This document shows, one piece after another, positions 1-64,000 of a stretch of 64,000 nt of DNA. The stretch lies in sequence record PZ386972.1. The stretch is one strand, 5' to 3'. This DNA is from a phage. The translations under genes were made by a program, and so were the position numbers. A model generated the notes under the pieces. That model was given only the letters and a program-made list of their open reading frames with translations, was not told where the DNA came from and did not search any database. Every line of letters begins with the position of its first letter. Within the stretch, counting starts at the first letter, position 1.

Positions 1-115
1 TAATAGGGTATTTACTAGTCATTGTCTCTATGTGATAAGTGGTTTGCTTACTACAATAATCCCAAAGTTCATCATCGGGCTTGAAATAGGCTTTATTAGA
101 TATAACAACCTTCAT
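1..115 (-). CDS. hypothetical protein, N-terminal fragment running off the window edge
   Basis: Minus-strand ATG at 113-115 overlaps the TGA stop of the 112..609 ORF (ATGA overlap); reading frame stays open to position 1. Confidence 0.3.
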   Translation of the reverse strand, partial: MKVVISNKAYFKPDDELWDYCSKQTTYHIETMTSKYPI

Positions 116-609
116 AATTTTATTCTAAGTCTAGGAATTTCAGGCTCCTCTTGATGGACTTGATAAATAACAGGGCTATTATTTACCAGAATATAGCTTA
201 TATAAGCTGGAACATAGGATAATACAAACGGATATGGAACTTTAGCTACATAGCATTGGTATTTTCCGTTATAAATTCTAGCTGAATGCAAAACTTTAGA
301 GGTAACAACATCATAGAACGTAGTTTTCTTCCAATTAATAAGATTTCCATCAGAATCTATAAATTGGCTACGCTTTGACCCAACTAATTGGGACAACATT
401 GATATTCTACCTCTAATAGGATAGAGCTTGTATGGTAATTCTTTCCGTTTCTCAAATAGAATAAGCCTACGTTGAGAAAAAGTGCCAGGCAACTTCCTAT
501 TATCTAGCACATATTTATTATATCTTGTTGTAATTACGGAATAATCACCTTCTTGCTCAATTGATACAAACGCCCGTAAAGCATATACGGGCAATTTGAA
601 ATCAAGCAC
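112..609 (-). CDS. hypothetical protein (165 aa)
   Basis: ORF track; ends 8 nt into the DNA polymerase gene, same strand, operon-like packing. Confidence 0.5.
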   Translation of the reverse strand: MLDFKLPVYALRAFVSIEQEGDYSVITTRYNKYVLDNRKLPGTFSQRRLILFEKRKELPYKLYPIRGRISMLSQLVGSKRSQFIDSDGNLINWKKTTFYDVVTSKVLHSARIYNGKYQCYVAKVPYPFVLSYVPAYISYILVNNSPVIYQVHQEEPEIPRLRIKL

Positions 610-3169
610 CGAGAATCCTTCTCACGTTATCCAAATCTTTACATACAGCAATAAACTTATCATCCTTGTATTTGCTATGATCTGGATGCTCTTTATCCAT
701 TGCAGCTAGTTTCTTATACTCGAACTCTGCATCAAGTAATACACCCTTGACATAACGAGTATATTCATCATCATCAATACAAGCGATTGATGGGTGCTGT
801 TTCTTCATCTTACCACAAGAGTAGTCACGAGAACCTCCAGCTTCAGAATCAGAATCAATACCAATCGGACAACCAGGAATACTGATACCACGGTCTTTCT
901 GAATATTACGAATCAGGATTTCATTGTATTGGTCGATCAAGTCTTCACGAACAATAGCAACTACGGAGTCATGAACCAGCATAACAATCTTCATCTCTTG
1001 TTCTAGGCCAAGAGAAATGATCTCATTATCTGCATCTACAGCACCTAAAAGGAGACTATCAGAAGAAGCAGACTGAATGATTGCGTTAAATCCAGAACGA
1101 ATTTCTTCACCCTGAACGCCACGGTCTTCGGAGTGGATATTATGCAGACGACGTTTACGACCAAAGTGACTATAGATAAATCCATGATTCTTGATCTGGT
1201 CGTGACACTTATCAATCCAACGCTTAAGCTGTGGGAACTGACCGAAGTAAGTTTCAATATAGTCCTTCGCATCCGCAACAGTACACTCTACAAACGGTTC
1301 ACCTGTCTTAGCAGCCTGTTCCAGAAGAGCTTCGTTAACAGAATGAGCTACTTTAGCTGGGCCAGAACCATACAGAATACCGAAGGTGATTGCTTTAGCT
1401 GCTTGACGCAGAGCTGGGAACAGCTTTTTAACATCACGTGGTTCGCATTGGAGTTTAAATACCATGTGTGCGATGTTAGAGTGGAAGTCCGGGTATTTAT
1501 CAGGTTCATTTCTCATGTTGATAAATACCTGTTGCATATTTCTATCACCAGATAGAACAGCAGCATAATAAACTTCCGCAGTTGTTAAGTCCCACGCGAT
1601 TACACGATACCCCGGAAGGGCTACTACACAACCCTTGATAATAGATTCATCACGAGGTAACTGCTGCAGGTTCAGTTTACCAGAAGAACTCAGACGACCA
1701 GAAGTAGTCATGTGTTCGTGGAAACCAGTACGAATGCAACCATCAGCATCAATGCTCAGAAGAATCTTCTCAACGTAAGTAGAGATCAGCTTAGTCAGCT
1801 TACGAATCTCTAGTAGAGTCTTAGCAATTGGATGCTGCGTAGACAATTCGTTCAGAGCTTCTGCATCTGTAGAGTCTGCTCCAGTATCCGTCAATTTACC
1901 TGTTGGAGTTAAGCCAACATAGTCAAACAGAAGAACACGGAGTTGTTTAACAGAGTTTGGGTTAAACGCTTCATTCTGATCTTTCTCTAGCTGAACGACT
2001 TCTGGATAAGTATACAGCTTTTCACGGGCTTTATTCAGATTATGGGTTAACTGGTACTGAGCTTCTTTTAAACGATCAATAGAAATAGGTACACCACGAT
2101 CCTCAACACGCTGGAGAAATACACAACCAGGCATTAGGACATCATAATACAGGCTGCAAAGTTTTTCATTCTTCTCAATTTTTGGTAAGAAGAAGTTGTG
2201 CAAACGTATGGTAGCATCTGTATCTTTCGCAGCGTAAGGCCACATAATATCAAACGGAATTAAATCATAGGTGAAATCTTCTTTCTTGATTTTATGTGCT
2301 TTGCAGTAGTCCTCTTTGAACTTATCTAGTTCGAAGTCATAGTCACCCATATCGGTGTACTTCATCGCTAGAGATTTCAAGCCATGAGTACCACGACGTT
2401 CATCTAGAACATAGTGCTGCAACATGGTATCATGGAGCCTGCGTTCTTTATGCGCTTTATCAAAAGTAAGTCCCAGATGGTACTTATAAAAGTGCATATC
2501 AAACTTCAAGTTGTGAAAAACAATAGTGTGGTTTTCACTATCCAGAATTTTCTGGAGATAATATACTGCAACCTCTGTGAGACAATCAGAATCGATATAT
2601 ACACCCTGATATTCTTGGTGAGACATAGAAACACCAAGCAGATAACCATCTCGACAGTATAGTGCTGAGGTTTCGGAGTCGAATGCGACAGGTCCGATAA
2701 CCATATTATACACCATCTTGATATATTCTTCTGCCTCATCAGGGTCAGTAATAGGACGGTAATCACCAGCTTTTGCAATCTTCTCACGACCATTGATAAT
2801 ATCGTGGATATTCTCTACTGTTGCATCAAAAACTGGTTTCATTTCAGGTTTAAAGTGTAACTGGGCTGGGCTGATACTCGCAATCCAGTTAGCATATCCA
2901 TTATATTCTACACGTTTACCGGTATAATCACCAATACCTTTCTTACCTGCAAAGTACAGGAAAGGTTCGGCACCTACCAGTATAACAAAATCATAATCAT
3001 TCGGATCAAATGGGTTTTCTGGTGTTCCAATAGTAATGTGCTTTTTAAGCAAACGACCAGATAACTTCTCGTTACACATATGAAATACATCAACTTCCTC
3101 GCCGTATAGCTGGAAATGTTTATCGTAACGAGTGTTATTTAGAGCTTTATCAACTACTGCGATTTTCAA
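602..3169 (-). CDS. DNA polymerase, family A, with 3'-5' exonuclease domain
   Basis: 855-aa ORF; exo motif DSETSALY; Pol I motif B KAITFGILYGSG; motif C LVHDSVV; upstream minus-strand promoter at 3231-3259. Confidence 0.9.
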   Translation of the reverse strand: MKIAVVDKALNNTRYDKHFQLYGEEVDVFHMCNEKLSGRLLKKHITIGTPENPFDPNDYDFVILVGAEPFLYFAGKKGIGDYTGKRVEYNGYANWIASISPAQLHFKPEMKPVFDATVENIHDIINGREKIAKAGDYRPITDPDEAEEYIKMVYNMVIGPVAFDSETSALYCRDGYLLGVSMSHQEYQGVYIDSDCLTEVAVYYLQKILDSENHTIVFHNLKFDMHFYKYHLGLTFDKAHKERRLHDTMLQHYVLDERRGTHGLKSLAMKYTDMGDYDFELDKFKEDYCKAHKIKKEDFTYDLIPFDIMWPYAAKDTDATIRLHNFFLPKIEKNEKLCSLYYDVLMPGCVFLQRVEDRGVPISIDRLKEAQYQLTHNLNKAREKLYTYPEVVQLEKDQNEAFNPNSVKQLRVLLFDYVGLTPTGKLTDTGADSTDAEALNELSTQHPIAKTLLEIRKLTKLISTYVEKILLSIDADGCIRTGFHEHMTTSGRLSSSGKLNLQQLPRDESIIKGCVVALPGYRVIAWDLTTAEVYYAAVLSGDRNMQQVFINMRNEPDKYPDFHSNIAHMVFKLQCEPRDVKKLFPALRQAAKAITFGILYGSGPAKVAHSVNEALLEQAAKTGEPFVECTVADAKDYIETYFGQFPQLKRWIDKCHDQIKNHGFIYSHFGRKRRLHNIHSEDRGVQGEEIRSGFNAIIQSASSDSLLLGAVDADNEIISLGLEQEMKIVMLVHDSVVAIVREDLIDQYNEILIRNIQKDRGISIPGCPIGIDSDSEAGGSRDYSCGKMKKQHPSIACIDDDEYTRYVKGVLLDAEFEYKKLAAMDKEHPDHSKYKDDKFIAVCKDLDNVRRILGA

Positions 3170-3230
3170 ATTTAATCTCCTCTTGGTAAGTAAGTATAAC
3201 TTCAGTGTTTCTTCTCTAACTTACCAATAT

Positions 3231-3259
3231 ATTATATCAAAATATTGGGATAATAGCAA
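3231..3259 (-). promoter_or_regulatory. early promoter (-35 TTGCTA, 17-bp spacer, -10 TATAAT) reading into DNA polymerase
   Basis: Plus strand shows ATTATA at 3231-3236 and TAGCAA at 3254-3259, the reverse complement of the conserved plus-strand promoter. Confidence 0.6.
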
Positions 3260-3262
3260 ATA

Positions 3263-3592
3263 CTATTTATAGGTGTGAAGTAATTTACGCATTTCATTGC
3301 GCTGCTTTTCTAGTACCCGAAATTCTTCATCTATACGCAGAAAAGCATCTAGCGCTTTCATAGATTGCTCAGTATTTTCTACAACAGCCCAATCATATGT
3401 TAGGTATACCTCTTGACCTGTATCTTTTACTTTAAAGTAAATATAAGATGCAGGTAATTTAGGATCACCAAATAAATGGAAATTCTTTCGTTTATTAAGG
3501 GACTCCAGTGTTGTAAACCGCTCTAGTTTAACCTCTTTGTGTGTTATACTATCATACACTGGAACATCCGCATAAATATATACATATTCCAT
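3263..3592 (-). CDS. hypothetical protein (109 aa)
   Basis: ORF track; same-strand operon context between primase and polymerase. Confidence 0.5.
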   Translation of the reverse strand: MEYVYIYADVPVYDSITHKEVKLERFTTLESLNKRKNFHLFGDPKLPASYIYFKVKDTGQEVYLTYDWAVVENTEQSMKALDAFLRIDEEFRVLEKQRNEMRKLLHTYK

Positions 3593-3618
3593 AGTAGCTC
3601 CTCAGTTATTTAGGACTA

Positions 3619-4509
3619 TTATACCAAATCTTTAAGCGATTCAGCAACTAAAATTTCAATACGTTTTGCTAACATATCAATTTCTTCTTTACTTAAGTCA
3701 CCTGGGTCTTTACCTTCAGGCAGAAGAAAGTTAGCAACTACAGGTGTTAAACGCGTTTTTGTACGAATTAACTTAGCCAGTGCTTGTGCAGCTTTATTAC
3801 CAGAAGCATCATTATCTAGTAAGATAACAACAACTTTAACACCAGCAATAATATACGGACTGAACTTATCTGCAATGTTGTCTGAAGTAAACTGATGTGT
3901 ACCAAAGCAACAAGAAGCATAGTCTATACCATTATCCTCTAGATTCAGCATATCAAAGATACCTTCAACTAGAATAAGAACTGGAGTATTATATCGTACA
4001 GGAAAAATTGGCGGTGAAACTTGTTTTGGTTTTACTAGGTATTTAGGAGGGGCAGAACTGTTTATAGAACGACCCAAAAATAGGATATTGCGTCCAACAG
4101 CATCTGTGATTGGGAATACAATTCTGCCTTCCCAGTCTGCTTGGTGTTGGAAAGCAAAATATTTCTTCAAGGTCTTAGAACTTATACCTCGGAAATCACC
4201 TTCGAAAAGGTAAGCAGATTCAGGAATTGCAAGATTCGTAGATCCATTCCTAATCTCTGAAATCTTTTTACGTACCTGTGATAGTCTTGGGGACTGTCGG
4301 TACTGAGTCTCATTAAAATAATGGTAAATGCTCGGTATACCTTTACCGAAGCCACAACTCAAGCAGTGCATAATACCTGTTTCAGGATCAATACGCAAAC
4401 TTGGGTGTTTATCGTCATGATCTGGATTGAGACAACAGATGAGGATGTCCCCACCTGTGTCTTTATATTCAATGCCTTTCAGATCAAGTAGTTCTGTTAT
4501 TCTACTCAT
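3619..4509 (-). CDS. DNA primase (DnaG-like zinc finger plus TOPRIM)
   Basis: 296-aa ORF; zinc-binding CLNPDHDDKHPSLRID...CLSCGFGKG; TOPRIM-like LVEGIFDMLNL and VILLDNDASGNKAA; start overlaps helicase stop. Confidence 0.75.
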   Translation of the reverse strand: MSRITELLDLKGIEYKDTGGDILICCLNPDHDDKHPSLRIDPETGIMHCLSCGFGKGIPSIYHYFNETQYRQSPRLSQVRKKISEIRNGSTNLAIPESAYLFEGDFRGISSKTLKKYFAFQHQADWEGRIVFPITDAVGRNILFLGRSINSSAPPKYLVKPKQVSPPIFPVRYNTPVLILVEGIFDMLNLEDNGIDYASCCFGTHQFTSDNIADKFSPYIIAGVKVVVILLDNDASGNKAAQALAKLIRTKTRLTPVVANFLLPEGKDPGDLSKEEIDMLAKRIEILVAESLKDLV

Positions 4510-5978
4510 ATATCGCTGGCCTGTTCACCTGTTGAATTTTCAGCTTTGTCTTTCTTAGCACGTTTAGGTTGAGCCGGCTTATCCTTCTCAATAGGGATAA
4601 CGAACTCAGCTTCCATTTGAGATATATCTTCCATTGCTAGGTTGGTAGTGTTATCCATCCGCAGGGTTTCCCAGTTCATTTTAGGCATAAACTTCACGCT
4701 ATCAGAAGAACGAGTCTTAACGAAGTCAAACATAATAGCACCTTGACCATTATCAGCTTTTGCAGCATTAAGATTAGCAGCCATGTCTGCAGAATCAAGA
4801 ATCCCCTTTGACATACGTGTTCTACCATCTTGATCGATCTGGTAAGGAGCTACGCCAGCCACGTTATGTTTCTGGCAGATAGATTTGAAAGACGAGCTAA
4901 CAACCATCTGTTCTTTCCAGTCATACATATCAATGGTTTTAGAGTCTGGAAGTCGGGTTTGGTTAATATAGTCCAGTAAAGCTACTGTAACTTTATCTCC
5001 GTATCTAGCAACTAATTTATTTAATTCTACGTCAACTGTTGTAATGGACAGTTCAGGATCATAAACAATAATCATGGGAGTATGTAGTTCATATCCCTCT
5101 ATTAGCTTACTCTCCATATCGTAGAAATCACTCATCTTAGCCATTGTGTACTGTTTAACGAAGTTATCAAAAAGCTCTTCACCTCCATTAAACATTCTAG
5201 CTCTAGTTCTGGCCAATCTCAACAGAGCTGCACCTTCTAGAGTATTATTACGCATTGCTAGTGCTGATACACCAGCTAACATGGCTAGATTACGTCTAAA
5301 TACTTCATGTTCTTTCATCTCAATTGAGAAGTATGGAGCAATATCCCCATTCAAATATTGCTGAACCTGTATGTTTGAACAGATAATGGATTTACCAGTA
5401 CCACGCCAACCACCAAGCAGTAACGTTTCTGTGCGAGCTAAACCAATTTGAGCGTCGAACTCATTACAAATACCAAGAGCGATTAAGTTCAGTTTGGTAT
5501 CTTCTTCTCTCTGGAAAATACGCATGTTATCTGCGTTGAATACTTTTCCAGTATTCGTTACTTTCTCTTCTAATTTTAAGTGAAGGGAGGCAACTCGGTT
5601 GAGAATTTCTCCCTGATCCAGCATTGTTAAATCTTGAAGCACGTCTGTTTCTAGAAGCTTCAGGAATAAATCCTGTGTATATTCGGCCTCTAGGACTTCA
5701 AGTGCCTGTTCCATGCTCACTTCTGGAATTTGAGTGTTAGCTAAGACGACTAGAGCTTGAGAAAGGCGGGCGTTCCTATTAGCCTCAAGCATCAGTGCAT
5801 CAATGGACGGCATTGTGTTATATTTTTTATAATAATTCTGGACGGCTTGGTAAATTGAGGAGAAAGCGTCATTAAAATGATCTTTATGCAGTTTTGAGAA
5901 TGTTTCCAATGCTATTTGCTTCTGTTCAGAAGCTAGAAGCATCTTCAACACTACAGCTTGCACGTTAAACAAGGTCAT
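4506..5978 (-). CDS. DnaB-like replicative helicase
   Basis: ORF track 4506..6029; start moved to internal ATG at 5978 preceded by AAGGAGA RBS; Walker A-like GGWRGTGKS. Confidence 0.65.
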   Translation of the reverse strand: MTLFNVQAVVLKMLLASEQKQIALETFSKLHKDHFNDAFSSIYQAVQNYYKKYNTMPSIDALMLEANRNARLSQALVVLANTQIPEVSMEQALEVLEAEYTQDLFLKLLETDVLQDLTMLDQGEILNRVASLHLKLEEKVTNTGKVFNADNMRIFQREEDTKLNLIALGICNEFDAQIGLARTETLLLGGWRGTGKSIICSNIQVQQYLNGDIAPYFSIEMKEHEVFRRNLAMLAGVSALAMRNNTLEGAALLRLARTRARMFNGGEELFDNFVKQYTMAKMSDFYDMESKLIEGYELHTPMIIVYDPELSITTVDVELNKLVARYGDKVTVALLDYINQTRLPDSKTIDMYDWKEQMVVSSSFKSICQKHNVAGVAPYQIDQDGRTRMSKGILDSADMAANLNAAKADNGQGAIMFDFVKTRSSDSVKFMPKMNWETLRMDNTTNLAMEDISQMEAEFVIPIEKDKPAQPKRAKKDKAENSTGEQASDI

Positions 5979-6022
5979 TCTCCTTTGCACGCTTTCGTGC
6001 CTTCTAAATGCAAAAAGGGGAA

Positions 6023-6055
6023 GGAGCATAGCCCCCTCCCCTTAGGTTTAATTTA
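6023..6055 (-). terminator. rho-independent terminator (minus strand)
   Basis: GC-rich hairpin AGGGGAGGGGGCTATGCTCCTTCCCCT followed by a T-run when read on the minus strand. Confidence 0.5.
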
Positions 6056-6060
6056 CCAGA

Positions 6061-6828
6061 TTATTCAGCAGCCGCAGCTTTTGCATCCAGTTTAGCACGC
6101 TTAGCGGCACCATCATAGTCCTTAGCAACCAGACCACGACGAGACAGCATAGATTTAACACCGCGCTCAGATTTACCAGTTTTCTCAGCGATCTCAGCAA
6201 CAGTCATGTTAGCCAGATCCAGACCTTCTAACAGATCTTCACGAGTTTTAGCACTTGAGGTTTCCTGTACCGGCATAGCAGCGATACGACCTTCACGAAG
6301 CAGGCTCAGAGCTTTACCACGGATCTGCTTGATATTACGACCGAAGTGAGCAGCGATAGCTTCAATAGTAGCACCAGCAACAACCTGATTAACAAAATCA
6401 GTTTCTTCATCCGGAGTAAAGGAACGAACAGCAGCAGCTTTTTCAGTTGGTTTAACAGAAGCAGTCATTTCCAGACTCAGGATCTTACCCTGTACCTGTT
6501 TAGCACCGAACTGACCACCAGCTACAGCAGCAGCGATTTCAGCATAGGTATACTGACCAGCATGAGCGTTCAGGAAATCAACCAGTTCAGCTTCCTGCTC
6601 AGGAGTCCACGGGGATTTCTGTACTTCGTTAGCTTTCTGTACTTCAAAACCTTCTTTACGCAGTTTAGAGCCAACAGAGCGAGCAGTAACATCTTTGCCA
6701 GTTTCAGCAGCCAGTTCAGTAGCGATAGCAGCTACTTGTTCTTGAGAGATTACAGAAACACCCAGAGCAGTGGCTTTTGCTTTCAGAGACTCGGTTACAC
6801 CTTCTACGTTCCAGTTCAGTTTAGACAT
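6061..6828 (-). CDS. hypothetical Ala/Lys-rich protein with internal repeats (255 aa)
   Basis: ORF track; repeated GK(A/I)LSL segments; sits between ligase and helicase. Confidence 0.5.
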   Translation of the reverse strand: MSKLNWNVEGVTESLKAKATALGVSVISQEQVAAIATELAAETGKDVTARSVGSKLRKEGFEVQKANEVQKSPWTPEQEAELVDFLNAHAGQYTYAEIAAAVAGGQFGAKQVQGKILSLEMTASVKPTEKAAAVRSFTPDEETDFVNQVVAGATIEAIAAHFGRNIKQIRGKALSLLREGRIAAMPVQETSSAKTREDLLEGLDLANMTVAEIAEKTGKSERGVKSMLSRRGLVAKDYDGAAKRAKLDAKAAAAE

Positions 6829-7603
6829 TATTATTTTTCTCCAATAGTTCTTTAATCGACAGGATTTCTATCCCATTCGTTTCGGCTTTCTTATAAGATG
6901 AGGAAGAACGCTTCGATTCATCCTCACAGATTAGGTATTTGACGTCTTTGGTAACGGATTTCTTAACCGTATACCCTAGACTTTCTAAATAGTTTGTTGC
7001 ATCCGTTCGATTTGCAAAATCTTGCAAAGATCCGGTAATACATACCGCGATTCCATTTGGCTGGGCAACTAATTCATCTGTAATGATGACGTCAGCTTTA
7101 GTGCCCTTAATACCAGTTGAAAATTTCCACGGTAATTCGATAACATCCTTGCCTTGTGGGGAATTTAGCCAGGCTTTATAATTTTCTCCAGCCTTGCCGT
7201 CAGCCTTCACATCATGGAAGCTAGTGCAATTTTGGGATAATTTCTTTGCTGCAACCTCTCCAATTAGAGGGATTCCTAAAGAACCGAGAACTGAACCAAA
7301 GTCAATGTCTCCGCGAACTTTAGTATTTAATTCGCTAATTAACTTAGCGGCAACCTTGCTACCCACGGCTCTAACCAAATCTTCTTCGGTTAGGTAAAAT
7401 AGTTCTGAGATCTTCGTCAGCTCCAGCTTCTCAATAGTTTTTGGACCAAAGCCCTTTAACTTCATTTTTGTACAGAAGTTCTCAATTAACTTACTTGATT
7501 GCGCTGGACAGTTGGACTTATTCCGACAAAATAATTGTCCGTTGACAAGATCTAGCTTAGAACCACAAGAGGGACATTGTGTTGGAATTTCGATTTTCAT
7601 CAA
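6821..7603 (-). CDS. ligB: NAD-dependent DNA ligase, C-terminal subunit (Zn finger, HhH, BRCT)
   Basis: 260 aa; Cys4 zinc finger CPSCGSKLDLVNGQLFCRNKSNCPAQ; HhH GFGPKTIEKL; BRCT-like C-terminus; own promoter at 7631-7659. Confidence 0.8.
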   Translation of the reverse strand: MMKIEIPTQCPSCGSKLDLVNGQLFCRNKSNCPAQSSKLIENFCTKMKLKGFGPKTIEKLELTKISELFYLTEEDLVRAVGSKVAAKLISELNTKVRGDIDFGSVLGSLGIPLIGEVAAKKLSQNCTSFHDVKADGKAGENYKAWLNSPQGKDVIELPWKFSTGIKGTKADVIITDELVAQPNGIAVCITGSLQDFANRTDATNYLESLGYTVKKSVTKDVKYLICEDESKRSSSSYKKAETNGIEILSIKELLEKNNNV

Positions 7604-7630
7604 ATTTCTTCCTTATCAATTTATATAAAT

Positions 7631-7659
7631 ATTATAGCAAGTATTTAAGCATTTAGCAA
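7631..7659 (-). promoter_or_regulatory. early promoter inside the gap between the two ligase ORFs
   Basis: Plus strand ATTATA 7631-7636 and TAGCAA 7654-7659 (minus-strand TTGCTA, 17 bp, TATAAT). Confidence 0.6.
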
Positions 7660-7802
7660 CTACAATTTTAACTAACTTTGCTTACCCTCGCCATAACTTT
7701 CTATCCCTCAACTGAATGATAATAGTATATACCTAAGCGGCGAAAATGTCAATAACCACTTTATAATTCCGATATGGTAGATGGGTAGCAAAGGGTTATG
7801 TA

Positions 7803-8774
7803 TTAATCGTATACTCGTTCTACTATGCACGGGATTACACCACCAGCACGAATCACTCGAATCTGGCAACCGATCTCTAGATCGAGAGAGTTAATATAAT
7901 CAACGTTATTAAGAGTCGCTTTAACAATTGTAGCATCATCAATAATTACCGGTTCGAAATAACCAACTGGAGTTACTTTACCAGAAGCCCCTACCTGCCA
8001 TTCAACTTTAGTAAGAGTTGTAACCTCGCCTTCTTCATCCTCTTTAATAGCGAATGCTCCACGAGGGAATTTATTAGTCCAGCCTTCACGGAAGAATTTG
8101 TTGTTGTCATTAATACGAACAACTTTACCATCCGTCGGAATCCATTTAAAGAAGGAACGCACATTAACAACTGTTAAGAAGTTCTCATTCTCCAGCCAAA
8201 GCATATCTTTTAAATATGCTTCTGTAATACCTACAGATTCAGCAGAACACTGGATACCATATGCAACGAAGATTAAACCACCTTCTCCGATACGTTGTAC
8301 AAAATCATCACTATCTTTGAGGTTAATAGCACCAGAGGCAAAGTTACGTTTATTTTCTACTTCTTTTGTAATTAGAACTTCACCAGTGATTTGAGTAGGT
8401 ATTTTTTGGGAAATCTTTTTAGGGATATTCAGCAATCTTACGTTGCTTGTGACATCATTTCCCAGAATACCATTGCCACGAGTTAGTGCTTGAACAAATT
8501 CTCCATTAATATATAACAGAGAAATCGCACAACCATCTAACTTATCAGTTTCTACCTGACCTAATGGGTTGAATGGGGGTTTATCTCCACGATTATAATA
8601 AACTTTCTGTAAAGAATACATACGATATAGATGTGGAATATCACCCTTAGGTCCGATCTCTTCTTCTAACGGGAAGCGTTTTACCAGGCAATCATACTCC
8701 TCATCTGAGATTAAAGACATACCTTGATAATATGCTTCTTGGCAACGTTTAATAAAGTCTTTTACATTGGTCAT
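7803..8774 (-). CDS. ligA: NAD-dependent DNA ligase, N-terminal adenylation subunit
   Basis: 323 aa; adenylation KxDG motif (ETDKLDGCAI); OB-fold region; separated from the C-terminal ORF by 199 bp. Confidence 0.8.
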   Translation of the reverse strand: MTNVKDFIKRCQEAYYQGMSLISDEEYDCLVKRFPLEEEIGPKGDIPHLYRMYSLQKVYYNRGDKPPFNPLGQVETDKLDGCAISLLYINGEFVQALTRGNGILGNDVTSNVRLLNIPKKISQKIPTQITGEVLITKEVENKRNFASGAINLKDSDDFVQRIGEGGLIFVAYGIQCSAESVGITEAYLKDMLWLENENFLTVVNVRSFFKWIPTDGKVVRINDNNKFFREGWTNKFPRGAFAIKEDEEGEVTTLTKVEWQVGASGKVTPVGYFEPVIIDDATIVKATLNNVDYINSLDLEIGCQIRVIRAGGVIPCIVERVYD

Positions 8775-9047
8775 TTATTCTGCCTCATAGTATGTGGGTT
8801 GTCTAGTGGATCCGTGCCATGTATAATTTTTGCAAAGATGCAAATATGTAGTTTTTACTAGCCTATCTGACAACGGAGAGTATATTTCAGCTACTAATAC
8901 TTCTTTTTCGTAATGAAGTGAAATCAGCTTATACCCACTTCTAGTTTTAGTATACTTTTCTCCATTAATCTTCTCCTCCCACATAAGTATAAGAGGCTGT
9001 CCGATGTACGGGAAAGGTTTAAGTGTACTTATACTTATCTTTTTCAC
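8775..9047 (-). CDS. hypothetical protein (90 aa)
   Basis: ORF track; directly abuts ligA start. Confidence 0.45.
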   Translation of the reverse strand: MKKISISTLKPFPYIGQPLILMWEEKINGEKYTKTRSGYKLISLHYEKEVLVAEIYSPLSDRLVKTTYLHLCKNYTWHGSTRQPTYYEAE

Positions 9048-9077
9048 TTTGCAACCCTCTCATTAATTTATATAAAT

Positions 9078-9106
9078 ATTATATAACAAAACTGAGTTGA
9101 AAGCAA
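9078..9106 (-). promoter_or_regulatory. early promoter (minus strand)
   Basis: Plus strand ATTATA 9078-9083 and AAGCAA 9101-9106; 17-bp spacer. Confidence 0.55.
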
Positions 9107-9133
9107 GTACATTTATAAAGAAAAAGCCAAGAA

Positions 9134-9442
9134 CTAGGCATTCTTGGCTTTGAGTTCTTCAGCTCGTTTCTGTACTTCATGTAAAACCTCAGATTCGCTA
9201 AGAATCTGTGTAAACGCATAGAAAAGCTGTGATGTTGTTTCTAGGGTGTAAGGAAAAGAGAAGCCAGATTTCGTTGGAAACCATTCATCATTAATATCAA
9301 GAAGCCAGTAACGAATACCCATGTATAGATTCCCACGAAATTCAGATACTGTTAATCTTACTTGTTCCCCCTCCTTCTCCCAAAGTATGATGGACTGGTC
9401 ATCAACGTGTCCTTCATAGTTTTGATTTACCTGTTCGCTCAT
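9134..9442 (-). CDS. hypothetical protein (102 aa)
   Basis: ORF track. Confidence 0.5.
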   Translation of the reverse strand: MSEQVNQNYEGHVDDQSIILWEKEGEQVRLTVSEFRGNLYMGIRYWLLDINDEWFPTKSGFSFPYTLETTSQLFYAFTQILSESEVLHEVQKRAEELKAKNA

Positions 9443-9454
9443 TTACATATCCCA

Positions 9455-9482
9455 AATACACAAAAAGCCCCATATAGGGGCT
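9455..9482 (-). terminator. rho-independent terminator (minus strand)
   Basis: Hairpin GCCCCTATATGGGGC followed by TTTTTG on the minus strand. Confidence 0.5.
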
Positions 9483-9492
9483 AATTGGTTTC

Positions 9493-9789
9493 TTATCGGC
9501 CTACTGGAGAAGCACGATCTAACTCTGATTGGAGGCTAGTCACACGACGGACTTTCTCGACAGGAATAAAACGGAAGCTATCATTAGTACGAGAGAAGAC
9601 AAGGATTTCATCATCTTTCGCTTTACGAATACGTTCACGTTTAATACGCTCAGCCAGATATTTATCTTGGGCTGGATCAAATTCCATCGTACCCTGAAGG
9701 TACGTGGTTCCTTTCTGACGAAGTTTCTCGTAATGAAGATAAAACTCACCAAATTTTTCACATTGTGCGATAATTTCAGCTTTGGTCAT
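9493..9789 (-). CDS. hypothetical protein (98 aa)
   Basis: ORF track. Confidence 0.5.
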   Translation of the reverse strand: MTKAEIIAQCEKFGEFYLHYEKLRQKGTTYLQGTMEFDPAQDKYLAERIKRERIRKAKDDEILVFSRTNDSFRFIPVEKVRRVTSLQSELDRASPVGR

Positions 9790-9825
9790 AACTGTGTTCC
9801 TTTTGTTGGTGGATTTATCTAAAAA

Positions 9826-10236
9826 TTACTTAGTGATAGCTCGGATTGCTTCTGCCAGATGAGCAGCCGCTTTACCGGTCAGTTTGTCGATAATCGCATC
9901 ATCCAGAAAATCTGGTGCTAGGCCAGCATCAGAGAATGCTGAACGAAGATCGGCGTGAGCTTGGGCTTTGGAGGTACGAGAACCACCGGAAGCTTTTTCT
10001 CCAGTAGATGCGCTAGATTTAGAAGCAGAGCCAGCAGCTTTCTTGATATATACACCTGCTTTGGTCAGCTTCATACGAAAACCGTTCGGAGTTACACCAT
10101 TTTCCTGAGCAATTTCGCTAACAATTTCCATGCTAACACCCGGACGTTCATCCTCTGGGAATTGCTCCATACGAGCAATGTATTCGGAAGACATTTTTTC
10201 GAACAGTTCATCAGTCCACTGAGTTGGAGTAGTCAT
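9826..10236 (-). CDS. hypothetical protein (136 aa)
   Basis: ORF track. Confidence 0.5.
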   Translation of the reverse strand: MTTPTQWTDELFEKMSSEYIARMEQFPEDERPGVSMEIVSEIAQENGVTPNGFRMKLTKAGVYIKKAAGSASKSSASTGEKASGGSRTSKAQAHADLRSAFSDAGLAPDFLDDAIIDKLTGKAAAHLAEAIRAITK

Positions 10237-10293
10237 ATTTTATATTTCCTTAATTAAGAATTAAACAGAATAGTTCTTTCAAACTATGAGAAT

Positions 10294-10322
10294 ATTATAT
10301 CAAGAATTATAGGATTAAGCAA
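10294..10322 (-). promoter_or_regulatory. early promoter (minus strand)
   Basis: Plus strand ATTATA 10294-10299 and AAGCAA 10317-10322; 17-bp spacer. Confidence 0.55.
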
Positions 10323-10342
10323 CTGAAATTTTTCGGTAACTG

Positions 10343-10630
10343 CTACACATCTAGTTCAACGATCTCCCAATCATCCGCCAATGCTTCCTCTAAGGTTAGA
10401 GATGTGGTTTTCCATGTTGCGTCTTTTATATCGAACTTGGTATATCCATCTTCATTGGGCCACCAGGTAAACTCGACAATATCATTATTATCAACATCTA
10501 CTTTTATAATAGTAGAGTAACAGGTACGAACATCCCAGTTACCCCAGCTATCCCGTTGGAGATATTTTACATCTCCATCTTTAAGCAAATCTGTTAGCTT
10601 ACTCACGGCGTTTTCCTTTCTCTTTATCAA
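10343..10630 (-). CDS. hypothetical protein (95 aa)
   Basis: ORF track. Confidence 0.45.
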   Translation of the reverse strand: MIKRKENAVSKLTDLLKDGDVKYLQRDSWGNWDVRTCYSTIIKVDVDNNDIVEFTWWPNEDGYTKFDIKDATWKTTSLTLEEALADDWEIVELDV

Positions 10631-11303
10631 GTTTCAAGGCGGCCTTAACAGCTTCGTTAATCAACGTAATAATTTCTTCACGAGTCCACTTATATCCTAG
10701 AGATTTTACGTCTACCCCTAACTTTTCCAGATGTTTAACAGAAGCCAGCTCGTAATTCATATAATGAACGTTCTGTTGTTTGCCTTCTGATAGAAGCCAT
10801 ACACGGTAGCAACCAACAGGATTATCCATTGCTTTTTTGATTTCACCGATACACTGGTATCCAGGAACCCAAACAAGCTCACCAACTGCAAATTCTTCTG
10901 CTACAGCATCATCAGGAATAATCGGAGGATTCAATGGATCTACAATATCATTCAAACGAAGTAGAGCACCATAGCGTTCCAGAACAGATTTAACCATTGC
11001 TACAGAACGATAATTACGATCGGCAATCTCTTCAAAAGAATCACCAGATAAATACTGCTCAATAACGTTGGCTAACTCGATGCCTTCAATGAGTGTGCCA
11101 CGTTTCTTTTTCTTCATTTCGGCAACTTGAATCTGGCGGTCTTGCCATTCTTCAATCATCCTTTCCATAGTTGGATTGGATGATACGCCGAGCATTTCAC
11201 ATGCTGCTTTCTTAGTACCACCGTTCTCCAGATGCTCTATAACCTTTTTAAAGACTTCATCCGGGATTTCATGGATATGTTTCTTTCTGCGAGAACCAGC
11301 CAT
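10599..11303 (-). CDS. putative DNA-binding protein (N-terminal HTH-like segment)
   Basis: 234 aa; GGTKKAACEMLGVSSNPTMERMI resembles a helix-turn-helix. Confidence 0.45.
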   Translation of the reverse strand: MAGSRRKKHIHEIPDEVFKKVIEHLENGGTKKAACEMLGVSSNPTMERMIEEWQDRQIQVAEMKKKKRGTLIEGIELANVIEQYLSGDSFEEIADRNYRSVAMVKSVLERYGALLRLNDIVDPLNPPIIPDDAVAEEFAVGELVWVPGYQCIGEIKKAMDNPVGCYRVWLLSEGKQQNVHYMNYELASVKHLEKLGVDVKSLGYKWTREEIITLINEAVKAALKLDKEKGKRRE

Positions 11304-11334
11304 ATTTAAACTCCTCTCTCAAATTTATGAATCT

Positions 11335-11363
11335 ATTATACAGAAAAATTTTCCTGAAAGCAA
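11335..11363 (-). promoter_or_regulatory. early promoter (minus strand)
   Basis: Plus strand ATTATA 11335-11340 and AAGCAA 11358-11363. Confidence 0.55.
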
Positions 11364-11371
11364 ATAAATTT

Positions 11372-11614
11372 TTACGATTCCTTGAGCAAAGAAGCAAGTT
11401 CAGCATAGACTTTATCTAACTCAAAGCCGATGCGAAGAGATACGTTAGTTTTCCGTTGTTTAAGTAACCACTCGGATATGTTAGGGATGCCAGCTAATCT
11501 ATGTGGTACCACCCTACATAGCTTTTCCGAAGTGTCGTAAACAGGAACTTTACGTTCTTTTACTGGGAACTTCCTTGTTTCCCATTTTTTATTCTTCACT
11601 GTCATTTCTAGCAC
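11372..11614 (-). CDS. hypothetical protein (80 aa)
   Basis: ORF track. Confidence 0.4.
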   Translation of the reverse strand: MLEMTVKNKKWETRKFPVKERKVPVYDTSEKLCRVVPHRLAGIPNISEWLLKQRKTNVSLRIGFELDKVYAELASLLKES

Positions 11615-14456
11615 CTAGCTCTGCCATTGCTTCATCATGCATATGTTTCTCCTCATCAGTCATAAACTTATATGGAATTGGCATACACTCGATTTTACAA
11701 TAAGTTCTGTACCAGTCTACAATATTCTCCGTGTTCATATCCTTACCAATACCCATCATACCAAGATACATTCTTGCATATTTTGGGTTAGCACTCTGAC
11801 CTGTTTTAAGGAAGAAATCTTTCTTTTTACCTTTCAAAGCTTCTATGAATGGTTTGATAGTGACATTTGAACACTTCTTAATATCCTCCCAGAACATCTC
11901 GTGCATCTTATGAAAGAATGCAGCTCTATCATTCGGTTTATCTTTGATATATTGTTCAACATGCTCAACCGTTACATCTTTAATAGACTCAAGATGATAA
12001 TAGCGAACAAGAAGTAGTTTAGCTTCATACGCATCTGCATGGCGGGGGGCACAATAATCAGGAGTTGAGTACAAAATGGCTTTGATTCGCTCTTCTGTAT
12101 ACTCTTTACCTGCACCTTCGATAGTTCCCCAGCTTTCACTGAAAATATCAATAGTTGCACCCTGATCAAGCAAGTAATAACGTAAAGTACTAGTATAGTT
12201 CCTAGACTCCAGCTCCCTGCGACGTGCGTATAATTGCTGTGCTAACTCCAGCCAACCCTCATCAATGTTATATTGTTCAGAACCTGCGGAAAATCCACTC
12301 GTAGATTTATCAATAAAATAATAAATGTTCTGAGCGCCACGGTCGCGCCTGATTGCTTGAAAACGCATGTTTGGCGCTTGGTTACTAGTTCTAGTAATAA
12401 CGAATACGTTATCAAAATAGTTGAAGTCAACACCACTCGTTACGGATGGACTACATAATAAGCAATCAATTTGTTGGTCAATTAGCTCATTAGTTGTGTA
12501 ATCCAGAATACGTCGAATATCCACATCAGACGTAGAGTTTGAGTGGATTTCCTTAACTAACGCACCCGTATTACGACGCAATGCCATGCCCTTCTCATTC
12601 AGTTCATCCGGACCACAGTCAGATACTAGGATAGATTTCTCACCCATCTCTAGGGAAGTCTGAAGTGCAACCCAAATACTGGATTCATCAGGGAACTCAT
12701 AAGCATGAGCTTTTGACAGCATTTTACGATGATGATTATAAAATGCAACCGGTTTATCAAACTCAATCAAAGAACCATATGCTTCAATTGTTTCTGCACT
12801 AATATCCCCATCAGATAATATAATGATTTTTGCAGTTGCAAGAATATCCCGAAGAACCTGAATGCACTCGCGACGTTGTTTAACAACCGGGGCGAATAAT
12901 AGGTCATTCATTACTGCATCACATTCATCAATAAAGATTGCATCAATTTGACCAATAAAACTCTTGAACTTATGCAAAGAGTGAATAGTTGTGGACATAC
13001 GGTCAATAGCACCACGCTTAAAATTAAGCATATCTACAGACTTATCATATTGTCCTGCGCTAAATTTCTTAGCGTTTGAAGATACCAGCGCTCTAGTATT
13101 TGTAACTGCTAAGAAATTACCTTTAATAACTCCTGAATCTAACCAACGCACAACCGCCGTGGTTTTACCTGTACCTAGACTTGCTTTTACAAAAGTCATA
13201 TAACCTTCTGGCGGTACAGTATTTAATTTCAAAAAGTTATCAGTTTCTAGGGAATTAGTTTCTAGCTTTTTAAGTGGAATACCTTTTAAAACATCAGGTA
13301 TATCACGTTTAGAATTATTAACAAACGCTTTCAGAGCCTGTTTACGACCGTTATTAAAGTAATCTTGAATATTACGACTATTATCTTTAGTTGCAATATA
13401 TTCTGATAAGGCTGGACGGATTTCTTTTTCTAGCCATGCAAAATCAACACCATCCTCTAAAGCTCTGTGATAGAGTTTAGGTATGATACGTAGATACACT
13501 CCATCCTCAGCTTCTTCTAGTTCGCTGATAGTTTCCTCTACTTTATCAGAGGCAGCTTTTTTACCTTTAATTTGATCGAGTAAAGAGTAAAACTCCTCCT
13601 TAAACTCACCTCTAGTTGTTTCATAGTCAACCAGATTATTAGGTAAATTTACTTTAGAACCCTTAACAAATACCAGACGTGAAGCACCCTCCGCCTTAAA
13701 CGGATCTACTATACCATCAGTAAATAACGGATCTGCAAAATAATGGAGCTGTACGGAAGAGTAATAAGCTAAGTCGGCAATATCAAAGCCATACTTTTGT
13801 CTACTACTTTCGTTGATAGATGTAAATAAGAATTTGATTTGACCCTGAGTTACTTTAACATTAGATTCTAGTATTAGGTGCATTCGGATACCTGGTTTTA
13901 GCCCAGCCGAAGACGATGCATGAGCGATAAACCCTGCATCGAGAGGAAACATGTCCTCACTAATACTATTTAACATTCTAATAATATGTCGAGCCATGCC
14001 AACAAGATCAAACTTGTTACAACCACCTGTATCTACAATACCATCCACGTCCATTGCAATTATATGACTTGGATTAGATACATTAAAGTTGCCCTTCTTA
14101 CGCCGCACATTATTTTTAGGTGCAAGACATCGACCTCGTACCGCAACGATATGAGGATCAGACGTTAAACGTCTCATAAGAGGGAGCATTTCTACTAGGG
14201 TTTGAGGATCAACTTCATCAATTACATCAAACTTGAAGGGCATTGAAGCTGGTTTACCTTCAGAATGCTTTGAGGAAAATCTTTTAGCAAAAAGATAGTC
14301 TTCTGCTTTAACTTCTCGCCAAATGCCTGTGGCTAAATCGCGATGAAATCCTGCATGACCTTGTAGGATTGAGAACACAACAATACTCCTGTGTTGGAAA
14401 TGAAATAAGTTTTCTTTAGGACTATTCAGAAAGAATAGAACAACTGTTACTGTCAA
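11589..14456 (-). CDS. large helicase-like protein with Walker A/B motifs, possible origin-binding or replication helicase
   Basis: 955 aa; Walker A SLGTGKTT; Walker B IFIDECD; embedded in the replication gene block. Confidence 0.55.
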   Translation of the reverse strand: MTVTVVLFFLNSPKENLFHFQHRSIVVFSILQGHAGFHRDLATGIWREVKAEDYLFAKRFSSKHSEGKPASMPFKFDVIDEVDPQTLVEMLPLMRRLTSDPHIVAVRGRCLAPKNNVRRKKGNFNVSNPSHIIAMDVDGIVDTGGCNKFDLVGMARHIIRMLNSISEDMFPLDAGFIAHASSSAGLKPGIRMHLILESNVKVTQGQIKFLFTSINESSRQKYGFDIADLAYYSSVQLHYFADPLFTDGIVDPFKAEGASRLVFVKGSKVNLPNNLVDYETTRGEFKEEFYSLLDQIKGKKAASDKVEETISELEEAEDGVYLRIIPKLYHRALEDGVDFAWLEKEIRPALSEYIATKDNSRNIQDYFNNGRKQALKAFVNNSKRDIPDVLKGIPLKKLETNSLETDNFLKLNTVPPEGYMTFVKASLGTGKTTAVVRWLDSGVIKGNFLAVTNTRALVSSNAKKFSAGQYDKSVDMLNFKRGAIDRMSTTIHSLHKFKSFIGQIDAIFIDECDAVMNDLLFAPVVKQRRECIQVLRDILATAKIIILSDGDISAETIEAYGSLIEFDKPVAFYNHHRKMLSKAHAYEFPDESSIWVALQTSLEMGEKSILVSDCGPDELNEKGMALRRNTGALVKEIHSNSTSDVDIRRILDYTTNELIDQQIDCLLCSPSVTSGVDFNYFDNVFVITRTSNQAPNMRFQAIRRDRGAQNIYYFIDKSTSGFSAGSEQYNIDEGWLELAQQLYARRRELESRNYTSTLRYYLLDQGATIDIFSESWGTIEGAGKEYTEERIKAILYSTPDYCAPRHADAYEAKLLLVRYYHLESIKDVTVEHVEQYIKDKPNDRAAFFHKMHEMFWEDIKKCSNVTIKPFIEALKGKKKDFFLKTGQSANPKYARMYLGMMGIGKDMNTENIVDWYRTYCKIECMPIPYKFMTDEEKHMHDEAMAELGARNDSEE

Positions 14457-14877
14457 TTTCTCAACAAATTAATTGCAAATACTGAAGTGGGGTGGCAACT
14501 TCCACTTTCACGCTGCGCTGCTGCTTTGCTATATCGCACAAATCCTTGAGGATGGCCGCTAAGCCAGATTTGCTCACCTAATGCTTCATATACTAGCTCA
14601 TACTAGATGCAATATAACTTACAGAATCACGTCTCGGAGTTTTTCACTCCTCCCGTCTCACTTCACAACCACCTCTATCTAGGTTGCTTCGAGGCCTTAC
14701 CAGGGTTCCTACGGGACGCAGATCGCTAAGTATTCTATTAACTATTTGTTTAAAAACTAACACGTAACAGTTAAAACAACCCTTAATGTGGCAGCCTAAC
14801 TGTTCCGTATCGCGGATTGTAAACAAGAAAAATTAGCAAAATCAATTTTTACTAATGTCTCTCAATTCAATATAAAT

Positions 14878-14906
14878 ATTATACCAAGATTTTGGGCATC
14901 ATGCAA
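14878..14906 (-). promoter_or_regulatory. early promoter (minus strand), about 420 nt upstream of the 955-aa gene
   Basis: Plus strand ATTATA 14878-14883 and ATGCAA 14901-14906 (minus-strand TTGCAT, 17 bp, TATAAT). Confidence 0.5.
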
Positions 14907-14945
14907 GTAAAATTTTCCGGATGGTGCTATCATTGGTCTTAAGTA

Positions 14946-14975
14946 CGGATAAAACCGAGCCAAAATGACTCGGTA
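14946..14975 (-). terminator. rho-independent terminator (minus strand)
   Basis: Minus-strand hairpin CCGAGTCATTTTGGCTCGG followed by TTTTAT. Confidence 0.5.
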
Positions 14976-14997
14976 ATCAGAGTTCAGCTAATAAAAA

Positions 14998-15390
14998 TCA
15001 TTCATCATTTAATCCTGGAACATAGATCCCAACACGATTTAATTGTTCTTTAGCTTCTGCGAGAATATCTGGAGTGTACTCCCAAATATCGTCTTCCACC
15101 TGTAAAAGATGGGAAGAACAACCATCATGCGGCACACGACATATGGCCAAACCACGTGGATGGAACAAAGAGAAATTTAGGGCAACAATTAAACCCATAG
15201 CAGACAACTCATTCCAATCCAACTCCCATTCCCCCGCGTAGCCGGATAGGAAAACACCAACACAGGGATCATCTATTTGCTGCTCCGGAAAAGTGAAGGA
15301 GGCTTGTCTTACCCCCAACCAACGTTGTAGCAGCTTCTCCGCACGTTTCACCAAACTAGGATCAATCTGACGCCAATATACTTGTTCCAT
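14998..15390 (-). CDS. hypothetical protein, tandem paralog A (130 aa)
   Basis: Shares WxELxxMGLxxALNxxLFxP and C-terminal PGL motifs with the adjacent 15400..15828 ORF. Confidence 0.5.
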   Translation of the reverse strand: MEQVYWRQIDPSLVKRAEKLLQRWLGVRQASFTFPEQQIDDPCVGVFLSGYAGEWELDWNELSAMGLIVALNFSLFHPRGLAICRVPHDGCSSHLLQVEDDIWEYTPDILAEAKEQLNRVGIYVPGLNDE

Positions 15391-15399
15391 TCTGCCTCC

Positions 15400-15828
15400 T
15401 TAAGCAGTTAAACCTGGGATCATATACCCGAAACGTCGAAGTTTCTGAATCCCATCATTTACTTCTTCCGGTGAGTAAGACCAACCGTAACGTTCATTAA
15501 CCTGAAAACCAGGAGATTCACTAGTTTTATAGTTAACAACAAGGCGATGCTTAGCAGGCATAAACAGCTTATAGTTTAACGCAAAAACTAAGCCCATTTC
15601 ATCTAACTCTTTCCAGCCGACAATTTCTTCAAGACCCTCCTCTACCTGAACAATTAAACCAATACAGGGAGCCTCATCAATATCATCTTTAAAAGCAAAG
15701 GAGATTTCGTTATTCTCACACCATATTTTCAAAGAGTTAATAGCCTCATTATATAGGCTAGCTGGGAGAGTACGCCAAAAGTTAACCAAAATTGGGTTAG
15801 CTTCTTTAGAGAATACATTATTGAACAT
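15400..15828 (-). CDS. hypothetical protein, tandem paralog B (142 aa)
   Basis: Paralogous to 14998..15390. Confidence 0.5.
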   Translation of the reverse strand: MFNNVFSKEANPILVNFWRTLPASLYNEAINSLKIWCENNEISFAFKDDIDEAPCIGLIVQVEEGLEEIVGWKELDEMGLVFALNYKLFMPAKHRLVVNYKTSESPGFQVNERYGWSYSPEEVNDGIQKLRRFGYMIPGLTA

Positions 15829-15830
15829 AT

Positions 15831-16337
15831 TTACACCTTAAATTGCTGTAAGGATTTACACATTTCAAGATCCGGACTAAATTCTAGCATATAGCTAACA
15901 GCTTTTAAATCTTGAAGATTTATCCCAGTCCTACCGTTGACTATAACCGTTGGATACTGATACATCATAGCACCCGCATCATCAAGCACACACCAATGTT
16001 TGAGCTTATGCTTTTCAACGAAGCGAAGAACAGAATTACCCCTAGATAATCCACCTCCAGTAAAATCCGTTGTACCAAGAAAGCGATCGATAAGACCTAA
16101 TCCGGTCATAATCTGAACGTTCTCCATCTCATTTCTAACAGAGAACCAAGATGATACCCCAACAATCATTATTGGGGAAGGACGAATAAAGTCCTGAAAA
16201 GCCTTGAGAAGTGGTTTGAAAACCCAGTCACTTCCAAAGAAAATCTTTTCATCATCAGGTGCATGATGGTGGGAGATGCTCGAATTGAGCACCCCATCAA
16301 TATCTAGAAAAATAATTGGAGTATTACTTATTTCCAT
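15831..16337 (-). CDS. HAD-superfamily phosphatase-like protein
   Basis: 168 aa; HAD motif I IIFLDIDGVLNS; C-terminal DD motif. Confidence 0.5.
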   Translation of the reverse strand: MEISNTPIIFLDIDGVLNSSISHHHAPDDEKIFFGSDWVFKPLLKAFQDFIRPSPIMIVGVSSWFSVRNEMENVQIMTGLGLIDRFLGTTDFTGGGLSRGNSVLRFVEKHKLKHWCVLDDAGAMMYQYPTVIVNGRTGINLQDLKAVSYMLEFSPDLEMCKSLQQFKV

Positions 16338-16506
16338 TTTTGTTCCTTTCTAAGAACGTATCATACTCAACCGTATCAACATATATAACACCATAGTCAT
16401 CGGATTTATAGTCCATTTCCCACAGCTCACAGCGATAGCACCAACTACCATCAGCCCATACAAATATATCATCGGGATGTGTATAAACAGATTTAACTAT
16501 GGACAT
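16324..16506 (-). CDS. hypothetical small protein (60 aa)
   Basis: ORF track; overlapping-stop packing. Confidence 0.3.
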   Translation of the reverse strand: MSIVKSVYTHPDDIFVWADGSWCYRCELWEMDYKSDDYGVIYVDTVEYDTFLERNKNGNK

Positions 16507-16682
16507 ACCTGTTTCTCCTCATCTCCAGAGGAGAACCACATATTATCCGTAGTATAGATAATTTTATATGTGTATCCCAACCGTTTTCTTACACTAGGAA
16601 ACCTGTAGGCAAACCTATAACACCAAGTGCCAGACTCAGTTATAAAAATATCCCATTCATTATTTCTTGCTTCTCGACACAT
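16497..16682 (-). CDS. hypothetical small protein (61 aa)
   Basis: ORF track. Confidence 0.3.
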   Translation of the reverse strand: MCREARNNEWDIFITESGTWCYRFAYRFPSVRKRLGYTYKIIYTTDNMWFSSGDEEKQVCP

Positions 16683-17478
16683 AAGGTCTACCCTCTAAAT
16701 GAGCTTCTACACGAGCAATAAAATCAGGATCACTGAAAGCATCTACCGCACCCTTACTCCAATAAGGGATACTACGTTCTTCCAGCTGGTACATCTCACT
16801 ACGAGTCATACCCTGATAGCCTGGCTCCGCTGCTAGGGCACTATCATAGTAGTTAACTACCATAAATTTCGCAGCAGTCCTATTAAGAACAGGAAATAAT
16901 TCCCAGTAGAAGTTAATTACTTGGTTAGAGCAACCAACCACAACGATCATATCTTGGCTGGTAATACCATCAAAAACATTGTACATTTCTGCATATGCTG
17001 GAGCATGCTCTCCAAAGAAGATTACATTAGGTTTAACCCATTTATAATCATCTGGATCAATAGAAGTATATCCTACATCAATAACCAGTTTATTGCTACT
17101 ATTGTAGCTATCAGCTACAACAACCTCTTTTAAATATCCGTGAATGTGCAGAATGTCACTATGTGGAACGCCAGCACGCTCAATAAGGTCATCGACGTTG
17201 GTAGTCAAGTTTACTACTTGACCTGGATATTGTTTATACCATTCACCAATACGCAAATGCGCAAGATTGGGTTCAACAGTTTTTAGCTCTTCACGACGCT
17301 TGTTGTAAAACATATGGGTTTTATGATAAAAATTACCACGAAAGGCATGAATATTACATACTTCTTCTAGATCATAATCATCCCACAATGCTTTACCACT
17401 AGCAGTATCAGTACGAAAAGCTCGTACACCACTTTCAACACTCAAACCTGCACCGCTAATAATAATTAATCTACGCAT
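16660..17478 (-). CDS. Sir2 (sirtuin)-like NAD-binding protein
   Basis: 272 aa; N-terminal GAGLSVESGVRAFR matches the sirtuin Rossmann signature GAGxSxxSGIPxFR. Confidence 0.5.
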   Translation of the reverse strand: MRRLIIISGAGLSVESGVRAFRTDTASGKALWDDYDLEEVCNIHAFRGNFYHKTHMFYNKRREELKTVEPNLAHLRIGEWYKQYPGQVVNLTTNVDDLIERAGVPHSDILHIHGYLKEVVVADSYNSSNKLVIDVGYTSIDPDDYKWVKPNVIFFGEHAPAYAEMYNVFDGITSQDMIVVVGCSNQVINFYWELFPVLNRTAAKFMVVNYYDSALAAEPGYQGMTRSEMYQLEERSIPYWSKGAVDAFSDPDFIARVEAHLEGRPYVSRSKK

Positions 17479-17692
17479 TTTTCACCTGTTCTCTGAAGTT
17501 TTGCCCAATACTGTCTAATAGCTCAGCTAATTCTTTATTGCCTTTCTCCGTTAAGGTATTAGCAATAACTTCTAGCATAGTAGCGCAGGATTCAACACCG
17601 TCCTTATAGCCAGCTTCCCATTGCTGCATTAATGCGTTTTCCAAAGCAGCGTTTAAACCCTTATCTGGTAGCATCGGCTTCGAGAATGCCAT
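17471..17692 (-). CDS. hypothetical protein (73 aa)
   Basis: ORF track. Confidence 0.4.
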   Translation of the reverse strand: MAFSKPMLPDKGLNAALENALMQQWEAGYKDGVESCATMLEVIANTLTEKGNKELAELLDSIGQNFREQVKNA

Positions 17693-17879
17693 AAAGTTTC
17701 TCCTCTAGTTCCATAACACGATTTTCATAAGAGGCACGCAACTTTTCAATTGCCAGCGCACGCACTGTAACCTCATTAGAGTTAATAGCTAATTGGGCCA
17801 GATCTTCTGTTTCCATACGTCCGTTGTAAATTAAGCGATATTTAAGATGTTTTACATTCTTCATAGTTTCTCCTCTCAA
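17661..17879 (-). CDS. hypothetical protein (72 aa)
   Basis: ORF track; first gene after promoter 17892-17920. Confidence 0.4.
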   Translation of the reverse strand: MRGETMKNVKHLKYRLIYNGRMETEDLAQLAINSNEVTVRALAIEKLRASYENRVMELEEKLYGILEADATR

Positions 17880-17891
17880 ATTTATAAATCA

Positions 17892-17920
17892 ATTATACAT
17901 AAGTTTTAGCTCGAAAGCAA
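17892..17920 (-). promoter_or_regulatory. early promoter (minus strand)
   Basis: Plus strand ATTATA 17892-17897 and AAGCAA 17915-17920. Confidence 0.55.
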
Positions 17921-17962
17921 ATAAAATAAAAGCCAGGTCGACTAGCAACCCGGCTGATTAGC

Positions 17963-19837
17963 TTATTTAGCTCGAATATCCTGATGTTTCACCCTACCCA
18001 TAACTTCATGTTGTTTGCCGGGGTTAAATGGACGAGCACCCGGATTTCCAAGATACCCACAAACTCGACGAGTTACTTCAAGAGTTTCTGGGTCATGATT
18101 ACCACAGATAGGGCACTTAAATCCATCTTCGGATGCTATTGTTTCACCTAAGAATCCACATTTACCACAAGAATCTACTGGAGTATTAATACCGAAGTAA
18201 TGAACCTTACTAGCAGCATAATTAATAACCCATTCGAGTGCATCTGGGAATCGTTTCATATCCGGTAGTTCTACATAGGAAATACACCCACCAGAAGCAA
18301 TCGGAGTAAAGTTAGATTCATAATCAAATTTCACGTTAGGAGCAACTTTACGTTCTACATCAAGGTGATGCGAGTTAGTATAGTATCCTTTGGACAGAAT
18401 ATCTTCATGCTCCGGGAAATATTCACGATCTAGACGACAAAAACGGTCACATAGGGACTCTGATGGTGTAGCATACAGGCTATAACCTAACTTAGTTTCT
18501 TCCTTCTTCTGATCTACCCTATCCCGCATGTACTGCAGTACACGCTGAACAAACTTGATGCAGGTCTCGGACATTGTGTCTATATCTTTGCCAAACATGA
18601 ACTGTAGCATTTCATGGCAACCAATATACCCTAGAGATACAGAAGCACGGTTATAGAAATGATCGAATACGTATTCATCAGGCTCCAAGCGCAGTCCAAA
18701 GGCTCCTGACATATAGAGGATGGGTGCAGCTTTAGCTTGAATGTATTTTAAGCGATCAACTCTCCACTCCAATGCTTTTAACGCTGTATCCACACGTAGC
18801 TCAAGCAAATCAAAGAATAGGTCAATATTTCCTTCAGCTTCGATAGCAATTCTAGGCAAGTTTACAGAAACAACACCTAAGTTATTACGACCGGCAGTTT
18901 CACCATCTTCTGTAGCAGCTAGGAATGAACGGCAGCCCATAGAAACTTTGTAGTCTCCAGTAACTTCTACAACTTTGTCATAGCTGATATAATCTGGATA
19001 CATACGTTCAGCAGTACATTTCATAGCTAACTTCTTGATGTCATAATTAACATCTCCTGGTTTCATATTTACGCCATCACGAAGCACAAATACCAGTTTC
19101 GGGAAGATAGCTGTACGTTTATTGATACCTAAACCATCCATGCGTACTTTCAGTATTGCTTTCTGTACTAGACGTGCTTCCCAAGAAGTTCCTAGACCAA
19201 AACCAAAGGTAATAAATGGACTCTGACCATTAGAGTTGAACATCGTATTGATTTCATACTCTAGACCCTGACAAGCATCATAGACTTCTTTTTCAGTCAT
19301 CTCCGTAGCCATTACTGATGCTTTGGCTTCATCCTTAGTCCAACGTTTTGCAAAGGCATGATTTTTGTCATAGGATTTACGAACATAAGGAGCTAATACC
19401 TCATCTAATCGGTCTACAGAAGTACCACCATACTGATGGGAGCTAACCTGTGTGATAATCTGAGCTGTAATAGCCGCCGCAGTAGTAATAGAGTTTGGAG
19501 TACTAATTTCAGCATTACCAACCTTCATACCATTCTTCAACATATCTTCCAGAGCTACCAGACAACAATTAGTCATGCCTAATGCAGCATAATCAGCATC
19601 ATGGAAATGAATATCCCCAATCATATGAGCATTTCGAATCTGAATTGGCATTTCTTCTAGAATCAGATACTTACTCAATTCACCTGCAAGCATATCCCTC
19701 TGTGTAGGGAAACGTTCTGAGGGTTTATTGGCATTATTAAACAGCAGCTCTTCATCTGCTGACCCTTCGATAATCTCTTTGCAGTTTCTAATTAACGCCT
19801 GCATTTCTTTATACTTTAGTTCTTCATTGCGATTCAT
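17963..19837 (-). CDS. nrdD: anaerobic ribonucleoside-triphosphate reductase (class III, glycyl radical)
   Basis: 624 aa; C-terminal zinc ribbon CGKCGF...CPICG and glycyl-radical motif RRVCGYLG. Confidence 0.85.
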   Translation of the reverse strand: MNRNEELKYKEMQALIRNCKEIIEGSADEELLFNNANKPSERFPTQRDMLAGELSKYLILEEMPIQIRNAHMIGDIHFHDADYAALGMTNCCLVALEDMLKNGMKVGNAEISTPNSITTAAAITAQIITQVSSHQYGGTSVDRLDEVLAPYVRKSYDKNHAFAKRWTKDEAKASVMATEMTEKEVYDACQGLEYEINTMFNSNGQSPFITFGFGLGTSWEARLVQKAILKVRMDGLGINKRTAIFPKLVFVLRDGVNMKPGDVNYDIKKLAMKCTAERMYPDYISYDKVVEVTGDYKVSMGCRSFLAATEDGETAGRNNLGVVSVNLPRIAIEAEGNIDLFFDLLELRVDTALKALEWRVDRLKYIQAKAAPILYMSGAFGLRLEPDEYVFDHFYNRASVSLGYIGCHEMLQFMFGKDIDTMSETCIKFVQRVLQYMRDRVDQKKEETKLGYSLYATPSESLCDRFCRLDREYFPEHEDILSKGYYTNSHHLDVERKVAPNVKFDYESNFTPIASGGCISYVELPDMKRFPDALEWVINYAASKVHYFGINTPVDSCGKCGFLGETIASEDGFKCPICGNHDPETLEVTRRVCGYLGNPGARPFNPGKQHEVMGRVKHQDIRAK

Positions 19838-19866
19838 TATACTCTCCTTCTCTAACTAAGACTACT

Positions 19867-19895
19867 ATTATAACTCATTCGAGGGCGGATGTCAA
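19867..19895 (-). promoter_or_regulatory. consensus sigma70-type promoter for nrdD (TTGACA, 17 bp, TATAAT)
   Basis: Plus strand ATTATA 19867-19872 and TGTCAA 19890-19895. Confidence 0.6.
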
Positions 19896-19946
19896 CAATA
19901 TTTTACTATAAAGTTCTGTAACATGATCTGAGTCAAAAAATTTTAT

Positions 19947-19975
19947 TTGCCAATTTCTATTAAAAATTGTATAAT
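19947..19975 (+). promoter_or_regulatory. early promoter (TTGCCA, 17 bp, TATAAT) followed by palindromic CGTGCACG element
   Basis: -35 at 19947-19952, -10 at 19970-19975. Confidence 0.5.
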
Positions 19976-20087
19976 CACGCACTCGTGCACGCGATATAAA
20001 ATGATTATCTAGTATCACACATCTCACGTTAAAAGCAAGCAAATTTTTTATTTAAATGCAATATCATAGGCTTATTTAAAATTGTAG

Positions 20088-20116
20088 TTGCTTTTTACTG
20101 TATATATTGGTATAAT
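20088..20116 (+). promoter_or_regulatory. early promoter (TTGCTT, 17 bp, TATAAT)
   Basis: -35 at 20088-20093, -10 at 20111-20116. Confidence 0.55.
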
Positions 20117-20189
20117 ATATTTGTAAGTTGATAAACAAGATCTTTTTGTTGATCCTCTGTTAGCGAAGTACACTATAGGAGTGTTATTT

Positions 20190-20942
20190 ATGGGAAAAGC
20201 ACGTCAAAAAAGAGAGAACCGCAATGGTTCAAGAAAGCGTGGCAACAAATATGAGAATAACGTAATTCAGGCTGATTTTTCTAATGATTACGCTAACCCA
20301 GTTGCTAAATCCCTAGTAGGTAAAAACCGCGAGCAAAAATCATATATCAATATGATCAAGAACAACACAGTGACTGTGGGTATCGGTGAGCCAGGTACTG
20401 GTAAAACCTTTATTCCGTCCGTTCTTGCAGCTCAGGAACTCGTAGACATTCACTCAGATATTGAGCAAGTGATCCTCGTACGTCCTAATGAACCTCTAGG
20501 TAAGTCTCTTGGTATGCTTCCTGGTGATCTAGCAGAAAAGCTAGAGCCTTGGTTGGAGCCAATAGCTGATGGTATGAAATGGGCCATCGGCGAACATGCC
20601 TATAAGGGATATGTCGAACGTCAGAAAATTAAATTTTTGGCTATCGAACATGCTCGTGGCAGAACTTTCAACAACTCCTATGTAATTGTCGATGAAGCTC
20701 AGAATATTTCCGTTGAGGCAATGATTTGTCTCCTAACTCGTGTAGGACAAGACTGCCGTTTAATTATCTGCGGAGATATAGCTCAGAAAGACATTAAAGG
20801 TGACTCAGGTCTAGCACTCCTTATGGAAGTCTATGAGAAATACGAAAATGCCCCATTCTCAATGATCGAATTGATTGATAACGTTCGTTCTGTTGAGTCT
20901 AAAGCATTCTATGACATCTTTAAAGACATGGGGAAGGTGTAA
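20190..20942 (+). CDS. phoH: PhoH-like ATPase
   Basis: Walker A GEPGTGKTF; Walker B VIVDEAQN; start set to ATG 20190 with AGGAG RBS. Confidence 0.75.
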   Translation: MGKARQKRENRNGSRKRGNKYENNVIQADFSNDYANPVAKSLVGKNREQKSYINMIKNNTVTVGIGEPGTGKTFIPSVLAAQELVDIHSDIEQVILVRPNEPLGKSLGMLPGDLAEKLEPWLEPIADGMKWAIGEHAYKGYVERQKIKFLAIEHARGRTFNNSYVIVDEAQNISVEAMICLLTRVGQDCRLIICGDIAQKDIKGDSGLALLMEVYEKYENAPFSMIELIDNVRSVESKAFYDIFKDMGKV

Positions 20943-20943
20943 T

Positions 20944-21165
20944 ATGGGAAACGTCGTTCATCTGAGCCGTAAAACTAAAATACATCGTACTTCACTGAGT
21001 GCTGCTAATATGATTACACGTAAGGAAGGGGAAGAAAGTCCTAAGACAACCCTAGCGTGGAAAATTGTAACCTCAAATCCAAATAAACCATTCAATTATA
21101 ACGAGCTGAGCACCTCCATAGATATTCTATTAAAAGAAGTAGCTAGAGCTAAAGTAATTGAATAA
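20944..21165 (+). CDS. hypothetical protein (73 aa)
   Basis: ORF track 20875..21165, start moved to ATG 20944 immediately after the phoH stop. Confidence 0.4.
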   Translation: MGNVVHLSRKTKIHRTSLSAANMITRKEGEESPKTTLAWKIVTSNPNKPFNYNELSTSIDILLKEVARAKVIE

Positions 21166-21307
21166 GCTAAAAAGCTAGACTGGTAATATACAGGGCCTGG
21201 GTATGAAAATACTCGGGCCTTTTCTATCAGAAAATTTTATTTGCCTAATGACCGATAATAAAGTAGAATATTCCTTAAATCCTGATAACTATAAAAAGGA
21301 AAGCCAA

Positions 21308-23638
21308 ATGAGCCATCGCATTGAAAAAGTAATTAAACGTGACGGTACTGTAGAAGACTTTGCTCCTGAAAAACTCAATGGTTGGGCAGAGTATGGTTGC
21401 AAAACAGTTGATGTAAGTTGGTCCGCCATTACTATGGCTGCTCAAAAAACGCTACCTAAAGGGGTTGTAGATTCCGACACTCTGATGGACGCATTAATTA
21501 AAGCTGCTGAAAGTCTTATCAAAGATAACCCAGCATACGATGTGCCAGCAAAGGAATTACGTCTTGCGCAAATGCGTAAACGCCTTTATGACTCTTTCGA
21601 ACCGCCTTCTCTACGCTTCTTCCATGACCACATGGTTAGCGTAGGTGCATGGGAAGACATGAGTGCATGGATTACCGATGAGCAATTTGAAGCTCTGAAT
21701 CAGGTTATCGACCATGATCGTGACCGTCTTTTTACTAGTGGTGGGCTGAAGCAGTTCTTTGATAAGTATTCCCGTCGTAACATAGCCACTGGTGAAATTT
21801 ACGAAACTCCGCAGTTTGCCTACATGGGTATGGCAATGGCGATGCTATCTCAACCTAACTGGACAATTCTAGATGCAATCGACCTCTACAACGCAATGTC
21901 ACTCCACAAAATCAACGTTCCTACGCCGCCACTGGTTGGTCTGCGCTCTAGTGACCGTGGATTTGCTAGTTGCTGCCTCGTGGATTCCACTGACACGTTG
22001 GATTCAATCGACACCGCCGAGCACATCGTCTTCAAAATGGTCGCAGCCAGAGCGGGAATCGGGTATCATCTTGAAAGCCGATCAATTGCTGATCCGGTGC
22101 GAAATGGGGCATTCCCGCATTCCGGAAAACTGCCATATTATCGACACATTGACCGCTCAGTAAAGGCCAATACTCAGCAAACTCGTGGTGGTTCTGCTAC
22201 AGTATCTTATCCATACTTCGACCCTGAAATCATTCAATTGATGCAGGTTAAGCAACAACGTGCTACAGATGAGAATAAAATCGATAAGATGGATTATTCT
22301 CTGAGCTTTAACAACCTTTTGTTAAAACGTTATCTTAAAAACGAAGATATTACGCTAATGTCATACTTCTATGCTCCAGAAGTTCATGAAGCGTTTTATA
22401 GTGATGACGAGGCTAAATTTGAAGAAATCTACGTGGCAGCGGAGAAACGTGTGGCATCTCTTACAAAGATCGACCACGAAGGAAAAACAGTTCCTGCAGC
22501 TCCTAAAGTCTCTGCAAAAGAAATCCTAGATACTTGGCTACGTATCCGAATGGAAACAGGACGTATGTATGCTCACCACATTGGAGAATCTAATCGTCAC
22601 GGTAACTTCCTTGATCCGATCCGTATGACAAACCTTTGTGTTGAAATTACTCAGCCTACACGCCCGTTCCATCACATTACAGAGCTGTACAAGACAAAAG
22701 AGCAGCTTGATCAAATGAAGCCGGAGGATATTGGTGAAGTATCTCTGTGTAACTTAGGTGGTGTTGTACTTGGACGCATGGAATCTCTGGCTGAGTGGGA
22801 AAAAACTTGCTACATCCTTCTGAAATTTGTTGACACAATTATTGAAATTCAGGATTATCCGTTCCCAACTATGGAATATACGGCTAAGAAACGTCGTAAT
22901 GTTGGTATTGGCCTGATGAACGCAGCGGGTGCAATGGCAGCAGAAGGTCTGGCTTACGAAGGTATTGAAGCCCGTAACTGGATTCACCGTGAGGCTGAAA
23001 AACTGTCTTACTTCCTGCATAAAGCCTCTGTACGCCTGGCTAAAGAACAGGGTGCATGTGAGTGGTTTGATCGTACTAAACCATCTAAAGGAATTCTAGT
23101 AATCGACACGTATAAGAAAACTGTTGATGAACTGGTATCCGTAGGTCTAGAAATGGATTGGGAGTCTCTACGTGCAGATATTCTGAAATATGGTATGCGT
23201 AACTCTGTTCTGACTGCTCAGATGCCGGGAGAAAGTTCTTCTGTTCTGCTAGGAGTTACTAACTCTATTGAACCGCCTCGTAAGATTGTATCTATCAAGG
23301 GTAGTGCAGTGAATAAAGTAATTGCAATTGCTCCGGGTGCAACCGATTGGGAAACGTTAATGAGCTATAAACTGGCTTATGATGTAGATCGTATCGAGTG
23401 GATCAAATGGGTAGCAACTATGCAAAAATTCTTCAGTCAGTCTATCAGTACGAATATGTACTATGACTACACCAAGTTTGAGAATGAAATCATTCCTGGC
23501 CCAGTAGTAGTTCGTGATTTCATGACTGCTGTTAAGTATGGGTGGAAAACTTTCTACTATGCAAACTTCAATACCGCAAATGGTGGAGGTGCTGGAGAAG
23601 AAGCAGCCGGTTGTGCATCCGGTGGTTGTACTATTTAA
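21308..23638 (+). CDS. nrdA: ribonucleotide reductase class Ia large subunit
   Basis: ATP-cone start MSHRIEKVIKRDGTVEDF; active site NLCVEI; C-terminal Cys pair; start moved from 21203 to ATG 21308 with RBS. Confidence 0.85.
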   Translation: MSHRIEKVIKRDGTVEDFAPEKLNGWAEYGCKTVDVSWSAITMAAQKTLPKGVVDSDTLMDALIKAAESLIKDNPAYDVPAKELRLAQMRKRLYDSFEPPSLRFFHDHMVSVGAWEDMSAWITDEQFEALNQVIDHDRDRLFTSGGLKQFFDKYSRRNIATGEIYETPQFAYMGMAMAMLSQPNWTILDAIDLYNAMSLHKINVPTPPLVGLRSSDRGFASCCLVDSTDTLDSIDTAEHIVFKMVAARAGIGYHLESRSIADPVRNGAFPHSGKLPYYRHIDRSVKANTQQTRGGSATVSYPYFDPEIIQLMQVKQQRATDENKIDKMDYSLSFNNLLLKRYLKNEDITLMSYFYAPEVHEAFYSDDEAKFEEIYVAAEKRVASLTKIDHEGKTVPAAPKVSAKEILDTWLRIRMETGRMYAHHIGESNRHGNFLDPIRMTNLCVEITQPTRPFHHITELYKTKEQLDQMKPEDIGEVSLCNLGGVVLGRMESLAEWEKTCYILLKFVDTIIEIQDYPFPTMEYTAKKRRNVGIGLMNAAGAMAAEGLAYEGIEARNWIHREAEKLSYFLHKASVRLAKEQGACEWFDRTKPSKGILVIDTYKKTVDELVSVGLEMDWESLRADILKYGMRNSVLTAQMPGESSSVLLGVTNSIEPPRKIVSIKGSAVNKVIAIAPGATDWETLMSYKLAYDVDRIEWIKWVATMQKFFSQSISTNMYYDYTKFENEIIPGPVVVRDFMTAVKYGWKTFYYANFNTANGGGAGEEAAGCASGGCTI

Positions 23639-23647
23639 TAAAAACAA

Positions 23648-23670
23648 GGAGATCTTCGGGTCTCCTTTTT
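23648..23670 (+). terminator. rho-independent terminator after nrdA
   Basis: Hairpin GGAGATCTTCGGGTCTCC followed by TTTTT. Confidence 0.6.
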
Positions 23671-23684
23671 CTTTGAAATTTTAC

Positions 23685-23713
23685 TTGCTAATCGCTACCA
23701 GATTTGCTATAAT
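23685..23713 (+). promoter_or_regulatory. early promoter (TTGCTA, 17 bp, TATAAT)
   Basis: -35 at 23685-23690, -10 at 23708-23713. Confidence 0.55.
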
Positions 23714-23719
23714 ATTTAT

Positions 23720-24217
23720 ATGAAATTAACACAGAGTAGATTAAAAGAGCTAATCTCCTATGATCCTGAAACTGGTGAATTTACCTGGCTTCCAAGAAAA
23801 AATTTAGCAAAGCATTTATGGAACGCTAAAGCAGGAACCTACGATAAGCTAGGGTATCTTCGTATAAAAGTGGAAGGAGTTCAATACTTAGCTCATCGCC
23901 TAGCCTTCTTGTATATGACTGGAGAAATACCAGAAGGAAAAATTGACCATAAAGATACTAATCCGTCCAATTGTGCCTGGAATAATCTACGTGAAGCCAC
24001 GAGTTCCCAAAATTCTATGAACTCATGCGCAAGAGTGGATAACCAGCTTGGAATGAAAAATATTCGTGTAAAAGGCAATTCATTTCAGGTTAGGATAGGC
24101 AAAGACGGTAAATCTTATACAAAAACTTTAAAAACCATAGAAGAAGCTATAGAGTGGAGAGATACCAAACTACTAGAACTTCATGGGGACTTTGCAAACA
24201 ACGGAGAAGCTAAATGA
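23720..24217 (+). CDS. HNH homing-endonuclease-like protein
   Basis: 165 aa; HRLAFLYMTGE...IDHKDTNPSNCAWNNLREATSSQN matches the HNH signature; inserted between nrdA and nrdB. Confidence 0.7.
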   Translation: MKLTQSRLKELISYDPETGEFTWLPRKNLAKHLWNAKAGTYDKLGYLRIKVEGVQYLAHRLAFLYMTGEIPEGKIDHKDTNPSNCAWNNLREATSSQNSMNSCARVDNQLGMKNIRVKGNSFQVRIGKDGKSYTKTLKTIEEAIEWRDTKLLELHGDFANNGEAK

Positions 24218-25359
24218 CTACTTTACTTAACTTAGAATGGGATCATACTAACGCTGATCTTTTCCTCGGTGATTCTTTGGGTATCGCAGATTATGTGCGT
24301 GTGGCACATCCCGAACTGGAGCGATTAGCTCTGTTGCAGCGTTCCCAATTCTGGACTGAAACTGAAATTAGTCTTGAAGCTGATAAAAAGCAGTGGGGTA
24401 ATCTCCCGCGTGAAATTCAGGAAATTACACTCCTGAACTTAGCATGGCAAACTCAAACTGATTCCTTTATCAGTCGTGCCCCTGAAGCAGCTATTATGCC
24501 GCTTGTAAGTCGTCCAGAATTGGAAGGTATGCTCAAGCAGTGGAGCTACTTCGAAGATCTGCATAGCCGTGCATATAGTAATATTATTCGTAATGTGCTG
24601 ACTGATCCAGCAGAATTTATTGATTCTGTAACCAAAAACCAGGAAGCATTCGCACGCATCGCTGATTCTGTTGAACTATTCGATGAACTGTATCAGTTAG
24701 GTCAGTATTTCATCGCAGTACGCGATCATCGTGGTGACAATACATATCCAGAAACTGAGTTCCCTGAAGTTAAACGTGAAACTCAGGCTAAACTATTAGA
24801 CGCTTACTTTGCGATCTATGGTCTGGAAGCAATGCAGTTTTACGCATCCTTTGCATGTACCTTTGCATTAGCAGAGAACGATATTCTGCAAGGTATTGCT
24901 AAAAATCTGCAATTAATCGCTAAAGATGAAGCTCTGCACACTCAGATGTCCAAAGCAATCATCCAGATTATGTTCCAGCAGTTTGACAAAGATCTGGTGA
25001 ATGAAGCAGTGGCTAAAGCACCAGCACAGCTCCTGAAAACTCTGAAAACTGAAATTGAATGGGGTCATTTCATTTTCAAAGGTCGTAGTCTGATTGGCTT
25101 GAATGCAGAACTTCTAGAAGAATATCTGTACTTTGTGGGGCGTAATGCATTTATGCACATCGGTGTAGAATGGCCTAGTCATTTACCAGTAATCACCAAG
25201 AACCCCATTCCGTGGATCATGAACTGGCTGGATACCACTTCTTTACAGCCTGCTCCACAAGAAATCCAGATTGGTGCAGCATATCGTGTAGGTCAGGTAA
25301 CTGAGACCTCTACTGATACTCTGAAAGATCTGGGTAATGAATTTGGAGATTTCTTATGA
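24214..25359 (+). CDS. nrdB: ribonucleotide reductase class Ia small subunit
   Basis: 381 aa; ferritin-like fold with iron-ligand EALHT motif; overlaps upstream and downstream stops. Confidence 0.8.
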   Translation: MTTLLNLEWDHTNADLFLGDSLGIADYVRVAHPELERLALLQRSQFWTETEISLEADKKQWGNLPREIQEITLLNLAWQTQTDSFISRAPEAAIMPLVSRPELEGMLKQWSYFEDLHSRAYSNIIRNVLTDPAEFIDSVTKNQEAFARIADSVELFDELYQLGQYFIAVRDHRGDNTYPETEFPEVKRETQAKLLDAYFAIYGLEAMQFYASFACTFALAENDILQGIAKNLQLIAKDEALHTQMSKAIIQIMFQQFDKDLVNEAVAKAPAQLLKTLKTEIEWGHFIFKGRSLIGLNAELLEEYLYFVGRNAFMHIGVEWPSHLPVITKNPIPWIMNWLDTTSLQPAPQEIQIGAAYRVGQVTETSTDTLKDLGNEFGDFL

Positions 25360-25889
25360 TTACAGCAATGTATGCAGTTGGGCCGAATGGAGAGTTCGGC
25401 CTCCGCGGTAAACTTCCCTGGGGTTCCTTCAAAGAAGAACTAGATGCCTTCTATTCTCAACTGGACGTGTTGAATCCAGATAACATCATCATTGGTGCTG
25501 GTACTTATTTAGCTCTTCCATACGCCGTTAGGGAACGTATGATTGGAGCTTCTGATCTATTTATTCGTGCTGATCGTCCACTGCCAGACGATATTACGCA
25601 TGATATTTACACCCCAATTTCAAAGATTGGGGATACATTACCTACTTTTCTAAAAGATCAGCAAACAGTAGTTCTAGGTGGAGCTAATCTTCTTCTAGAA
25701 ATGTACCAACATGGGCATATAGAAAGTGCTTTTGTATCTACAATCTTTAGCGAACAGAAGCTAGAGGCAGATATACACCTAGATAGTATGATACTGGATT
25801 ATAACTATGAATCCACCCGATTAGTCTATGCAGTTGGCGCAAACAGTGATAACAGCCTGCGATTTGTACAGGAATTGGTTACTTATTAA
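25356..25889 (+). CDS. frd: dihydrofolate reductase
   Basis: 177 aa; N-terminal MITAMYAVGPNGEFGLRGKLPW matches the DHFR signature. Confidence 0.75.
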   Translation: MITAMYAVGPNGEFGLRGKLPWGSFKEELDAFYSQLDVLNPDNIIIGAGTYLALPYAVRERMIGASDLFIRADRPLPDDITHDIYTPISKIGDTLPTFLKDQQTVVLGGANLLLEMYQHGHIESAFVSTIFSEQKLEADIHLDSMILDYNYESTRLVYAVGANSDNSLRFVQELVTY

Positions 25890-26728
25890 TGCAACAATAT
25901 TTAAAAATTTTGACAGATGTAATTTTACTAGGTGAACCCCGTAATGACCGTACAGGAACAGGCACAGTTTCAATTTTTGATTCCTATGCTAAGTTCGACC
26001 TACGTGAAGGGTTCCCGGCTGTAACTACCAAACGCCTGGCCTGGAAATCAGTAGTAGGAGAACTTTTATGGTTCTTGTCTGGTTCCACAAATCTTCATGA
26101 TCTACGTGTATTCACATTCGGTCGTGACGAAGGACAGTGGACCATCTGGACTCCAAATTATGAAGACCAAGCCATAAGTATGGGGTATGATAAGGGTAAT
26201 CTAGGACCAGTATATGGTAAACAGTGGCGTAACTTTGGTGGGCGAGATCAGATTCTAGAACTTATTGAAGGACTCAAGAATAATCCTCATGGCCGCAGAC
26301 ATCTAGTTTCTGCATGGAACGTAGCTGAACTTGATAAAATGGCATTACCACCCTGTCACTACGGCTTCCAGTGCTATGTAAGTAACGAGGGATACCTAGA
26401 CCTTAAATGGACACAACGTTCTGTAGATTGTTTCCTCGGTTTACCTTTCAATATTGCTAGTTATGCTTTATTAACGCATATATTAGCAAAACTGACAGGG
26501 TTAAAACCTCGTTATCTTATCTTTAGTGGCGGTGATACTCATATCTATAATGACCACATGGAACAGGTAGAAGAACAGGTAAAACGTAAACCTCGTGCTT
26601 TACCTACTCTAGTAATGCCAGAGTTTGTAGATCTTTACGATTTATTAGAAAATAATACAGCAGCTTGGTCCTTCCAGCTTGAAGGATATGATCCGCATCC
26701 GGCTCTTAAAGCTAAAATGTCCTCTTAA
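25889..26728 (+). CDS. thyA: thymidylate synthase
   Basis: 279 aa; active-site LPPCHYGFQCYV. Confidence 0.85.
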   Translation: MQQYLKILTDVILLGEPRNDRTGTGTVSIFDSYAKFDLREGFPAVTTKRLAWKSVVGELLWFLSGSTNLHDLRVFTFGRDEGQWTIWTPNYEDQAISMGYDKGNLGPVYGKQWRNFGGRDQILELIEGLKNNPHGRRHLVSAWNVAELDKMALPPCHYGFQCYVSNEGYLDLKWTQRSVDCFLGLPFNIASYALLTHILAKLTGLKPRYLIFSGGDTHIYNDHMEQVEEQVKRKPRALPTLVMPEFVDLYDLLENNTAAWSFQLEGYDPHPALKAKMSS

Positions 26729-26733
26729 CTTAA

Positions 26734-26757
26734 ATAGCCCTTCGGGGCTATTATATT
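26734..26757 (+). terminator. rho-independent terminator after thyA
   Basis: Hairpin TAGCCCTTCGGGGCTA followed by a T-rich run. Confidence 0.55.
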
Positions 26758-26767
26758 TAAATTTCAT

Positions 26768-26796
26768 TTGCTTATTTAGTGAAATCTAAATATAAT
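26768..26796 (+). promoter_or_regulatory. early promoter
   Basis: TTGCTT 26768-26773, TATAAT 26791-26796, 17-bp spacer. Confidence 0.6.
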
Positions 26797-26821
26797 ATAT
26801 TTTATAAATTGGAGGTATACA

Positions 26822-27103
26822 ATGATTTCAGCCAAAGAAGCTCAAGAACTTGCAGGATTAACAGAAGTACCCGCATTTCTAAAGTTTATAGAAGAAAAGA
26901 TTGTAGAAGCTGCTAAGTCTGGAAATACAGAAGTAATTATTCGAGATAATCCTTACGCTAGGTGGCTATATAATCCTAGAGAAATGCCAGGAGCAGCTAA
27001 ATCGGTACTAAAAACCTTATCGGATAAGGGGTATCATCTCTCACAATACTACCGAGAAGCCGCCTTTGTAGACATGGGTCTTAAAATTAGTTGGGAGGTA
27101 TAA
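26822..27103 (+). CDS. hypothetical protein (93 aa)
   Basis: ORF track; GGAGG RBS. Confidence 0.5.
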   Translation: MISAKEAQELAGLTEVPAFLKFIEEKIVEAAKSGNTEVIIRDNPYARWLYNPREMPGAAKSVLKTLSDKGYHLSQYYREAAFVDMGLKISWEV

Positions 27104-27579
27104 TGTCGGTTTTCCACATTTATACAGATGGTGCTTGTAAGTCTAATCCAGGTCCAGGTGCTTGGGGTTTTATTGTCTATGATGATAACGACGATCGTTT
27201 AGGTTCTAAATCTGGATATAGTCCTAAAACTACAAATAATGAGATGGAACTCACGGCTATTGTAGAAGCTCTACGTTGGTCTGTTAAAAAAGATAATAGA
27301 CCAATTGCTATCTATACTGACTCTGCTTATTGCAAAAATGGCATGGAAAGTTGGATGTTTTCTTGGCAAAGGAAAGGCTGGAAGAAAGCAGATGGTGAAG
27401 TCCCTCTTAATCTAGAACTTTGGCAGGAAGCATTTAAATTAACACAGCAGTATATCAACTTTCACAATACTAATCCTACCTTTATTAAGGTTAAAGGACA
27501 TTCTGGTATTAGTGGTAATGAAGCTGTAGATGCATTGTGTAACACAGTTATTACTGAGGCTGAAATGGCCGAGATGTGA
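27103..27579 (+). CDS. rnh: ribonuclease H
   Basis: MSVFHIYTDGACKSNPGPGAWGF matches the RNase HI N-terminus; start set to ATG 27103 after GGGAGG. Confidence 0.75.
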   Translation: MSVFHIYTDGACKSNPGPGAWGFIVYDDNDDRLGSKSGYSPKTTNNEMELTAIVEALRWSVKKDNRPIAIYTDSAYCKNGMESWMFSWQRKGWKKADGEVPLNLELWQEAFKLTQQYINFHNTNPTFIKVKGHSGISGNEAVDALCNTVITEAEMAEM

Positions 27580-27599
27580 TAAATAAATTAAAAATTTTC

Positions 27600-27628
27600 T
27601 TGCTTAAAGCCACCTAATTTAGTATAAT
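27600..27628 (+). promoter_or_regulatory. early promoter
   Basis: TTGCTT 27600-27605, TATAAT 27623-27628. Confidence 0.6.
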
Positions 27629-27655
27629 ATTCGTATTGAAAGTGAGGAGGGCTTT

Positions 27656-27940
27656 ATGCGAATTTATAACTCAAATTCATTAGGATTTAAACCATTGAGA
27701 AAACGTGCACAATCACCTCGTCAAATAAGAAAGGCTAATATTGGTGAGCCAGAAACACGTCTTCCACCTCCTCCAGAACAACGTTTAGTTTATCTGGACG
27801 AAGAATTAGCTGAACGCGAAAGAAAAGCTCAAGAAGAGATTGAGCGTAAGAAAATGTGTACTGCCCCAGCCTACTCCAAAGGGGCTTATCAGTATATCTA
27901 TACAGCCGAAGAGGCCAAAGATGCGGGGCGTAAAAAATGA
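27656..27940 (+). CDS. hypothetical protein (94 aa)
   Basis: ORF track. Confidence 0.5.
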   Translation: MRIYNSNSLGFKPLRKRAQSPRQIRKANIGEPETRLPPPPEQRLVYLDEELAERERKAQEEIERKKMCTAPAYSKGAYQYIYTAEEAKDAGRKK

Positions 27941-28386
27941 AGATTACTGAATTTAAAGGTGCTTATAGTTTCTTATCTAACTTTTATTTATCACCAATTA
28001 CTTTCGAATATCTGAATGAAATATGGCATGCTGATACTGTAGAACATGCTTTTCAGGCTATGAAATCCGACCAAAAAGATGATGTAGCTCATGTACTACG
28101 CTCCCTAAATGCAGGAGTTGCTAAACGTAGAGGACGTAAATTAATTCTACGCTCTGACTGGGATAAGGTAAAAGATGATGTAATGTTAGAGCTTTTACGG
28201 TTAAAGTTTGCAATCCCTGATTTGAGAGACAAACTGTTAGCAACAGAAAATGCAACTTTGATTGAAGGAAATACCTGGGGGGATACATATTGGGGTGTTT
28301 GCCGAGGCATCGGGGATAATACTTTAGGAGTTCTTTTGATGCAGGTAAGGTCTGAAATTAAAAGAAGCTTACAGTTAATAAATTAA
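27937..28386 (+). CDS. NADAR (YbiA/DUF1768-like) domain protein
   Basis: 149 aa; YSFLSNFYLSPI...EHAFQAMK matches the NADAR signature. Confidence 0.6.
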   Translation: MKITEFKGAYSFLSNFYLSPITFEYLNEIWHADTVEHAFQAMKSDQKDDVAHVLRSLNAGVAKRRGRKLILRSDWDKVKDDVMLELLRLKFAIPDLRDKLLATENATLIEGNTWGDTYWGVCRGIGDNTLGVLLMQVRSEIKRSLQLIN

Positions 28387-28394
28387 AAATTCAT

Positions 28395-28423
28395 TTGCTA
28401 AACGCTTCAAATTCTCGTATAAT
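28395..28423 (+). promoter_or_regulatory. early promoter
   Basis: TTGCTA 28395-28400, TATAAT 28418-28423. Confidence 0.6.
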
Positions 28424-28461
28424 ATACTTCATAAATTGATAAACAAAAAGGAAAATAAATA

Positions 28462-28977
28462 ATGGCTAAGCAGAAAAACGCAAAAACTCAAGCAGCTCCG
28501 GCAGTTAAAACTTTCCCCCAGACTGAGGCTAACCGCAAAGCTCGTCTGGAACGCCACCTGCGTAAGCATCCTACCGATGCTCAGGCTGCGCAAGCACTGA
28601 ATAATCCGGCTCCGATTCGTCAAAAGCCGAAGGCTAAGAACGCTACTCGTTCTGTAGCCCGCCTTGTGACCTATGTACAGGGTTACGGTCACAAATCTGT
28701 TCCCGTAGCACTGAGTTTCAATGCTGGAGCAGAATTGTTCCCTCGTAATGGCATGGCCATGAAAGATTATGAGAAAGCAGTTAACCAGAAACGCAAACCA
28801 ACGGCAGATGTATTGCGTGATACTCGTGGACAGTTTGGTTCTGTTAAGCCAAATATCTTTGGCGTAGAGTATAGTAAAGATAATGTTCGTGCTCTGTGTT
28901 ACGGTGTAGGCATTAAGTTCACGGGTGATTCTGCTCGTAAATCTGCTAAACCAGCTCGTAAACGTAAAGAGAAGTAA
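28462..28977 (+). CDS. hypothetical basic (Lys/Arg-rich) protein (171 aa)
   Basis: ORF track; RBS. Confidence 0.5.
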   Translation: MAKQKNAKTQAAPAVKTFPQTEANRKARLERHLRKHPTDAQAAQALNNPAPIRQKPKAKNATRSVARLVTYVQGYGHKSVPVALSFNAGAELFPRNGMAMKDYEKAVNQKRKPTADVLRDTRGQFGSVKPNIFGVEYSKDNVRALCYGVGIKFTGDSARKSAKPARKRKEK

Positions 28978-29040
28978 TAGATAAATAGGGGCTTCTGCCC
29001 CTAGAATCTACTAATTCTCTAACTAATCAAGGATATTTTT

Positions 29041-29256
29041 ATGTTCTCTAAGAAACCACGTTCTGTTACTGAAATCGTTGCTTCCTTTACCACTATCACT
29101 GATGAGCTTCAAGCTCGTATTGAGGCTGATCAAAAAATTGCTGCGGATATTCAGAAACAGCAGGAAGAACTCGCTTTAAAGTTGGCTGAAACCAACAAGA
29201 GTGAAAAATCTGCCCAAACTATTATGGAAAATATCCTTAAACTGCTGGGCAAGTGA
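29041..29256 (+). CDS. hypothetical protein (71 aa)
   Basis: ORF track. Confidence 0.45.
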   Translation: MFSKKPRSVTEIVASFTTITDELQARIEADQKIAADIQKQQEELALKLAETNKSEKSAQTIMENILKLLGK

Positions 29257-29264
29257 TTTAAATC

Positions 29265-29288
29265 AGGGGGCGAAAGCCCCTCTTATTT
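29265..29288 (+). terminator. rho-independent terminator
   Basis: Hairpin GGGGGCGAAAGCCCC followed by TCTTATTT. Confidence 0.5.
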
Positions 29289-29297
29289 GGAGAAACT

Positions 29298-29534
29298 ATG
29301 CGTAATTTTGTAGCAAAGAATGATTTTAACCGTGCTAGCACCCATAAGTCAGCTAGGGATTATACACGACTTTCTAGTCATGAGGTAATGGATGCCTGTT
29401 ATGAAGAGCTGGAAGGTAGCTGGAATGAATGGCCCGACTTCTCTATGGAAGAGAACTGGGATGTCAGTGAGGATATGCTTCCTGGTTTTAAAGACCCCAA
29501 GAAGTGGGAGTCTATTAAAGAGACAGCTCTTTAA
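29298..29534 (+). CDS. hypothetical acidic protein (78 aa)
   Basis: ORF track. Confidence 0.45.
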   Translation: MRNFVAKNDFNRASTHKSARDYTRLSSHEVMDACYEELEGSWNEWPDFSMEENWDVSEDMLPGFKDPKKWESIKETAL

Positions 29535-29562
29535 TAGTTTTCTACACAATAAAGGATAGATT

Positions 29563-30264
29563 ATGAAAGTAAAACCATTTGGTATGCTAGATATTGAATC
29601 TCTAGGAACTCCAGGAGATTGTGGTACTACTCATATCGCAATGCCTTCTTTCGCTTTTGTGGCTATGCATGGGATTGATAAAGACCCTGACTTAGTATTT
29701 GTTACTTTGGATGTGCAGGATCAGCTTAATTCTGGTGCCAAAGTTACAGCATCTACTCTAGCATTCTGGATGGATCAAGCTAAAAATAGCCCCTCTGCTA
29801 TTCACATAATGGAAGCTATGAAGGAACGTAATCCAAAACTGATTGCCTTCCAAAATGGTAAACATCATTGCACTAATAAATTAGGCTCAAACTATGCTGC
29901 CTTCTCTATGGCGCAAAATATTATGGAGTTGGCTCTAGGCGAAAATGCTTTGTATTATGGCAATGGCCCAGAGTTTGATATGACTATCTACTCTGCAAAC
30001 ACGTTCCATGCTGGAACCAATGAAGAGGTAGTTCCGTGGAAATTCTGGAATTTAGGCAATGTTCGATCTCTTCGTAATCTCTGGATGCAAGCTGGTTATA
30101 GTTACAAAGATCTAGAGGCTGAAGGTATTAGCTGGGCAAAAGCTAAAATGGAAAAGATGGACACCATTCGTTATGGGATCTATCCGGTTAAGCACGACCC
30201 AGCATTCGATGCCCTAGTTGAGGGCTATTGTGTTGCAGCTATGATCGAAAAAATGAAAATTTGA
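29563..30264 (+). CDS. DEDDh-type 3'-5' exonuclease-like protein
   Basis: 233 aa; N-terminal LDIESLG (Exo I-like D-x-E) and C-terminal HDPAFDAL (H-x4-D). Confidence 0.4.
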   Translation: MKVKPFGMLDIESLGTPGDCGTTHIAMPSFAFVAMHGIDKDPDLVFVTLDVQDQLNSGAKVTASTLAFWMDQAKNSPSAIHIMEAMKERNPKLIAFQNGKHHCTNKLGSNYAAFSMAQNIMELALGENALYYGNGPEFDMTIYSANTFHAGTNEEVVPWKFWNLGNVRSLRNLWMQAGYSYKDLEAEGISWAKAKMEKMDTIRYGIYPVKHDPAFDALVEGYCVAAMIEKMKI

Positions 30265-30265
30265 T

Positions 30266-30294
30266 TTGCTTCCGGCTCCAAAATTCTGTATAAT
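30266..30294 (+). promoter_or_regulatory. early promoter
   Basis: TTGCTT 30266-30271, TATAAT 30289-30294. Confidence 0.6.
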
Positions 30295-30334
30295 ATATTC
30301 ATAAATTTGAGAAAACAATAAAAGGAAAACAAAT

Positions 30335-30517
30335 ATGCCAGTATCTAAAAATGTTCGTAAAAATGGTAAGAAAGCTACTCGTAATCTTGGTATCCGTCGT
30401 ATGGCTGAACGTCAATCAGGTATCCAGAAAATCTTTGATCTGCTAAATCGTGCTAATCCTAAAATTGATAACAGTAACGATACTGTTCTGCGCACTCTGC
30501 TGGCAATTGGTCTGTAA
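30335..30517 (+). CDS. hypothetical small basic protein (60 aa)
   Basis: ORF track. Confidence 0.45.
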   Translation: MPVSKNVRKNGKKATRNLGIRRMAERQSGIQKIFDLLNRANPKIDNSNDTVLRTLLAIGL

Positions 30518-30570
30518 TAGACCAAGTTTAAACAAATTCAAATCTCAAACTTCATATAAGGAAGCAAATA

Positions 30571-31209
30571 ATGACTACTCGTATTTCTAAAACTCGTGCT
30601 CTGGCAACCATCAAATCTCTGGAAGCTAAAATCCGTAAAGCTACTGAACAACAGCTCCTGATCGCTGTTGGTGAAGGTAAGGATAAAAATAAGGTTGTAG
30701 TTGGCGCTGCAATCGAAGTAGACGATCTATCTGCTCGTATTAAGGCAGATTTCCAATCTCTCCTAGATATGATGTCCCAGCGTGATCGTATAAAAGCTGC
30801 TCTGATTAAGAGCAATGCGGAAACAGTAGTTGAGATTGGTTCTCGTAAGATGACTGTTGCGGAAGCAATTGAAGCTAAGCGTTCTATGGAACTTAAAGCT
30901 CAACTGCTGGCTAACATGCGTAAACAGTTCCATGCCGCTACGGTTAAGTTTAATACGCAGAAAGCACAGTTTGATGCTAAATATGAGCGTCTGCAGGATA
31001 GCATGGCTACCCGCGATAAGAAAACTTCCGAAGATGAAGTTAAAATGCAGCTCAACCTGCTGGAACTCAAGAATACTCCATTCTTGATTGATCCGCTGGA
31101 ACTGGAAAAGCTGATTAAGCAGCATGACGAGGAATATCAGGACTTTGCAACAAATGTTGACTTTGTTCTGTCCGAGTCTAACGCCTCTACCTTCATTGAA
31201 GTAGAGTAA
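30571..31209 (+). CDS. hypothetical coiled-coil protein (212 aa)
   Basis: ORF track. Confidence 0.5.
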   Translation: MTTRISKTRALATIKSLEAKIRKATEQQLLIAVGEGKDKNKVVVGAAIEVDDLSARIKADFQSLLDMMSQRDRIKAALIKSNAETVVEIGSRKMTVAEAIEAKRSMELKAQLLANMRKQFHAATVKFNTQKAQFDAKYERLQDSMATRDKKTSEDEVKMQLNLLELKNTPFLIDPLELEKLIKQHDEEYQDFATNVDFVLSESNASTFIEVE

Positions 31210-31592
31210 TAATTTAAAAGCTAGTAAATCGGTAGACGAAAGCCCAAGCATCTTACCTCGCAGCAGCGGTTGAAATACGAGGTTAAATAAGACCGCTGAC
31301 CATACTATAAAGTATAATCTATTGGAGATTATGTTTATTACACCAGCCTTTTAAGCTGACACGTAAGAACAAAGCGTCGTTGATATTACCGACACAACTT
31401 CAAAGATCAACATTTAAGTATGAAAGCTGAAAAGTTTAAAGAACTCAAACTTCTAAACTTCTAAAGCTAAAAGATGCAAAGTATTCGTTGATGATTCAAA
31501 CCCTAGATCAAAGGTACATGGCTTATAAGATATGGCCTGTGGCGCCTCTAGGCTGTTTATCGGTTTACTAGTTTCACAATTTAAAAATGTAT

Positions 31593-31621
31593 TTGCTAAT
31601 TTACTAAGTTATTTGTATAAT
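31593..31621 (+). promoter_or_regulatory. early promoter
   Basis: TTGCTA 31593-31598, TATAAT 31616-31621. Confidence 0.6.
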
Positions 31622-31651
31622 ATATTTTTAAATTGATGAAACGAGGCTATT

Positions 31652-31969
31652 ATGACTTTTCATATTTTGATTGATGATGTGCGTAATCTTCACGGAATGG
31701 ACATTATCATTCGAACCCCAGAAGCCGCTGTAGAGTTTCTGAATAAAACTGATACCACAGGCCACTTCGTTTATATGGATAATGACTTGGCTGTAGATGG
31801 TATGGAAGGTTATCAAATTCTTCGTTTACTATTAGAATTTGGGCAGAGACCAAAGAAAGTGGTACTAGTAACCTCGAACCCAGTAGCTAAGCAAAATATG
31901 CGTAATGATTTGCTTGACTTAGGGTATAAAGAAAATCCCAATCGTGTTGAATATGATTGGCAGGAGTAA
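31652..31969 (+). CDS. hypothetical protein (105 aa)
   Basis: ORF track. Confidence 0.5.
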   Translation: MTFHILIDDVRNLHGMDIIIRTPEAAVEFLNKTDTTGHFVYMDNDLAVDGMEGYQILRLLLEFGQRPKKVVLVTSNPVAKQNMRNDLLDLGYKENPNRVEYDWQE

Positions 31970-32424
31970 AAAGAATGAAGGCAGCTTTGCTTTTAGTAGC
32001 TGCCCTTACCTTCAGCTTTAGTAGTCAGGCATCGCACGATGCAAAAGAAATAGATTGCATTGCTAAAAATATCTATTTCGAGAGTCGTGGTGAGGGCATA
32101 AAGGGAATGACGGCGATAGCACATGTTACTAAAAACCGTGTAAACTCCGGTAAATTCCCAGATTCCTACTGTAAAGTAGTATATCAGTCTAACCAGTTCT
32201 CTTGGGTATCTAAGAGACCAAAAGTTGATAAAACTGATGAGGCTTGGCAAACCGCTAAGAATTTAGCTAGAGTGATATACTACGTTGATTTACCACAAGA
32301 TCCTACACATGGAGCACTATACTTCCATAGTGGTAAAGATAAACCTTACTGGACAAAGAAGTTTAAGAAAACAACTAAGATTAAGGGACATACGTTTTAT
32401 AAACCTGTTGTCACTAAAACTTAA
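31957..32424 (+). CDS. secreted SleB-like cell wall hydrolase (Hydrolase_2 family)
   Basis: 155 aa; signal peptide MKAALLLVAALTFSFSSQA; NIYFESRGE...AHVTKNRV...QSNQFSW matches the SleB signature. Confidence 0.6.
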   Translation: MAGVKRMKAALLLVAALTFSFSSQASHDAKEIDCIAKNIYFESRGEGIKGMTAIAHVTKNRVNSGKFPDSYCKVVYQSNQFSWVSKRPKVDKTDEAWQTAKNLARVIYYVDLPQDPTHGALYFHSGKDKPYWTKKFKKTTKIKGHTFYKPVVTKT

Positions 32425-32433
32425 AAATTTACT

Positions 32434-32461
32434 TGCTTAAATACTTAAATTTCTGTATAAT
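32434..32461 (+). promoter_or_regulatory. early promoter
   Basis: TTGCTT 32434-32439, TATAAT 32456-32461. Confidence 0.55.
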
Positions 32462-32492
32462 ACTTTCATAAATTAATGAGAGGAAGCGAATT

Positions 32493-32663
32493 ATGAAATC
32501 AGTTGTAATTATTGGTGTTAACACTCGCGGTATTCGTACTACGAAAACTGTTAAAACTTCTAACGTTGCTGAAATCACTACGAACCCTAAAAAGTTTGAT
32601 TTCGCCAAAGTCTCAGCAGTTATGACAGAACAATCTTTTAACCAAGCATTGGGGATGAAATAA
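32493..32663 (+). CDS. hypothetical small protein (56 aa), below the ORF-track size cutoff
   Basis: ATG 10 nt after GAGAGGAAG RBS, directly downstream of promoter 32434-32461; stop overlaps next start. Confidence 0.35.
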   Translation: MKSVVIIGVNTRGIRTTKTVKTSNVAEITTNPKKFDFAKVSAVMTEQSFNQALGMK

Positions 32664-33097
32664 TGGGTACGAATATGCTTCGTGTGCTGCGAGAATTAAT
32701 TGAAAAAGCTCGCAAACACGGTGATACTGTGTCAGTCAAGCACCTTAGTACGATTTTAGGCGACTTACAACGAATTGATAAAGATTGCGTATCTAGACTA
32801 GAGTTTACTAACTGGGTTAAATCACAGTTCAAAGCAATTGAGAATACAATGACTTCTGCTGCAAAAGCAAATATCGAATATACTCCAGATGCTGAATATC
32901 TCGACTTGTTAGCAGGTCTAGAGCATGAATATGCTCTGGAGCAGTTAACTGAAGTTCAGATTCGTGAGTATTTTGCAGAACTGGTTAAATTAAACCCAGG
33001 TATTACCAAAGCTCTATTAATGAAAACTATTAAGGCAGAATTTCCTGGACGTTATGATGGTAAAACAACTGCTTTGATTGCTAGTGAATTTTTCTAA
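32663..33097 (+). CDS. hypothetical protein (144 aa)
   Basis: ORF track. Confidence 0.5.
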   Translation: MGTNMLRVLRELIEKARKHGDTVSVKHLSTILGDLQRIDKDCVSRLEFTNWVKSQFKAIENTMTSAAKANIEYTPDAEYLDLLAGLEHEYALEQLTEVQIREYFAELVKLNPGITKALLMKTIKAEFPGRYDGKTTALIASEFF

Positions 33098-33105
33098 AAA
33101 TTCAT

Positions 33106-33134
33106 TTGCTAAATACTTATAAATTCTGTATAAT
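33106..33134 (+). promoter_or_regulatory. early promoter driving an ~0.8 kb non-coding transcript
   Basis: TTGCTA 33106-33111, TATAAT 33129-33134. Confidence 0.6.
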
Positions 33135-33357
33135 ATATTCATAAATTAGGGAACAGCGAGCCGATTACGCTGAGTGCAGAATCCCAACCGGAGCGCATTG
33201 AATAGAGTCGGTGGGTTAGTTGTAAAACTAGTACACAGGGGGCGGCAATCCCGGTTAGTGGCTAGAACGTGTAAAATGAGGCGTCTGAAACCTCTCCCCT
33301 AAACTCTTCTCTGATTTATAAATAGTGGGGTGTGGAAATCACTTATGTAGTAACACT

Positions 33358-33429
33358 GCCGTCCTAGTATAATTGGTATTATCAAGCCGTAACTGGTGGA
33401 AGATGTAGGTTCGAATCCTACGGTCGGTA
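33358..33429 (+). ncRNA. tRNA-like element with canonical T-arm but no anticodon arm found by hand
   Basis: T-arm GTAGGTTCGAATCCTAC at 33405-33421; 5' segment GCCGTCC pairs to 3' GGTCGGT with one mismatch. Confidence 0.3.
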
Positions 33430-33931
33430 AGAACTGGATAACTGATGCTTTTAACGTAAAAGCTTCCTAGGTTAGTTGCGCACTGCCTAAACCACGCGGT
33501 AGTTGGTTCCAGACTAACCAACCAGTCTGCTGAATAGTTTTATTACGATTTAACTATGTCCAGGCTAAAGAAGAACTTTAGAAGGTATTCTAGGATAGTG
33601 AAGTTCTTTCTCCATATCGGAGTAGTTTTTCAAGCTATCCACAAAGTGGGAAATGCTGACATGAGAGATGTCACTAATGGTGCACAATAGCACAGGTAAT
33701 TCGCGATAACTCCTGTTGAGTAGCAGCAAAAGGTGGGAAGTCATGACCCCAAGCCTAACCGAGTCCTCAATATACCGCAGGACATAACCACTAAGTCACC
33801 CTGACTTAAACTGGAAAATAATAGACGTTACTGTATTTTGTCTTGAAATACTTAATGAGTGAGACTTATGACTCTCCCGGTATCGTCTGTATTTTTAAGA
33901 GTTTTTACGAGAGTTCTTAAAAATACTTAAA

Positions 33932-34006
33932 CGGGGTGTAGTCTAAGGGAGAGGCAGGAGTCTTCTAAATTCCTTTATGCAGGTTCGAATCCTGTCACCT
34001 CGGCCA
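33932..34006 (+). tRNA. tRNA-Arg (anticodon UCU)
   Basis: Acceptor CGGGGTG/CACCTCG; D-stem; anticodon loop CTTCTAA; T-arm GCAGGTTCGAATCCTGT; encoded CCA. Confidence 0.6.
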
Positions 34007-34040
34007 ATTTTATTAACTGTAACTAAAACAAAGGAAATAT

Positions 34041-34988
34041 ATGTTTAATACTAAAAATATGAAAGAACTGACTTCTGAGCAGAAAGTAATTCGTACTATT
34101 AAACGTTGGGGTATTGGTGCTGTAGTTGGTTTAGCAGGCTTGATTCTAGCCTTTAATTCATATACTATTGTTTCTGATGGTACGGTTAAAACTCAAACAT
34201 TCCTGGGTAAAGTAGATCCTAATCCAGTATTGCCGGGTTTCCATCTTGTAAACCCGTTTGCATCTTTCGATACTTTTAGTACAAAAGATATTGCTGTAAA
34301 ATTAGATAAACTTCAGGTTCCTAGTCAGGATAAGTTTAAATCCACTGTTGACCTGACTGTTATGTTGCAATTTGATGGTTCTAAGGCACCGATTAACCGT
34401 ATTAACGCAGGTACTCAGGATCAGGCACTAGACAAGTATGTAACTGAAAAATTACTGTCTACTATTCGTGAGTTTGGTAAGTCTGTACCTAAAGCACAAG
34501 ATTTGTTTGATGCTAAAATTCAGGCTCAATTGCAAACTGCAATTCAACAGGAAGTTGAAGAGTATGCGCGCCCATATGGTTACACAGTTAAGCAGGTATT
34601 CCTTCAGGATATTACCTTGCCGCCAGTAATCATGGAACAGGTACAGAATACCAAAGTTCGTGAAGAGCAAGTTAATGCTGCGAAAGCTGAACTTGCTCGC
34701 GTTGAACAGGAAGCACAGCAAAAAGTTAAACAAGCAGAAGCAGATCGTGAAGCTCGTAACAACCAAGCTATTGCTAATGAACGTGACGCAGATGCTAAAC
34801 TGTACGCAGCTAAGAAAGAAGCTGAAGCTAACGCCGCATTGCAACGTACCATTACTCCTGAAATGATTCGTTGGAAACAACTGGAAGTTGAAATGATCCG
34901 TGCTCAGAAGTATCAAGGTGGTGTACCTCAGACTGTGGTAGGTACTGGCTACGATGGTCAAATGATCATGGATATGCGTAATAAATAA
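34041..34988 (+). CDS. SPFH/band-7 (stomatin/prohibitin-like) membrane protein
   Basis: 315 aa; N-terminal TM helix; SPFH-like core (GFHLVNPF...); C-terminal Ala/Glu/Lys-rich coiled coil. Confidence 0.55.
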   Translation: MFNTKNMKELTSEQKVIRTIKRWGIGAVVGLAGLILAFNSYTIVSDGTVKTQTFLGKVDPNPVLPGFHLVNPFASFDTFSTKDIAVKLDKLQVPSQDKFKSTVDLTVMLQFDGSKAPINRINAGTQDQALDKYVTEKLLSTIREFGKSVPKAQDLFDAKIQAQLQTAIQQEVEEYARPYGYTVKQVFLQDITLPPVIMEQVQNTKVREEQVNAAKAELARVEQEAQQKVKQAEADREARNNQAIANERDADAKLYAAKKEAEANAALQRTITPEMIRWKQLEVEMIRAQKYQGGVPQTVVGTGYDGQMIMDMRNK

Positions 34989-35013
34989 TACCCGCATGTA
35001 ACATCTGAAGTAA

Positions 35014-35046
35014 GCCCTGCGTTTCCTGGAGAGCGCAGGGCTTTTC
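35014..35046 (+). terminator. rho-independent terminator
   Basis: Hairpin GCCCTGCGTTTCCTGGAGAGCGCAGGGC followed by TTTTCT. Confidence 0.6.
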
Positions 35047-35084
35047 TATATAATGTAATTATAAAACTAACTAGGAGATTAAAC

Positions 35085-35603
35085 ATGGGTGTTGATGAAT
35101 TAACACAGCATCTTCTATCTAGAGGATTTGATGCGGATAAATATCATTGCTGGTTAAGTCCGGAAGGATGGCTAACAGTCCCGTTGTATGATTTCTCTGG
35201 GATGTTGAGGGGCTATCAAACTTATAATCCTTCTGCTCCAAAAGGTCATGGTAAGTGTCCCTTTGAAGCTAAATATTTTACCTATTCTACTACCCAGTGT
35301 GTATGGGGATTAGAAACTCTCAATGGAGATGAAAAAGTAGTATTGATCGCTGAATCTGTATTTAAGGCAGTTGCGTTACATAATGCTGGTTATCCAGCCC
35401 TAGCAATGTTGGGTTCTTCTCCAGGAAAAGCGTTATTAAAGCAACTGAAATTATTACCTTTTAAATTGGTAGCTGTCGGGGATAACGATCCTGCGGGTGA
35501 AAAATTTGCTAGAAAATTAAACGGCTTTGTTTCTCCTGTAGATGTGGATGAGATGTCTACAGAAAACTTGAAAAATTTTCTTGCTATGAAGCTAAATTTC
35601 TAA
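35085..35603 (+). CDS. TOPRIM-like domain protein
   Basis: 172 aa; VVLIAESVFKAVAL...VAVGDNDPAGEKFA resembles a TOPRIM fold. Confidence 0.4.
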   Translation: MGVDELTQHLLSRGFDADKYHCWLSPEGWLTVPLYDFSGMLRGYQTYNPSAPKGHGKCPFEAKYFTYSTTQCVWGLETLNGDEKVVLIAESVFKAVALHNAGYPALAMLGSSPGKALLKQLKLLPFKLVAVGDNDPAGEKFARKLNGFVSPVDVDEMSTENLKNFLAMKLNF

Positions 35604-35609
35604 TATAAT
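35581..35609 (+). promoter_or_regulatory. early promoter embedded in the 3' end of the 35085..35603 CDS
   Basis: TTGCTA 35581-35586, TATAAT 35604-35609. Confidence 0.55.
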
Positions 35610-35624
35610 ATATCTTATAAATTC

Positions 35625-35713
35625 GGAAGAATAGCATAACGGTATTGCAGCAGATTGCTAATCTGTCGGTTTGAAATATAGCCTTGTGGGTTCGATTCCC
35701 ACTTCTTCCACCA
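35625..35713 (+). tRNA. tRNA-Ser (anticodon GCU), long variable arm
   Basis: Acceptor GGAAGAA/TTCTTCC; anticodon loop TTGCTAA; T-arm GTGGGTTCGATTCCCAC; CCA encoded; 89 nt. Confidence 0.6.
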
Positions 35714-35719
35714 AATTCT

Positions 35720-35797
35720 GGTTCTCAAGCTCATATGGTATGAGCACCCGGCTCATAACCGGAAGGTACGTAGGTTCGAATCCTCGGGGAGCCACCA
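35720..35797 (+). tRNA. tRNA with CAU anticodon (Met, fMet or Ile2)
   Basis: Acceptor GGTTCTC/GGGAGCC; D-arm GCTC/GAGC; anticodon loop CTCATAA; weak T-stem; CCA. Confidence 0.5.
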
Positions 35798-35816
35798 AAT
35801 TAAATAAGGACAACTA

Positions 35817-36005
35817 ATGGAATTATTCATAGTTTCTGTTAAATTTGCACAAGATAGAGAACGTTCGGATGAGTTTAAACAAGGGTACAGACTAGTAAAG
35901 GCTACATCTGAACTCCATGCTATGGACAAAGTAGTAGACTATATGTATAATGTAGAAGATGTTTACTACGTCAATGCTTTAGAAGCCTCAAAAGTAATTA
36001 ACTAG
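35817..36005 (+). CDS. hypothetical protein (62 aa)
   Basis: ORF track. Confidence 0.4.
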   Translation: MELFIVSVKFAQDRERSDEFKQGYRLVKATSELHAMDKVVDYMYNVEDVYYVNALEASKVIN

Positions 36006-36014
36006 GGAGACTAT

Positions 36015-36191
36015 ATGTCTAAGTTTCAAGAACTCAAGCAAGAGCTAGAAGAGTGTGCCTGCCCTGAGTGTAGGGGAATTGGTGAAAGTTCTGATGCAGA
36101 AGCAGGAGATACTTTTTGCAATATCTGGGTTTGCCCAAATTGCAGTGGTACAGGTATTAATCCTAACTGCGGTATTTCCCCTAGATATTGA
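36015..36191 (+). CDS. small Cys-rich zinc-ribbon-like protein (58 aa), below the ORF-track cutoff
   Basis: CPECRG...CNIWVCPNCSG Cys pairs; GGGAGA RBS. Confidence 0.35.
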   Translation: MSKFQELKQELEECACPECRGIGESSDAEAGDTFCNIWVCPNCSGTGINPNCGISPRY

Positions 36192-36302
36192 ACGAGGGTA
36201 ACACCTGTGAAACTAAAAGATTATTATATTGGTTGGTTTGTGGGACTAGTAGTAGGATTTTCACTAGGCTATAATATGTATCAACTAATAAACTGATTAC
36301 AT

Positions 36303-36379
36303 GGGGGTGTAATCGAATTGGCATAGGTACTGGACTTAAAATTCAGGTTTTGTGGGTTCGAATCCCACCACCCCTACCA
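36303..36379 (+). tRNA. tRNA, anticodon uncertain (hand fold gives UAA)
   Basis: Acceptor GGGGGTG/CACCCCT; T-arm GTGGGTTCGAATCCCAC; CCA; D-arm not resolved. Confidence 0.45.
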
Positions 36380-36554
36380 ACTTAAGGAAATAAGATGTAT
36401 AGACATCCACCTCCGCCAACACGTCGTTCTAGAGAAGTTATCCTCATGGAATTGACGAAAAACTTCAAGGCAACTCTTGAAGATAGAGATCTAGGCACGG
36501 ATGAAGACATTGATTTTATTTGTAGACTATTAAAGATGAAACTGGAGAAACAAC

Positions 36555-36761
36555 ATGGCTAATCCTGAAATTACCGCACAACGTTTCATGCTTAAAGGCA
36601 TGATTGCTGAGGCAGGTATGACCCAAGAGGTTGCAGACTTTCATAAGCAATTTCTTGATATTATAACTCTAGCTAAAGAGACAGGAGAAAGAGAACACGG
36701 AGCAGCAATTATGGCTATATCTCTTATTAGCCTAGACTTAGCTGAAGAATCTGGAGTTTAG
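36555..36761 (+). CDS. hypothetical protein (68 aa)
   Basis: ORF track. Confidence 0.4.
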   Translation: MANPEITAQRFMLKGMIAEAGMTQEVADFHKQFLDIITLAKETGEREHGAAIMAISLISLDLAEESGV

Positions 36762-36791
36762 CTCCTCCAAACAGAATTTTTAAAAATGTAC

Positions 36792-36821
36792 TTGCCTTTT
36801 GCTTTAAATTTCTGGTATAAT
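36792..36821 (+). promoter_or_regulatory. early promoter
   Basis: TTGCCT 36792-36797, TATAAT 36816-36821, 18-bp spacer. Confidence 0.55.
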
Positions 36822-36851
36822 AGTTATATAAATTGATGAAGGAGTTAACGA

Positions 36852-37127
36852 ATGCAAAATCGTGTTATAGCAACTGGTATTGAAAGTGCAATCTGTAAAT
36901 CCTGGGAAGGCTGGGAAGGTGAGATTGAATGGCTTTATTTCTACGATGTAGAACTTCTGCCGGAAGTTAAAGCTAAATGTGTTGAAGCTGGCATGGCTCC
37001 AGATGCAAAAGCTGATATTGATATTTCAATGTCTGAACTTAAAGGTCGTGTAATTACTGTTAGTGATGAGGGCGAAGAAGTTTTCGAACTTCCATTCTCC
37101 TTAACTGTCGCTCCTAAGTTCGACTAA
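36852..37127 (+). CDS. hypothetical protein (91 aa)
   Basis: ORF track; GGAG RBS. Confidence 0.45.
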   Translation: MQNRVIATGIESAICKSWEGWEGEIEWLYFYDVELLPEVKAKCVEAGMAPDAKADIDISMSELKGRVITVSDEGEEVFELPFSLTVAPKFD

Positions 37128-37132
37128 CTAAT

Positions 37133-37173
37133 ACAGCACTGAGCAAGTTCTTTAAAATTTGACTTGCTCAGTG
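37133..37173 (+). terminator. 12-bp-stem hairpin whose 3' arm overlaps the next promoter's -35
   Basis: GCACTGAGCAAG ... CTTGCTCAGTGC inverted repeat. Confidence 0.4.
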
Positions 37174-37192
37174 CCATAAAACTTGATATAAT
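37164..37192 (+). promoter_or_regulatory. early promoter
   Basis: TTGCTC 37164-37169, TATAAT 37187-37192. Confidence 0.5.
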
Positions 37193-37255
37193 AGTTATCT
37201 AATTTGGAAACATATCTAAAAGTGTTTAAACTAGTATTTGAATACTTTTAAATAT

Positions 37256-37343
37256 GGGCGTTTATTCCGTAGATGGTAGCGGAGGGGATTGTAAATCCCT
37301 GGTCATTGCGACTCGAGTGGTTCGACTCCATTAACGCCCACCA
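37256..37343 (+). tRNA. tRNA-Tyr (anticodon GUA), long variable arm
   Basis: Acceptor GGGCGTT/AACGCCC; anticodon stem GGGGA/TCCCT with loop TTGTAAA; variable stem-loop; CCA. Confidence 0.65.
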
Positions 37344-37361
37344 AATTTAAAGGTAAAATAT

Positions 37362-37844
37362 ATGTACACTGATAGAATTGTTCAAGAAGCTGCAAACAGA
37401 GGTCTTATTGATCTGGGATCACCAGTTGATATAACTAAAGAGCTAATAACAGAGAGCCTTACGTTTGGCACAGCTAACTTTGGCCGAGATAGTAACCGTC
37501 GGTATAGCTTGAAACTATCAGCATTATCTTTTATTAAGTACAATAAGAGTATTGGAGAAAAATCAAGTTGTGGTTTTATCTACGCGATAACTAATCCAGC
37601 TTGGACTGATTATGTAAAAATTGGCATGTCTTCTGACCCAAAAACAAGATTAGCCAATTACCAGACATATTCTCCACTACGTGACTATAAGTTAATACAT
37701 TGGTCATTTTGGTTTAATGCTAGAGAAGCAGAGAAAATGCTTCATAATAGCTTTCCAAAAAGAATTAATGAATGGGTAGTTTTGGACAGAAGTGTAGATG
37801 AAACACTTGCTGATTTTAATAAACTATCTAATAAACAATTTTAA
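37362..37844 (+). CDS. GIY-YIG-like (T5orf172-type) domain protein within the tRNA cluster
   Basis: 160 aa; GFIYAITNPAWTDYVKIGMSSDPKTRLANYQT resembles the GIY-YIG/T5orf172 core. Confidence 0.5.
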   Translation: MYTDRIVQEAANRGLIDLGSPVDITKELITESLTFGTANFGRDSNRRYSLKLSALSFIKYNKSIGEKSSCGFIYAITNPAWTDYVKIGMSSDPKTRLANYQTYSPLRDYKLIHWSFWFNAREAEKMLHNSFPKRINEWVVLDRSVDETLADFNKLSNKQF

Positions 37845-37845
37845 T

Positions 37846-37920
37846 GCACCTATCATCTATCGGTTAGGACATCAGGTTTTCAACCTGAGAAGCTTGGTTC
37901 GATTCCGTGTGGGTGTACCA
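37846..37920 (+). tRNA. tRNA-Glu (anticodon UUC)
   Basis: Acceptor GCACCTA/TGGGTGT; anticodon stem TCAGG/CCTGA with loop TTTTCAA; CCA. Confidence 0.55.
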
Positions 37921-37928
37921 AATTCTGC

Positions 37929-38005
37929 ATTCCTAGAGTGTTACTGGACAGCATGTCGGTCTCCAAAACCGTACGGTCTAGGTTCGAGTCCTAGTAGGTT
38001 TGCCA
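37929..38005 (+). tRNA. tRNA candidate, anticodon uncertain (possibly CCA/Trp)
   Basis: T-arm CTAGGTTCGAGTCCTAG and CCA end are clear; acceptor pairing needs two U-U mismatches. Confidence 0.35.
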
Positions 38006-38011
38006 AAATTT

Positions 38012-38086
38012 GCACCTTTAGCTGAGATGGATTAGCGCTTGCCTGAAGAGCTTGAGAGGTTCGTTCGATACGAACAGGGTGCACCA
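38012..38086 (+). tRNA. tRNA candidate, anticodon uncertain (possibly GAA/Phe)
   Basis: Acceptor GCACCTT/AGGGTGC; D-arm GCTG/TAGC; T-arm GTTCGTTCGATACGAAC; CCA; loop CTGAAGA with weak stem. Confidence 0.4.
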
Positions 38087-38088
38087 AA

Positions 38089-38376
38089 TTGAGGGAGCTG
38101 CTGATGCATCCTGAAAACTTCTTTATTTACTGCGCGGATAAGTTGCTGAAACGTAGAATTAACAAAGTCTATCATTATCGTGCTAGTCAACAGCCTTATG
38201 TATACGCTTTTGACGGTGATCACATCCCATTAGAACAACTATCTTGTGATTACATGATATTGAAGAACTTTGACGAGACAAAGATCTCAAGCGTTCATAA
38301 TCGACAGAATCCCTTAACGTGGAAATATAAGAAGAAAAAGAAAGGCATCAAATTCTTAAAAAATGTAGTTGCTTAG
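38089..38376 (+). CDS. hypothetical protein (95 aa)
   Basis: ORF track. Confidence 0.4.
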   Translation: MRELLMHPENFFIYCADKLLKRRINKVYHYRASQQPYVYAFDGDHIPLEQLSCDYMILKNFDETKISSVHNRQNPLTWKYKKKKKGIKFLKNVVA

Positions 38377-38397
38377 TTTCCAAAAGTTCTGTATAAT
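38369..38397 (+). promoter_or_regulatory. early promoter
   Basis: TTGCTT 38369-38374, TATAAT 38392-38397. Confidence 0.55.
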
Positions 38398-38425
38398 AAT
38401 TACATAAATTGAACTGGAGAAGCAA

Positions 38426-38713
38426 ATGAAACGATTAGTTAGATTTAAGTGTTGTGGTTCTGAACATATTTTCACACATCTTCGTGAATTTAAAATGTGT
38501 GATTGTGGTAAATCAGGCTATGACTCAGGAGATGGGTTCTACACCCGTACTCTAGGGAACTTCAATGATCTAGAATTTGAAGATCTCGAAAAACAAGAAA
38601 AAGAATTATGTATCTGTTATGAATGTGGTGATCAAGATTACTACTCTAAAACAGGTAAGAAAGTGTGTAGCAATTGTGGTTCCGATCATGTAGCTACACA
38701 TTATGAAAGATAA
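38426..38713 (+). CDS. Cys-rich zinc-finger-like protein (95 aa)
   Basis: Multiple CxxC pairs (CDCGKSG, CYECGD, CSNCGSDH). Confidence 0.45.
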   Translation: MKRLVRFKCCGSEHIFTHLREFKMCDCGKSGYDSGDGFYTRTLGNFNDLEFEDLEKQEKELCICYECGDQDYYSKTGKKVCSNCGSDHVATHYER

Positions 38714-38718
38714 TAAAC

Positions 38719-38794
38719 CGACCGTTGGCTGAATGGCTTAGGCGAAGGATTGCAAATCCTTTTTATGTGAGTTCAAATCTCATGCGGTCGTCCA
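38719..38794 (+). tRNA. tRNA-Cys (anticodon GCA)
   Basis: Acceptor CGACCGT/GCGGTCG; anticodon stem AAGGA/TCCTT with loop TTGCAAA; T-arm GTGAGTTCAAATCTCAT; CCA. Confidence 0.6.
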
Positions 38795-38796
38795 AT

Positions 38797-38936
38797 TTGC
38801 TGAAAGAATTGTTAAATCAATTCAGGCACGCGTAGGAACACTGTCTCCGTAATTGAAAGATGAGACACGGTTTGGAGAGGTATGCCGCTACACGCTACGG
38901 TGCTAACTCCGTCTAGGTGAAAATCCTAGTCAGCAA
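38797..38936 (+). ncRNA. structured RNA (~140 nt) with terminal pairing and T-arm-like hairpin, not a canonical tRNA
   Basis: 5' TTGCTGA pairs with 3' TCAGCAA; hairpins GTCTC...GAGAC and CTAGGTGAAAATCCTAG. Confidence 0.3.
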
Positions 38937-38946
38937 TATAAATTTA

Positions 38947-39029
38947 GGGTCGTTAGCCAAGCGGTTTGGCGGTGGACTGTTAATCCATGTCGAAAGACAA
39001 CGTAGGTTCGAATCCTACACGGCCCGCCA
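38947..39029 (+). tRNA. tRNA with GUU anticodon (Asn-like) and an atypical 13-nt variable stem-loop
   Basis: Acceptor GGGTCGT/ACGGCCC; anticodon stem GTGGA/TCCAT with loop CTGTTAA; variable GTCGAAAGACAAC; CCA. Confidence 0.45.
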
Positions 39030-39131
39030 AATTCTGTGTAGAGTTAAGTAAACCGGTAGCCAACCAGCTATCATTGCTGACATCGAATTCAGCCACAGAT
39101 ACCATTTTCATTAATAACTGAGGAAACAAGC

Positions 39132-39317
39132 ATGTCCAAGAATGTAATTGCACAGTTAGAAGTTCATCGTGATAACACAGCTAATAACATTAAGTGCCGA
39201 CAAAAAGATATTGAAGCTCAAAAGGCTGATCTTTTAATGAGTATTCGAGAGCTTAATGTACGAAAAGAGTTTCTTAAAGAACTTAATGCAGCTATTGAAA
39301 AACTCAAAGCTGAGTAA
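39132..39317 (+). CDS. hypothetical protein (61 aa)
   Basis: ORF track; AGGAAACAAGC RBS. Confidence 0.35.
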   Translation: MSKNVIAQLEVHRDNTANNIKCRQKDIEAQKADLLMSIRELNVRKEFLKELNAAIEKLKAE

Positions 39318-39326
39318 ATGAATTAT

Positions 39327-39403
39327 GCGACCGGGGCTGGCTTGGTAATGGTACTCCCCTGTCACGGGAGGGAATGTGGGTTCGAATCCCATCGGTCGCG
39401 CCA
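39327..39403 (+). tRNA. tRNA-Asp (anticodon GUC)
   Basis: Acceptor GCGACCG/CGGTCGC; anticodon stem CTCCC/GGGAG with loop CTGTCAC; CCA. Confidence 0.6.
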
Positions 39404-39420
39404 AATAAGGTAGGTTAGCT

Positions 39421-39579
39421 ATGGAACGTAGGGAGTTTACTCCGGAAGAGATAGAGCAGATAAAAGAATCTGCTATGAAAAATGCTAGAATATCTCTGTC
39501 ACTGGAAGGTATCATTATAAGTGATGTAAACTTTGAAAAAATCAAAGCCATAGCTGATGAACTGGAAAAAGTAATTTAA
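39421..39579 (+). CDS. hypothetical small protein (52 aa), below the ORF-track cutoff
   Basis: ATG after AAGGTAGG; fills the gap between two tRNAs. Confidence 0.3.
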   Translation: MERREFTPEEIEQIKESAMKNARISLSLEGIIISDVNFEKIKAIADELEKVI

Positions 39580-39580
39580 T

Positions 39581-39656
39581 ACATCCATAGCTCAATGGTT
39601 AGAGCTACCGCCTCTTAAGCGGAGGGTTCTAGGTTCAAGTCCTAGTGGGTGTACCA
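39581..39656 (+). tRNA. tRNA-Lys (anticodon CUU)
   Basis: Acceptor ACATCCA/TGGGTGT; D-arm GCTC/GAGC; anticodon loop CTCTTAA; T-arm CTAGGTTCAAGTCCTAG; CCA. Confidence 0.55.
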
Positions 39657-39682
39657 AACTAAACTAGCACGAGAAATATGCT

Positions 39683-40030
39683 ATGATTAATGCTAAAGAA
39701 GAGTTGTTACTTGCCCTAAAGAATACTAAGTCTGAAGTTAAGTGTATTAAGATAGAATTCGGTTATTATGGGAACAAAGAAGTTTGGATATTACCCGTAG
39801 GTTATACAGAAAAAGATATTGAAGATTTTCTAAATAATCTAGACTTCAAATATGATTCTGGTTTCGGTGGACAATTGCTTTACGGTAACGTATGGTTTAC
39901 TGATGGAACTTGGTTAGAGCGTGGTGAATATGATGGTTCTGAATGGTGGGAGTATAAGACTACACCAGCAATCCCAGAAGAATGCCGAACAATTAATGGT
40001 GAAGTAGATCGTACTTTACTATTAAATTAA
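39683..40030 (+). CDS. hypothetical protein (115 aa)
   Basis: ORF track. Confidence 0.45.
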   Translation: MINAKEELLLALKNTKSEVKCIKIEFGYYGNKEVWILPVGYTEKDIEDFLNNLDFKYDSGFGGQLLYGNVWFTDGTWLERGEYDGSEWWEYKTTPAIPEECRTINGEVDRTLLLN

Positions 40031-40038
40031 CAAAATTT

Positions 40039-40277
40039 CAGTGCAGAACACGGAGCTAGCAATTCGGAAGTGCTGACTCATGATAGGCTGCCTATGTACT
40101 TGCGAAGCGGTCGTGTCCAAGACTCGGACTCTTGCACTGAAAACAATCAAACATTCTAGCGTGGTTGATGGGGAAACCAGCTTGGCTAGGGCAGAAGCTC
40201 GTTCGATTCGAGTGAAAGAATGGTTCTCGTAAGTCCGCACAAGTGATAACAGGTTCGAGTCCTGTCTAGAATGACAC
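40039..40277 (+). ncRNA. composite structured RNA region with closing stems and two T-arm-like hairpins, unresolved
   Basis: CAGTGCAG (40039-46) pairs CTGCACTG (40132-39); ATTCTAG (40153-59) pairs CTAGAAT (40267-73); T-arm-like hairpins at 40197-40213 and 40250-40266. Confidence 0.3.
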
Positions 40278-40422
40278 TATAAAGTTTACTTATTATGTAG
40301 GTTCCGATAGATCGGCGGGTCTATTCTGGCATTTAAGAGAGGTCTCGCAAACTTCTTTGTCAGCCGTGGGGTTGATAGCCTCCAGGTGGCCTACACAATA
40401 AGTAAATTTATTAAAAATTCAT

Positions 40423-40451
40423 TTGCTATTCTGCTTAATTATCTGTATAAT
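40423..40451 (+). promoter_or_regulatory. early promoter
   Basis: TTGCTA 40423-40428, TATAAT 40446-40451. Confidence 0.6.
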
Positions 40452-40481
40452 ATATTTTATAAAGTGAGTTAACAAAATTAA

Positions 40482-40557
40482 CAGTGCGTAGCGCAGTTGG
40501 TAGCGTGGGAGCCTTGGATGCTTCGGGTCGCAGGTTCGAGTCCTGCCGCACTGACCA
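40482..40557 (+). tRNA. tRNA-Pro (anticodon UGG)
   Basis: Acceptor CAGTGCG/CGCACTG; anticodon stem GGAGC/GCTTC with loop CTTGGAT; T-arm GCAGGTTCGAGTCCTGC; CCA. Confidence 0.65.
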
Positions 40558-40563
40558 AACAAT

Positions 40564-40641
40564 TGCGGGTTAGATCTCTGGTAGAGATCGCTAGTCTCAT
40601 AAGCTAGAAAGAGGTAGGTTCGATTCCTGCACCCGCTTCCA
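40564..40641 (+). tRNA. tRNA with CAU anticodon and a 1:72 mismatch (initiator- or Ile2-like)
   Basis: D-arm GATC/GATC; anticodon stem CTAGT/GCTAG with loop CTCATAA; T-arm with TTCGATT loop; CCA. Confidence 0.55.
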
Positions 40642-40661
40642 TTTTAATAGAGGATTTCGAA

Positions 40662-40829
40662 ATGAAAGTATTTCGATTAGTAGTAAGTGACAAACGTTTA
40701 GGTAAGAATACCTCAAAATCCTTACTTGCTCATTATGGAAAAGATGAGAAAGAAGTAATGGCGGAGTTTGGGATTAATCACCCTTACTTGAAAGTTCACT
40801 CTATTAAAGAAGTATATAATGGTTACTAA
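40662..40829 (+). CDS. hypothetical small protein (55 aa), below the ORF-track cutoff
   Basis: ATG after GAGGA; between two tRNAs. Confidence 0.3.
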   Translation: MKVFRLVVSDKRLGKNTSKSLLAHYGKDEKEVMAEFGINHPYLKVHSIKEVYNGY

Positions 40830-40830
40830 T

Positions 40831-40909
40831 AGATCGCTAGCTCAATAGGTTTAGTAGCATCCGACTTTTAATCGGAAGGTTCTGGGTTCGAGTCCCAGGC
40901 GATCTACCA
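40831..40909 (+). tRNA. tRNA-Lys (anticodon UUU)
   Basis: Acceptor AGATCGC/GCGATCT; anticodon stem TCCGA/TCGGA with loop CTTTTAA; T-arm CTGGGTTCGAGTCCCAG; CCA. Confidence 0.55.
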
Positions 40910-40927
40910 ATTTCAAGAAAAACGCAG

Positions 40928-40956
40928 TTGCTTGATGCTTAATTTCTTGTTATAAT
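40928..40956 (+). promoter_or_regulatory. early promoter followed by a 9-bp-stem leader hairpin
   Basis: TTGCTT 40928-40933, TATAAT 40951-40956; hairpin TGATGAGGA-TTT-TCCTCATCA at 40969-40989. Confidence 0.55.
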
Positions 40957-41194
40957 ATTTATATAAATTGATGAGGATTTCTCCTCATCATAGTTCACTA
41001 AGGTATTAGCTCGACCTAGGACTGGCTGCCAAAAAGCACGATCCCTACGATTCGGGAGAAGTTCTAGATTAGTCCACTAGATTCAGCGGCAACTGAATAG
41101 TGTATCGGGTTTGCGAGATGACGCGGTTCCTTCCGCTCGAAGCGAAGGTGCTGTAGTTACGCCGAGCTAATAGCCTTAGTAAACTAAAGAATTT

Positions 41195-41273
41195 GGGGAA
41201 TGGGTCTGCATGGAGTGGACACCTCGCTTGCACCGAGGACATCAGAACGGTTCGATTCCGTTATTCTCCACCA
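41195..41273 (+). tRNA. tRNA-Ala (anticodon UGC)
   Basis: Acceptor GGGGAAT/ATTCTCC; anticodon stem CCTCG/CGAGG with loop CTTGCAC; T-arm AACGGTTCGATTCCGTT; CCA. Confidence 0.6.
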
Positions 41274-41278
41274 AATAC

Positions 41279-41355
41279 GCGTGATTGATGGAATTGGCAT
41301 ACATACCGTCCTTAGAAGTCGGGTTTTGAGGGTTCGAATCCCTTGTCACGCACCA
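41279..41355 (+). tRNA. tRNA, anticodon uncertain (hand fold gives UAG)
   Basis: Acceptor GCGTGAT/GTCACGC; D-arm ATG/CAT; T-arm GAGGGTTCGAATCCCTT; CCA; anticodon stem has a U-U mismatch. Confidence 0.4.
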
Positions 41356-41440
41356 AATTTGATGGTCAGAGTAAATTAAACCTACTATCTCGGTTGAGCT
41401 GTTTTAATGGGTTCGAATCCCAGCGAGGCGTAACTGCCTG
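41356..41440 (+). ncRNA. orphan T-arm-like hairpin plus adjacent hairpin; possible tRNA remnant or small RNA
   Basis: TGGGTTCGAATCCCA at 41408-41422 and AGGCGTAACTGCCT at 41427-41440; no acceptor partner found. Confidence 0.25.
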
Positions 41441-41467
41441 GCGTGATAGAGGCATCATCTTATTATT

Positions 41468-41558
41468 GGAAGAGCAAATCGAATTGGCGACGAAAACCGC
41501 TTGGAAAGTGGCTGACTGGTAAAACGGCTTGAGAGTTCAAATCTCTCCTCTTCCGCCA
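41468..41558 (+). tRNA. tRNA-Ser (anticodon GGA), long variable arm
   Basis: Acceptor GGAAGAG/CTCTTCC; anticodon loop TTGGAAA; T-arm GAGAGTTCAAATCTCTC; CCA; 91 nt. Confidence 0.55.
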
Positions 41559-41570
41559 AACAATTTATAT

Positions 41571-41665
41571 GGTAGGTCAATCCAATGGCTGGCGCTGGAC
41601 TCCGACTTGAAATCGGTTGATCGTAGTGATACGGTGTAAGGGTTCGATCCCCTTACCTACCTCCA
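41571..41665 (+). tRNA. tRNA-Ser (anticodon UGA), long variable arm
   Basis: Acceptor GGTAGGT/ACCTACC; anticodon loop CTTGAAA; variable stem CGTA/TACG; T-arm AAGGGTTCGATCCCCTT; CCA; 95 nt. Confidence 0.55.
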
Positions 41666-41670
41666 AGTCT

Positions 41671-41802
41671 TGAAGTATGCCGGAATCGGTAGACGGGGCT
41701 GCCTAAAAGGTTTATAGGGAACATCCACTCCCTACAACATACCTCATAAAGCGGCTGAGATAAATGGTCTATCTCGTGAAGGTTCAAGTCCTTCTGCTTC
41801 TT
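41671..41802 (+). ncRNA. structured region with terminal T-arm (GAAGGTTCAAGTCCTTC) and internal hairpins, unresolved
   Basis: Hairpins TAGGGA...TCCCTA (41714-41734) and GAGATA...TATCTC (41757-41775); T-arm 41778-41794; no CCA. Confidence 0.25.
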
Positions 41803-42031
41803 GATACATCTATGGCTCAAAGTGTAACGGTGCTATTTGATGCTCTTAGTAAGACTTTCCCGACATGCGTTCGGGAGTAAGCTGCTAAGGCTAGAATAGA
41901 AGAGTTTCTGAGAGCCGCCACAATTGAAAATTCGTACTCGTCTTGAGCTGCGTGCAATAGGAGATAACTTGATTAGTATTCTAGAACATGCTAATTGAGG
42001 ATGGTTTCGCTAACCCTGCGAGTTTTCAATT

Positions 42032-42108
42032 GTGGCTATATCATAATTGGTTAATGATCCTGATTGTGAATCAGGCCTATGTGGATTCGAATTCCACTAG
42101 CCACCCCA
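42032..42108 (+). tRNA. tRNA-His (anticodon GUG)
   Basis: Acceptor GTGGCTA/TAGCCAC; D-arm TCAT/ATGA; anticodon stem CCTGA/TCAGG with loop TTGTGAA; T-arm GTGGATTCGAATTCCAC; CCA. Confidence 0.65.
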
Positions 42109-42133
42109 AATTAACTTAAATAGGAAATAAAAT

Positions 42134-42331
42134 ATGGCTGATTTCTGCAAACAATGCTCCATTGATATGTGGGGCAGAGATACTGGTGATCTTTCTGGTT
42201 TGATTACAGAAGCTGAGGTCAAAGAAGGTTATGGTGCAGTTGTGATTTGCGAAGGATGCGGAGTTATTCGAGTAGATCATGAAGGCAAACGTTTAGAAGA
42301 ACAGGAAAACTTAGGAGAAACAAATGAGTAA
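42134..42331 (+). CDS. hypothetical Cys-containing protein (65 aa)
   Basis: ORF track; RBS. Confidence 0.4.
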   Translation: MADFCKQCSIDMWGRDTGDLSGLITEAEVKEGYGAVVICEGCGVIRVDHEGKRLEEQENLGETNE

Positions 42332-42560
42332 TGCTTTAATTAGTGAAATTATGTTAACACGTCTTGCAGAACTGCAAACTCTTCGAGATGAATCTCAGAA
42401 TAACTTAGCCTACCATAAACAGATGGTAGATACTCTTACTACTCGTATTGATACTTACGAGCGTGATATTGCAGCATTACAAGCTCTTTTCTCTGTATCA
42501 GCACCAGATACGTTAGAACAGCCTGCTGTATCTCAGCCAGTAGAAACAGCATCTAGCTAA
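42324..42560 (+). CDS. hypothetical protein (78 aa)
   Basis: ORF track; overlapping start and stop. Confidence 0.4.
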   Translation: MSNALISEIMLTRLAELQTLRDESQNNLAYHKQMVDTLTTRIDTYERDIAALQALFSVSAPDTLEQPAVSQPVETASS

Positions 42561-42569
42561 TAGCATTCT

Positions 42570-42645
42570 TGGGATGTAGATCAATTGGCAGATCGTCGGC
42601 CTCTGACTCCGAAGGTTCCACGTTCGATCCGTGGCATCCCAGCCA
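42570..42645 (+). tRNA. tRNA-Gln (anticodon CUG)
   Basis: U1-A72 acceptor TGGGATG/CATCCCA; D-arm GATC/GATC; anticodon loop CTCTGAC; T-arm CCACGTTCGATCCGTGG; CCA. Confidence 0.6.
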
Positions 42646-42651
42646 AACAAT

Positions 42652-42727
42652 TGGAGAGTAGTGTAACGGTTAGCACAACGGCCTTTGACTCCGTTAATGG
42701 TAGGTTCGATTCCTCCTTCTCCAGCCA
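42652..42727 (+). tRNA. tRNA-Gln (anticodon UUG)
   Basis: U1-A72 acceptor TGGAGAG/TTCTCCA; D-arm GTGT/GCAC; anticodon loop CTTTGAC; CCA. Confidence 0.6.
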
Positions 42728-42735
42728 AGTAATAA

Positions 42736-42811
42736 GCGGTTAAGCACACGGGTTGTGTCGCAGGCCTTCCAAGCCTCGCTGAGTAGGGTTCGATTCCCTC
42801 TAGCCGCTCCA
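42736..42811 (+). tRNA. tRNA-Gly (anticodon UCC)
   Basis: Acceptor GCGGTTA/TAGCCGC; anticodon stem AGGC/GCCT with loop CTTCCAA; T-loop TTCGATT; CCA. Confidence 0.55.
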
Positions 42812-42827
42812 ACTTTAAGGAAACATT

Positions 42828-43079
42828 ATGCACGTTTTTGAGTTTCGTAATAAAAGTACCGATAAACGAGTTATTGTTATTGGAGAAACATACCGAGCAT
42901 ACGAACAAACTGACGGCTCTGTTATCCTAAACGATGAGAAAGGAGGTTTTAGCTTTTATCCAGAAGAACCTTATGAAGAGTTTCGAAAACAATTTAACCT
43001 AGACTGGAGAAAGCATTTAAACACTGTTGCTTCATCTGTAGTATTGCCAACTACCAGTACTGTACTCTCTAATGGCTGA
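42828..43079 (+). CDS. hypothetical protein (83 aa)
   Basis: ORF track; AAGGAAACA RBS. Confidence 0.4.
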   Translation: MHVFEFRNKSTDKRVIVIGETYRAYEQTDGSVILNDEKGGFSFYPEEPYEEFRKQFNLDWRKHLNTVASSVVLPTTSTVLSNG

Positions 43080-43236
43080 TAACCTAAAAGTCAAGATCGA
43101 TAAACAAAAGAAACGTGTAGAAGTAGAGATTGGTGAAGAACGTGTAGCCTTCACCTTTGAATTTCTACAACAAATGGCAATGGCGGTTATGACTGATAAG
43201 TCTCCTGTTATTGAAAAAGAAATCCCGTTGAAATAA
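43072..43236 (+). CDS. hypothetical small protein (54 aa), below the ORF-track cutoff
   Basis: ATG overlapping the upstream stop region. Confidence 0.3.
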   Translation: MADNLKVKIDKQKKRVEVEIGEERVAFTFEFLQQMAMAVMTDKSPVIEKEIPLK

Positions 43237-43244
43237 CGGGTTCT

Positions 43245-43331
43245 GCTGGGTTGGCAGAATGGTTGAATGCACCTGATTTGTAATCAGGAGGAGTAATCCC
43301 GTTGCAGGTTCGAATCCTGTGCCCAGCACCA
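43245..43331 (+). tRNA. tRNA with UGU anticodon (Thr-like) and an atypical 15-nt variable region
   Basis: Acceptor GCTGGGT/GCCCAGC; anticodon stem CCTGA/TCAGG with loop TTTGTAA; T-arm GCAGGTTCGAATCCTGT; CCA. Confidence 0.5.
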
Positions 43332-43345
43332 ACTTAAGGACTATT

Positions 43346-43513
43346 ATGTTTAAATTATTAGTAGTTATCTGGTATAGTCAATCAAATAGAGCGAATACCT
43401 CCCACGTTATAGACTTTAATACTAAAAATGAAGCTGAAAAAGCATATTCTAATTTAATAGAACGTAATAAAGAATCTCGTAGTATAGTTTATGAAGTGAC
43501 TAAACTTTATTAA
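43346..43513 (+). CDS. hypothetical protein (55 aa)
   Basis: ORF track 43319..43513, start moved to ATG 43346 after AAGGA so it no longer overlaps the tRNA. Confidence 0.35.
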   Translation: MFKLLVVIWYSQSNRANTSHVIDFNTKNEAEKAYSNLIERNKESRSIVYEVTKLY

Positions 43514-43521
43514 AAATTCAT

Positions 43522-43550
43522 TTGCTTTCTCTCTTATTTATTGTTATAAT
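43522..43550 (+). promoter_or_regulatory. early promoter
   Basis: TTGCTT 43522-43527, TATAAT 43545-43550. Confidence 0.6.
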
Positions 43551-43580
43551 ATTTATATAAATTAATGAGAGGGAAGCCAA

Positions 43581-43874
43581 ATGAAACGTTATCTTTCTGT
43601 TGTGTTCCAAACTGGTGGTCAACGCTATACCTATGAATTTCCTGGCTCTTGGAAGATCAAAGAGGGTGATCAAGTAGTAGTGTTAACACCGCGTGAGGGT
43701 TTCAAGGTAGTAACGGTTAAGCAAGTATTTCCAAAAGAGCATGAACCAGCTAAAGGCATTCGCTATAAGATGATTCATGGTGTAGTTCGTCAAGTACCAC
43801 GAGCGGAAGTCGAAATCAAAGTAGATAAAGATGGTAGACTTAAATATACCTCTTGCTTAGATGAGCTGCTATAA
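43581..43874 (+). CDS. hypothetical protein (97 aa)
   Basis: ORF track; GAGGGAAG RBS. Confidence 0.45.
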   Translation: MKRYLSVVFQTGGQRYTYEFPGSWKIKEGDQVVVLTPREGFKVVTVKQVFPKEHEPAKGIRYKMIHGVVRQVPRAEVEIKVDKDGRLKYTSCLDELL

Positions 43875-44080
43875 TGAGGATTACTTTCACAGAAAAGATC
43901 ATGAGTAATGGTGTTATGATCATTACTGCATGGGATGGCAATCAGTGGTGTAGTGTTTCAGGTATTAAGCCTGAAGAACAAACACTAGAAAATATCTCAA
44001 AGATTAAGCGAAGAATGGCAGAACGTGCACGACTTCCAGGTGCACCTAGAAATGGCAAACGTTCTGCTGCAAAATGTTAA
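43874..44080 (+). CDS. hypothetical protein (68 aa)
   Basis: ORF track. Confidence 0.45.
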   Translation: MRITFTEKIMSNGVMIITAWDGNQWCSVSGIKPEEQTLENISKIKRRMAERARLPGAPRNGKRSAAKC

Positions 44081-44081
44081 T

Positions 44082-44158
44082 GCTTCGGTAGCTTAGCGAT
44101 CTAAAGCACTCGGCTGATAACCGAGAGATCGGGGGTTTAAATCCCTCCCGGAGTACCA
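44082..44158 (+). tRNA. tRNA-Ile (anticodon GAU)
   Basis: Acceptor GCTTCGG/CCGGAGT; D-arm GCTT/AAGC; anticodon stem CTCGG/CCGAG with loop CTGATAA; T-loop TTTAAAT; CCA. Confidence 0.6.
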
Positions 44159-44244
44159 AATTTAGGAATTAAGACTATGCGTCCAGGAAAGTTTAAAAAA
44201 GCTAATTGGTCTAAAGAGTATAAAGAATACTTACTTAGTCTAGT

Positions 44245-44320
44245 AAAACATAACAGTTAGTTGGCAGAGTGGTTATGCACCTCCTTCATACGGAGCGACT
44301 ACAGTGGTTCAAATCCACTA
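44245..44320 (+). tRNA. tRNA with CAU anticodon (third CAU tRNA in the cluster)
   Basis: Acceptor AGTTAGT/ACTAACT; anticodon loop TTCATAC; T-arm AGTGGTTCAAATCCACT; CCA. Confidence 0.55.
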
Positions 44321-44367
44321 CTAACTACCATTAAAAGAGCTAGAGATAGCTAAATTTAGGAGCAGCT

Positions 44368-44562
44368 ATGTTAACAATTAAAATAATGTCAGCCAAGAAT
44401 GGTGAACATATCCATACAGGCAAAAGTGTGAGCTTTAATCCTAGAAATAAAAGATTGGCTATAGTTGGAGTAGACCAAGCCATCTTTTTAAAAGAAGATG
44501 AAGTAGCATATGTCATGAACCAAACTGGTAAGACAGTTTCCGTATACTATGGAAAAGTATAA
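44368..44562 (+). CDS. hypothetical protein (64 aa)
   Basis: ORF track; GGAG RBS. Confidence 0.4.
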   Translation: MLTIKIMSAKNGEHIHTGKSVSFNPRNKRLAIVGVDQAIFLKEDEVAYVMNQTGKTVSVYYGKV

Positions 44563-44604
44563 AGAATAAATAGCTGAGCCAAATTCTAACATCTGGGAGA
44601 TCTA

Positions 44605-44973
44605 ATGAAAGCATATCAAAATCTTAAATCTGGCGTAATTAACCTTGTTCATGAAAATCAGATTATTCAGCTATACTCCGACAACGGTGAACTTAAACAG
44701 AAAGTTCTAGTTGAAGATCTAGAAGGTATCACACCACAATTCGATCCCGAAGCCTTCCGTGAAGTCAAAGTGGAAGTCGCCCCTCAAATCGAAGGTGGTC
44801 AGCACCTAAATGTCAATGTGTTAAGCCGTGATCAGCTTTTGGATGCGCAGAAACATCCTGAAAAATATCCTCAGTTGACCATCCGTGTCTCTGGCTACGC
44901 TGTTCGATTTAACGCACTGACTCGTGAACAACAGAACGACGTTATTAGTCGTACATTTACTCAGGCGATGTAA
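44605..44973 (+). CDS. grcA: GrcA/YfiD-like autonomous glycyl radical cofactor
   Basis: 122 aa; [11 protein letters not shown]...[21 protein letters not shown]...[11 protein letters not shown] closely matches the GrcA family and its RVSGY glycyl-radical motif. Confidence 0.75.
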
Positions 44974-45054
44974 TGGGGTTTGGGTACGATTTCTCCGAAC
45001 TACGTGAGGTAGTCGAGCAAACTCCATTTATCTCCCAAGTTTTAGGAGAAATGT

Positions 45055-45369
45055 GTGGATCGAGCATTAAGACGCCATCACCGGCAACGTGTGAAGAACA
45101 ACCGCAGGAAGTATTGGACAGTCTTCCCACATGAAGAAAGCCCTAAGCGGTTAGGTATTATCACTACTACTCCTTGCATCTGTTCTTGTTGGATGTGTGG
45201 GAACCCTCGCAAATACTATAAGAATAGTAAAGCAGGCATGAAAATTTCGGAGATTAGAAAAATGGAAGCAATGATTATGGGCATCTCAAATGATGAATTT
45301 GATGGCTTTGTAGGATTCGGAGAAGGAATCAGCTCAAGCTGTTTCGAAGATGAACGCCCCGATCTGTGA
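45055..45369 (+). CDS. hypothetical Arg-rich protein (104 aa, GTG start)
   Basis: ORF track; an alternative 52-aa ORF at 44973..45131 in another frame is equally plausible. Confidence 0.3.
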   Translation: MDRALRRHHRQRVKNNRRKYWTVFPHEESPKRLGIITTTPCICSCWMCGNPRKYYKNSKAGMKISEIRKMEAMIMGISNDEFDGFVGFGEGISSSCFEDERPDL

Positions 45370-45380
45370 TTAATAACAAA

Positions 45381-45414
45381 CCCCAGCTATTGAATAAGTA
45401 GTCTGGGGTTTTTC
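45381..45414 (+). terminator. rho-independent terminator
   Basis: Stem CCCCAG/CTGGGG followed by TTTTTCT. Confidence 0.55.
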
Positions 45415-45490
45415 TGTATATAGGTAAATAATTTATGTATAACAAAATTCATCCACATTAGGTTAATTTAAAAGACTTAATGGAGGTAAT

Positions 45491-45838
45491 ATGAGCCGTA
45501 CTTATCGTAAACAATCTGGTGATCAGTGGTGGAAGTCTAAAGAACAATTCTCTCAAGAATATTCTTTCTTCAAAGAAAATGGCTACTGGATTCGTGTTAT
45601 TTATGCTAAATCCTGGGATGATATAAGACAGGAAATGAAGGAAGCAACCATTCGTAATGAGAAAAAGGATGGTTATAACTGGAATTCTATTAGTAAGAAT
45701 GTTAAGTGGCATTCTAATAAAATGGTTCGTCAAGGGAATCGTCAAGAACTCCACCGCGTGATGAAAGATCCAGAAAATTACGACTATAATCGCGATCATG
45801 ACATGCGTAAGCGTGGATTATGGTGGTGCTATGACTAA
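45491..45838 (+). CDS. hypothetical Trp-rich protein (115 aa)
   Basis: ORF track; GGAGG RBS; preferred over the antisense ORF 45458..45799. Confidence 0.45.
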   Translation: MSRTYRKQSGDQWWKSKEQFSQEYSFFKENGYWIRVIYAKSWDDIRQEMKEATIRNEKKDGYNWNSISKNVKWHSNKMVRQGNRQELHRVMKDPENYDYNRDHDMRKRGLWWCYD

Positions 45839-45855
45839 ATTCTGAAATAATTCAT

Positions 45856-45884
45856 TTGCTAAACCTCTCTTTTCTTGATATAAT
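45856..45884 (+). promoter_or_regulatory. early promoter
   Basis: TTGCTA 45856-45861, TATAAT 45879-45884. Confidence 0.6.
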
Positions 45885-45914
45885 ATATTTATAAATTGAT
45901 GAGAGAGGTTTGAA

Positions 45915-46196
45915 ATGAAAAATCGCCTAGACTGTGCTGTTCATGTTCTTGAACATGATGTTGTGGGAACCTGTATGTCTTACCATGAAGCAGGTCGTTT
46001 AATTAAAGAACGTGTGGCAGATGTGTGCGGGTTGAAGATTACTGCTGAGGAAGCTGATGATCTCTTAGGTCAAGCACTGGAGAAAACCGAAATGTTCCTC
46101 TGCGATTCTTGTTCTTGGTGGTGTGAAGCTCACGAACGTTCTTTCAACGATTATGATGTATGTCGTGATTGTAGCGGGGAGGATGAAGATGAATAA
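45915..46196 (+). CDS. hypothetical Cys-rich protein (93 aa)
   Basis: ORF track; CDSCSWWC...CRDCSG. Confidence 0.45.
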   Translation: MKNRLDCAVHVLEHDVVGTCMSYHEAGRLIKERVADVCGLKITAEEADDLLGQALEKTEMFLCDSCSWWCEAHERSFNDYDVCRDCSGEDEDE

Positions 46197-46488
46197 GTTT
46201 ATTATTGCACTGATGATCTCCGCAGTTAGTTTCGGTTCTCTGGCATCTACCAAAGTTTCTATGAAAAATGGTAATGTTAAAGTCCAACAGAACGGCATTA
46301 TTACTGAATATGGTAAAGTTCGTGATGTTAAGGAACGTAATGGTAAAGTAGAAATATATACTAATAAAAACTTCTCTACTCCAGCCGTTACTATTAGCAA
46401 ACGCGGTGAAATAACCACTCAACGTACTAATAGCTCTAGTTCTTTTACTTGTCGTTATGATTGCGACTTTGAAGGTGAAGATGAATAA
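46189..46488 (+). CDS. hypothetical exported protein with signal peptide (99 aa)
   Basis: ORF track 46123..46488, start moved to ATG 46189 after GGGGAGG; N-terminus MNKFIIALMISAVSFGSLAS. Confidence 0.4.
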   Translation: MNKFIIALMISAVSFGSLASTKVSMKNGNVKVQQNGIITEYGKVRDVKERNGKVEIYTNKNFSTPAVTISKRGEITTQRTNSSSSFTCRYDCDFEGEDE

Positions 46489-46900
46489 TTTAGACCCTAG
46501 AATTAAATTTGCAATTACAGAAATCCAAGATCAAATTGATGAGGACTTCACTGTTTGGTCAAGGTCTGGTAATGGAGAATATTGCCAGCTTTATAGCATG
46601 AAAATGGGTATCTCAATTGAGCTTAATATCAACTCTGAAGGTAGAGTAGAAGCCCAACCCATGTTCAGTGTTCCAGGCTTCTCTGGATTTGTTTCAGGTA
46701 TAAAATTGTGTCTACCAAATAACCATCTTCATCGAGTTATTTGTCAGCTAGAGACTATCAAGCATTTCTTGCCAGAAGATAACATTAATGACTACTACCA
46801 CGAAGTTATAGCAGCTCATATGATGAAAGAATGTAAACGTCGGAGAGAAGAACGTGAAAAGGCTAAACATCAACAGCACGGTGCAGATTCCAGCAACTAA
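46481..46900 (+). CDS. hypothetical protein (139 aa)
   Basis: ORF track 46457..46900, start moved to ATG 46481. Confidence 0.4.
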   Translation: MNNLDPRIKFAITEIQDQIDEDFTVWSRSGNGEYCQLYSMKMGISIELNINSEGRVEAQPMFSVPGFSGFVSGIKLCLPNNHLHRVICQLETIKHFLPEDNINDYYHEVIAAHMMKECKRRREEREKAKHQQHGADSSN

Positions 46901-47150
46901 GGATATTTTAACATTCCTACGTAGTGAGAATACCCAGTTTTGGCATGACTATATTCAGGAAAATAAAAATAATCCAGATATAGTTGCTTTTGCCAAGAAA
47001 CGTATTGGGGAGTATAAAGATCCAGAGATTAAAGATGGGATGATTACTATGCAGTTATGGATAGCTATGAAAACCTTTGGACCCACTATGAGTCTAGGAT
47101 TTACTCCACTGTTTACTGATATTCTAATTAATGAAAAGGATCTGAAATGA
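46854..47150 (+). CDS. hypothetical protein (98 aa, non-ATG start)
   Basis: ORF track only; overlaps the upstream gene end. Confidence 0.3.
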   Translation: MKRLNINSTVQIPATKDILTFLRSENTQFWHDYIQENKNNPDIVAFAKKRIGEYKDPEIKDGMITMQLWIAMKTFGPTMSLGFTPLFTDILINEKDLK

Positions 47151-47431
47151 TTATCTCTCCCTTTGCTCTTTGGTTCGTCATCGGGTCTGTGGTTGCTATT
47201 TACAGCTTGATTGATGATCTATATATTTCTAAGAATAAAGATGTAATATTATACGTTATACATAAAACCCGACCATTAGACCTACCACCTCTTGATGATA
47301 AAACATTACTCAGGTGTGCTAGATCTATGATATTTATTATGGATATTCTTTTAGGGCCAGCATCTGTACTTTTCTTTTATAGAAAAACTCGTAATATGAA
47401 AAAGTTTAAAGCTGAAATGCGGAATATTTAA
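47147..47431 (+). CDS. hypothetical membrane protein (94 aa)
   Basis: ORF track; hydrophobic N-terminus. Confidence 0.4.
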   Translation: MIISPFALWFVIGSVVAIYSLIDDLYISKNKDVILYVIHKTRPLDLPPLDDKTLLRCARSMIFIMDILLGPASVLFFYRKTRNMKKFKAEMRNI

Positions 47432-47541
47432 AGAACTCGCGTAGGACCGAGTTGCGTCACCTGCAACTGTTACGGATAAGGGAGTCGTGCCCCTTAGTGC
47501 GGTAAGTGGTGAGGTGGCTGCTAGCCATAACTGGAGATGAT

Positions 47542-47886
47542 ATGACTATATTACTAATTCTTGTTACAACTTGGTTTTTAATTGGTGCTGGATATGCGAT
47601 AGCTATTATTAGACATTTGGACGAATATTCTGCTGAATGGTTTGTTAAGTATCTACGTATTGATGATCAGGAACATGAATTTAAGGATGAAAAGCAGAAA
47701 AAGGCAGTAGAGAAAATGACAGGCAAAGAATGTTTATTCTACATGCGTATTGTAGGATTCTTTGGGTTATTAATTGCTGGCCCAATTGGTTCTACTATTG
47801 CTCCGTACAAAGAAACAGTTGCTGACATCAAATTATGGAGAAATGCAGGGGTACTACGCAAAGCTAGAGAAACTAATATCACATAA
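47542..47886 (+). CDS. hypothetical membrane protein (114 aa)
   Basis: ORF track 47506..47886, start moved to ATG 47542 after GGAG; two hydrophobic segments. Confidence 0.4.
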   Translation: MTILLILVTTWFLIGAGYAIAIIRHLDEYSAEWFVKYLRIDDQEHEFKDEKQKKAVEKMTGKECLFYMRIVGFFGLLIAGPIGSTIAPYKETVADIKLWRNAGVLRKARETNIT

Positions 47887-47980
47887 GATTGACACTAAGT
47901 CAACTTACTAGCAAAAGCAAATAATGACAAAGCCCAGCCTGCACTTTTGCGACTGGGCTATTTTTGTAATAAAATTTTAG

Positions 47981-48009
47981 TTGCATAGATGCCCGAACTT
48001 TTGTATAAT
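47981..48009 (+). promoter_or_regulatory. early promoter
   Basis: TTGCAT 47981-47986, TATAAT 48004-48009. Confidence 0.55.
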
Positions 48010-48040
48010 ATATTCATAGATTGAGGCAAGAGGATTAAAT

Positions 48041-48739
48041 ATGAGGATTATTTCTAAATTCGCAGATGTATATGATTTGCAGAACAGTTTGTTTGATCCC
48101 GATCGTGTTTGGGAGCGTAAAACTGAAGAGTTACTGGTTAAAGTAACTGATGATGCAGAAAAGAACATCGTGCATAGTCGCCAGGTATTTCGTGAAGATT
48201 CACTATCTTTCCGTGGAGACTTCGAATACTTTGTAAATCCATTGTTCGTTGCAGGTGAAGTTTACTGGTTACACGAGCTGTACTGCTGGCATCCAGAGTT
48301 TAGCTTCAAAACGTTCGACCTCGACACTATGTTCGATAAAATGGAAGAGATGGGATTGCATGCTCGCTCTTACTTAATGGATAAGAGTCGTGGAGATGTT
48401 CGTGAAACAATGCGTGATTTGCTCGTTGAAGCAAAACCTAAAGCAGAACGTATCTTGTCCGAACTGCGTGTACCGATTGCATATGTGAAAGGTATCAAGA
48501 AGAACGATAACGATGATGTTCGTAACTTCGTGATTCAGACTAACATTCGTTTCCATCAGTCAGGTATTCCGTGGCAGGAAATTGAAAGTAACTTATACCG
48601 TTTACACCAAGTTCTCGAACAGTATATCTTCGGTGTACTAGGAACTGGTGAGCCTGATATGATTAAAGTATCAGATAAAGATAGGTTAGCAGCGCATGGA
48701 TTTGATACAAAAACTTCTTTCAGGAATATGGCATGGTAA
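48041..48739 (+). CDS. hypothetical protein (232 aa)
   Basis: ORF track; AGGATTAAAT RBS. Confidence 0.5.
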   Translation: MRIISKFADVYDLQNSLFDPDRVWERKTEELLVKVTDDAEKNIVHSRQVFREDSLSFRGDFEYFVNPLFVAGEVYWLHELYCWHPEFSFKTFDLDTMFDKMEEMGLHARSYLMDKSRGDVRETMRDLLVEAKPKAERILSELRVPIAYVKGIKKNDNDDVRNFVIQTNIRFHQSGIPWQEIESNLYRLHQVLEQYIFGVLGTGEPDMIKVSDKDRLAAHGFDTKTSFRNMAW

Positions 48740-49145
48740 GTGGTATATCCTGGGAGCAGGTCTAGCGATAGGCATCGGATTCGGTGCTTATCACTTAGTA
48801 GATAAAGTGGAGACTTTAGCGGGAGATCTTGCAGTAGCTACTAAAAAGATCTCTTCTCTAGAGACTTCCCTTAATAAGGTGAAAGCTGAAAGCGAACTTC
48901 GTGAGACTAGAATGAATCAGTATTTCACGATGAATAATATTTCTCAAGCAGATCTAGACAAAAAGATTAAGCAGCTAGATAAAGCTCTTAGTCGTCAAGA
49001 TGTTATCGCTGCAAAACCTGGATTGGTAACATTAATTGCTAAAAAGCAGAATAAAGAGTTCGAGGAAAGATTAGCGTGTTTAACTGGAAACTTGGAGTAC
49101 TGCTCGCAGCCACAATCACAATCACAGGCTGTGCAGAAGAAATAA
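48696..49145 (+). CDS. i-spanin-like protein (N-terminal TM anchor plus coiled coil)
   Basis: 149 aa; TM WYILGAGLAIGIGFGAYHL; coiled-coil body; C-terminal Cys residues. Confidence 0.4.
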   Translation: MDLIQKLLSGIWHGKWYILGAGLAIGIGFGAYHLVDKVETLAGDLAVATKKISSLETSLNKVKAESELRETRMNQYFTMNNISQADLDKKIKQLDKALSRQDVIAAKPGLVTLIAKKQNKEFEERLACLTGNLEYCSQPQSQSQAVQKK

Positions 49146-49429
49146 AACCAGAGCCATCTCATGAGTTAAAGCAAGCTCATGTAGATTGGCCTAAAGGACT
49201 TCAACCTTGTAGCTTTGACTTTAAATTTGAAAAGAAATTAGCTACAAATGGGGAAGATGGCGTAGTAGTTGTTATACCATACAAAGATTGGAATGCAAAA
49301 GCAAAATGTGAGGAAGCAGTTTACTCTTACATTTCACGACTGACTGGTATGGTCTGCTTTTATCGTCAAGATTTACAAGAAAAACGTTGCTTAGTTTACT
49401 ATCCACCAATTAACAATAGGAAAGATTAA
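49076..49429 (+). CDS. o-spanin-like outer-membrane lipoprotein, start overlapping the i-spanin-like gene
   Basis: GTG start after GAGGA; lipoprotein signal with lipobox ITGC (MFNWKLGVLLAATITITGC). Confidence 0.45.
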   Translation: MFNWKLGVLLAATITITGCAEEIKPEPSHELKQAHVDWPKGLQPCSFDFKFEKKLATNGEDGVVVVIPYKDWNAKAKCEEAVYSYISRLTGMVCFYRQDLQEKRCLVYYPPINNRKD

Positions 49430-50181
49430 TGTCAGTATTAGTCGGTTTACATGGTGAAGCTGGTTCGGGAAAAGATACCGTTGCAAAATTAATTATCGAT
49501 TGGTGTAATGACACGTATCCAACGTGTTTATCTCGTCGTTATAGTTTTGCTAAGCCCGTTTATGAACTTGCATCCGTAATCCTCGGTGTAACTCCAGAGT
49601 TTCTAGGAGAGCGCAGGGGGAAAGAGATTGACCAATGGTTTACGGTCACACAATCTCAGTTGGAACGAGCCAGGGATGTGTGGTTTAAGTACGGTATCGA
49701 TAAGTTTGAAGACTTCTCGTACGTTTGGCCTATTTTTGAGGAAAAATATCTTAATCCTCAACAACTTATCTCAGAGAATAAAGAAGACGGACTTTATAGT
49801 TTATTTATTTCTCCGAGAAAAATGTTACAGCTCGTAGGGACAGAGCTAGGAAGGCAGCTGGTGCATGAACGCATTTGGCTCATAATTCTGGAGCAATCCA
49901 TCGCTAAAGACGACCCAGACGTCGCCGTAATAACAGATGTTAGATTCCCCAATGAAGGAGAGCTACTCAGAGAAACAAACCATTTAGATATGGATTCTTT
50001 GATAGTAAATGTAGTACCCGCTGAGCAGAAGTTTACTATTAAATCAGATCATCCATCTGAAAGTGGTATTCCTGCAAAATATATTACCCACGAATTAGTT
50101 AATAAATTCGATGGTATCAATAACCTTAAACTAGAAGTTTATAACTTCTGTGACTTAGAGCTAGAACCACTAGTTGAATAA
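49429..50181 (+). CDS. deoxynucleoside monophosphate kinase-like protein
   Basis: 250 aa; N-terminal P-loop LHGEAGSGKDT as in phage dNMP kinases. Confidence 0.55.
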   Translation: MSVLVGLHGEAGSGKDTVAKLIIDWCNDTYPTCLSRRYSFAKPVYELASVILGVTPEFLGERRGKEIDQWFTVTQSQLERARDVWFKYGIDKFEDFSYVWPIFEEKYLNPQQLISENKEDGLYSLFISPRKMLQLVGTELGRQLVHERIWLIILEQSIAKDDPDVAVITDVRFPNEGELLRETNHLDMDSLIVNVVPAEQKFTIKSDHPSESGIPAKYITHELVNKFDGINNLKLEVYNFCDLELEPLVE

Positions 50182-50193
50182 TCAAGGATCGCT

Positions 50194-50793
50194 ATGACTA
50201 ATAAAAAAGAAGAAAAGACTAACCTGTTTCACTCCATTCGCCAATCTAATGAGTATACCTTTTTCTTTGATGAAGAATTAGGCCCGCCGGATGAATACCG
50301 TGATTTATCAATGGTACTTATGCAGGCAAATGAGGACGACGAAATTAATCTGATGATTAATGGCCCGGGTGGTTATGTTGATACTGCTGCACAGTTATCT
50401 AACTTAATTGCTAATTGCCGTGGAACAGTTATAGGACATCTGGTTGGTCCTAGTGCTTCTGCTTACTGCACAATTTTCCTATCCTGTCATGGATGGGTGG
50501 TACATCCACATGCTACGCTAATGGGACACACGTTCTCTGGCGGATTCTGTGAGAAAGGTCAAGAAATCAAGAAAGCCTATGAATCTTACAACAAGTTCGT
50601 AGAAGATATGATGCTAGATGTCTACTATCCGTTCTTCTCAATAGATGAAATCGACGAGATGGTAAAAGACAACAAAAATATCTATCTAGATAGCAAGGAA
50701 ATCCATAAGCGTATTGAAATCTTGGCAAAATATCGATCTGAGCAATATAATAAAGCCCATTTACCTAAATCCGAGAAGCACAACGAAGAGTAA
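50194..50793 (+). CDS. ClpP-like (S14-fold) protease family protein
   Basis: 199 aa; INLMINGPGGYV resembles the ClpP YINSPGG motif; downstream Ser and His in register. Confidence 0.45.
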   Translation: MTNKKEEKTNLFHSIRQSNEYTFFFDEELGPPDEYRDLSMVLMQANEDDEINLMINGPGGYVDTAAQLSNLIANCRGTVIGHLVGPSASAYCTIFLSCHGWVVHPHATLMGHTFSGGFCEKGQEIKKAYESYNKFVEDMMLDVYYPFFSIDEIDEMVKDNKNIYLDSKEIHKRIEILAKYRSEQYNKAHLPKSEKHNEE

Positions 50794-50803
50794 GTAATTT
50801 TAA

Positions 50804-50833
50804 GCCAGGGTTTAACGACCCTGGCTTTTCTTT
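50804..50833 (+). terminator. rho-independent terminator
   Basis: Hairpin GCCAGGGTTTAACGACCCTGGC followed by a T-run. Confidence 0.6.
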
Positions 50834-50896
50834 TATCTAAAATTCTTCTTGACAACGACAAAATTTTATGCTCCAGAAGTGATCTTTAAAAACACA

Positions 50897-50925
50897 TTGT
50901 AATTTTCCTCCAAAATTAGTATAAT
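50897..50925 (+). promoter_or_regulatory. promoter (TTGTAA, 17 bp, TATAAT) for the holin-endolysin operon
   Basis: -35 at 50897-50902, -10 at 50920-50925; an additional TTGACA at 50849-50854. Confidence 0.5.
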
Positions 50926-50949
50926 GGTAATGGTTAGAGGAGGTTACAA

Positions 50950-51606
50950 TTGGAAAAGTTCTTACAATTATTAACAGTACTGCTCCAAGAAGCGAAAGAT
51001 CCAGCATCGCTTCTTAAACGTCTGCTAACTATCTTAGTTGCTGTCATTATTTTCTTATTTGTTAGTAATACTAGCGAGGTGATGTCATTCTTAAAGACTT
51101 TCTCCACGTCTGCGGTTCTACAGGATGTTCAAACTCAAAGGATAGATAACTTTCCCAATGTAGCTAGAGAAAAGAGCATGGTACTCTTTTCTCAAACGGG
51201 TGCGGATGCTGTTTTTGTCGTCAAGTATAAACCCGATGCCATTAATGATTATTCTAACATTATTGCATGGGAAAGCAATGCGCAATTAGATAGGGCTGAC
51301 TTGGCCGATAAAGCGGTAAATAAAACGTCTGAGCTATATAGACGTCACTTGGAAGGCTTTAACTACGCATCGGATTTAAGTGTAAAAGTAAATAAATACA
51401 TGGGGTTAAATATACCTGCGTTTAAGAACGTTACTTTTAATTACATATACACTTGTCCGTATTTCAATCTAAACAATATCTATGCTGGATATATTGGTAT
51501 TGCTTGGAAAGATAATCCTGTAGATGCGGCCGATTCTGAGAAATTTAACGAGTATTTAACAAAGCTCTGTTCTCCACAACAGAGATCTTTAGGTAGATCA
51601 ATATGA
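50950..51606 (+). CDS. holin-like membrane protein
   Basis: 218 aa; strong TM segment LLTILVAVIIFLFV; immediately upstream of and overlapping the endolysin. Confidence 0.5.
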   Translation: MEKFLQLLTVLLQEAKDPASLLKRLLTILVAVIIFLFVSNTSEVMSFLKTFSTSAVLQDVQTQRIDNFPNVAREKSMVLFSQTGADAVFVVKYKPDAINDYSNIIAWESNAQLDRADLADKAVNKTSELYRRHLEGFNYASDLSVKVNKYMGLNIPAFKNVTFNYIYTCPYFNLNNIYAGYIGIAWKDNPVDAADSEKFNEYLTKLCSPQQRSLGRSI

Positions 51607-52016
51607 GTTTTAAATTTGGTAAAAATAGCGAAAAACAATTAGCTACCGTTAAGCCAGAGCTACAAAAAGTAGCTCGTAGAGCTTTAGAATTATCTCCATA
51701 TGATTTCACGATCGTACAGGGTATTCGTACAGTAGCACAAAGTGCCCAGAATATTGCTAATGGTACTTCATTTTTAAAAGATCCTAGTAAAAGCAAGCAT
51801 ATTACTGGGGATGCCCTTGATTTTGCTCCATACATTAATGGCAAAATTGATTGGAATGATTTAGAAGCATTTTGGGCAGTTAAAAAGGCTTTTGAACAAG
51901 CTGGTAAAGAACTGGGCATTAAACTTCGTTTTGGTGCTGATTGGAATGCTTCGGGAGATTATCACGACGAAATAAAACGTGGTACCTATGATGGTGGTCA
52001 TGTCGAACTAGTTTAA
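51603..52016 (+). CDS. endolysin, L-alanyl-D-glutamate peptidase (peptidase M15-like)
   Basis: 137 aa; HITGDALDFAP...DWNASGDYHDE...GGHVELV zinc-peptidase motifs. Confidence 0.8.
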   Translation: MSFKFGKNSEKQLATVKPELQKVARRALELSPYDFTIVQGIRTVAQSAQNIANGTSFLKDPSKSKHITGDALDFAPYINGKIDWNDLEAFWAVKKAFEQAGKELGIKLRFGADWNASGDYHDEIKRGTYDGGHVELV

Positions 52017-52026
52017 TTAATAACTG

Positions 52027-52050
52027 AGGCGGGGATATTCCCGCCTTTTT
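52027..52050 (+). terminator. rho-independent terminator after the endolysin
   Basis: Hairpin AGGCGGGGATATTCCCGCCT followed by TTTTT. Confidence 0.65.
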
Positions 52051-52093
52051 AGGCAAAGGGGGCTTTAATAATTTTTGAAGATAGGAGAAAGCC

Positions 52094-52510
52094 ATGTTTG
52101 CAGAACTATTCACTATGATGCTGCTAGGTATCTGGAAAATAAGTCTAGTAGTATTCGTTTTAATGATAGTCTTTACTATCATTGCATTAACTACCCGAAA
52201 TAGCTTATTAATAAAGGTTATTCACGGACTAGAGTATATAATTATGGGTTCATTCGGCGTTTGTAAATGCAATTGCCATAGAGATACGAAATATTGTTGG
52301 TTATGGATGGAACTAGAGAATCCTATATCCATAGCTTTGGCTGTTTCATTCGGTATGATTCTTATGGCCCTTACTCTAGCATTAATACCTTTGATGTTAG
52401 CTGGGGGAGTTACAGCGTATTTCACCCTTTTCTCCCCGATACTTATGTACTCAATTTACCCAATAACTATGTATCTAGTTAGGAAAAAATTTATACATAC
52501 AGTAGATTAA
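52094..52510 (+). CDS. hypothetical multi-pass membrane protein (138 aa)
   Basis: ORF track; several hydrophobic segments. Confidence 0.4.
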   Translation: MFAELFTMMLLGIWKISLVVFVLMIVFTIIALTTRNSLLIKVIHGLEYIIMGSFGVCKCNCHRDTKYCWLWMELENPISIALAVSFGMILMALTLALIPLMLAGGVTAYFTLFSPILMYSIYPITMYLVRKKFIHTVD

Positions 52511-52523
52511 GATAAAAAAGTAG

Positions 52524-52552
52524 TTGACTTTTAGCCCTAGTTATTATATAAT
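52524..52552 (+). promoter_or_regulatory. promoter (TTGACT, 17 bp, TATAAT)
   Basis: -35 at 52524-52529, -10 at 52547-52552. Confidence 0.55.
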
Positions 52553-52585
52553 ATATACATAAATTAGTTAAGAGAGGTATATATT

Positions 52586-53017
52586 ATGTCTGATCGTTTC
52601 TATACTCAAATGGCGGAACATTTTCGTATACCACATTACGAGCTAAACATTGCACTCCGTGATCATGACTCTCCTGAGTACAAAAAGCTCGAAAAGAAAG
52701 CGGAAAAATCTATTGATACAAAGGTAGGTGCATCTATGTCTAAGGGCAAAAAGTTAACTCGTCTTGATCTTAATAAAATTTTAACTGAACTTTTGGGTAC
52801 TGATATTGAAGGTGCTAAATTACCGCTTCTTGTATTAGAGACTATGATTAAAAAGGTCAAAAATAAAGAATATAAGAAGGTAGAAGTGCCAGAAGGCAGA
52901 TTAAAGGCTCCTTATCAGGAAGCATTAACCGAGTGTTTGGGTGTAAATCTTGATCTGAGCACCGCAACCGTAAAAACTATGAAAAACTTCTTAGAGGCCA
53001 TTAATAACTATGAGTAA
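52586..53017 (+). CDS. hypothetical protein (143 aa)
   Basis: ORF track; GAGAGG RBS. Confidence 0.45.
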   Translation: MSDRFYTQMAEHFRIPHYELNIALRDHDSPEYKKLEKKAEKSIDTKVGASMSKGKKLTRLDLNKILTELLGTDIEGAKLPLLVLETMIKKVKNKEYKKVEVPEGRLKAPYQEALTECLGVNLDLSTATVKTMKNFLEAINNYE

Positions 53018-53300
53018 ACTAGTATATCTATTGAAAGGTTCCACTTGCAATCCTTGCAAAATGTTTGAGCCAGTATTTGATAAAGTAGTCAATGACTATA
53101 ATTTGGAAATCCATAAAGAGACTGATAACACAGAATTAATGCAGAAATTTGGTGTGCGCCAAGTTCCTGTAGTAGTTCTGGCGGATCGCTTACCTAATGG
53201 TCGAGTAGAAGCTAATCATATTCTGATTGGACGTCAGCTTCGTAAAGAAACTATGCACGAAGCTATTAAAAATTTCCTGGATGATAATCCAGAGGACTAA
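53010..53300 (+). CDS. thioredoxin/glutaredoxin-like protein
   Basis: 96 aa; CxxC active-site-like STCNPCKMF; cis-Pro-like VRQVPVVV. Confidence 0.5.
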   Translation: MSKLVYLLKGSTCNPCKMFEPVFDKVVNDYNLEIHKETDNTELMQKFGVRQVPVVVLADRLPNGRVEANHILIGRQLRKETMHEAIKNFLDDNPED

Positions 53301-53308
53301 TAAACAAA

Positions 53309-53337
53309 GCCTGATCTTAGCGGATCAGGCTTTTATT
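53309..53337 (+). terminator. rho-independent terminator
   Basis: Hairpin GCCTGATCTTAGCGGATCAGGC followed by TTTTATTTT. Confidence 0.65.
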
Positions 53338-53341
53338 TTAC

Positions 53342-53370
53342 TTGCTTTTTGCTAAAAATTTTGGTATAAT
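53342..53370 (+). promoter_or_regulatory. early promoter
   Basis: TTGCTT 53342-53347, TATAAT 53365-53370. Confidence 0.6.
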
Positions 53371-53397
53371 ATTTATATAAATTGACCGGAGGATTAA

Positions 53398-53643
53398 ATG
53401 TTAGCGGAACAGGCAAAACGTTTAGCCAGAATAAATAGAGCTGCACTTCTTAAAAGCAGAAAGAAACAATATAAGTATGTTAAAAAGAGAATAGTTTCTT
53501 CTGTGGGGATTGGAGGTTCTTTTGTACAGTTTAATCGTGATGAAATTAGTTATGAAGCTATAAAAGCCCTCTATAAAGAGGGTTATACCCTCCAACTATC
53601 TAATGATTATGGTACAACTATTTTAACTGTTATTTGGGAATAA
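53398..53643 (+). CDS. hypothetical protein (81 aa)
   Basis: ORF track; GGAGG RBS. Confidence 0.4.
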   Translation: MLAEQAKRLARINRAALLKSRKKQYKYVKKRIVSSVGIGGSFVQFNRDEISYEAIKALYKEGYTLQLSNDYGTTILTVIWE

Positions 53644-54509
53644 TTATGAAAAAAGAATTTAATGTACATAAAACTCTAGTAGTGCCGGATGATGCCAACT
53701 TGTTTTTCGTTGGTGATATTCATGGATGCAACGATTTGCTAGAAGATGCGTTGAAATTAGCTGGGTATAATAGCAAAAAAGATTGCGTAGTATGTGTTGG
53801 TGATTTAATTGACCGAGGCACGCAAAACCTACAAGTTTTAGCCAAATTCCTGTATAATCCACGCTTTATCAGTGTCCGTGGTAATCATGACCAATTTATG
53901 ATTGTGGGAGATTGGGCTAATTGGATGTATAATGGCGGTATGTGGGCCATGAATGAACTAGATGCAGACACCATTAAAAATATTGCCGAAGATATGGCTG
54001 AAAAAATGCCAGTATTCCTAACTGTTAGACATCGTGGTAAGAAGTTTGGTGTTGTTCATGGTGGTGTACCTTTTACATACAAAGAATGTGGTAATGAAGT
54101 AGAAACCCCAGTATGGGATAATCTTATTGCACAAGTAGAAGCAACTAAGGAAGACCCACATGACCATCCGGGATACCATGTTGAACCATATTTATGGGAT
54201 CGAGATGTAATCCAAGAAATAGGCTTCTACTTGTCCAAAAATGGTGAGGAACACCCATATTTCCAGCGTTATGCAGGATTTAAAGAAAAATACATGGTAG
54301 AAGTGCCAGAAGTTAAAGGGGTAGATTTCGTATTTCACGGGCATACTGGGGTCCCTTACCCGCTTCTTTATAAAAACCGTGTTTATCTTGATACTGGCGG
54401 TGTTTTCAACGGGCAGTTGACGGTTGCGCAGGTTAATGATGAAACGGGCAAAATCACCACATTTACTACACTCCGGGAAGATAGCTGTGGTGTACAGAGG
54501 ATTCTTTAA
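53634..54509 (+). CDS. Ser/Thr protein phosphatase (PPP-family metallophosphatase)
   Basis: 291 aa; GDIHG...GDLIDRG...RGNHD signature. Confidence 0.7.
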   Translation: MGIIMKKEFNVHKTLVVPDDANLFFVGDIHGCNDLLEDALKLAGYNSKKDCVVCVGDLIDRGTQNLQVLAKFLYNPRFISVRGNHDQFMIVGDWANWMYNGGMWAMNELDADTIKNIAEDMAEKMPVFLTVRHRGKKFGVVHGGVPFTYKECGNEVETPVWDNLIAQVEATKEDPHDHPGYHVEPYLWDRDVIQEIGFYLSKNGEEHPYFQRYAGFKEKYMVEVPEVKGVDFVFHGHTGVPYPLLYKNRVYLDTGGVFNGQLTVAQVNDETGKITTFTTLREDSCGVQRIL

Positions 54510-54808
54510 TGAATGATAGAATGAAAGAAGTACGAGAAGAATTACGAGCAATGCGTATTGATGCCCTTCGTTGGAGGGCATTAGTTAATGCTTTCGTCAA
54601 AGGAGATACTGGGGTAATATATTCTGGGATAGCAGTCAATTTTTGTTTTAATTCTCCTACTGAAATAGAGGTAGAAACAAGGCTTACTACCTATCTTAAT
54701 GAGGTAGACCTTAAGGAAGGAGAGACTTCCGAGGAGTTTAAAACCAAAGTGTTAACCTCTTGGGTTGATAGTTTAATACAGAATAAGGAAAAGAGTAATG
54801 AAAGTTAA
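54509..54808 (+). CDS. hypothetical protein (99 aa)
   Basis: ORF track. Confidence 0.4.
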   Translation: MNDRMKEVREELRAMRIDALRWRALVNAFVKGDTGVIYSGIAVNFCFNSPTEIEVETRLTTYLNEVDLKEGETSEEFKTKVLTSWVDSLIQNKEKSNES

Positions 54809-55388
54809 ATTCTGGTCAGACTTGCACCTAGACCACCCTGGAGCGTTACGTTTCCGTCCGTGGTTTAAGAACATGAAGGAGCACGATGAGTATATTCTAG
54901 ACACTTTGTCCAAGCATATTGGTAAACGAACAAAACTTATTTTGCTAGGGGATATTGCAGTAGGTCGTGAAGGTCTGGCCAAATTAAAGTCGGTTATCCA
55001 CAATGTTCCTAACCAACTTATAATGGGCAACCACGATGCGGAACGTCAAGGACTGAGTATTAGGGACTTAGCAGAAGTTTATGACGATATTCAGGCTCTA
55101 GGTAAACAGACTGGAGGCGGCAAAAAGTTTTGGCTATCTCACTGCCCTTTGCACCATAATGAACTTCGTGGCAAACTAAATATTCACGGACACGTACATA
55201 CTACTTCTCTACGTGATCCACGTTATATCAATGTCTCATTTGAAATGAGTAAAACTCCAATTCCACTAGAAGATATTGTGTCTGGTAAGTTTACTAGTTA
55301 TGATAGAGTAGTTAATTGTACTACCGGCGAGGTATTACAAATAGGGGAAGACGTAGCTGCTGTATTGCGTGGTGATATAAATGTCTGA
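54798..55388 (+). CDS. calcineurin-like metallophosphoesterase
   Basis: 196 aa; SDLHLDHP, LLGDIAVGREG, MGNHD, GHVH motifs. Confidence 0.6.
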   Translation: MKVKFWSDLHLDHPGALRFRPWFKNMKEHDEYILDTLSKHIGKRTKLILLGDIAVGREGLAKLKSVIHNVPNQLIMGNHDAERQGLSIRDLAEVYDDIQALGKQTGGGKKFWLSHCPLHHNELRGKLNIHGHVHTTSLRDPRYINVSFEMSKTPIPLEDIVSGKFTSYDRVVNCTTGEVLQIGEDVAAVLRGDINV

Positions 55389-55496
55389 GTATATAGCTGA
55401 GGCTATTATTAAACGAATTATACAAGCGGTAGCAATACTTATAATCATTTGTATTGCTATTGGCACAGGATTAGGCATTTTAATTAAAAGTTTTAT

Positions 55497-55525
55497 TTGC
55501 TAAAATGCTTAAGTTTCTGTATAAT
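55497..55525 (+). promoter_or_regulatory. early promoter overlapping the end of a 39-aa hydrophobic mini-ORF (55384..55503)
   Basis: TTGCTA 55497-55502, TATAAT 55520-55525. Confidence 0.55.
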
Positions 55526-55555
55526 TACTTTATAAATTGATGAGAAGGAATCAAA

Positions 55556-55984
55556 ATGAACAAAGTTGATAAAGCTCTAGTTTTCGCAGCAGCAGATAAG
55601 TTTGAACAAGTTAAGGCAACTTTCCGAACCTTGTTCCAGTCTTACGTTCAGGATAAGTCTAACCCTATCTCTGAACGTTTGATGGTCTGGGAATGTTACG
55701 CAACTGATGCCCTATTAATGGCAGATTACAGAGGTGAGGCAGACGAAGAGATCGAAGAACTCTTTGCTGAAGAAGCACCACGTTACCAGGCAGTTTATTT
55801 CCAGGATCTAGCTGAACGCATCATTCCTGATGATCTTTGGGACAAATACTATGGCAATCCTGAAGATGATGGAATGACACCAGAAGCGTGTATTGAGCTG
55901 ATCTGCAAAGATCATCCTGAAATCGCAGAAAAATTTGAGCAAGTATTGGCTTCTGAGTTTTCAGGTTTCGTTAACGATTGGTAA
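55556..55984 (+). CDS. hypothetical acidic protein (142 aa)
   Basis: ORF track; GAAGGAA RBS. Confidence 0.45.
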   Translation: MNKVDKALVFAAADKFEQVKATFRTLFQSYVQDKSNPISERLMVWECYATDALLMADYRGEADEEIEELFAEEAPRYQAVYFQDLAERIIPDDLWDKYYGNPEDDGMTPEACIELICKDHPEIAEKFEQVLASEFSGFVNDW

Positions 55985-56001
55985 GTAATTAAAAAATTCA
56001 G

Positions 56002-56030
56002 TTGCTTTAAGCCTTAAAATTCTGTATAAT
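56002..56030 (+). promoter_or_regulatory. early promoter
   Basis: TTGCTT 56002-56007, TATAAT 56025-56030. Confidence 0.6.
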
Positions 56031-56062
56031 AAGTTCATAAATTAATGAGAGAGGAAATTCTA

Positions 56063-56314
56063 ATGGAAAACATGACTAAAAATGAAATGGCTAACGTTCT
56101 GGCAATTCTCCTCGACATGCAGGGTTTTGAGGGCCAGCTCATGAAGATGTCTATTCCGGCAATGAAAAAGATGTATGATTCCCTGAATAAGAATGCTATG
56201 GCGTTCAACCTCGCAAAACAGGAAGCACGTTTTGCGAAAGAACATCAGGCGACTGCCGAACGCCGTGCAGCATCTTTTGAGCGTGAAGTTAAGCAACTGA
56301 AAGGTAAGAAATAA
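56063..56314 (+). CDS. hypothetical protein (83 aa)
   Basis: ORF track 56045..56314, start moved to ATG 56063. Confidence 0.4.
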   Translation: MENMTKNEMANVLAILLDMQGFEGQLMKMSIPAMKKMYDSLNKNAMAFNLAKQEARFAKEHQATAERRAASFEREVKQLKGKK

Positions 56315-56478
56315 TGGAAAGAGTATCAATTTCAATACTGTCATTCCTTATAGGAGTACTAATATATAATATGGTTGCTCTTAACATACACTTAACTGAA
56401 GTAGACAAGTCTCTTCATGAGCTAAATGTAGAGATTTGCAAAGTAACTCCAAATAACGAAAAATGTAAGGGTATTTAA
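56314..56478 (+). CDS. hypothetical small membrane protein (54 aa), below the ORF-track cutoff
   Basis: Overlapping start and stop with neighbours; hydrophobic N-terminus. Confidence 0.3.
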   Translation: MERVSISILSFLIGVLIYNMVALNIHLTEVDKSLHELNVEICKVTPNNEKCKGI

Positions 56479-56759
56479 TGTTAATTGAAATTCTTATTGG
56501 ACTGCTAGTGCTTATGACACTAGCAGCGATTGGTGGAATTATTGGTATTGTAAGCATACGAAAAAATATGGAAGGTATGCTCATTACTAACAGCGGATTG
56601 CACCACCGTTTACTAGAGCAAGAACAAGATATTGAACTGGCCCAAAGACGCTCAGATATTCTTAAAGAAAAGTTAAATAATATTGAAGTAATAGTTGGAA
56701 ATAATAAATTACCTGCTAAAGTAATGCGTGCGCAGATAATTACGGAGATTAAAAAATGA
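56478..56759 (+). CDS. hypothetical membrane protein (93 aa)
   Basis: ORF track; N-terminal TM. Confidence 0.4.
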   Translation: MLIEILIGLLVLMTLAAIGGIIGIVSIRKNMEGMLITNSGLHHRLLEQEQDIELAQRRSDILKEKLNNIEVIVGNNKLPAKVMRAQIITEIKK

Positions 56760-57001
56760 TGATGTTTATTCTCGCATTTTATTTAGTTGTGGTTGGTGTA
56801 CTAGTTACTAAATACCACACATGGACACCAAAGAATGTAGCTAAGGTAGCTTTATTTGTTATTCCAGTACCTTTTATTATCTTCTCTATGTTACTGGTAA
56901 TGCTAATTGGTAAAGTAACAAAAACCGATGTTAAACGTATTGCTGATGAATTGCAACAGTCTTGTGATATGGTAGAGGATATTATTAAAGATGAAGCTTA
57001 A
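56756..57001 (+). CDS. hypothetical membrane protein (81 aa)
   Basis: ORF track; two hydrophobic segments. Confidence 0.4.
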   Translation: MMMFILAFYLVVVGVLVTKYHTWTPKNVAKVALFVIPVPFIIFSMLLVMLIGKVTKTDVKRIADELQQSCDMVEDIIKDEA

Positions 57002-57317
57002 TTTTAATGAATTAAATACCTTACATGAGATATTACAGTTTGTGAATAATAATATTAGTATTCCGGATGATACAGTAGAAGTTCTCAAGATAATTGAGAA
57101 AAAAGTAGGAATTGAGATTGAGGACTCCTGGAAGCCACTTTCTGTATTAACACCTCTTAATATGAAAGTGATAGTTAAAAATATTGATACTGGTGAAGAA
57201 TGTGAAATGATTCGTAAAGAACTAGCTGATAGCTATTCACCAAAGTCTGTAGTAATGTACCATGATGATACCGCTAAGATTCTACAGACAGCTAATTACG
57301 TATGGCGTCTCCCATGA
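56991..57317 (+). CDS. hypothetical protein (108 aa)
   Basis: ORF track. Confidence 0.4.
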   Translation: MKLNFNELNTLHEILQFVNNNISIPDDTVEVLKIIEKKVGIEIEDSWKPLSVLTPLNMKVIVKNIDTGEECEMIRKELADSYSPKSVVMYHDDTAKILQTANYVWRLP

Positions 57318-57416
57318 TTGATTTAGTACCAATTACTGCGGGGCTAATAGCACTATTAGTGCTCGCAGTTTTTATTATTGTGGAGCAGGCCAAAGTAATA
57401 AGGAGACTTAAAAACA

Positions 57417-57617
57417 ATGATTGATTTTTATAACCCTAACATTCCCACAGCAGCAACAGAGTATTGTGTATTGCTCCCTTTTGCCGCTCTGTTAGCAGCA
57501 CTCTTTAATATAGTTTTTAAAACAATAGGTCTAGATGTTCCTCCATATTATATTTCTGACCTCATTCCTTATATGTATGAGATGCTTCCAGTAGCGTTTA
57601 ATGGAGTTCGTAAATGA
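57417..57617 (+). CDS. hypothetical protein (66 aa)
   Basis: ORF track. Confidence 0.35.
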   Translation: MIDFYNPNIPTAATEYCVLLPFAALLAALFNIVFKTIGLDVPPYYISDLIPYMYEMLPVAFNGVRK

Positions 57618-58075
57618 CAGCACTACAACAACTACAGAATTACTGGTTTGATAATCAATTTAACGATCTCTTTATCCAGTTATTTGTCGAAACGAACGGA
57701 CGCTTCAACTACCGATTCTTTAATAAGTTTCACGAAACAAAATTCTCTCATACAGAAATTAATGCAGCGATCCAAGACCTAACGGGTTCTAAAGTAATTC
57801 AGTATCGTGAAGTAGACTTCACACCAGATTGTTTTGGGTTTGAATTGTTTAAGAAAGCGTATAAATTTGGTAAGTTTGAGGATGCTCGTCAATGGGTTCA
57901 CGATTTCTGGTACAACACTGATATTGTTCCTAGTCGTGTACTGATTCTTAACTGGATTGCTAAACAACATCCACCTAAAATGCAGTCATCCTTCTTACCA
58001 ACTGACACAGGAAACCTCTACCATGACAGAAAAGAAAAATCCATTGCTGGAGCAGATGAAGGAATGGGAGAGTAA
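57614..58075 (+). CDS. hypothetical protein (153 aa)
   Basis: ORF track. Confidence 0.45.
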   Translation: MTALQQLQNYWFDNQFNDLFIQLFVETNGRFNYRFFNKFHETKFSHTEINAAIQDLTGSKVIQYREVDFTPDCFGFELFKKAYKFGKFEDARQWVHDFWYNTDIVPSRVLILNWIAKQHPPKMQSSFLPTDTGNLYHDRKEKSIAGADEGMGE

Positions 58076-58394
58076 TATTGAATCTGGTCTAGTAGACGGA
58101 GAAGATATTGTTAACTCTATGCTAGAAATAACAATAGATAATGTTAACCCTATCTTGGCCAGTGAAACCTCAGATCTTATAGGACTTTCTAGTACTTTCG
58201 ATTCTTTAGCTAAATTAGCTTTAGATAATGAAGAGATAACCAAAGAAGATCTCGCCTCAGCTATGAATATGGCTATTAACGCTTACATTGGCAAACGTAC
58301 CGATGAACTTGACAAACAAATCAAAAAGCGTGATACAACGTTAAATCTTATGGAAACGGCCACTATTTTAAGAAGTGGTAAACAACTTCATTAA
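58023..58394 (+). CDS. hypothetical protein (123 aa)
   Basis: ORF track 57957..58394, start moved to internal ATG 58023. Confidence 0.4.
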   Translation: MTEKKNPLLEQMKEWESNIESGLVDGEDIVNSMLEITIDNVNPILASETSDLIGLSSTFDSLAKLALDNEEITKEDLASAMNMAINAYIGKRTDELDKQIKKRDTTLNLMETATILRSGKQLH

Positions 58395-58401
58395 TTTTAG
58401 A

Positions 58402-58430
58402 GGCCAGGACTTAATTGTTCTGGCCTTTTG
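58402..58430 (+). terminator. rho-independent terminator
   Basis: Stem GGCCAG/CTGGCC followed by TTTTG. Confidence 0.55.
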
Positions 58431-58448
58431 TGTTTCAAGGAACTTCAA

Positions 58449-58652
58449 ATGCAAGTATATGTCCTTACTAGAGATATAAATGAGTATAATCAGGATGGTG
58501 AGTATTTTGTAAAAGTATTCGCTGAAAAGCCAAGTAAACAACAATTATTAGATGCTGGAGTACCAGAAGACCAGGCTAAGTGTATACTACAAGATAAAGA
58601 GTTTACTGGTGATGCTTACGAATGTTTCTACCTTAGCTGTGAGAATATCTAA
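58449..58652 (+). CDS. hypothetical protein (67 aa)
   Basis: ORF track 58428..58652, start moved to ATG 58449 after AAGGA. Confidence 0.4.
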   Translation: MQVYVLTRDINEYNQDGEYFVKVFAEKPSKQQLLDAGVPEDQAKCILQDKEFTGDAYECFYLSCENI

Positions 58653-58653
58653 T

Positions 58654-59094
58654 ATGAGAGAAAAAGTAAATGAATTACTAATCAAGGAAGCTAACAACTT
58701 TCCAATAAATAGATTCATCAAATCGGATGGATCTATTAATAGAACTAAGATTAAGCAGCTACATCCCGACTTTCAACAAGAAGCACTAAACCTTATATTT
58801 ATCAAGAAAGCTGTTGCAGCTCATGGAGCTTTCTTTGGGTATGAGCGTGTAAATTACAAAACAATGCAACAGCAAGTAGAAATCTATTGTCCAGATCATG
58901 AAGGATATTACTGGCAAACTGCTAGATCTCATTTAGAAGGGCACGGTTGTCGACTGTGTGCACACAAGGTTGTGCAGCGTGTCACGGATTATGGAACTTA
59001 TACCGTACCAGCATGTTATCATAAATTTGTAATTGACGATAATCACATAGTTTGGTATAATAAGTTTTCAAAGTTAAGAATGGAGATAAAATAA
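58654..59094 (+). CDS. hypothetical Cys/His-containing protein (146 aa)
   Basis: ORF track 58552..59094, start moved to ATG 58654; CPDHEGYYW...GHGCRLCAH. Confidence 0.4.
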   Translation: MREKVNELLIKEANNFPINRFIKSDGSINRTKIKQLHPDFQQEALNLIFIKKAVAAHGAFFGYERVNYKTMQQQVEIYCPDHEGYYWQTARSHLEGHGCRLCAHKVVQRVTDYGTYTVPACYHKFVIDDNHIVWYNKFSKLRMEIK

Positions 59095-59279
59095 TGGAAA
59101 CTCTTTTTATTTTAATGCTAGTAGGTTCCTTGCTAGTTATACTAGCACTTCTATTTATTTGCAGTCTTCTTAATAAAGAGAACCTAGAGTTAAAGTGTGA
59201 GAACCAAATCCTTAATCGTGAACTTGAACAATATAACCTAGCAGCCCATAAACTGTTAGACAAACTGGAGAATAAATAA
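59094..59279 (+). CDS. hypothetical small membrane protein (61 aa)
   Basis: ORF track; N-terminal TM. Confidence 0.4.
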   Translation: METLFILMLVGSLLVILALLFICSLLNKENLELKCENQILNRELEQYNLAAHKLLDKLENK

Positions 59280-59884
59280 TGACTTTTAATGCACAACAAT
59301 CTATTCAAGTAGTACCGGATCATGAATTGAATACGTGGGATTATAGCTTTAAAGATTTAACTGCTACTGTACAATTCAAATCTATGAAGCTAACATTTGC
59401 ACACGCTGACATTAGCGCCTGTAAAGATCTTGAAAGTAAGCTCGAAGATGCTCGTAAGATTTTTGGTACGGCTCGCATCCCCGCTGATAACCTGATTAAT
59501 GCACTGATCGATGCAGGGTACAAACTCGTGAAGACCGAGGTGAACCGCCCTAGTACTCCAGTGACTATTAGAGATCCGTGGCAATCAGGGTCAATCGCAC
59601 TGTTAAATAAATCATCGGATTTGCACAATATTCCATGCGGTGGTACGCTGTCATCTAACCAATCCTATCGAGTTGGGGAAGATTATGGCCCTTCTGTACA
59701 GTTGAAACATACTCAAGAAGCTTTTGAATCTGATATGCGAAGCGTAGCACCTGCGGATGCTGGAGTTTCTAGGAGTTCTGTTTGTACTATTCATTTTAAT
59801 AATCCTGGTAAACATGGAAGTTTAGAGGATGCTATTATGGAGGCGTTGGGAGCTGCTATTAACGAGAGTAAAAAAGATCAATAA
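59279..59884 (+). CDS. hypothetical protein (201 aa)
   Basis: ORF track. Confidence 0.45.
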   Translation: MTFNAQQSIQVVPDHELNTWDYSFKDLTATVQFKSMKLTFAHADISACKDLESKLEDARKIFGTARIPADNLINALIDAGYKLVKTEVNRPSTPVTIRDPWQSGSIALLNKSSDLHNIPCGGTLSSNQSYRVGEDYGPSVQLKHTQEAFESDMRSVAPADAGVSRSSVCTIHFNNPGKHGSLEDAIMEALGAAINESKKDQ

Positions 59885-59903
59885 AGATCGTTAACTAATT
59901 TAT

Positions 59904-59929
59904 AGGTCTACGCCTCTCCAGACCTTTTA
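59904..59929 (+). terminator. rho-independent terminator
   Basis: Stem GGTCT/AGACC followed by TTTTATT. Confidence 0.5.
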
Positions 59930-59956
59930 TTAGGGGAGGCACATTAGGAGAATAAT

Positions 59957-60340
59957 ATGTTACATTACACAATCGCATTAAATCGTCAAATAACTAGTCA
60001 AACTCGTGTTATCATTCGTGAGCTGGATGCAAATAGAGTCCATCCAGAAGAGGAGGGAATAATCATAGAAGTATCTTTAGTTACTAATGGAGTGGATGAA
60101 GTAATCTATGAATCTCAAGCCTTAGCTGTACATCAGGTTGAAGATGCAAAAAAGATCCTAGAGATTTTGGTAGAAGAAATCATAAAGCTCAAACCTAATC
60201 GTAAGATCTTCAAAGAGTCTTTTATTAATGAACTGCGTTATATCCAGAATACTGCTGATTACTTAAGTTTTGAGTTCTTTACTGCTCACTACAATTCACT
60301 AGAAGATTTCTATCCGGCAGACAAAGTTCAGGAGGCTTAA
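59957..60340 (+). CDS. hypothetical protein (127 aa)
   Basis: ORF track; GGGGAGG RBS. Confidence 0.45.
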   Translation: MLHYTIALNRQITSQTRVIIRELDANRVHPEEEGIIIEVSLVTNGVDEVIYESQALAVHQVEDAKKILEILVEEIIKLKPNRKIFKESFINELRYIQNTADYLSFEFFTAHYNSLEDFYPADKVQEA

Positions 60341-60341
60341 T

Positions 60342-61073
60342 ATGAGTATTAGTGAGAATTTAAAGACTATTATTAAGCTGGCTAAGAATGCAGACGGCAA
60401 ATGTGTTTCTGAACTAACTCCTGATGAAGCTCATGCAGTAGCATTCTGTTCTGAGTTTCATCCCGCAGCTTATACAGAAGCTGGAATTGTTAAATATAAT
60501 AAAGAAGAAAAATTCGTAACTCTATCTCCTTCTTATATTGCAATGAGAAAGATCATCAATTCTGTTGGTGATAAGATTGTAGGGTTCAAGGCAGATTCAT
60601 ATCATGTCTTTGCAGATCAGGAACTTCCAGTATTTAAAGAAGGAAATGTTAGAGTTGCACTAGAATTATATCCCGAGGAAAAGTTCATTCCACCTAAACG
60701 TTGTGAATATGATCATCTTCCTAGACTCCAAAGAAAAGATACTGGATTCCCTTATACAAAAGATGAAGTGTTGCTAGGGATTGCTTCTACGATTGCGCAG
60801 GTTCATCTATGTCTCGAAAAGAACCTAGAGATGCCATTAATCTTACAGTCTGCACATAAAGCAATGTTAAATGACTGGGATCAATTCTTTAAGATTATAG
60901 GAGCTGTCGGATTAGCACGTTTACTTCCTGCATTTGAGAACTCTGAAGTATTTGGCGAAGGTTCTTTCGGAACTGTAGATTATGATGCGCTAAAATCCCC
61001 ACACTCCTATCTTGCAACTTTTCTCTTCATGGTCTCGAAGGGTATCGTTCTCAAATACAAGCGGAAGGAATAA
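60342..61073 (+). CDS. hypothetical protein (243 aa)
   Basis: ORF track; last plus-strand gene before the repeat region. Confidence 0.5.
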   Translation: MSISENLKTIIKLAKNADGKCVSELTPDEAHAVAFCSEFHPAAYTEAGIVKYNKEEKFVTLSPSYIAMRKIINSVGDKIVGFKADSYHVFADQELPVFKEGNVRVALELYPEEKFIPPKRCEYDHLPRLQRKDTGFPYTKDEVLLGIASTIAQVHLCLEKNLEMPLILQSAHKAMLNDWDQFFKIIGAVGLARLLPAFENSEVFGEGSFGTVDYDALKSPHSYLATFLFMVSKGIVLKYKRKE

Positions 61074-61090
61074 ACGTTAACAAAATCTTC

Positions 61091-61120
61091 TTGACAACTC
61101 ATTAAGGTACATGTTATAAT
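61091..61120 (+). promoter_or_regulatory. consensus sigma70-type promoter (TTGACA, 18 bp, TATAAT) pointing into the repeat region
   Basis: -35 at 61091-61096, -10 at 61115-61120; no plus-strand ORF downstream. Confidence 0.5.
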
Positions 61121-61156
61121 AATCTCATAGATTAAAAACAACTTCTGTTTTTAGCT

Positions 61157-61438
61157 CTAGGCAACAAGATTATTGCTATCCCAACTCGAAGAGTACACCA
61201 GAGCCCCTGGCGCTAGGATGTATTCTGCAGCAGTTTTCACGGGATTAGCATACAGATCTTGAACGCCTAGAGCAGCAGACTTACGAGATTGGGGGATCTT
61301 ATATTTAAAATAAAAGTAAAACTTTTGACCACATAATTTACATTCAAGATGATACACCTGTTGCCGCTCATCTGCTAGGATGGCACAACACTTTCCTAGA
61401 AACTCCAGAGTTCTCACGAAATAATCACGAGATACCAC
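61157..61438 (-). CDS. hypothetical protein (93 aa)
   Basis: ORF track only; no promoter or RBS support found. Confidence 0.3.
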   Translation of the reverse strand: MVSRDYFVRTLEFLGKCCAILADERQQVYHLECKLCGQKFYFYFKYKIPQSRKSAALGVQDLYANPVKTAAEYILAPGALVYSSSWDSNNLVA

Positions 61439-61446
61439 TCTTTCTA

Positions 61447-61518
61447 GGGCGGTTCTCCTAAGTTTCTAGGAACATATACTAGGCGGTTTAATACAGGGCG
61501 GTTATTGGGAGGGCGGTT
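61447..61518. repeat. four direct copies of GGGCGGTT
   Basis: Copies at 61447, 61482 (GGCGGTT), 61496 and 61511. Confidence 0.7.
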
Positions 61519-61636
61519 ATTTCTAGGAGACATTTTTTGAAAACACATTTCCAGAAATTACTGTCGGATTTGCACATTGTGTTTCTAGAAATTTATGGTC
61601 GGATTTGCACAATCGCCTAAGTTTTTAGGAACATAT
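61456..61636. repeat. 22-bp direct repeat CCTAAGTTT(C/T)TAGGAACATATA, two copies
   Basis: Copies at 61456-61477 and 61615-61636, one mismatch. Confidence 0.7.
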
Positions 61637-62161
61637 AATCTCTTGAAAATGGCAGCATTATTTCGGGCCGAAGGCCCATGATTGCCTGAGTTTTTAGAGC
61701 CACAAGAATTTTCACTTGTCAAGCTATTTTGCCCCATTTTGCTAATAAAATTTTACTTTATCTGCACTTATCTCAAATTAACCCAAATCTTCTCAACTCT
61801 TCTCCAAAATCCCCGCAAATCAGGTGCTCCGCACCAAACATGCGCCCCTCCCGCAGTTCCCCCAAATTTCTCTCGCTCTCTCAACTTCTCCCCAAACTCA
61901 CACAATCACACACCCTCTAATCGAAGTCACAAAAATCTTGTCGGATTCGCACATCTTAATCCTAGAAAAACCATGTCGGATTTGCACATACCCCACAGGA
62001 TTCGAACGCAGTTCGTGATTGCTGGAGTTTTTAGGAAAATTCATTGTCGGATTTGCACACTATAAAAATTTTTCGGGTCGGATTTGCACACTACCAAAAA
62101 TTGTCGGATTTGCACATACACGCCCCCGCGTAATCCATGGGGGCAAATGTCGGTTTTGCAC
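61563..62161. repeat. eight direct copies of the 15-mer TGTCGGATTTGCACA, irregularly spaced
   Basis: Copies at 61563, 61597, 61939, 61974, 62044, 62075, 62101 and 62147; variants GGTCGG, GATTCG, GGTTTTG. Confidence 0.8.
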
Positions 62162-62167
62162 AAAAGC

Positions 62168-62185
62168 GCAGGGCAATTGCCCTGC
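62168..62185. repeat. perfect 18-bp palindrome GCAGGGCAATTGCCCTGC
   Basis: Self-complementary sequence read directly. Confidence 0.8.
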
Positions 62186-62191
62186 CCACCT

Positions 62192-62345
62192 GAATGCAAA
62201 TAAAAATGAGAATCGTTTGCATTTAAAAAGTGAAATGAGAATGATAATGATTCGCATTTAGAAAGTGAAATGATTCTCATTTAGAAAGTGGAATGATTCT
62301 CATTTAGATAGTGAAATACAAATGATAATGATTCGCATTTAAGAA
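62192..62345. repeat. array of AATGAGAAT / ATTCTCATT and AATGATAATGATT (Fur-box-like) palindromic repeats
   Basis: AATGATAATGATTCGCATTT twice (62242, 62320); GAAATGATTCTCATTTAGA twice; inverted partner AATGAGAATCG at 62205. Confidence 0.7.
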
Positions 62346-62372
62346 CGGAAGTGAGAAACACTATTATTTAAG

Positions 62373-62381
62373 TTATCCACA
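62373..62381. promoter_or_regulatory. perfect DnaA box TTATCCACA
   Basis: Exact 9-mer match. Confidence 0.6.
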
Positions 62382-62445
62382 GACTTATTAACAGCACGAT
62401 TTGACTTGACAGAATCCTAGCCATTTTGAGGCGTTATTAACAGAC

Positions 62446-62454
62446 TTATCCACA
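62446..62454. promoter_or_regulatory. perfect DnaA box TTATCCACA (second copy, 73 bp from the first)
   Basis: Exact 9-mer match within repeated CAGACTTAT context. Confidence 0.6.
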
Positions 62455-62462
62455 GCTTATCC

Positions 62463-62482
62463 TACTGTATAAATATACAGTA
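62463..62482. promoter_or_regulatory. LexA (SOS) box-like palindrome TACTGTATAAATATACAGTA
   Basis: Matches CTGT-N8-ACAG with AT-rich core. Confidence 0.55.
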
Positions 62483-62847
62483 TTCCTACGCAGTGAATAA
62501 TTCTAATATAGCGTTAAAACGTCCTAGATCGCATTCTAACGCGTTTAATTTTGGTGGGGATACTAAAACAAGGGCAAAATTGGAGGAGGCTTGAAAATTA
62601 GTTAGCTCGCTAACGATCACACAAGGCGACACGTAACATCCTAATCATTAGCAGGCTAACCATCGCGGGCGCGGTCAAATAAGAATGATTCTCATTTGAG
62701 AATTGGGGCACTTCCTGATAGTTGCGCCCCGTGATTATTACAGTAGTGGGCAACCGTTACGCTTTGCCCATTCCCGCCACTCATCTTGATGTCTAGACTT
62801 GCGACGGCGTACTAAAAACCGTTTATACCAGTGATTAAACCATCGTT

Positions 62848-63081
62848 TCATAAATCCTCCTCCGGTAGTCGATGCGTGATTTTTTCCTCCTCCCCATAGG
62901 AATCCGCCAAATGCTGATAATAACCCTCGTGATCATAAATCACTTTATCATACTCGCCACGCTCGACCGCTTGCCGATTCTCTGGCGTATCGGGCACGTA
63001 AAAAACGTCTACCATCGTAGTAGTTTTGGTCACAATAATTTTATTGCTCATAGTAACTCCTAGTAAATATATTTTTGCCAA
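62848..63081 (-). CDS. hypothetical protein (77 aa)
   Basis: ORF track; GGAGG RBS on the minus strand upstream of ATG. Confidence 0.4.
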   Translation of the reverse strand: MAKIYLLGVTMSNKIIVTKTTTMVDVFYVPDTPENRQAVERGEYDKVIYDHEGYYQHLADSYGEEEKITHRLPEEDL

Positions 63082-63151
63082 TAGTGGCGAACGTTATCGC
63101 CACCAGCGGAATCATTAGCTGCCTCAACATTACCAACGAAAATATATAATT

Positions 63152-63511
63152 TCATTGCGCCACCTTTCGAAACGCTGTTTCAATACTATCAGCCGTGGAT
63201 TGAATATACGCGCCTTTCATTATCAGGCGCTCGGTGCATACCTTGCGGAAAATATTAATAAAATCCTCTTCATTTTCTGCAATCAATGCTTCCCCCATGA
63301 CCTGAATATCACAAGATGCAAAGGTCAAAAATTGAAATGCTAGTTCACGGGCAACGACCGCATTGATTTTATAATGCGCCTTGCCCTCATAAATATTAAT
63401 AACGCCCTTGTAAGCTGGGGAAAGCTGATTTAAGTAATTTGCTAGTAATGCCGGACGGCAATTAGCAACAAAGCGATTGCCTTCATAAATTATCATTTGC
63501 ATAGCTCCCAA
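63152..63511 (-). CDS. hypothetical protein (119 aa)
   Basis: ORF track; GGAGCTATGCAA start context. Confidence 0.45.
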   Translation of the reverse strand: MGAMQMIIYEGNRFVANCRPALLANYLNQLSPAYKGVINIYEGKAHYKINAVVARELAFQFLTFASCDIQVMGEALIAENEEDFINIFRKVCTERLIMKGAYIQSTADSIETAFRKVAQ

Positions 63512-63738
63512 ATAGTTCCGCCGATGATCATTAGCTGACTAATAATTATCAGAATAAAACCAATTGAAGGCAGGACGCCCCAATATTGGAACGCCCTTTT
63601 AATTTGTTGAATCATTTGTTAGCCTCCCAATCAGATAGCCAGATAAAAGCATAAAAATCCCCAATGAAAGGGGATCATTTTTAAATAAGGTGGCGGTAAA
63701 ACCGCCAACCATTGCAAGGATAATAATAATAACGCTTT

Positions 63739-63951
63739 TCATAGTACCCCACGAAAGGCCGCGTAAAAGGTGGCAAAGTGTTTAACCGTTTCAGCGATAA
63801 CGTTGCCGCGCTTATCAAATTTCTTTTCTGTAACACGGAAGGCGTTTTTATTCCGCGCTACATATTCGATTTTACAATCAGGACGCTCAAACGTGTTTAC
63901 ATCCACCAGCTTAAAGCCTTTCGAACGTGCAAGGGAAACGTTGCGAATCAT
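63739..63951 (-). CDS. hypothetical protein (70 aa)
   Basis: ORF track; AGGAGAATAAAAAATG start context. Confidence 0.4.
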   Translation of the reverse strand: MIRNVSLARSKGFKLVDVNTFERPDCKIEYVARNKNAFRVTEKKFDKRGNVIAETVKHFATFYAAFRGVL

Positions 63952-64000
63952 TTTTTATTCTCCTTTACTAGTCATGCAGCCCAGCAGATAAGAAAATGCA

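What the first reader, a model, noticed from the sequence alone, without database searches (positions are those of the whole stretch)
34041..34988. Phage-encoded SPFH/band-7 membrane protein
The ORF has an N-terminal TM helix, an SPFH-like core and a long Ala/Glu/Lys-rich coiled coil, resembling HflK/C or prohibitin-type scaffolds that regulate membrane proteases such as FtsH. It is followed by a strong terminator, so it forms a discrete unit.
Basis: partly seen in the sequence, partly recalled or inferred. Interest (0 to 1): 0.4.

Follow-up and report, generated by a model that had tools for sequence, protein, structure and literature searches.

The report
Phage T5-type SPFH membrane scaffold gene
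This is a real but already annotated accessory gene of T5-like phages that encodes a prohibitin/HflC-like membrane scaffold protein; its job during infection has never been tested, and the phage can grow in the laboratory without it.

The parts
33106..33134 (+). Promoter-like site TTGCTA-N17-TATAAT. It is the probable equivalent of T5 promoter P16-17, which drives the RNAX / tRNA-Arg / SPFH unit.
   Evidence: Consensus scan, 10 of 12 matches. T5 record AY734508 annotates promoter P16-17 at the same relative position. AKFV33 annotates a T5-consensus promoter there. Function is inferred, not shown.
33141..33931 (+). ORF-poor leader homologous to the 719-nt 'RNAX' misc_RNA of T5 (limits approximate). 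It contains a tRNA-like element at 33358-33429 and a core, 33376-33575, that is 98-100% identical to T5.
   Evidence: T5 annotation, pairwise identity profile, Rfam tRNA hit of 35.5 bits.
33932..34006 (+). tRNA-Arg (anticodon TCT), ending 35 nt before the SPFH start codon.
   Evidence: ARAGORN, Rfam 49.3 bits. Same order in T5, AKFV33 and SP15.
34032..34035 (+). Shine-Dalgarno-like AGGA, five bases before the ATG.
   Evidence: Read directly from the sequence.
34041..34988 (+). SPFH/Band 7 gene, 315 aa plus stop. Ortholog of T5 T5p078/T5.080, AKFV33 orf077 and SP15 ORF78.
   Evidence: identical to SP15 E0157_078 over the 314 residues aligned.
34107..34175 (+). Codons 23-45: the single N-terminal transmembrane (signal-anchor) helix, preceded by a K/R-rich tail.
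   Evidence: Hydropathy and flanking charges. AlphaFold helix 12-39. No cysteine and no lipobox.
34158..34715 (+). Codons 40-225: SPFH1/SPFH2 alpha/beta core, including the invariant VPSQDK.K motif at residues 93-100.
   Evidence: Pfam residues 52-225, model strands and helices 40-192, invariant columns.
34623..34850 (+). Codons 195-270: one 76-residue Ala/Glu/Lys/Gln-rich helix. It is the equivalent of the CC1 'wall' helix of SPFH cages.
   Evidence: Model, composition, CC1 definition in PMC12624060.
34857..34985 (+). Codons 273-315: a second helix (273-290, CC2-like) and a conserved C-terminal tail, GGVPxTVVG..Y.G.MIMDMR, with short strands. It would form the cap of a cage. Model confidence here is low.
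   Evidence: Model pLDDT 40-47 over the last 25 residues. Conservation in alignment A1.
35012..35049 (+). GC-rich hairpin plus T-rich tail, intrinsic-terminator-like. In T5 the homologous hairpin carries the annotated 'major DNA single-chain interruption', equivalent to window 35032/35033 (GGAGA|GCGC).
   Evidence: AKFV33 annotates it as a terminator.

Best explanation
The ORF is a genuine accessory gene of a T5-like phage. It encodes a single-pass inner-membrane protein of the SPFH superfamily with the full prohibitin/HflC-type architecture: N-terminal TM anchor, SPFH1-SPFH2, long CC1 helix, CC2 and a C-terminal tail. Shown here: domain identity, fold, single-copy status, position in the early tRNA-rich accessory region, absence from a viable T5 deletion mutant, strong purifying selection, wide spread among virulent phages, and absence of lipoprotein or protease features. 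Inferred: like every structurally solved full-length SPFH protein, it assembles into a ring or cage that encloses a patch of membrane. Here the assembly would be homo-oligomeric, because there is no paralog. The positive charges before the TM helix suggest the bulk faces the periplasm, as in HflK/C and prohibitin, but this is tentative. The most likely role is host membrane remodelling or takeover early in infection. The protein would corral or shield inner-membrane proteins, FtsH-type quality-control machinery being the best precedent. That would help in natural hosts but is not needed on laboratory E. coli. It is transcribed from the promoter upstream of the RNAX-like leader, together with tRNA-Arg, and transcription stops at the hairpin at 35012-35043.
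For: Identity and fold:
- Pfam Band_7, E=2e-17, above the gathering score.
- AlphaFold model with pLDDT 76.7 and elements TM 12-39, SPFH 40-192, helix 195-270 and helix 273-290.
- Foldseek PDB: erlin 6.9e-14, PHB 2.7e-12, HflK/C about 1e-10, QmcA 1e-9, with 260-305 aligned columns.
- The architecture matches the published definition of cage-forming SPFH proteins (PMC12624060).

Single copy: no second SPFH ORF in the 64-kb window.

Topology hint: N-flank net +4 against C-flank +1 here, and 27 of 29 members of the phage-clade alignment have at least 2 K/R before the TM.

Transcription unit: T5 annotation, scans, hairpin energy.

Dispensability:
- T5 st0 (AY692264) joins T5p066 to T5p079 and lacks T5p067-078.
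- T5n and SP15m, each with an ~8-kb deletion in the tRNA-rich region, are viable (PMC11555353).
- A natural remnant holding only residues 274-315 exists in phage NG_S8 (H85).

Constraint: 61 synonymous and 2 non-synonymous differences against T5. 58 invariant columns across 29 sequences that go down to 56% identity.

Action on host rather than phage partners:
- The same subfamily occurs in Demerecviridae and in three genera of T4-like Straboviridae.
- It also occurs as a lone gene in non-prophage chromosomal contexts in Morganella, Providencia and methylotrophs.
Against: - No experiment addresses this protein. Literature searches found only annotations.
- Oligomerisation could not be modelled with the tools available.
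- The C-terminal 'cap' region is modelled at low confidence.
- The charge bias that suggests a periplasmic orientation disappears in the cellular clade: N>C in 20 and N<C in 19 of 53 sequences. No dedicated topology predictor was available.
- The best sequence match in the PDB is QmcA, which faces the cytoplasm.
- Nothing links the protein to FtsH. HflK and HflC are not found by sequence, and no conserved protease, NfeD or HflC-like neighbour exists.
- Early timing is inferred from gene position and from T5 promoter annotation, not measured.
Confidence: 0.6

Rival explanations
1. Direct HflK/C mimic. The phage protein builds a periplasmic cage around host FtsH, or competes with HflK/C for it. 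That would change FtsH access to membrane substrates during infection, for example by stabilising phage or host membrane proteins.
Against: There is no sequence-level match to HflK or HflC at E<=1, whereas QmcA and the prohibitins are found. It is a single gene rather than a heteropair. It lacks a long cytoplasmic N-terminal extension like that of HflK (own knowledge). No FtsH-related gene is conserved near any homolog. The orientation is unproven. T5 is strictly lytic, so the classical HflKC/FtsH phage target, lambda CII, has no counterpart here (own knowledge).
Confidence: 0.2
2. Counter-defence factor. The protein neutralises a membrane-embedded or envelope-sensing host defence, for example by caging a pore-forming effector or masking envelope perturbation. 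It would be one more member of the 'anti-defence island' in the T5 tRNA region.
For: The gene lies in the ~8-kb tRNA-rich region that the authors' preprint calls an anti-defence island. That region holds tRNA-Tyr, ORF71-73 and Rad (ORF75), all of which rescue phages from retrons. Rad is the very next gene in this window, 99% identical. The preprint reports lower plating efficiency of T5n on AVAST2, with no factor identified. In T4-like phages the gene sits in a plastic accessory slot next to an NMNAT/Nudix gene, the enzyme class used by the NARP2 counter-defence pathway. Being dispensable on laboratory strains yet strongly conserved is typical of counter-defence genes.
Against: This is guilt by association only. 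Of the nine fragments tested, only F6, F7 and F8 rescued from retrons. I could not establish whether a fragment containing ORF78 was among the nine. A scaffold with a conserved cellular clade in housekeeping contexts, and retention as a lone chromosomal gene in Morganellaceae, fits a general membrane function better than a specific inhibitor. No known anti-defence protein has this fold, to my knowledge.
Confidence: 0.15
3. Modulator of envelope integrity or lysis timing. It would act with periplasmic lysis-related proteins such as antiholin, holin or the secreted SleB-type hydrolase.
For: In Slopekvirus and Pseudotevenvirus the order is tk, rI (Pfam Antiholin, E about 1e-26), rI.-1, then the SPFH gene. 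In T5-like contigs a Hydrolase_2 (SleB-type) gene lies within about 2 kb.
Against: The adjacency can be explained by conserved synteny within each phage family. In Aeromonas phage 31 the upstream gene is not detectably an antiholin. The T5 holin and endolysin genes lie elsewhere (PMC3326045).
Confidence: 0.08
4. The public annotations are correct: it is a lipoprotein (PHROG 200 and RefSeq 'lipoprotein') or a membrane protease (AY734508 'putative membrane protease').
For: PHROG 200 'lipoprotein', E=1.7e-86. Many RefSeq records use that name. The T5 record says 'putative membrane protease'.
Against: The protein has no cysteine at all, so there is no lipobox and no lipidation site. 25 of 29 family members also lack cysteine. 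The only significant Pfam domain is Band_7. The 'protease' PHROG hit is marginal, E=0.001, and falls on the coiled-coil segment. The 'protease' label comes from the name of COG0330, 'membrane protease subunits, stomatin/prohibitin homologs'. SPFH proteins are not peptidases (established knowledge).
Confidence: 0.02

Closest known systems
T5 gene T5p078 / T5.080 (YP_006908.1), AKFV33 orf077, PhiSP15 ORF78 (E0157_078)
   Same: It is the same gene: 99.4% (T5) to 100% (SP15, SE8, ESCO40) protein identity and the same flanks, tRNA-Arg upstream and the hairpin downstream. The T5 record already notes PF01145 and COG0330.
   Different: Nothing of substance. In T5 the hairpin is followed by three reverse-strand genes (T5p075-077) and the bidirectional terminator ter1. 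These are absent here, so the Toprim/rad gene follows directly.
Prohibitin (PHB1/2) and erlin (1/2) cages
   Different: They are eukaryotic organellar hetero-oligomers of two paralogs, whereas this is a single phage gene. Identity is 15-20%. Erlin's CC1 is 101 residues long, against 76 here.
E. coli HflK/HflC, the modulators of FtsH
   Different: Not detectable by sequence at E<=1. HflK/C is an obligate heteropair encoded by adjacent genes, whereas here there is one gene. No evidence of FtsH binding.
E. coli QmcA (with its NfeD partner YbbJ)
   Same: It is the best sequence match among solved structures, E=1.8e-6 for the single sequence and 5.9e-7 for the profile. Like QmcA, it would be homo-oligomeric, being a single SPFH gene.
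   Different: QmcA faces the cytoplasm and is encoded next to an NfeD gene (PMC10434171). Here the N-tail charges suggest the opposite orientation, and the neighbours are a tRNA and a Toprim gene, not NfeD. Much of the sequence score comes from the Ala/Glu-rich helix.
SPFH/Band 7 ORFs of T4-like phages (RB43 ORF139c, 44RR ORF098c, Aeromonas phage 31 ORF098c, Klebsiella phages Miro and Matisse, Cronobacter GAP161)
   Same: They belong to the same subfamily, at 60-78% identity over more than 88% of the length. They were listed as SPFH/Band 7 in 2006 (PMC1524935). Their function is also unknown.
   Different: They sit in a different genomic slot, tk, rI, rI.-1, SPFH, NMNAT/Nudix, in a different phage family.

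Membership tests
SPFH / Band 7 superfamily (PF01145) | Significant match to the Band_7 profile above Pfam's gathering score | tested here: met
   E=2e-17, 64.2 bits against 23.6, residues 52-225. Precomputed PF01145 on essentially all homologs.
SPFH / Band 7 superfamily (PF01145) | SPFH alpha/beta fold | tested here: met
Cage-forming membrane SPFH proteins (HflK/C, prohibitin, erlin, stomatin, QmcA, flotillin) | N-terminal membrane anchor followed by SPFH1-SPFH2, a long CC1 helix, CC2 and a C-terminal segment | tested here: met
   Model elements TM 12-39, SPFH 40-192, helix 195-270, helix 273-290 and a short C-terminal strand region. Full-length alignments to these families. Definition taken from PMC12624060. 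The C-terminal 25 residues are low confidence.
Cage-forming membrane SPFH proteins (HflK/C, prohibitin, erlin, stomatin, QmcA, flotillin) | Assembly into a closed ring or cage of many subunits on a membrane | not testable with these tools
   Only single-chain prediction was available. Needs multimer modelling or cryo-EM.
HflK/HflC (FtsH modulators) | Sequence-level relationship to HflK or HflC | tested here: not met
   Neither a phmmer nor a profile search of all PDB chains returns HflK or HflC at E<=1, although 7WI3, 7VHP and 9CZ2 are in the library (they appear in the fold search). QmcA and prohibitins are returned.
HflK/HflC (FtsH modulators) | Two adjacent paralogous genes forming a heterodimer | tested here: not met
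   A profile search of the six-frame translation of the whole 64-kb window finds only this ORF. The flanks are tRNA-Arg and a Toprim gene.
HflK/HflC (FtsH modulators) | Periplasm-facing orientation (N-in, C-out) | tested here: inconclusive
   The positive-inside rule favours N-in for this protein (+4 against +1) and for most of the phage clade. It is ambiguous in the cellular clade. No topology predictor or experiment was available.
HflK/HflC (FtsH modulators) | Physical association with FtsH and modulation of its proteolysis | not testable with these tools
   No computational proxy. No ftsH or protease gene is conserved near homologs.
QmcA/YqiK-type (flotillin-like) SPFH with NfeD partner | Adjacent NfeD-family gene | tested here: not met
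   The nearest Pfam-scanned ORFs on either side are a YqeY-like ORF with no Pfam hit and Hydrolase_2 upstream, and Toprim_2 downstream. No NfeD was found. No conserved NfeD-like neighbour in 60 cellular loci. Reference: PMC10434171.
Bacterial lipoprotein (the label attached to PHROG 200 and RefSeq records) | Lipobox with an invariant cysteine at the signal peptidase II site | tested here: not met
   Zero cysteines in the 315 residues. 25 of 29 family members have none.
Membrane protease (the label in AY734508) | A peptidase domain or catalytic motif | tested here: not met
   Band_7 is the only significant Pfam hit. No NCBIfam hit. The label derives from the name of COG0330.
Known anti-phage defence system components (PADLOC) | Match to a PADLOC model | tested here: not met
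   No hit at E<=0.1.

The most novel reading that the evidence does not exclude
The T5-type SPFH protein is an active host-takeover or counter-defence device. It would form a homo-oligomeric cage on the inner membrane that sequesters a specific host machine, either FtsH or a membrane-embedded defence sensor or effector. It would belong functionally to the anti-defence island that also holds rad and the protective tRNAs. The same phage-clade gene has been captured as a stand-alone chromosomal gene by Morganella and Providencia. That would make it the first virus-encoded SPFH cage with a defined target.
Probability: 0.15. Interest if true: 0.65.

Novelty: already known. Interest (0 to 1): 0.27.

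Why it matters
As a finding it adds little. The gene and its Band 7 domain are already annotated in the GenBank record of the T5 st0-deleted segment (AY734508), and identical proteins sit in hundreds of phage records.

What is worth keeping:
1. Two widely propagated names, 'lipoprotein' and 'membrane protease', are wrong for this family.
2. A strongly conserved, laboratory-dispensable SPFH scaffold is shared by T5-like and T4-like virulent phages, and in T5-like phages it sits next to proven counter-defence genes. That makes it a cheap and reasonable candidate for a knockout and defence-panel screen.
3. SPFH cages are currently a very active structural topic. A small, single-gene, homo-oligomeric phage version would be a convenient model if it does form a cage.

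If it turned out to cage FtsH or a defence effector, it would be a new viral strategy. Nothing here shows that.

Tried and rejected
- Lipoprotein reading: rejected, no cysteine.
- Protease reading: rejected, no peptidase domain.
- Defence-system component: no PADLOC hit.
- NCBIfam: no hit, so no curated subfamily name.
- Literature: searches for T5.080, T5 plus SPFH, phage-encoded SPFH, and phage/SPFH/FtsH/HflK found only annotation tables and no functional study. A search for T5st0 found nothing. The st0 deletion was instead verified from GenBank records.
- Conserved partners near cellular homologs: clustering neighbours in 60 loci found no FtsH, NfeD or HflC-like partner, only lineage-specific housekeeping synteny.
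- Topology from flanking charges: clear for the phage clade, uninformative for the cellular clade.
- rI (antiholin) adjacency as a functional clue: it holds in two T4-like genera but not in Aeromonas phage 31, so it was treated as synteny.
- AFDB fold search: the library was unavailable.
- Whether the retron-rescue screen of Azam et al. included a fragment carrying ORF78: this could not be established from the text.
- Multimer modelling and docking to FtsH: not possible with the single-chain predictor.
Full report
OBSERVATION

An AGGA lies five bases upstream of the ATG.

The protein has one hydrophobic segment, about residues 23-45, preceded by a Lys/Arg-rich tail (6 K/R and 2 D/E in residues 1-22). 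Residues 205-275 are dominated by Ala, Glu, Lys, Gln and Arg. There is no cysteine anywhere.

Pfam Band_7 (PF01145) matches residues 52-225 at E=2e-17, 64.2 bits against a gathering score of 23.6.

The downstream hairpin at 35012-35043 has a 13-bp stem (7 G-C pairs), a 6-nt loop and a TTTTCT tail. It folds at -23.6 kcal/mol, z = -3.7 against shuffles.

WHAT THE WINDOW IS

The window carries ARAGORN's 22 tRNA genes on one strand and is 95-97% identical to T5-like phages such as AKFV33. It is a Tequintavirus (Demerecviridae) genome segment.

The ORF is the ortholog of AKFV33 orf077 and T5 T5.080, of T5p078 in record AY734508, and of PhiSP15 E0157_078 (identical over the 314 residues aligned).

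The T5 record already notes 'contains band 7 family protein (PF01145); membrane protease subunits, stomatin/prohibitin homologs (COG0330)'. tblastn finds relatives in 726 phage records:
- About 430 T5-like phages at 90% identity or more.
- T4-like Straboviridae of Klebsiella, Cronobacter, Enterobacter, Raoultella and Pantoea, and RB43, at 73-78%.
- Aeromonas T4-like phages at about 61-64%.
- Vibrio phages at 31-41%.

SPFH/Band 7 ORFs in RB43, 44RR and Aeh1 were tabulated as early as 2006 (PMC1524935). The finding is therefore real but already known as an annotation. I found no functional study.

STRUCTURE AND FAMILY PLACEMENT

An AlphaFold2 model built from a 29-sequence alignment has mean pLDDT 76.7. 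Its elements are:
- a TM helix, residues 12-39;
- an alpha/beta core, 40-192;
- one uninterrupted 76-residue helix, 195-270;
- a second helix, 273-290;
- a low-confidence C-terminal tail with short strands.

This is the TM, SPFH1, SPFH2, CC1, CC2, CT order that defines cage-forming SPFH proteins (PMC12624060).

Foldseek against the PDB aligns 260-305 columns. It returns erlin1/2 (6.9e-14), prohibitin (2.7e-12), stomatin, HflK/C (about 1e-10), QmcA (1e-9), flotillin and the major vault protein.

By sequence the solved relatives found are QmcA (1.8e-6; profile 5.9e-7) and the prohibitins (about 1e-4). HflK and HflC are not found at E<=1. The protein is therefore a member of the SPFH superfamily with a prohibitin/HflC-like architecture, but it is not an HflK or HflC ortholog.

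The window holds no second SPFH gene. Any ring would have to be homo-oligomeric, as in stomatin or QmcA. The flanking genes include no NfeD partner.

WRONG PUBLIC LABELS

PHROG 200 and many RefSeq records call this family 'lipoprotein'. The protein has no cysteine, and 25 of 29 diverse relatives have none either, so there is no lipobox.

'Putative membrane protease' echoes the name of COG0330. No peptidase domain is present.

TOPOLOGY

The net charge is +4 before the TM helix and +1 after it. In the 29-sequence phage-clade alignment, 27 members have at least 2 K/R before the TM.

By the positive-inside rule this predicts N-in/C-out. The SPFH body would then lie in the periplasm, as reported for HflK/HflC and opposite to QmcA and YqiK (PMC10434171).

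The bias vanishes in the cellular relatives: N>C in 20 and N<C in 19 of 53. I therefore regard the orientation as tentative.

TRANSCRIPTION UNIT

tRNA-Arg(TCT) ends 35 nt before the ATG, and no promoter-like site lies between them. The nearest upstream promoter-like site is TTGCTA-N17-TATAAT at 33106-33134.

In T5 the annotated order is promoter P16-17, a 719-nt 'RNAX', tRNA-Arg, T5p078, a 'major DNA single-chain interruption', then terminator ter1. The window has the same order. Its hairpin is nearly identical to the T5 sequence that carries the nick (alignment A2).

The gene is therefore the last element of a composite RNA and protein unit, not a unit by itself.

In T5 three reverse-strand genes and ter1 follow the hairpin. 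Here they are absent and a Toprim gene follows directly.

DISPENSABLE BUT CONSTRAINED

AY734508 is the segment missing from the viable T5 st0 deletion mutant. In the st0 genome (AY692264) T5p066 is fused to T5p079 at the recombination site, so T5p067-T5p078 are gone.

Independent ~8-kb deletions of the tRNA-rich region exist in T5n and SP15m, and both phages are viable on laboratory E. coli (PMC11555353). One T5-like record, NG_S8, retains only the last 42 codons (H85).

Yet against T5 the gene shows 61 synonymous and only 2 non-synonymous codon differences. Fifty-eight alignment columns are invariant across sequences that go down to 56% identity. It is a selected accessory function.

GENOMIC COMPANY

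The next gene, 35085-35603 (Toprim_2), is 99% identical to PhiSP15 ORF75. ORF75 was named Rad, for retron anti-defence, and was reported to rescue phages from several retrons.

The same ~8-kb region also carries the tRNA-Tyr that counters retron-Eco7/PtuAB and ORF71-73, which act against Ec83. The preprint calls the region an anti-defence island and notes an unidentified anti-AVAST2 activity in T5.

In T4-like phages the SPFH gene occupies a plastic slot: tk, rI (Pfam Antiholin), rI.-1 (DUF5856), SPFH, then a CTP_transf_like+NUDIX gene annotated as NMNAT/Nudix. That is the enzyme class of the NARP2 counter-defence pathway. I did not test orthology.

This is guilt by association only. Only fragments F6-F8 rescued from retrons, and I could not determine whether ORF78 was on a tested fragment.

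CELLULAR RELATIVES

A profile search of 1.84 billion cluster representatives finds 1,954 clusters at E<=1e-3 and 340 at E<=1e-10. This is a modest, distinct subfamily.

A scan of one genome per prokaryotic species finds 61 loci:
- Morganella and Providencia chromosomes, at 57-59% identity.
- Methylococcaceae, Methylophagaceae, other gammaproteobacterial MAGs and Desulfocapsaceae MAGs, at 31-41% identity.

The contexts are not prophages:
- trpFBA, accD, folC, then the SPFH gene, then an FAD oxidoreductase, in Methylophagaceae.
- Decarboxylase, permease, TetR, ADH, then SPFH, then HlyD and a C39-ABC exporter, in M. morganii.
- A chaperone-usher fimbrial operon in other Morganella.
- LysR and a racemase, then SPFH, then 2-thiouracil desulfurase, in Providencia.

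That gives three different Morganellaceae contexts. No FtsH, NfeD or second SPFH gene is a conserved neighbour.

In an NJ tree the methylotroph-type sequences form a deep cellular clade. The Morganellaceae copies nest inside the phage clade, at 79-81% identity to P0113 and P0093. P0113 and P0100 lie in T5-like synteny, and P0093 and P0106 lie on phage-like contigs. The parsimonious reading is capture of a phage gene by the host lineage. This rests on a distance tree without support values.

Retention as a lone chromosomal gene suggests that the protein works on conserved cellular components rather than on phage-specific partners.

MECHANISM: SHOWN AND INFERRED

Shown:
- SPFH identity and full cage-type architecture;
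- a single gene;
- a membrane anchor;
- location in the early accessory region;
- dispensability together with purifying selection;
- spread across phage families and into host chromosomes.

Inferred:
- The protein forms a homo-oligomeric ring or cage on the inner membrane, probably on the periplasmic face.
- The cage isolates a membrane patch or its resident proteins early in infection.

The best-precedented client is FtsH-type quality-control machinery, by analogy with HflK/C and prohibitin. Nothing here tests that, and I give the specific FtsH-mimic model about 0.2. A counter-defence role is an attractive alternative, at about 0.15, because of the neighbourhood. A role in lysis timing is less likely.

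VERDICT

The gene and its domain are already annotated in T5 and in hundreds of phage genomes, so novelty is 'already known' and interest is low to moderate.

The useful by-products are the correction of the 'lipoprotein' and 'protease' labels, the evidence of dispensability under constraint, the anti-defence neighbourhood, and the apparent phage-to-Morganellaceae transfer.

Noticed in passing
window 35085-35603 (+): The 172-aa Toprim ORF right after the SPFH hairpin is 99% identical (170/172) to PhiSP15 ORF75. ORF75 was named 'Rad' and reported to rescue T5-like phages from several retrons. RefSeq records call it 'DNA primase'.
   Followed up: partly
window 35021-35040 and 49599-49618 (+): The T5 record places a 'major DNA single-chain interruption' at the position equivalent to window 35032/35033 (GGAGA|GCGC), inside the 3' arm of the hairpin. 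The exact 11-mer GGAGAGCGCAG recurs at 49606-49616, within an 18/20 match (GTTTCCTGGAGAGCGCAGGG against GTTTCTAGGAGAGCGCAGGG). This is probably a second T5-type nick site on the same strand, and it is not in a hairpin.
   Followed up: partly
window 33141-33931 (+): An ORF-poor ~800-nt stretch corresponds to the 719-nt 'RNAX' misc_RNA annotated in T5. Its core, 33376-33575, is 98-100% identical to T5, more conserved than the neighbouring coding gene (93%), while its flanks carry indels. Rfam finds a tRNA-like element at 33358-33429 (35.5 bits) that ARAGORN does not call. AKFV33 annotates a small ORF, orf078, here instead.
   Followed up: partly
window 35720-35794 (+): Rfam calls a tRNA here (40.3 bits) that ARAGORN missed. 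AKFV33 annotates tRNA-Met at this position and T5 annotates tRNA-Ile.
   Followed up: no
L006-L018 (Morganella and Providencia chromosomes): Stand-alone chromosomal copies of the phage-clade SPFH gene are 88-98% identical to each other and 79-81% identical to proteins on divergent T5-like or phage-like contigs. They sit in three different non-prophage contexts and nest inside the phage clade in an NJ tree. This suggests capture of a phage gene by the host lineage.
   Followed up: partly
window 31957-32424 (+): An early-region SleB-type cell-wall hydrolase (Pfam Hydrolase_2, E=2.4e-25) has an apparent N-terminal signal peptide (MKAALLLVAALTFSFSSQA|SH). It is distinct from the phage's holin and endolysin pair. 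A Hydrolase_2 gene recurs within about 2 kb of the SPFH gene on several phage contigs.
   Followed up: no
window 35044-35084, compared with T5 L004 2169-4091: Relative to T5, the window lacks the bidirectional terminator ter1 and the three reverse-strand genes T5p075-077 that lie between the SPFH hairpin and the Toprim/rad gene. AKFV33 has the same shorter arrangement.
   Followed up: no
L002 (Klebsiella phage Miro), L075 (Cronobacter phage GAP161), L074 (Aeromonas phage 31): In T4-like phages the SPFH gene occupies a conserved slot downstream of tk. In Slopekvirus and Pseudotevenvirus the order is tk, rI antiholin, rI.-1 (DUF5856), SPFH, then a bifunctional NMNAT/Nudix gene. In Aeromonas phage 31 it is followed by a small protein with a pilin-type N-methylation motif and a DUF1190 protein.
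   Followed up: partly
hit H85 (E. coli phage NG_S8, LC788711.1): A T5-like phage retains only the last 42 codons (residues 274-315) of the SPFH gene. This is a natural deletion remnant and fits with the gene being dispensable.
   Followed up: no
PHROG 200 and RefSeq annotations of this family: The label 'lipoprotein' is propagated across many phage records for a protein family that mostly lacks any cysteine. Another label, 'putative membrane protease', derives from the name of COG0330. Both are annotation artefacts.
   Followed up: yes

What the first reader, a model, noticed from the sequence alone, without database searches (positions are those of the whole stretch)
37362..37844. GIY-YIG/T5orf172-type protein embedded in the tRNA cluster
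The only sizeable ORF among the tRNAs carries a GIY-YIG-like core (GFIYAITN...YVKIGMSSDPKTRLANYQT). GIY-YIG homing endonucleases are known to sit in phage tRNA regions, so this is a candidate mobile or exclusion nuclease.
Basis: partly seen in the sequence, partly recalled or inferred. Interest (0 to 1): 0.4.

Follow-up and report, generated by a model that had tools for sequence, protein, structure and literature searches.

The report
Mobile nuclease gene between phage tRNAs
A 160-residue nuclease-type gene (T5orf172 branch of the GIY-YIG superfamily) sits as a precise 494-bp optional insert between the tRNA-Tyr and tRNA-Glu genes of a T5-like phage; it is most likely a selfish "homing" nuclease, a known and fairly ordinary kind of element.

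Summary
The ORF is real (37362-37844, +, 160 aa) and carries the quoted motif. It passes Pfam T5orf172 (36.3 bits against a cut-off of 20) and MUG113. It does not hit the canonical GIY-YIG model PF01541. A confident AlphaFold model matches GIY-YIG nucleases best (Slx1, I-TevI, UvrC).

The window is a T5-like phage. Phage T5 has an empty tRNA-Tyr|tRNA-Glu site. T5.069, the 172-aa gene that gave the Pfam family its name, is a ~42% identical paralogue at the tRNA-Cys|tRNA-Asn site.

The gene is a precise 494-bp presence/absence polymorphism. Of about 450-490 T5-like records, about 42 carry it, always after one tRNA-Tyr variant. Another 79 records with that variant stop matching exactly at the insertion point. 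A second T5orf172 lineage fills the same site in about 27 records.

dN/dS is about 0.06, while dS is about 0.9 inside flanks that are 96-100% identical. This indicates a functional gene exchanged as a cassette.

Relatives that share its N-terminal helical module lie in tRNA arrays in T5-like, T4-like and Vibrio phages, ending at the next tRNA's 5' end.

This is a new member of a known kind. Nuclease and homing activity remain untested. Interest is low to moderate.

The parts
37145..37219 (+). Promoter region homologous to the annotated early promoter P14a of phage T5. It lies upstream of tRNA-Tyr and is the likely driver of the tRNA-Tyr / ORF / tRNA-Glu-Trp-Phe transcript.
   Evidence: The alignment to the T5 record's 'promoter P14a' feature is nearly identical over this stretch. 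No intrinsic terminator is predicted in 36700-38800. Function is inferred from the T5 annotation and was not tested.
37256..37343 (+). tRNA-Tyr (GTA), 'variant A'. This is the upstream neighbour always found with this nuclease lineage.
   Evidence: ARAGORN. Variant A occurs in 121 phage records. In 42 of them the ORF follows. In 79 the match ends at query position 92-95, which is window position ~37350. Five tRNA-Tyr variants (48-88% identical) exist among 21 T5-like loci.
37351..37844 (+). The 494-bp optional insert: an 11-nt leader that completes the Shine-Dalgarno sequence, plus the ORF with its stop codon. It is flanked by an imperfect 10-bp direct repeat, CCAAATTTAA (37341-37350) and ACAATTTTAA (37835-37844).
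   Evidence: Alignments to empty sites in IrisVonRoten, DaisyDussoix, T5 (A1) and TrudiGerster (A7). The empty site reads CACCAAATTTAA|TGCACC.
37350..37353 (+). Shine-Dalgarno-like AAGG, 8 nt before the ATG.
   Evidence: Read from the sequence. An equivalent TAAGG is present before the Klebsiella orthologue and the SSP1-type paralogue.
37362..37844 (+). ORF of 160 aa: a T5orf172-family (GIY-YIG superfamily) putative endonuclease.
37362..37565 (+). N-terminal three-helix module (residues 1-68; helices at 2-12, 26-34 and 43-63). It is the presumed nucleic-acid recognition part. K51 and L52 are invariant.
37569..37841 (+). T5orf172 nuclease domain (residues 70-160). Candidate catalytic residues are Y74 (37581-37583), K86 (37617-37619), R96 (37647-37649), E124 (37731-37733) and E137 (37770-37772).
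37846..37920 (+). tRNA-Glu (TTC), 'type D'. Its 5' end lies 1-2 nt after the ORF's stop codon.
   Evidence: ARAGORN. This tRNA-Glu type is only 48% identical to the tRNA-Glu that follows the orthologue in I14 and GreteKellenberger. At 96.6% identity it is otherwise found only in ORF-less phages (TrudiGerster, EH7). No record has this ORF|tRNA-Glu-D junction.

Best explanation
The ORF is a free-standing, homing-type endonuclease gene of the T5orf172 branch of the GIY-YIG superfamily. It resides in the tRNA operon of a T5-like phage.

Shown:
- It is a 494-bp optional insert placed exactly in the 6-8-bp spacer between tRNA-Tyr and tRNA-Glu.
- It is under strong purifying selection.
- It has a predicted GIY-YIG fold with the Tyr / Lys / Arg / Glu / Glu set conserved across the subfamily.
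- It is sporadic among close relatives.
- It is much more diverged than its flanks.
- It occurs next to different downstream tRNAs in different phages.

Inferred:
- It is transcribed with the tRNAs from the P14a-like early promoter. tRNA processing releases its mRNA, and RNase P cleavage 1-2 nt after the stop codon may limit expression, as proposed for T4 segB.
- In a mixed infection, the N-terminal helical module binds, and the C-terminal domain cuts, the ORF-less version of the tRNA-Tyr/tRNA-Glu region of a related phage.
- Recombinational repair from the ORF-bearing genome then copies in the gene together with the adjacent tRNA variant (homing, or localised marker exclusion).
- The gene's own genome is protected because the insert splits the junction, or because its linked tRNA variant is not cut.
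For: Family and fold:
- Pfam T5orf172 and MUG113 hits above threshold.
- AlphaFold pLDDT 89, pTM 0.81.
- Catalytic-type residues are invariant in 62 distant relatives.
- A T5orf172 protein (ICP1 Odn) is a proven DNA endonuclease that is killed by mutating the equivalent Glu (PMC8263062).

Mobility:
- Empty sites in T5, IrisVonRoten, DaisyDussoix and TrudiGerster.
- All 10 T5-like IMG/VR contigs in the tRNA-Tyr pattern scan are empty, as are 16 of the 22 loci anchored on tRNA-Trp. The two sets overlap.
- About 42 of roughly 450-490 T5-like records are filled.
- 79 records break exactly at the insertion point.
- Against I14 the flanks are 96-100% identical, but the ORF is 85% and the adjacent tRNA-Glu 48%, with dS 0.87-1.0 and dN/dS 0.06.
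- The same lineage abuts tRNA-Glu type B (database phages), type D (window; a junction seen in no record) and tRNA-Asn (Klebsiella phages).
- A second T5orf172 lineage (~42% identical) occupies the same site in SSP1, NBEco002 and about 27 records.
- Paralogues occupy other inter-tRNA sites (T5.069 at Cys|Asn; TrudiRoth before tRNA-Lys).
- The T5.069-type copy is linked to a tRNA-Asn only 51% identical to that of ORF-less phages.

Precedent:
- T4 SegB is a GIY-YIG homing endonuclease in a tRNA cluster. It cuts inside tRNA genes and spreads itself together with neighbouring tRNAs (PMC2330249).
- T5orf172 homing endonuclease genes are reported as abundant in T5-like phages and as markers of recombination boundaries (PMC10448857).
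Against: - No nuclease, binding or homing experiment exists for this protein or for any small T5-like T5orf172 protein that I could find.
- The canonical GIY-YIG model does not hit, and the second motif tyrosine is a lysine (K86).
- There is no recognisable DNA-binding domain. 87% of T5orf172 homing endonucleases in PMC10448857 carry zinc-finger domains. This protein has none, and the N-terminal module gives only weak fold matches.
- 160 aa is small for a site-specific enzyme.
- 79 records keep the same tRNA-Tyr variant without the gene. An efficient homing enzyme might have been expected to invade them, unless they are resistant or have lost the gene.
- Strong, long-term purifying selection would also fit a gene kept for the phage's benefit.
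- The tRNA 'variants' may be paralogous genes that are differentially retained: TrudiGerster has both tRNA-Glu types in tandem. tRNA diversity may also be driven by host tRNA-targeting defences rather than by the nuclease (PMC10644984).
Confidence: 0.7

Rival explanations
1. It is a domesticated T5orf172 protein kept for the phage's benefit. It would be a nuclease or DNA-binding regulator aimed at something other than its own empty site: a competing phage, a satellite, a plasmid or host DNA. The precedents are ICP1 Odn and the satellite protein CapR. The tRNA-cluster position would be only a convenient expression site.
For: Odn and CapR show that T5orf172 proteins have been co-opted (PMC8263062, PMC10448857). 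dN/dS of 0.06 over a dS near 1 indicates long-term functional constraint. The PADLOC candidate defence family PDC-S57 shares the domain at E=1e-8. 79 records with the same tRNA-Tyr variant are not invaded.
Against: The precise indel, the two unrelated lineages competing for the same 6-8-bp spacer, the paralogues at other inter-tRNA spacers, and the sharp identity drop confined to the gene and its adjacent tRNA are the signature of self-propagating elements, not of a conserved accessory function. The gene is absent from most T5-like phages, including T5.
Confidence: 0.17
2. It acts on RNA rather than DNA. It would be a tRNA-precursor processing, tRNA repair or tRNA quality-control factor that works on the transcripts of the array in which it is embedded.
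For: Members that share the N-terminal module lie inside tRNA arrays in three unrelated phage groups. Their stop codon falls within -27 to +8 nt of the next tRNA's 5' end. The N-terminal module weakly resembles RNA- and DNA-binding helical bundles such as uL11 and eS17.
Against: The characterised GIY-YIG and T5orf172 enzymes I know of are DNA nucleases (from my own knowledge). The flanking tRNA identities differ from phage to phage (Tyr, Cys, Lys, Asp, Glu and others). The gene is dispensable in most relatives that have the same tRNAs. HNH homing endonuclease genes in T5 show the same ORF/tRNA overlap, so the arrangement is a property of mobile genes in tRNA arrays, not of a tRNA enzyme.
Confidence: 0.06
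3. It is a decaying remnant, or a chance ORF with no current function.
For: Selfish nuclease genes commonly degenerate after fixation. The Pfam alignment covers only positions 1-73 of the 101 in the T5orf172 model.
Against: dN/dS is 0.06. The ORF is intact in about 42 records. The catalytic-type residues, including the C-terminal E137-W138, are invariant in 62 distant relatives. The whole chain folds confidently.
Confidence: 0.03

Closest known systems
T5.069 (the 172-aa 'ORF172' of phage T5, namesake of Pfam PF10544 T5orf172) and its orthologues in BF23 and DaisyDussoix
   Same: It has the same two-part architecture (N-terminal helical region plus C-terminal T5orf172 domain) and is ~42% identical. 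It belongs to the same phage family and the same tRNA operon and strand. Its 3' end overlaps the next tRNA. It shows presence/absence polymorphism and is linked to a divergent adjacent tRNA.
   Different: It occupies a different insertion site (tRNA-Cys|tRNA-Asn, not tRNA-Tyr|tRNA-Glu). The window lacks a copy at that site, which is a 152-bp spacer. T5.069 matches the full Pfam model (positions 1-100 of 101), whereas the window protein matches only positions 1-73. Neither protein is characterised experimentally.
T4 SegB (free-standing GIY-YIG homing endonuclease in the T4 tRNA cluster; PMC2330249)
   Same: It is a free-standing nuclease gene inside a phage tRNA array. Its stop codon lies at the 5' processing site of the downstream tRNA. 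It is absent from close relatives. It spreads together with neighbouring tRNA genes. It belongs to the GIY-YIG superfamily.
   Different: SegB has a canonical GIY-YIG domain at the N-terminus and its DNA-binding part at the C-terminus, which is the opposite order. It is 221 aa long. Its cleavage sites (the tRNA T-psi-C motif) and its homing are demonstrated experimentally. There is no detectable sequence similarity beyond the core motif.
ICP1 T5orf172 homing endonucleases and Odn/Gp88 (PMC10448857, PMC8263062)
   Same: The T5orf172 domain is C-terminal to a DNA-recognition module. The catalytic Arg and Glu are conserved. These genes sit at boundaries of genetic exchange. T5-like phages are named as a lineage enriched in such genes.
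   Different: Most of those proteins carry CapR, DUF723 or DUF4397 zinc-finger domains or RepA_N domains and are larger. The window protein has a cysteine-free three-helix module. Those papers do not discuss an association with tRNA arrays.
HNH endonucleases of the T5 tRNA region (hegA/hegC/hegD; F-TflI, II, IV; cited in PMC2330249 and PMC10644984)
   Same: They occupy the same genomic niche and are optional. Their ORFs overlap the downstream tRNA.
   Different: The catalytic fold is unrelated (His-Me finger). The window carries none of them in its tRNA region.

Membership tests
Pfam PF10544 T5orf172 (clan GIY-YIG) | Score at or above the family's gathering threshold | tested here: met
   36.3 bits against a cut-off of 20, E=8e-9, residues 71-134. 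PF13455 MUG113 scores 36.1 against 22.3.
Pfam PF10544 T5orf172 (clan GIY-YIG) | Conserved core motifs: G-x-x-Y ... K-I-G ... R ... E ... E-W | tested here: met
   G71, Y74, K86, G88, R96, E124, E137 and W138 are invariant or nearly so in A2 (15 sequences) and A6 (62 sequences at 23-43% identity).
GIY-YIG superfamily (fold level) | A three-stranded sheet flanked by helices that superposes on solved GIY-YIG nucleases | tested here: met
Canonical GIY-YIG domain (Pfam PF01541) | HMM match | tested here: not met
   No hit even at E<=10 for the window protein. The paralogue T5.069 reaches only E=0.11, 13.3 bits against a cut-off of 22.6.
Canonical GIY-YIG domain (Pfam PF01541) | Second motif tyrosine (the Y of 'YIG') | tested here: not met
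   hhalign pairs I-TevI Y17 with the invariant K86, so the motif reads V-K-I-G (low-probability alignment). The first Tyr (Y74), the Gly (G88) and the Arg (R96) do align.
Homing endonuclease gene (functional class) | Sporadic presence at a fixed site among otherwise collinear close relatives, with precise boundaries | tested here: met
Homing endonuclease gene (functional class) | Site-specific cleavage of the gene-less allele | not testable with these tools
   This needs a nuclease assay on the tRNA-Tyr|tRNA-Glu region of ORF-less phages.
Homing endonuclease gene (functional class) | Super-Mendelian inheritance with co-conversion of flanks | tested here: inconclusive
   The support is indirect only: the identity drop is confined to the gene and the adjacent tRNA; the gene is exclusively linked to tRNA-Tyr variant A (42 of 42 records); and it has three different downstream partners. 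Crosses are required.
T5orf172 homing endonucleases with zinc-finger DNA-binding domains (PMC10448857) | A CapR, DUF723 or DUF4397 zinc-finger module next to the T5orf172 domain | tested here: not met
   No such Pfam hit. There is a single cysteine in the whole protein. The N-terminal part is a three-helix module.
Seg-type GIY-YIG endonucleases of T4 (SegA-G) | N-terminal GIY-YIG domain followed by a C-terminal DNA-binding region | tested here: not met
   The domain order is reversed: the nuclease domain occupies residues 70-160.

The most novel reading that the evidence does not exclude
The window gene may belong to a distinct, widespread subfamily of compact (about 160-190 aa) T5orf172 nucleases. 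The subfamily would be defined by a cysteine-free N-terminal three-helix module and specialised for phage tRNA arrays in Demerecviridae, T4-like Straboviridae and Vibrio siphophages. Members would recognise tRNA-gene DNA and move as 'nuclease + tRNA' cassettes, driving replacement of phage tRNA variants. tRNA-Tyr would be one such variant; the T5 copy is reported to counter a tRNA-targeting retron. Selfish homing would then spread defence-evading tRNA variants between phages.
Probability: 0.2. Interest if true: 0.6.

Novelty: new member of a known kind. Interest (0 to 1): 0.3.

Why it matters
On the conservative reading, the result fixes an annotation. A 'hypothetical protein' found in many T5-like genomes is a T5orf172-type mobile nuclease, paralogous to the gene that named the Pfam family. 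The tRNA-Tyr|tRNA-Glu spacer is a contested landing site used by two lineages. This explains a local mosaic breakpoint in the tRNA region of therapeutic and model T5-like phages.

The nuclease may also carry its adjacent tRNA variant along with it. That would link selfish DNA to the turnover of phage tRNA genes, which are now viewed as counter-defence tools. The compact N-terminal module would then be a new DNA-recognition unit worth characterising.

Tried and rejected
- **Canonical GIY-YIG HMM (PF01541):** no hit. NCBIfam gave no hit. A sequence search of PDB with the family profile gave no hit.
- **IMG/VR scan with the tRNA-Tyr T-arm pattern**: it mostly returned unrelated phages and prophages that share the motif. 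Only 10 T5-like contigs came back, all with empty sites.
- **The search for related loci with the 62-sequence alignment:** I repeated it with A2.
- **Consensus promoter scan**: it did not flag the promoter. Homology to T5's annotated P14a was used instead.
- **tRNA-Glu variants as alleles of one gene:** I first treated them this way. TrudiGerster carries both types in tandem, so they are better seen as paralogous types that are differentially retained. This weakens any 'target-site resistance allele' argument for tRNA-Glu.
- **A dedicated defence system:** considered and rejected. The PADLOC hit is only domain-level similarity to a candidate family.

Full report
**Observation.** The ORF exists exactly as described: 37362-37844 on the + strand, ATG start, 160 aa. 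It contains GFIYAITNPAWTDYVKIGMSSDPKTRLANYQT at residues 71-102. ARAGORN finds 22 tRNA genes between 33932 and 44330, all on the + strand. The ORF lies between tRNA-Tyr (37256-37343) and tRNA-Glu (37846-37920), with an AAGG ribosome-binding site 8 nt before the ATG. The statement that it is the only sizeable ORF among the tRNAs is not accurate. A 315-aa SPFH/Band-7 ORF (34041-34988) and a 172-aa Toprim ORF (35085-35603) also lie within the cluster.

**Family.** Pfam gives T5orf172 (PF10544; E=8e-9; 36.3 bits against a cut-off of 20; residues 71-134) and MUG113 (PF13455; E=1e-8). The canonical GIY-YIG model PF01541 does not hit. PHROG 5032, of unknown function, matches end to end at E=1e-50. 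NCBIfam has nothing. PADLOC shows only domain-level similarity to the candidate family PDC-S57.

A weak hhalign alignment to I-TevI pairs Y74 with Y6, K86 with Y17, G88 with G19 and R96 with R27. In 62 relatives of only 23-43% identity, Y74, K86, G88, R96, P105, E124, E137 and W138 are invariant. E137-W138 corresponds to the 'EW' glutamate. In the T5orf172 nuclease Odn of phage ICP1 the equivalent residue is E180, and mutating it abolishes DNA cleavage (PMC8263062). The protein is therefore a T5orf172-type member of the GIY-YIG superfamily with an apparently intact active site. It is not a canonical GIY-YIG domain.

**Genomic identity.** The window is a T5-like phage (Demerecviridae). Long stretches match Tequintavirus and Epseptimavirus genomes at 93-96%, and no database record is near-identical. 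A 99%-identical protein occurs on one 109-kb assembled contig.

In phage T5 itself, tRNA-Tyr and tRNA-Glu are 6 bp apart, so the site is empty. T5.069 is a 172-aa ORF between tRNA-Cys and tRNA-Asn, and it scores on PF10544 over the full model. It is evidently the 'ORF172' that named the family. The window gene is a ~42% identical paralogue of it at a different inter-tRNA site. The window has no copy at the Cys|Asn site, and it has none of T5's HNH genes hegA, hegC or hegD.

**Presence/absence.** Alignment with the empty sites of IrisVonRoten, DaisyDussoix, T5 and TrudiGerster shows a precise 494-bp insert at 37351-37844. The empty site reads CACCAAATTTAA|TGCACC. The insert ends in ACAATTTTAA, so it is bounded by an imperfect 10-bp direct repeat.

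- Of 454 phage records that match the 1.6-kb neighbourhood, 39 span the ORF.
- tblastn finds 41 records with 80-90% identical protein and none above 90%.
- A query made of tRNA-Tyr plus the first 84 nt of the ORF finds 121 records. 42 continue into the ORF. 79 stop at query position 92-95, which is the insertion point.
- Among 22 T5-like loci anchored on the invariant tRNA-Trp, 16 have a 6-8-bp Tyr-Glu spacer. Three have this gene. Three (SSP1, NBEco002, S124) have a 549-bp insert that encodes a different T5orf172 lineage of 181 aa, ~42% identical. That lineage is present at >=95% identity in 27 records.

Two lineages therefore compete for one spacer.

**Evidence of exchange.**
- Against vB_EcoS_I14 (ORF-bearing), the flanking genes and tRNAs are 96-100% identical. 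The ORF is only 85% identical and the adjacent tRNA-Glu 48%.
- dS between the ORFs is 0.87-1.0 and dN/dS is 0.06. This is an old, constrained divergence embedded in young flanks.
- The lineage abuts tRNA-Glu type B in database phages and type D in the window. No record has the window's junction, and type D otherwise occurs in ORF-less phages.
- In Klebsiella T5-like phages, the 55% orthologue follows tRNA-Tyr but overlaps tRNA-Asn.
- The window-type gene is always preceded by tRNA-Tyr variant A (42 of 42 records). The SSP1-type gene follows variant E (3 of 3 loci). Variants B, C and D are always empty (14 loci).
- At the Cys|Asn site, T5 and DaisyDussoix carry T5.069 and have a tRNA-Asn only 51% identical to that of phages lacking it. 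tRNA-Cys is identical in both groups.

Caveats apply. TrudiGerster carries both tRNA-Glu types in tandem, so some 'variants' are paralogous genes that are differentially kept. The records are also phylogenetically non-independent.

**Expression (inferred).** The stretch 37145-37219 is nearly identical to T5's annotated early promoter P14a. No terminator is predicted through 38800. tRNA-Tyr, the ORF and tRNA-Glu/Trp/Phe are therefore probably one transcript. The stop codon lies 1-2 nt before the tRNA-Glu 5' end. In the 163-aa alleles of I14 and GreteKellenberger the ORF runs 10 nt into the tRNA. The SegB paper proposes that RNase P cleavage at such a junction limits expression of segB and of the T5 tRNA-region endonucleases (PMC2330249).

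**Wider pattern.**
- The profile finds 8270 cluster representatives (E<=1e-3). Of these, 53 reach E<=1e-30, and more than 100 are full-length matches of 160-190 aa.
- Homologues in T4-like Edwardsiella phage PEi26 (tRNA-Lys|tRNA-Asn), T4-like Aeromonas phage 44RR2.8t (tRNA-Tyr|tRNA-Lys) and Vibrio phage Hades (tRNA-Asp|tRNA-Pro) are all wedged between tRNAs. Each ends at or inside the next tRNA.
- In 27 loci analysed, every hit that includes most of the N-terminal module (query start at residue 14 or earlier) lies in a tRNA array. In about 17 loci the stop codon lies -27 to +8 nt from a tRNA 5' end. Five domain-only relatives have no tRNAs nearby.
- The main survey of T5orf172 homing endonucleases notes their abundance in T5-like phages but does not discuss tRNA arrays. 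It finds zinc-finger DNA-binding domains in 87% of them (PMC10448857). This protein has none.

**Interpretation.** The best-supported reading (about 0.7) is a free-standing homing-type endonuclease gene of the T5orf172 family. It would work like T4 SegB: cut the gene-less tRNA region of a co-infecting relative, then be copied in with the neighbouring tRNA by repair.

The rivals are:
- a domesticated nuclease or regulator aimed at another target (about 0.17);
- an RNA or tRNA-directed function (about 0.06);
- a dead remnant (about 0.03, contradicted by dN/dS).

Homologues are already labelled 'putative homing endonuclease' (BASEL phages) or 'GIY-YIG nuclease family protein'. This is therefore a new member of a known kind.

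The less ordinary points are the two-lineage contest for one spacer, the compact zinc-free architecture, and the consistent residence in tRNA arrays across phage families. These justify a modest rather than minimal interest score. All mechanistic steps (cleavage, target, biased inheritance) remain untested.

Noticed in passing
window 37256-37343 and 37846-37920; loci L001-L003, L019, L036, L047, L065, L078, L087, L089-L102: tRNA-Tyr (5 variants, 48-88% identical) and tRNA-Glu (4 types, 44-80% identical) are hypervariable among T5-like phages. The neighbouring tRNA-Trp, tRNA-Phe and tRNA-Cys are 97-100% identical in the same phages. The anticodon loops of the tRNA-Tyr variants differ (UUGUAAA, CUGUAAA, CUGUAGA). 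T5 tRNA-Tyr is reported to rescue retron Eco7 toxicity (PMC10644984), so host defence pressure could drive this diversity as well as, or instead of, nuclease pressure.
   Followed up: partly
L091, L093 (Shigella phage SSP1), L097 (NBEco002): the ~549-bp insert between tRNA-Tyr and tRNA-Glu: A second T5orf172 lineage (181 aa, ~42% identical) occupies the very same tRNA-Tyr|tRNA-Glu spacer. It is linked to a different tRNA-Tyr variant and is present in about 27 phage records at >=95% identity.
   Followed up: partly
L131 (TrudiGerster) 261-419: This phage has two tRNA-Glu(TTC) genes of the two divergent types in tandem. The 'alleles' seen singly in other phages are therefore paralogous genes that are differentially retained.
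   Followed up: partly
L078 (Escherichia phage chee24), the tRNA-Glu upstream of tRNA-Trp: The tRNA-Glu carries a 19-bp internal tandem duplication (CAATCTGAGAATCGGAGTT twice) in an ORF-less genome that has tRNA-Tyr variant A. It may be an inactivated tRNA or a repair scar.
   Followed up: no
L006 (T5) 7953-8525; L003 (DaisyDussoix) 1492-2064; window 38795-39029: T5.069-type copies at the Cys|Asn site come with a tRNA-Asn only 51% identical to the tRNA-Asn of phages lacking the gene, the window included. The same T5-type tRNA-Asn follows the window-type orthologue in Klebsiella phages (L004). This suggests nuclease + tRNA cassettes.
   Followed up: partly
window 38426-38713 (+): A 95-aa cysteine-rich (zinc-ribbon-like) ORF ends 5 nt before tRNA-Cys. 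It is absent from IrisVonRoten and DaisyDussoix (272 of 288 positions gapped) and only partly present in I14. It is another optional ORF that abuts a tRNA. Pfam gives only a sub-threshold DUF7695 hit.
   Followed up: partly
window 36015-36191 (+): A 58-aa CxxC...CxxC zinc-ribbon-like ORF is absent from I14 but present in IrisVonRoten. It is a further small indel polymorphism in the tRNA region.
   Followed up: no
window 35085-35603 (+) and 34041-34988 (+): A 172-aa Toprim-domain ORF is the homologue of T5.076, which is annotated as 'DNA primase'. By coincidence it is also 172 aa, but it is not the T5orf172 namesake. A 315-aa SPFH/Band-7 protein is the homologue of T5.080, annotated as 'lipoprotein'. 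Both lie between tRNA-Arg and tRNA-Ser.
   Followed up: partly
L103 (Edwardsiella phage PEi26) 1306-1833; L104 (Aeromonas phage 44RR2.8t) 1297-1851; L105 (Vibrio phage Hades) 1462-1950; L118, L119: Homologues with the same N-terminal module sit between tRNAs in T4-like and Vibrio phages and in metagenomic viral contigs. Each ends within a few nucleotides of, or inside, the next tRNA. I did not find this tRNA-array association described in the T5orf172 literature I read.
   Followed up: partly
L087 (PP892525.1, Escherichia phage vB_EcoS_I14): The record's taxonomy line reads Ounavirinae; Felixounavirus. Its tRNA region is collinear with, and 96-100% identical to, T5-like phages, so the taxonomy label is probably wrong.
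   Followed up: no
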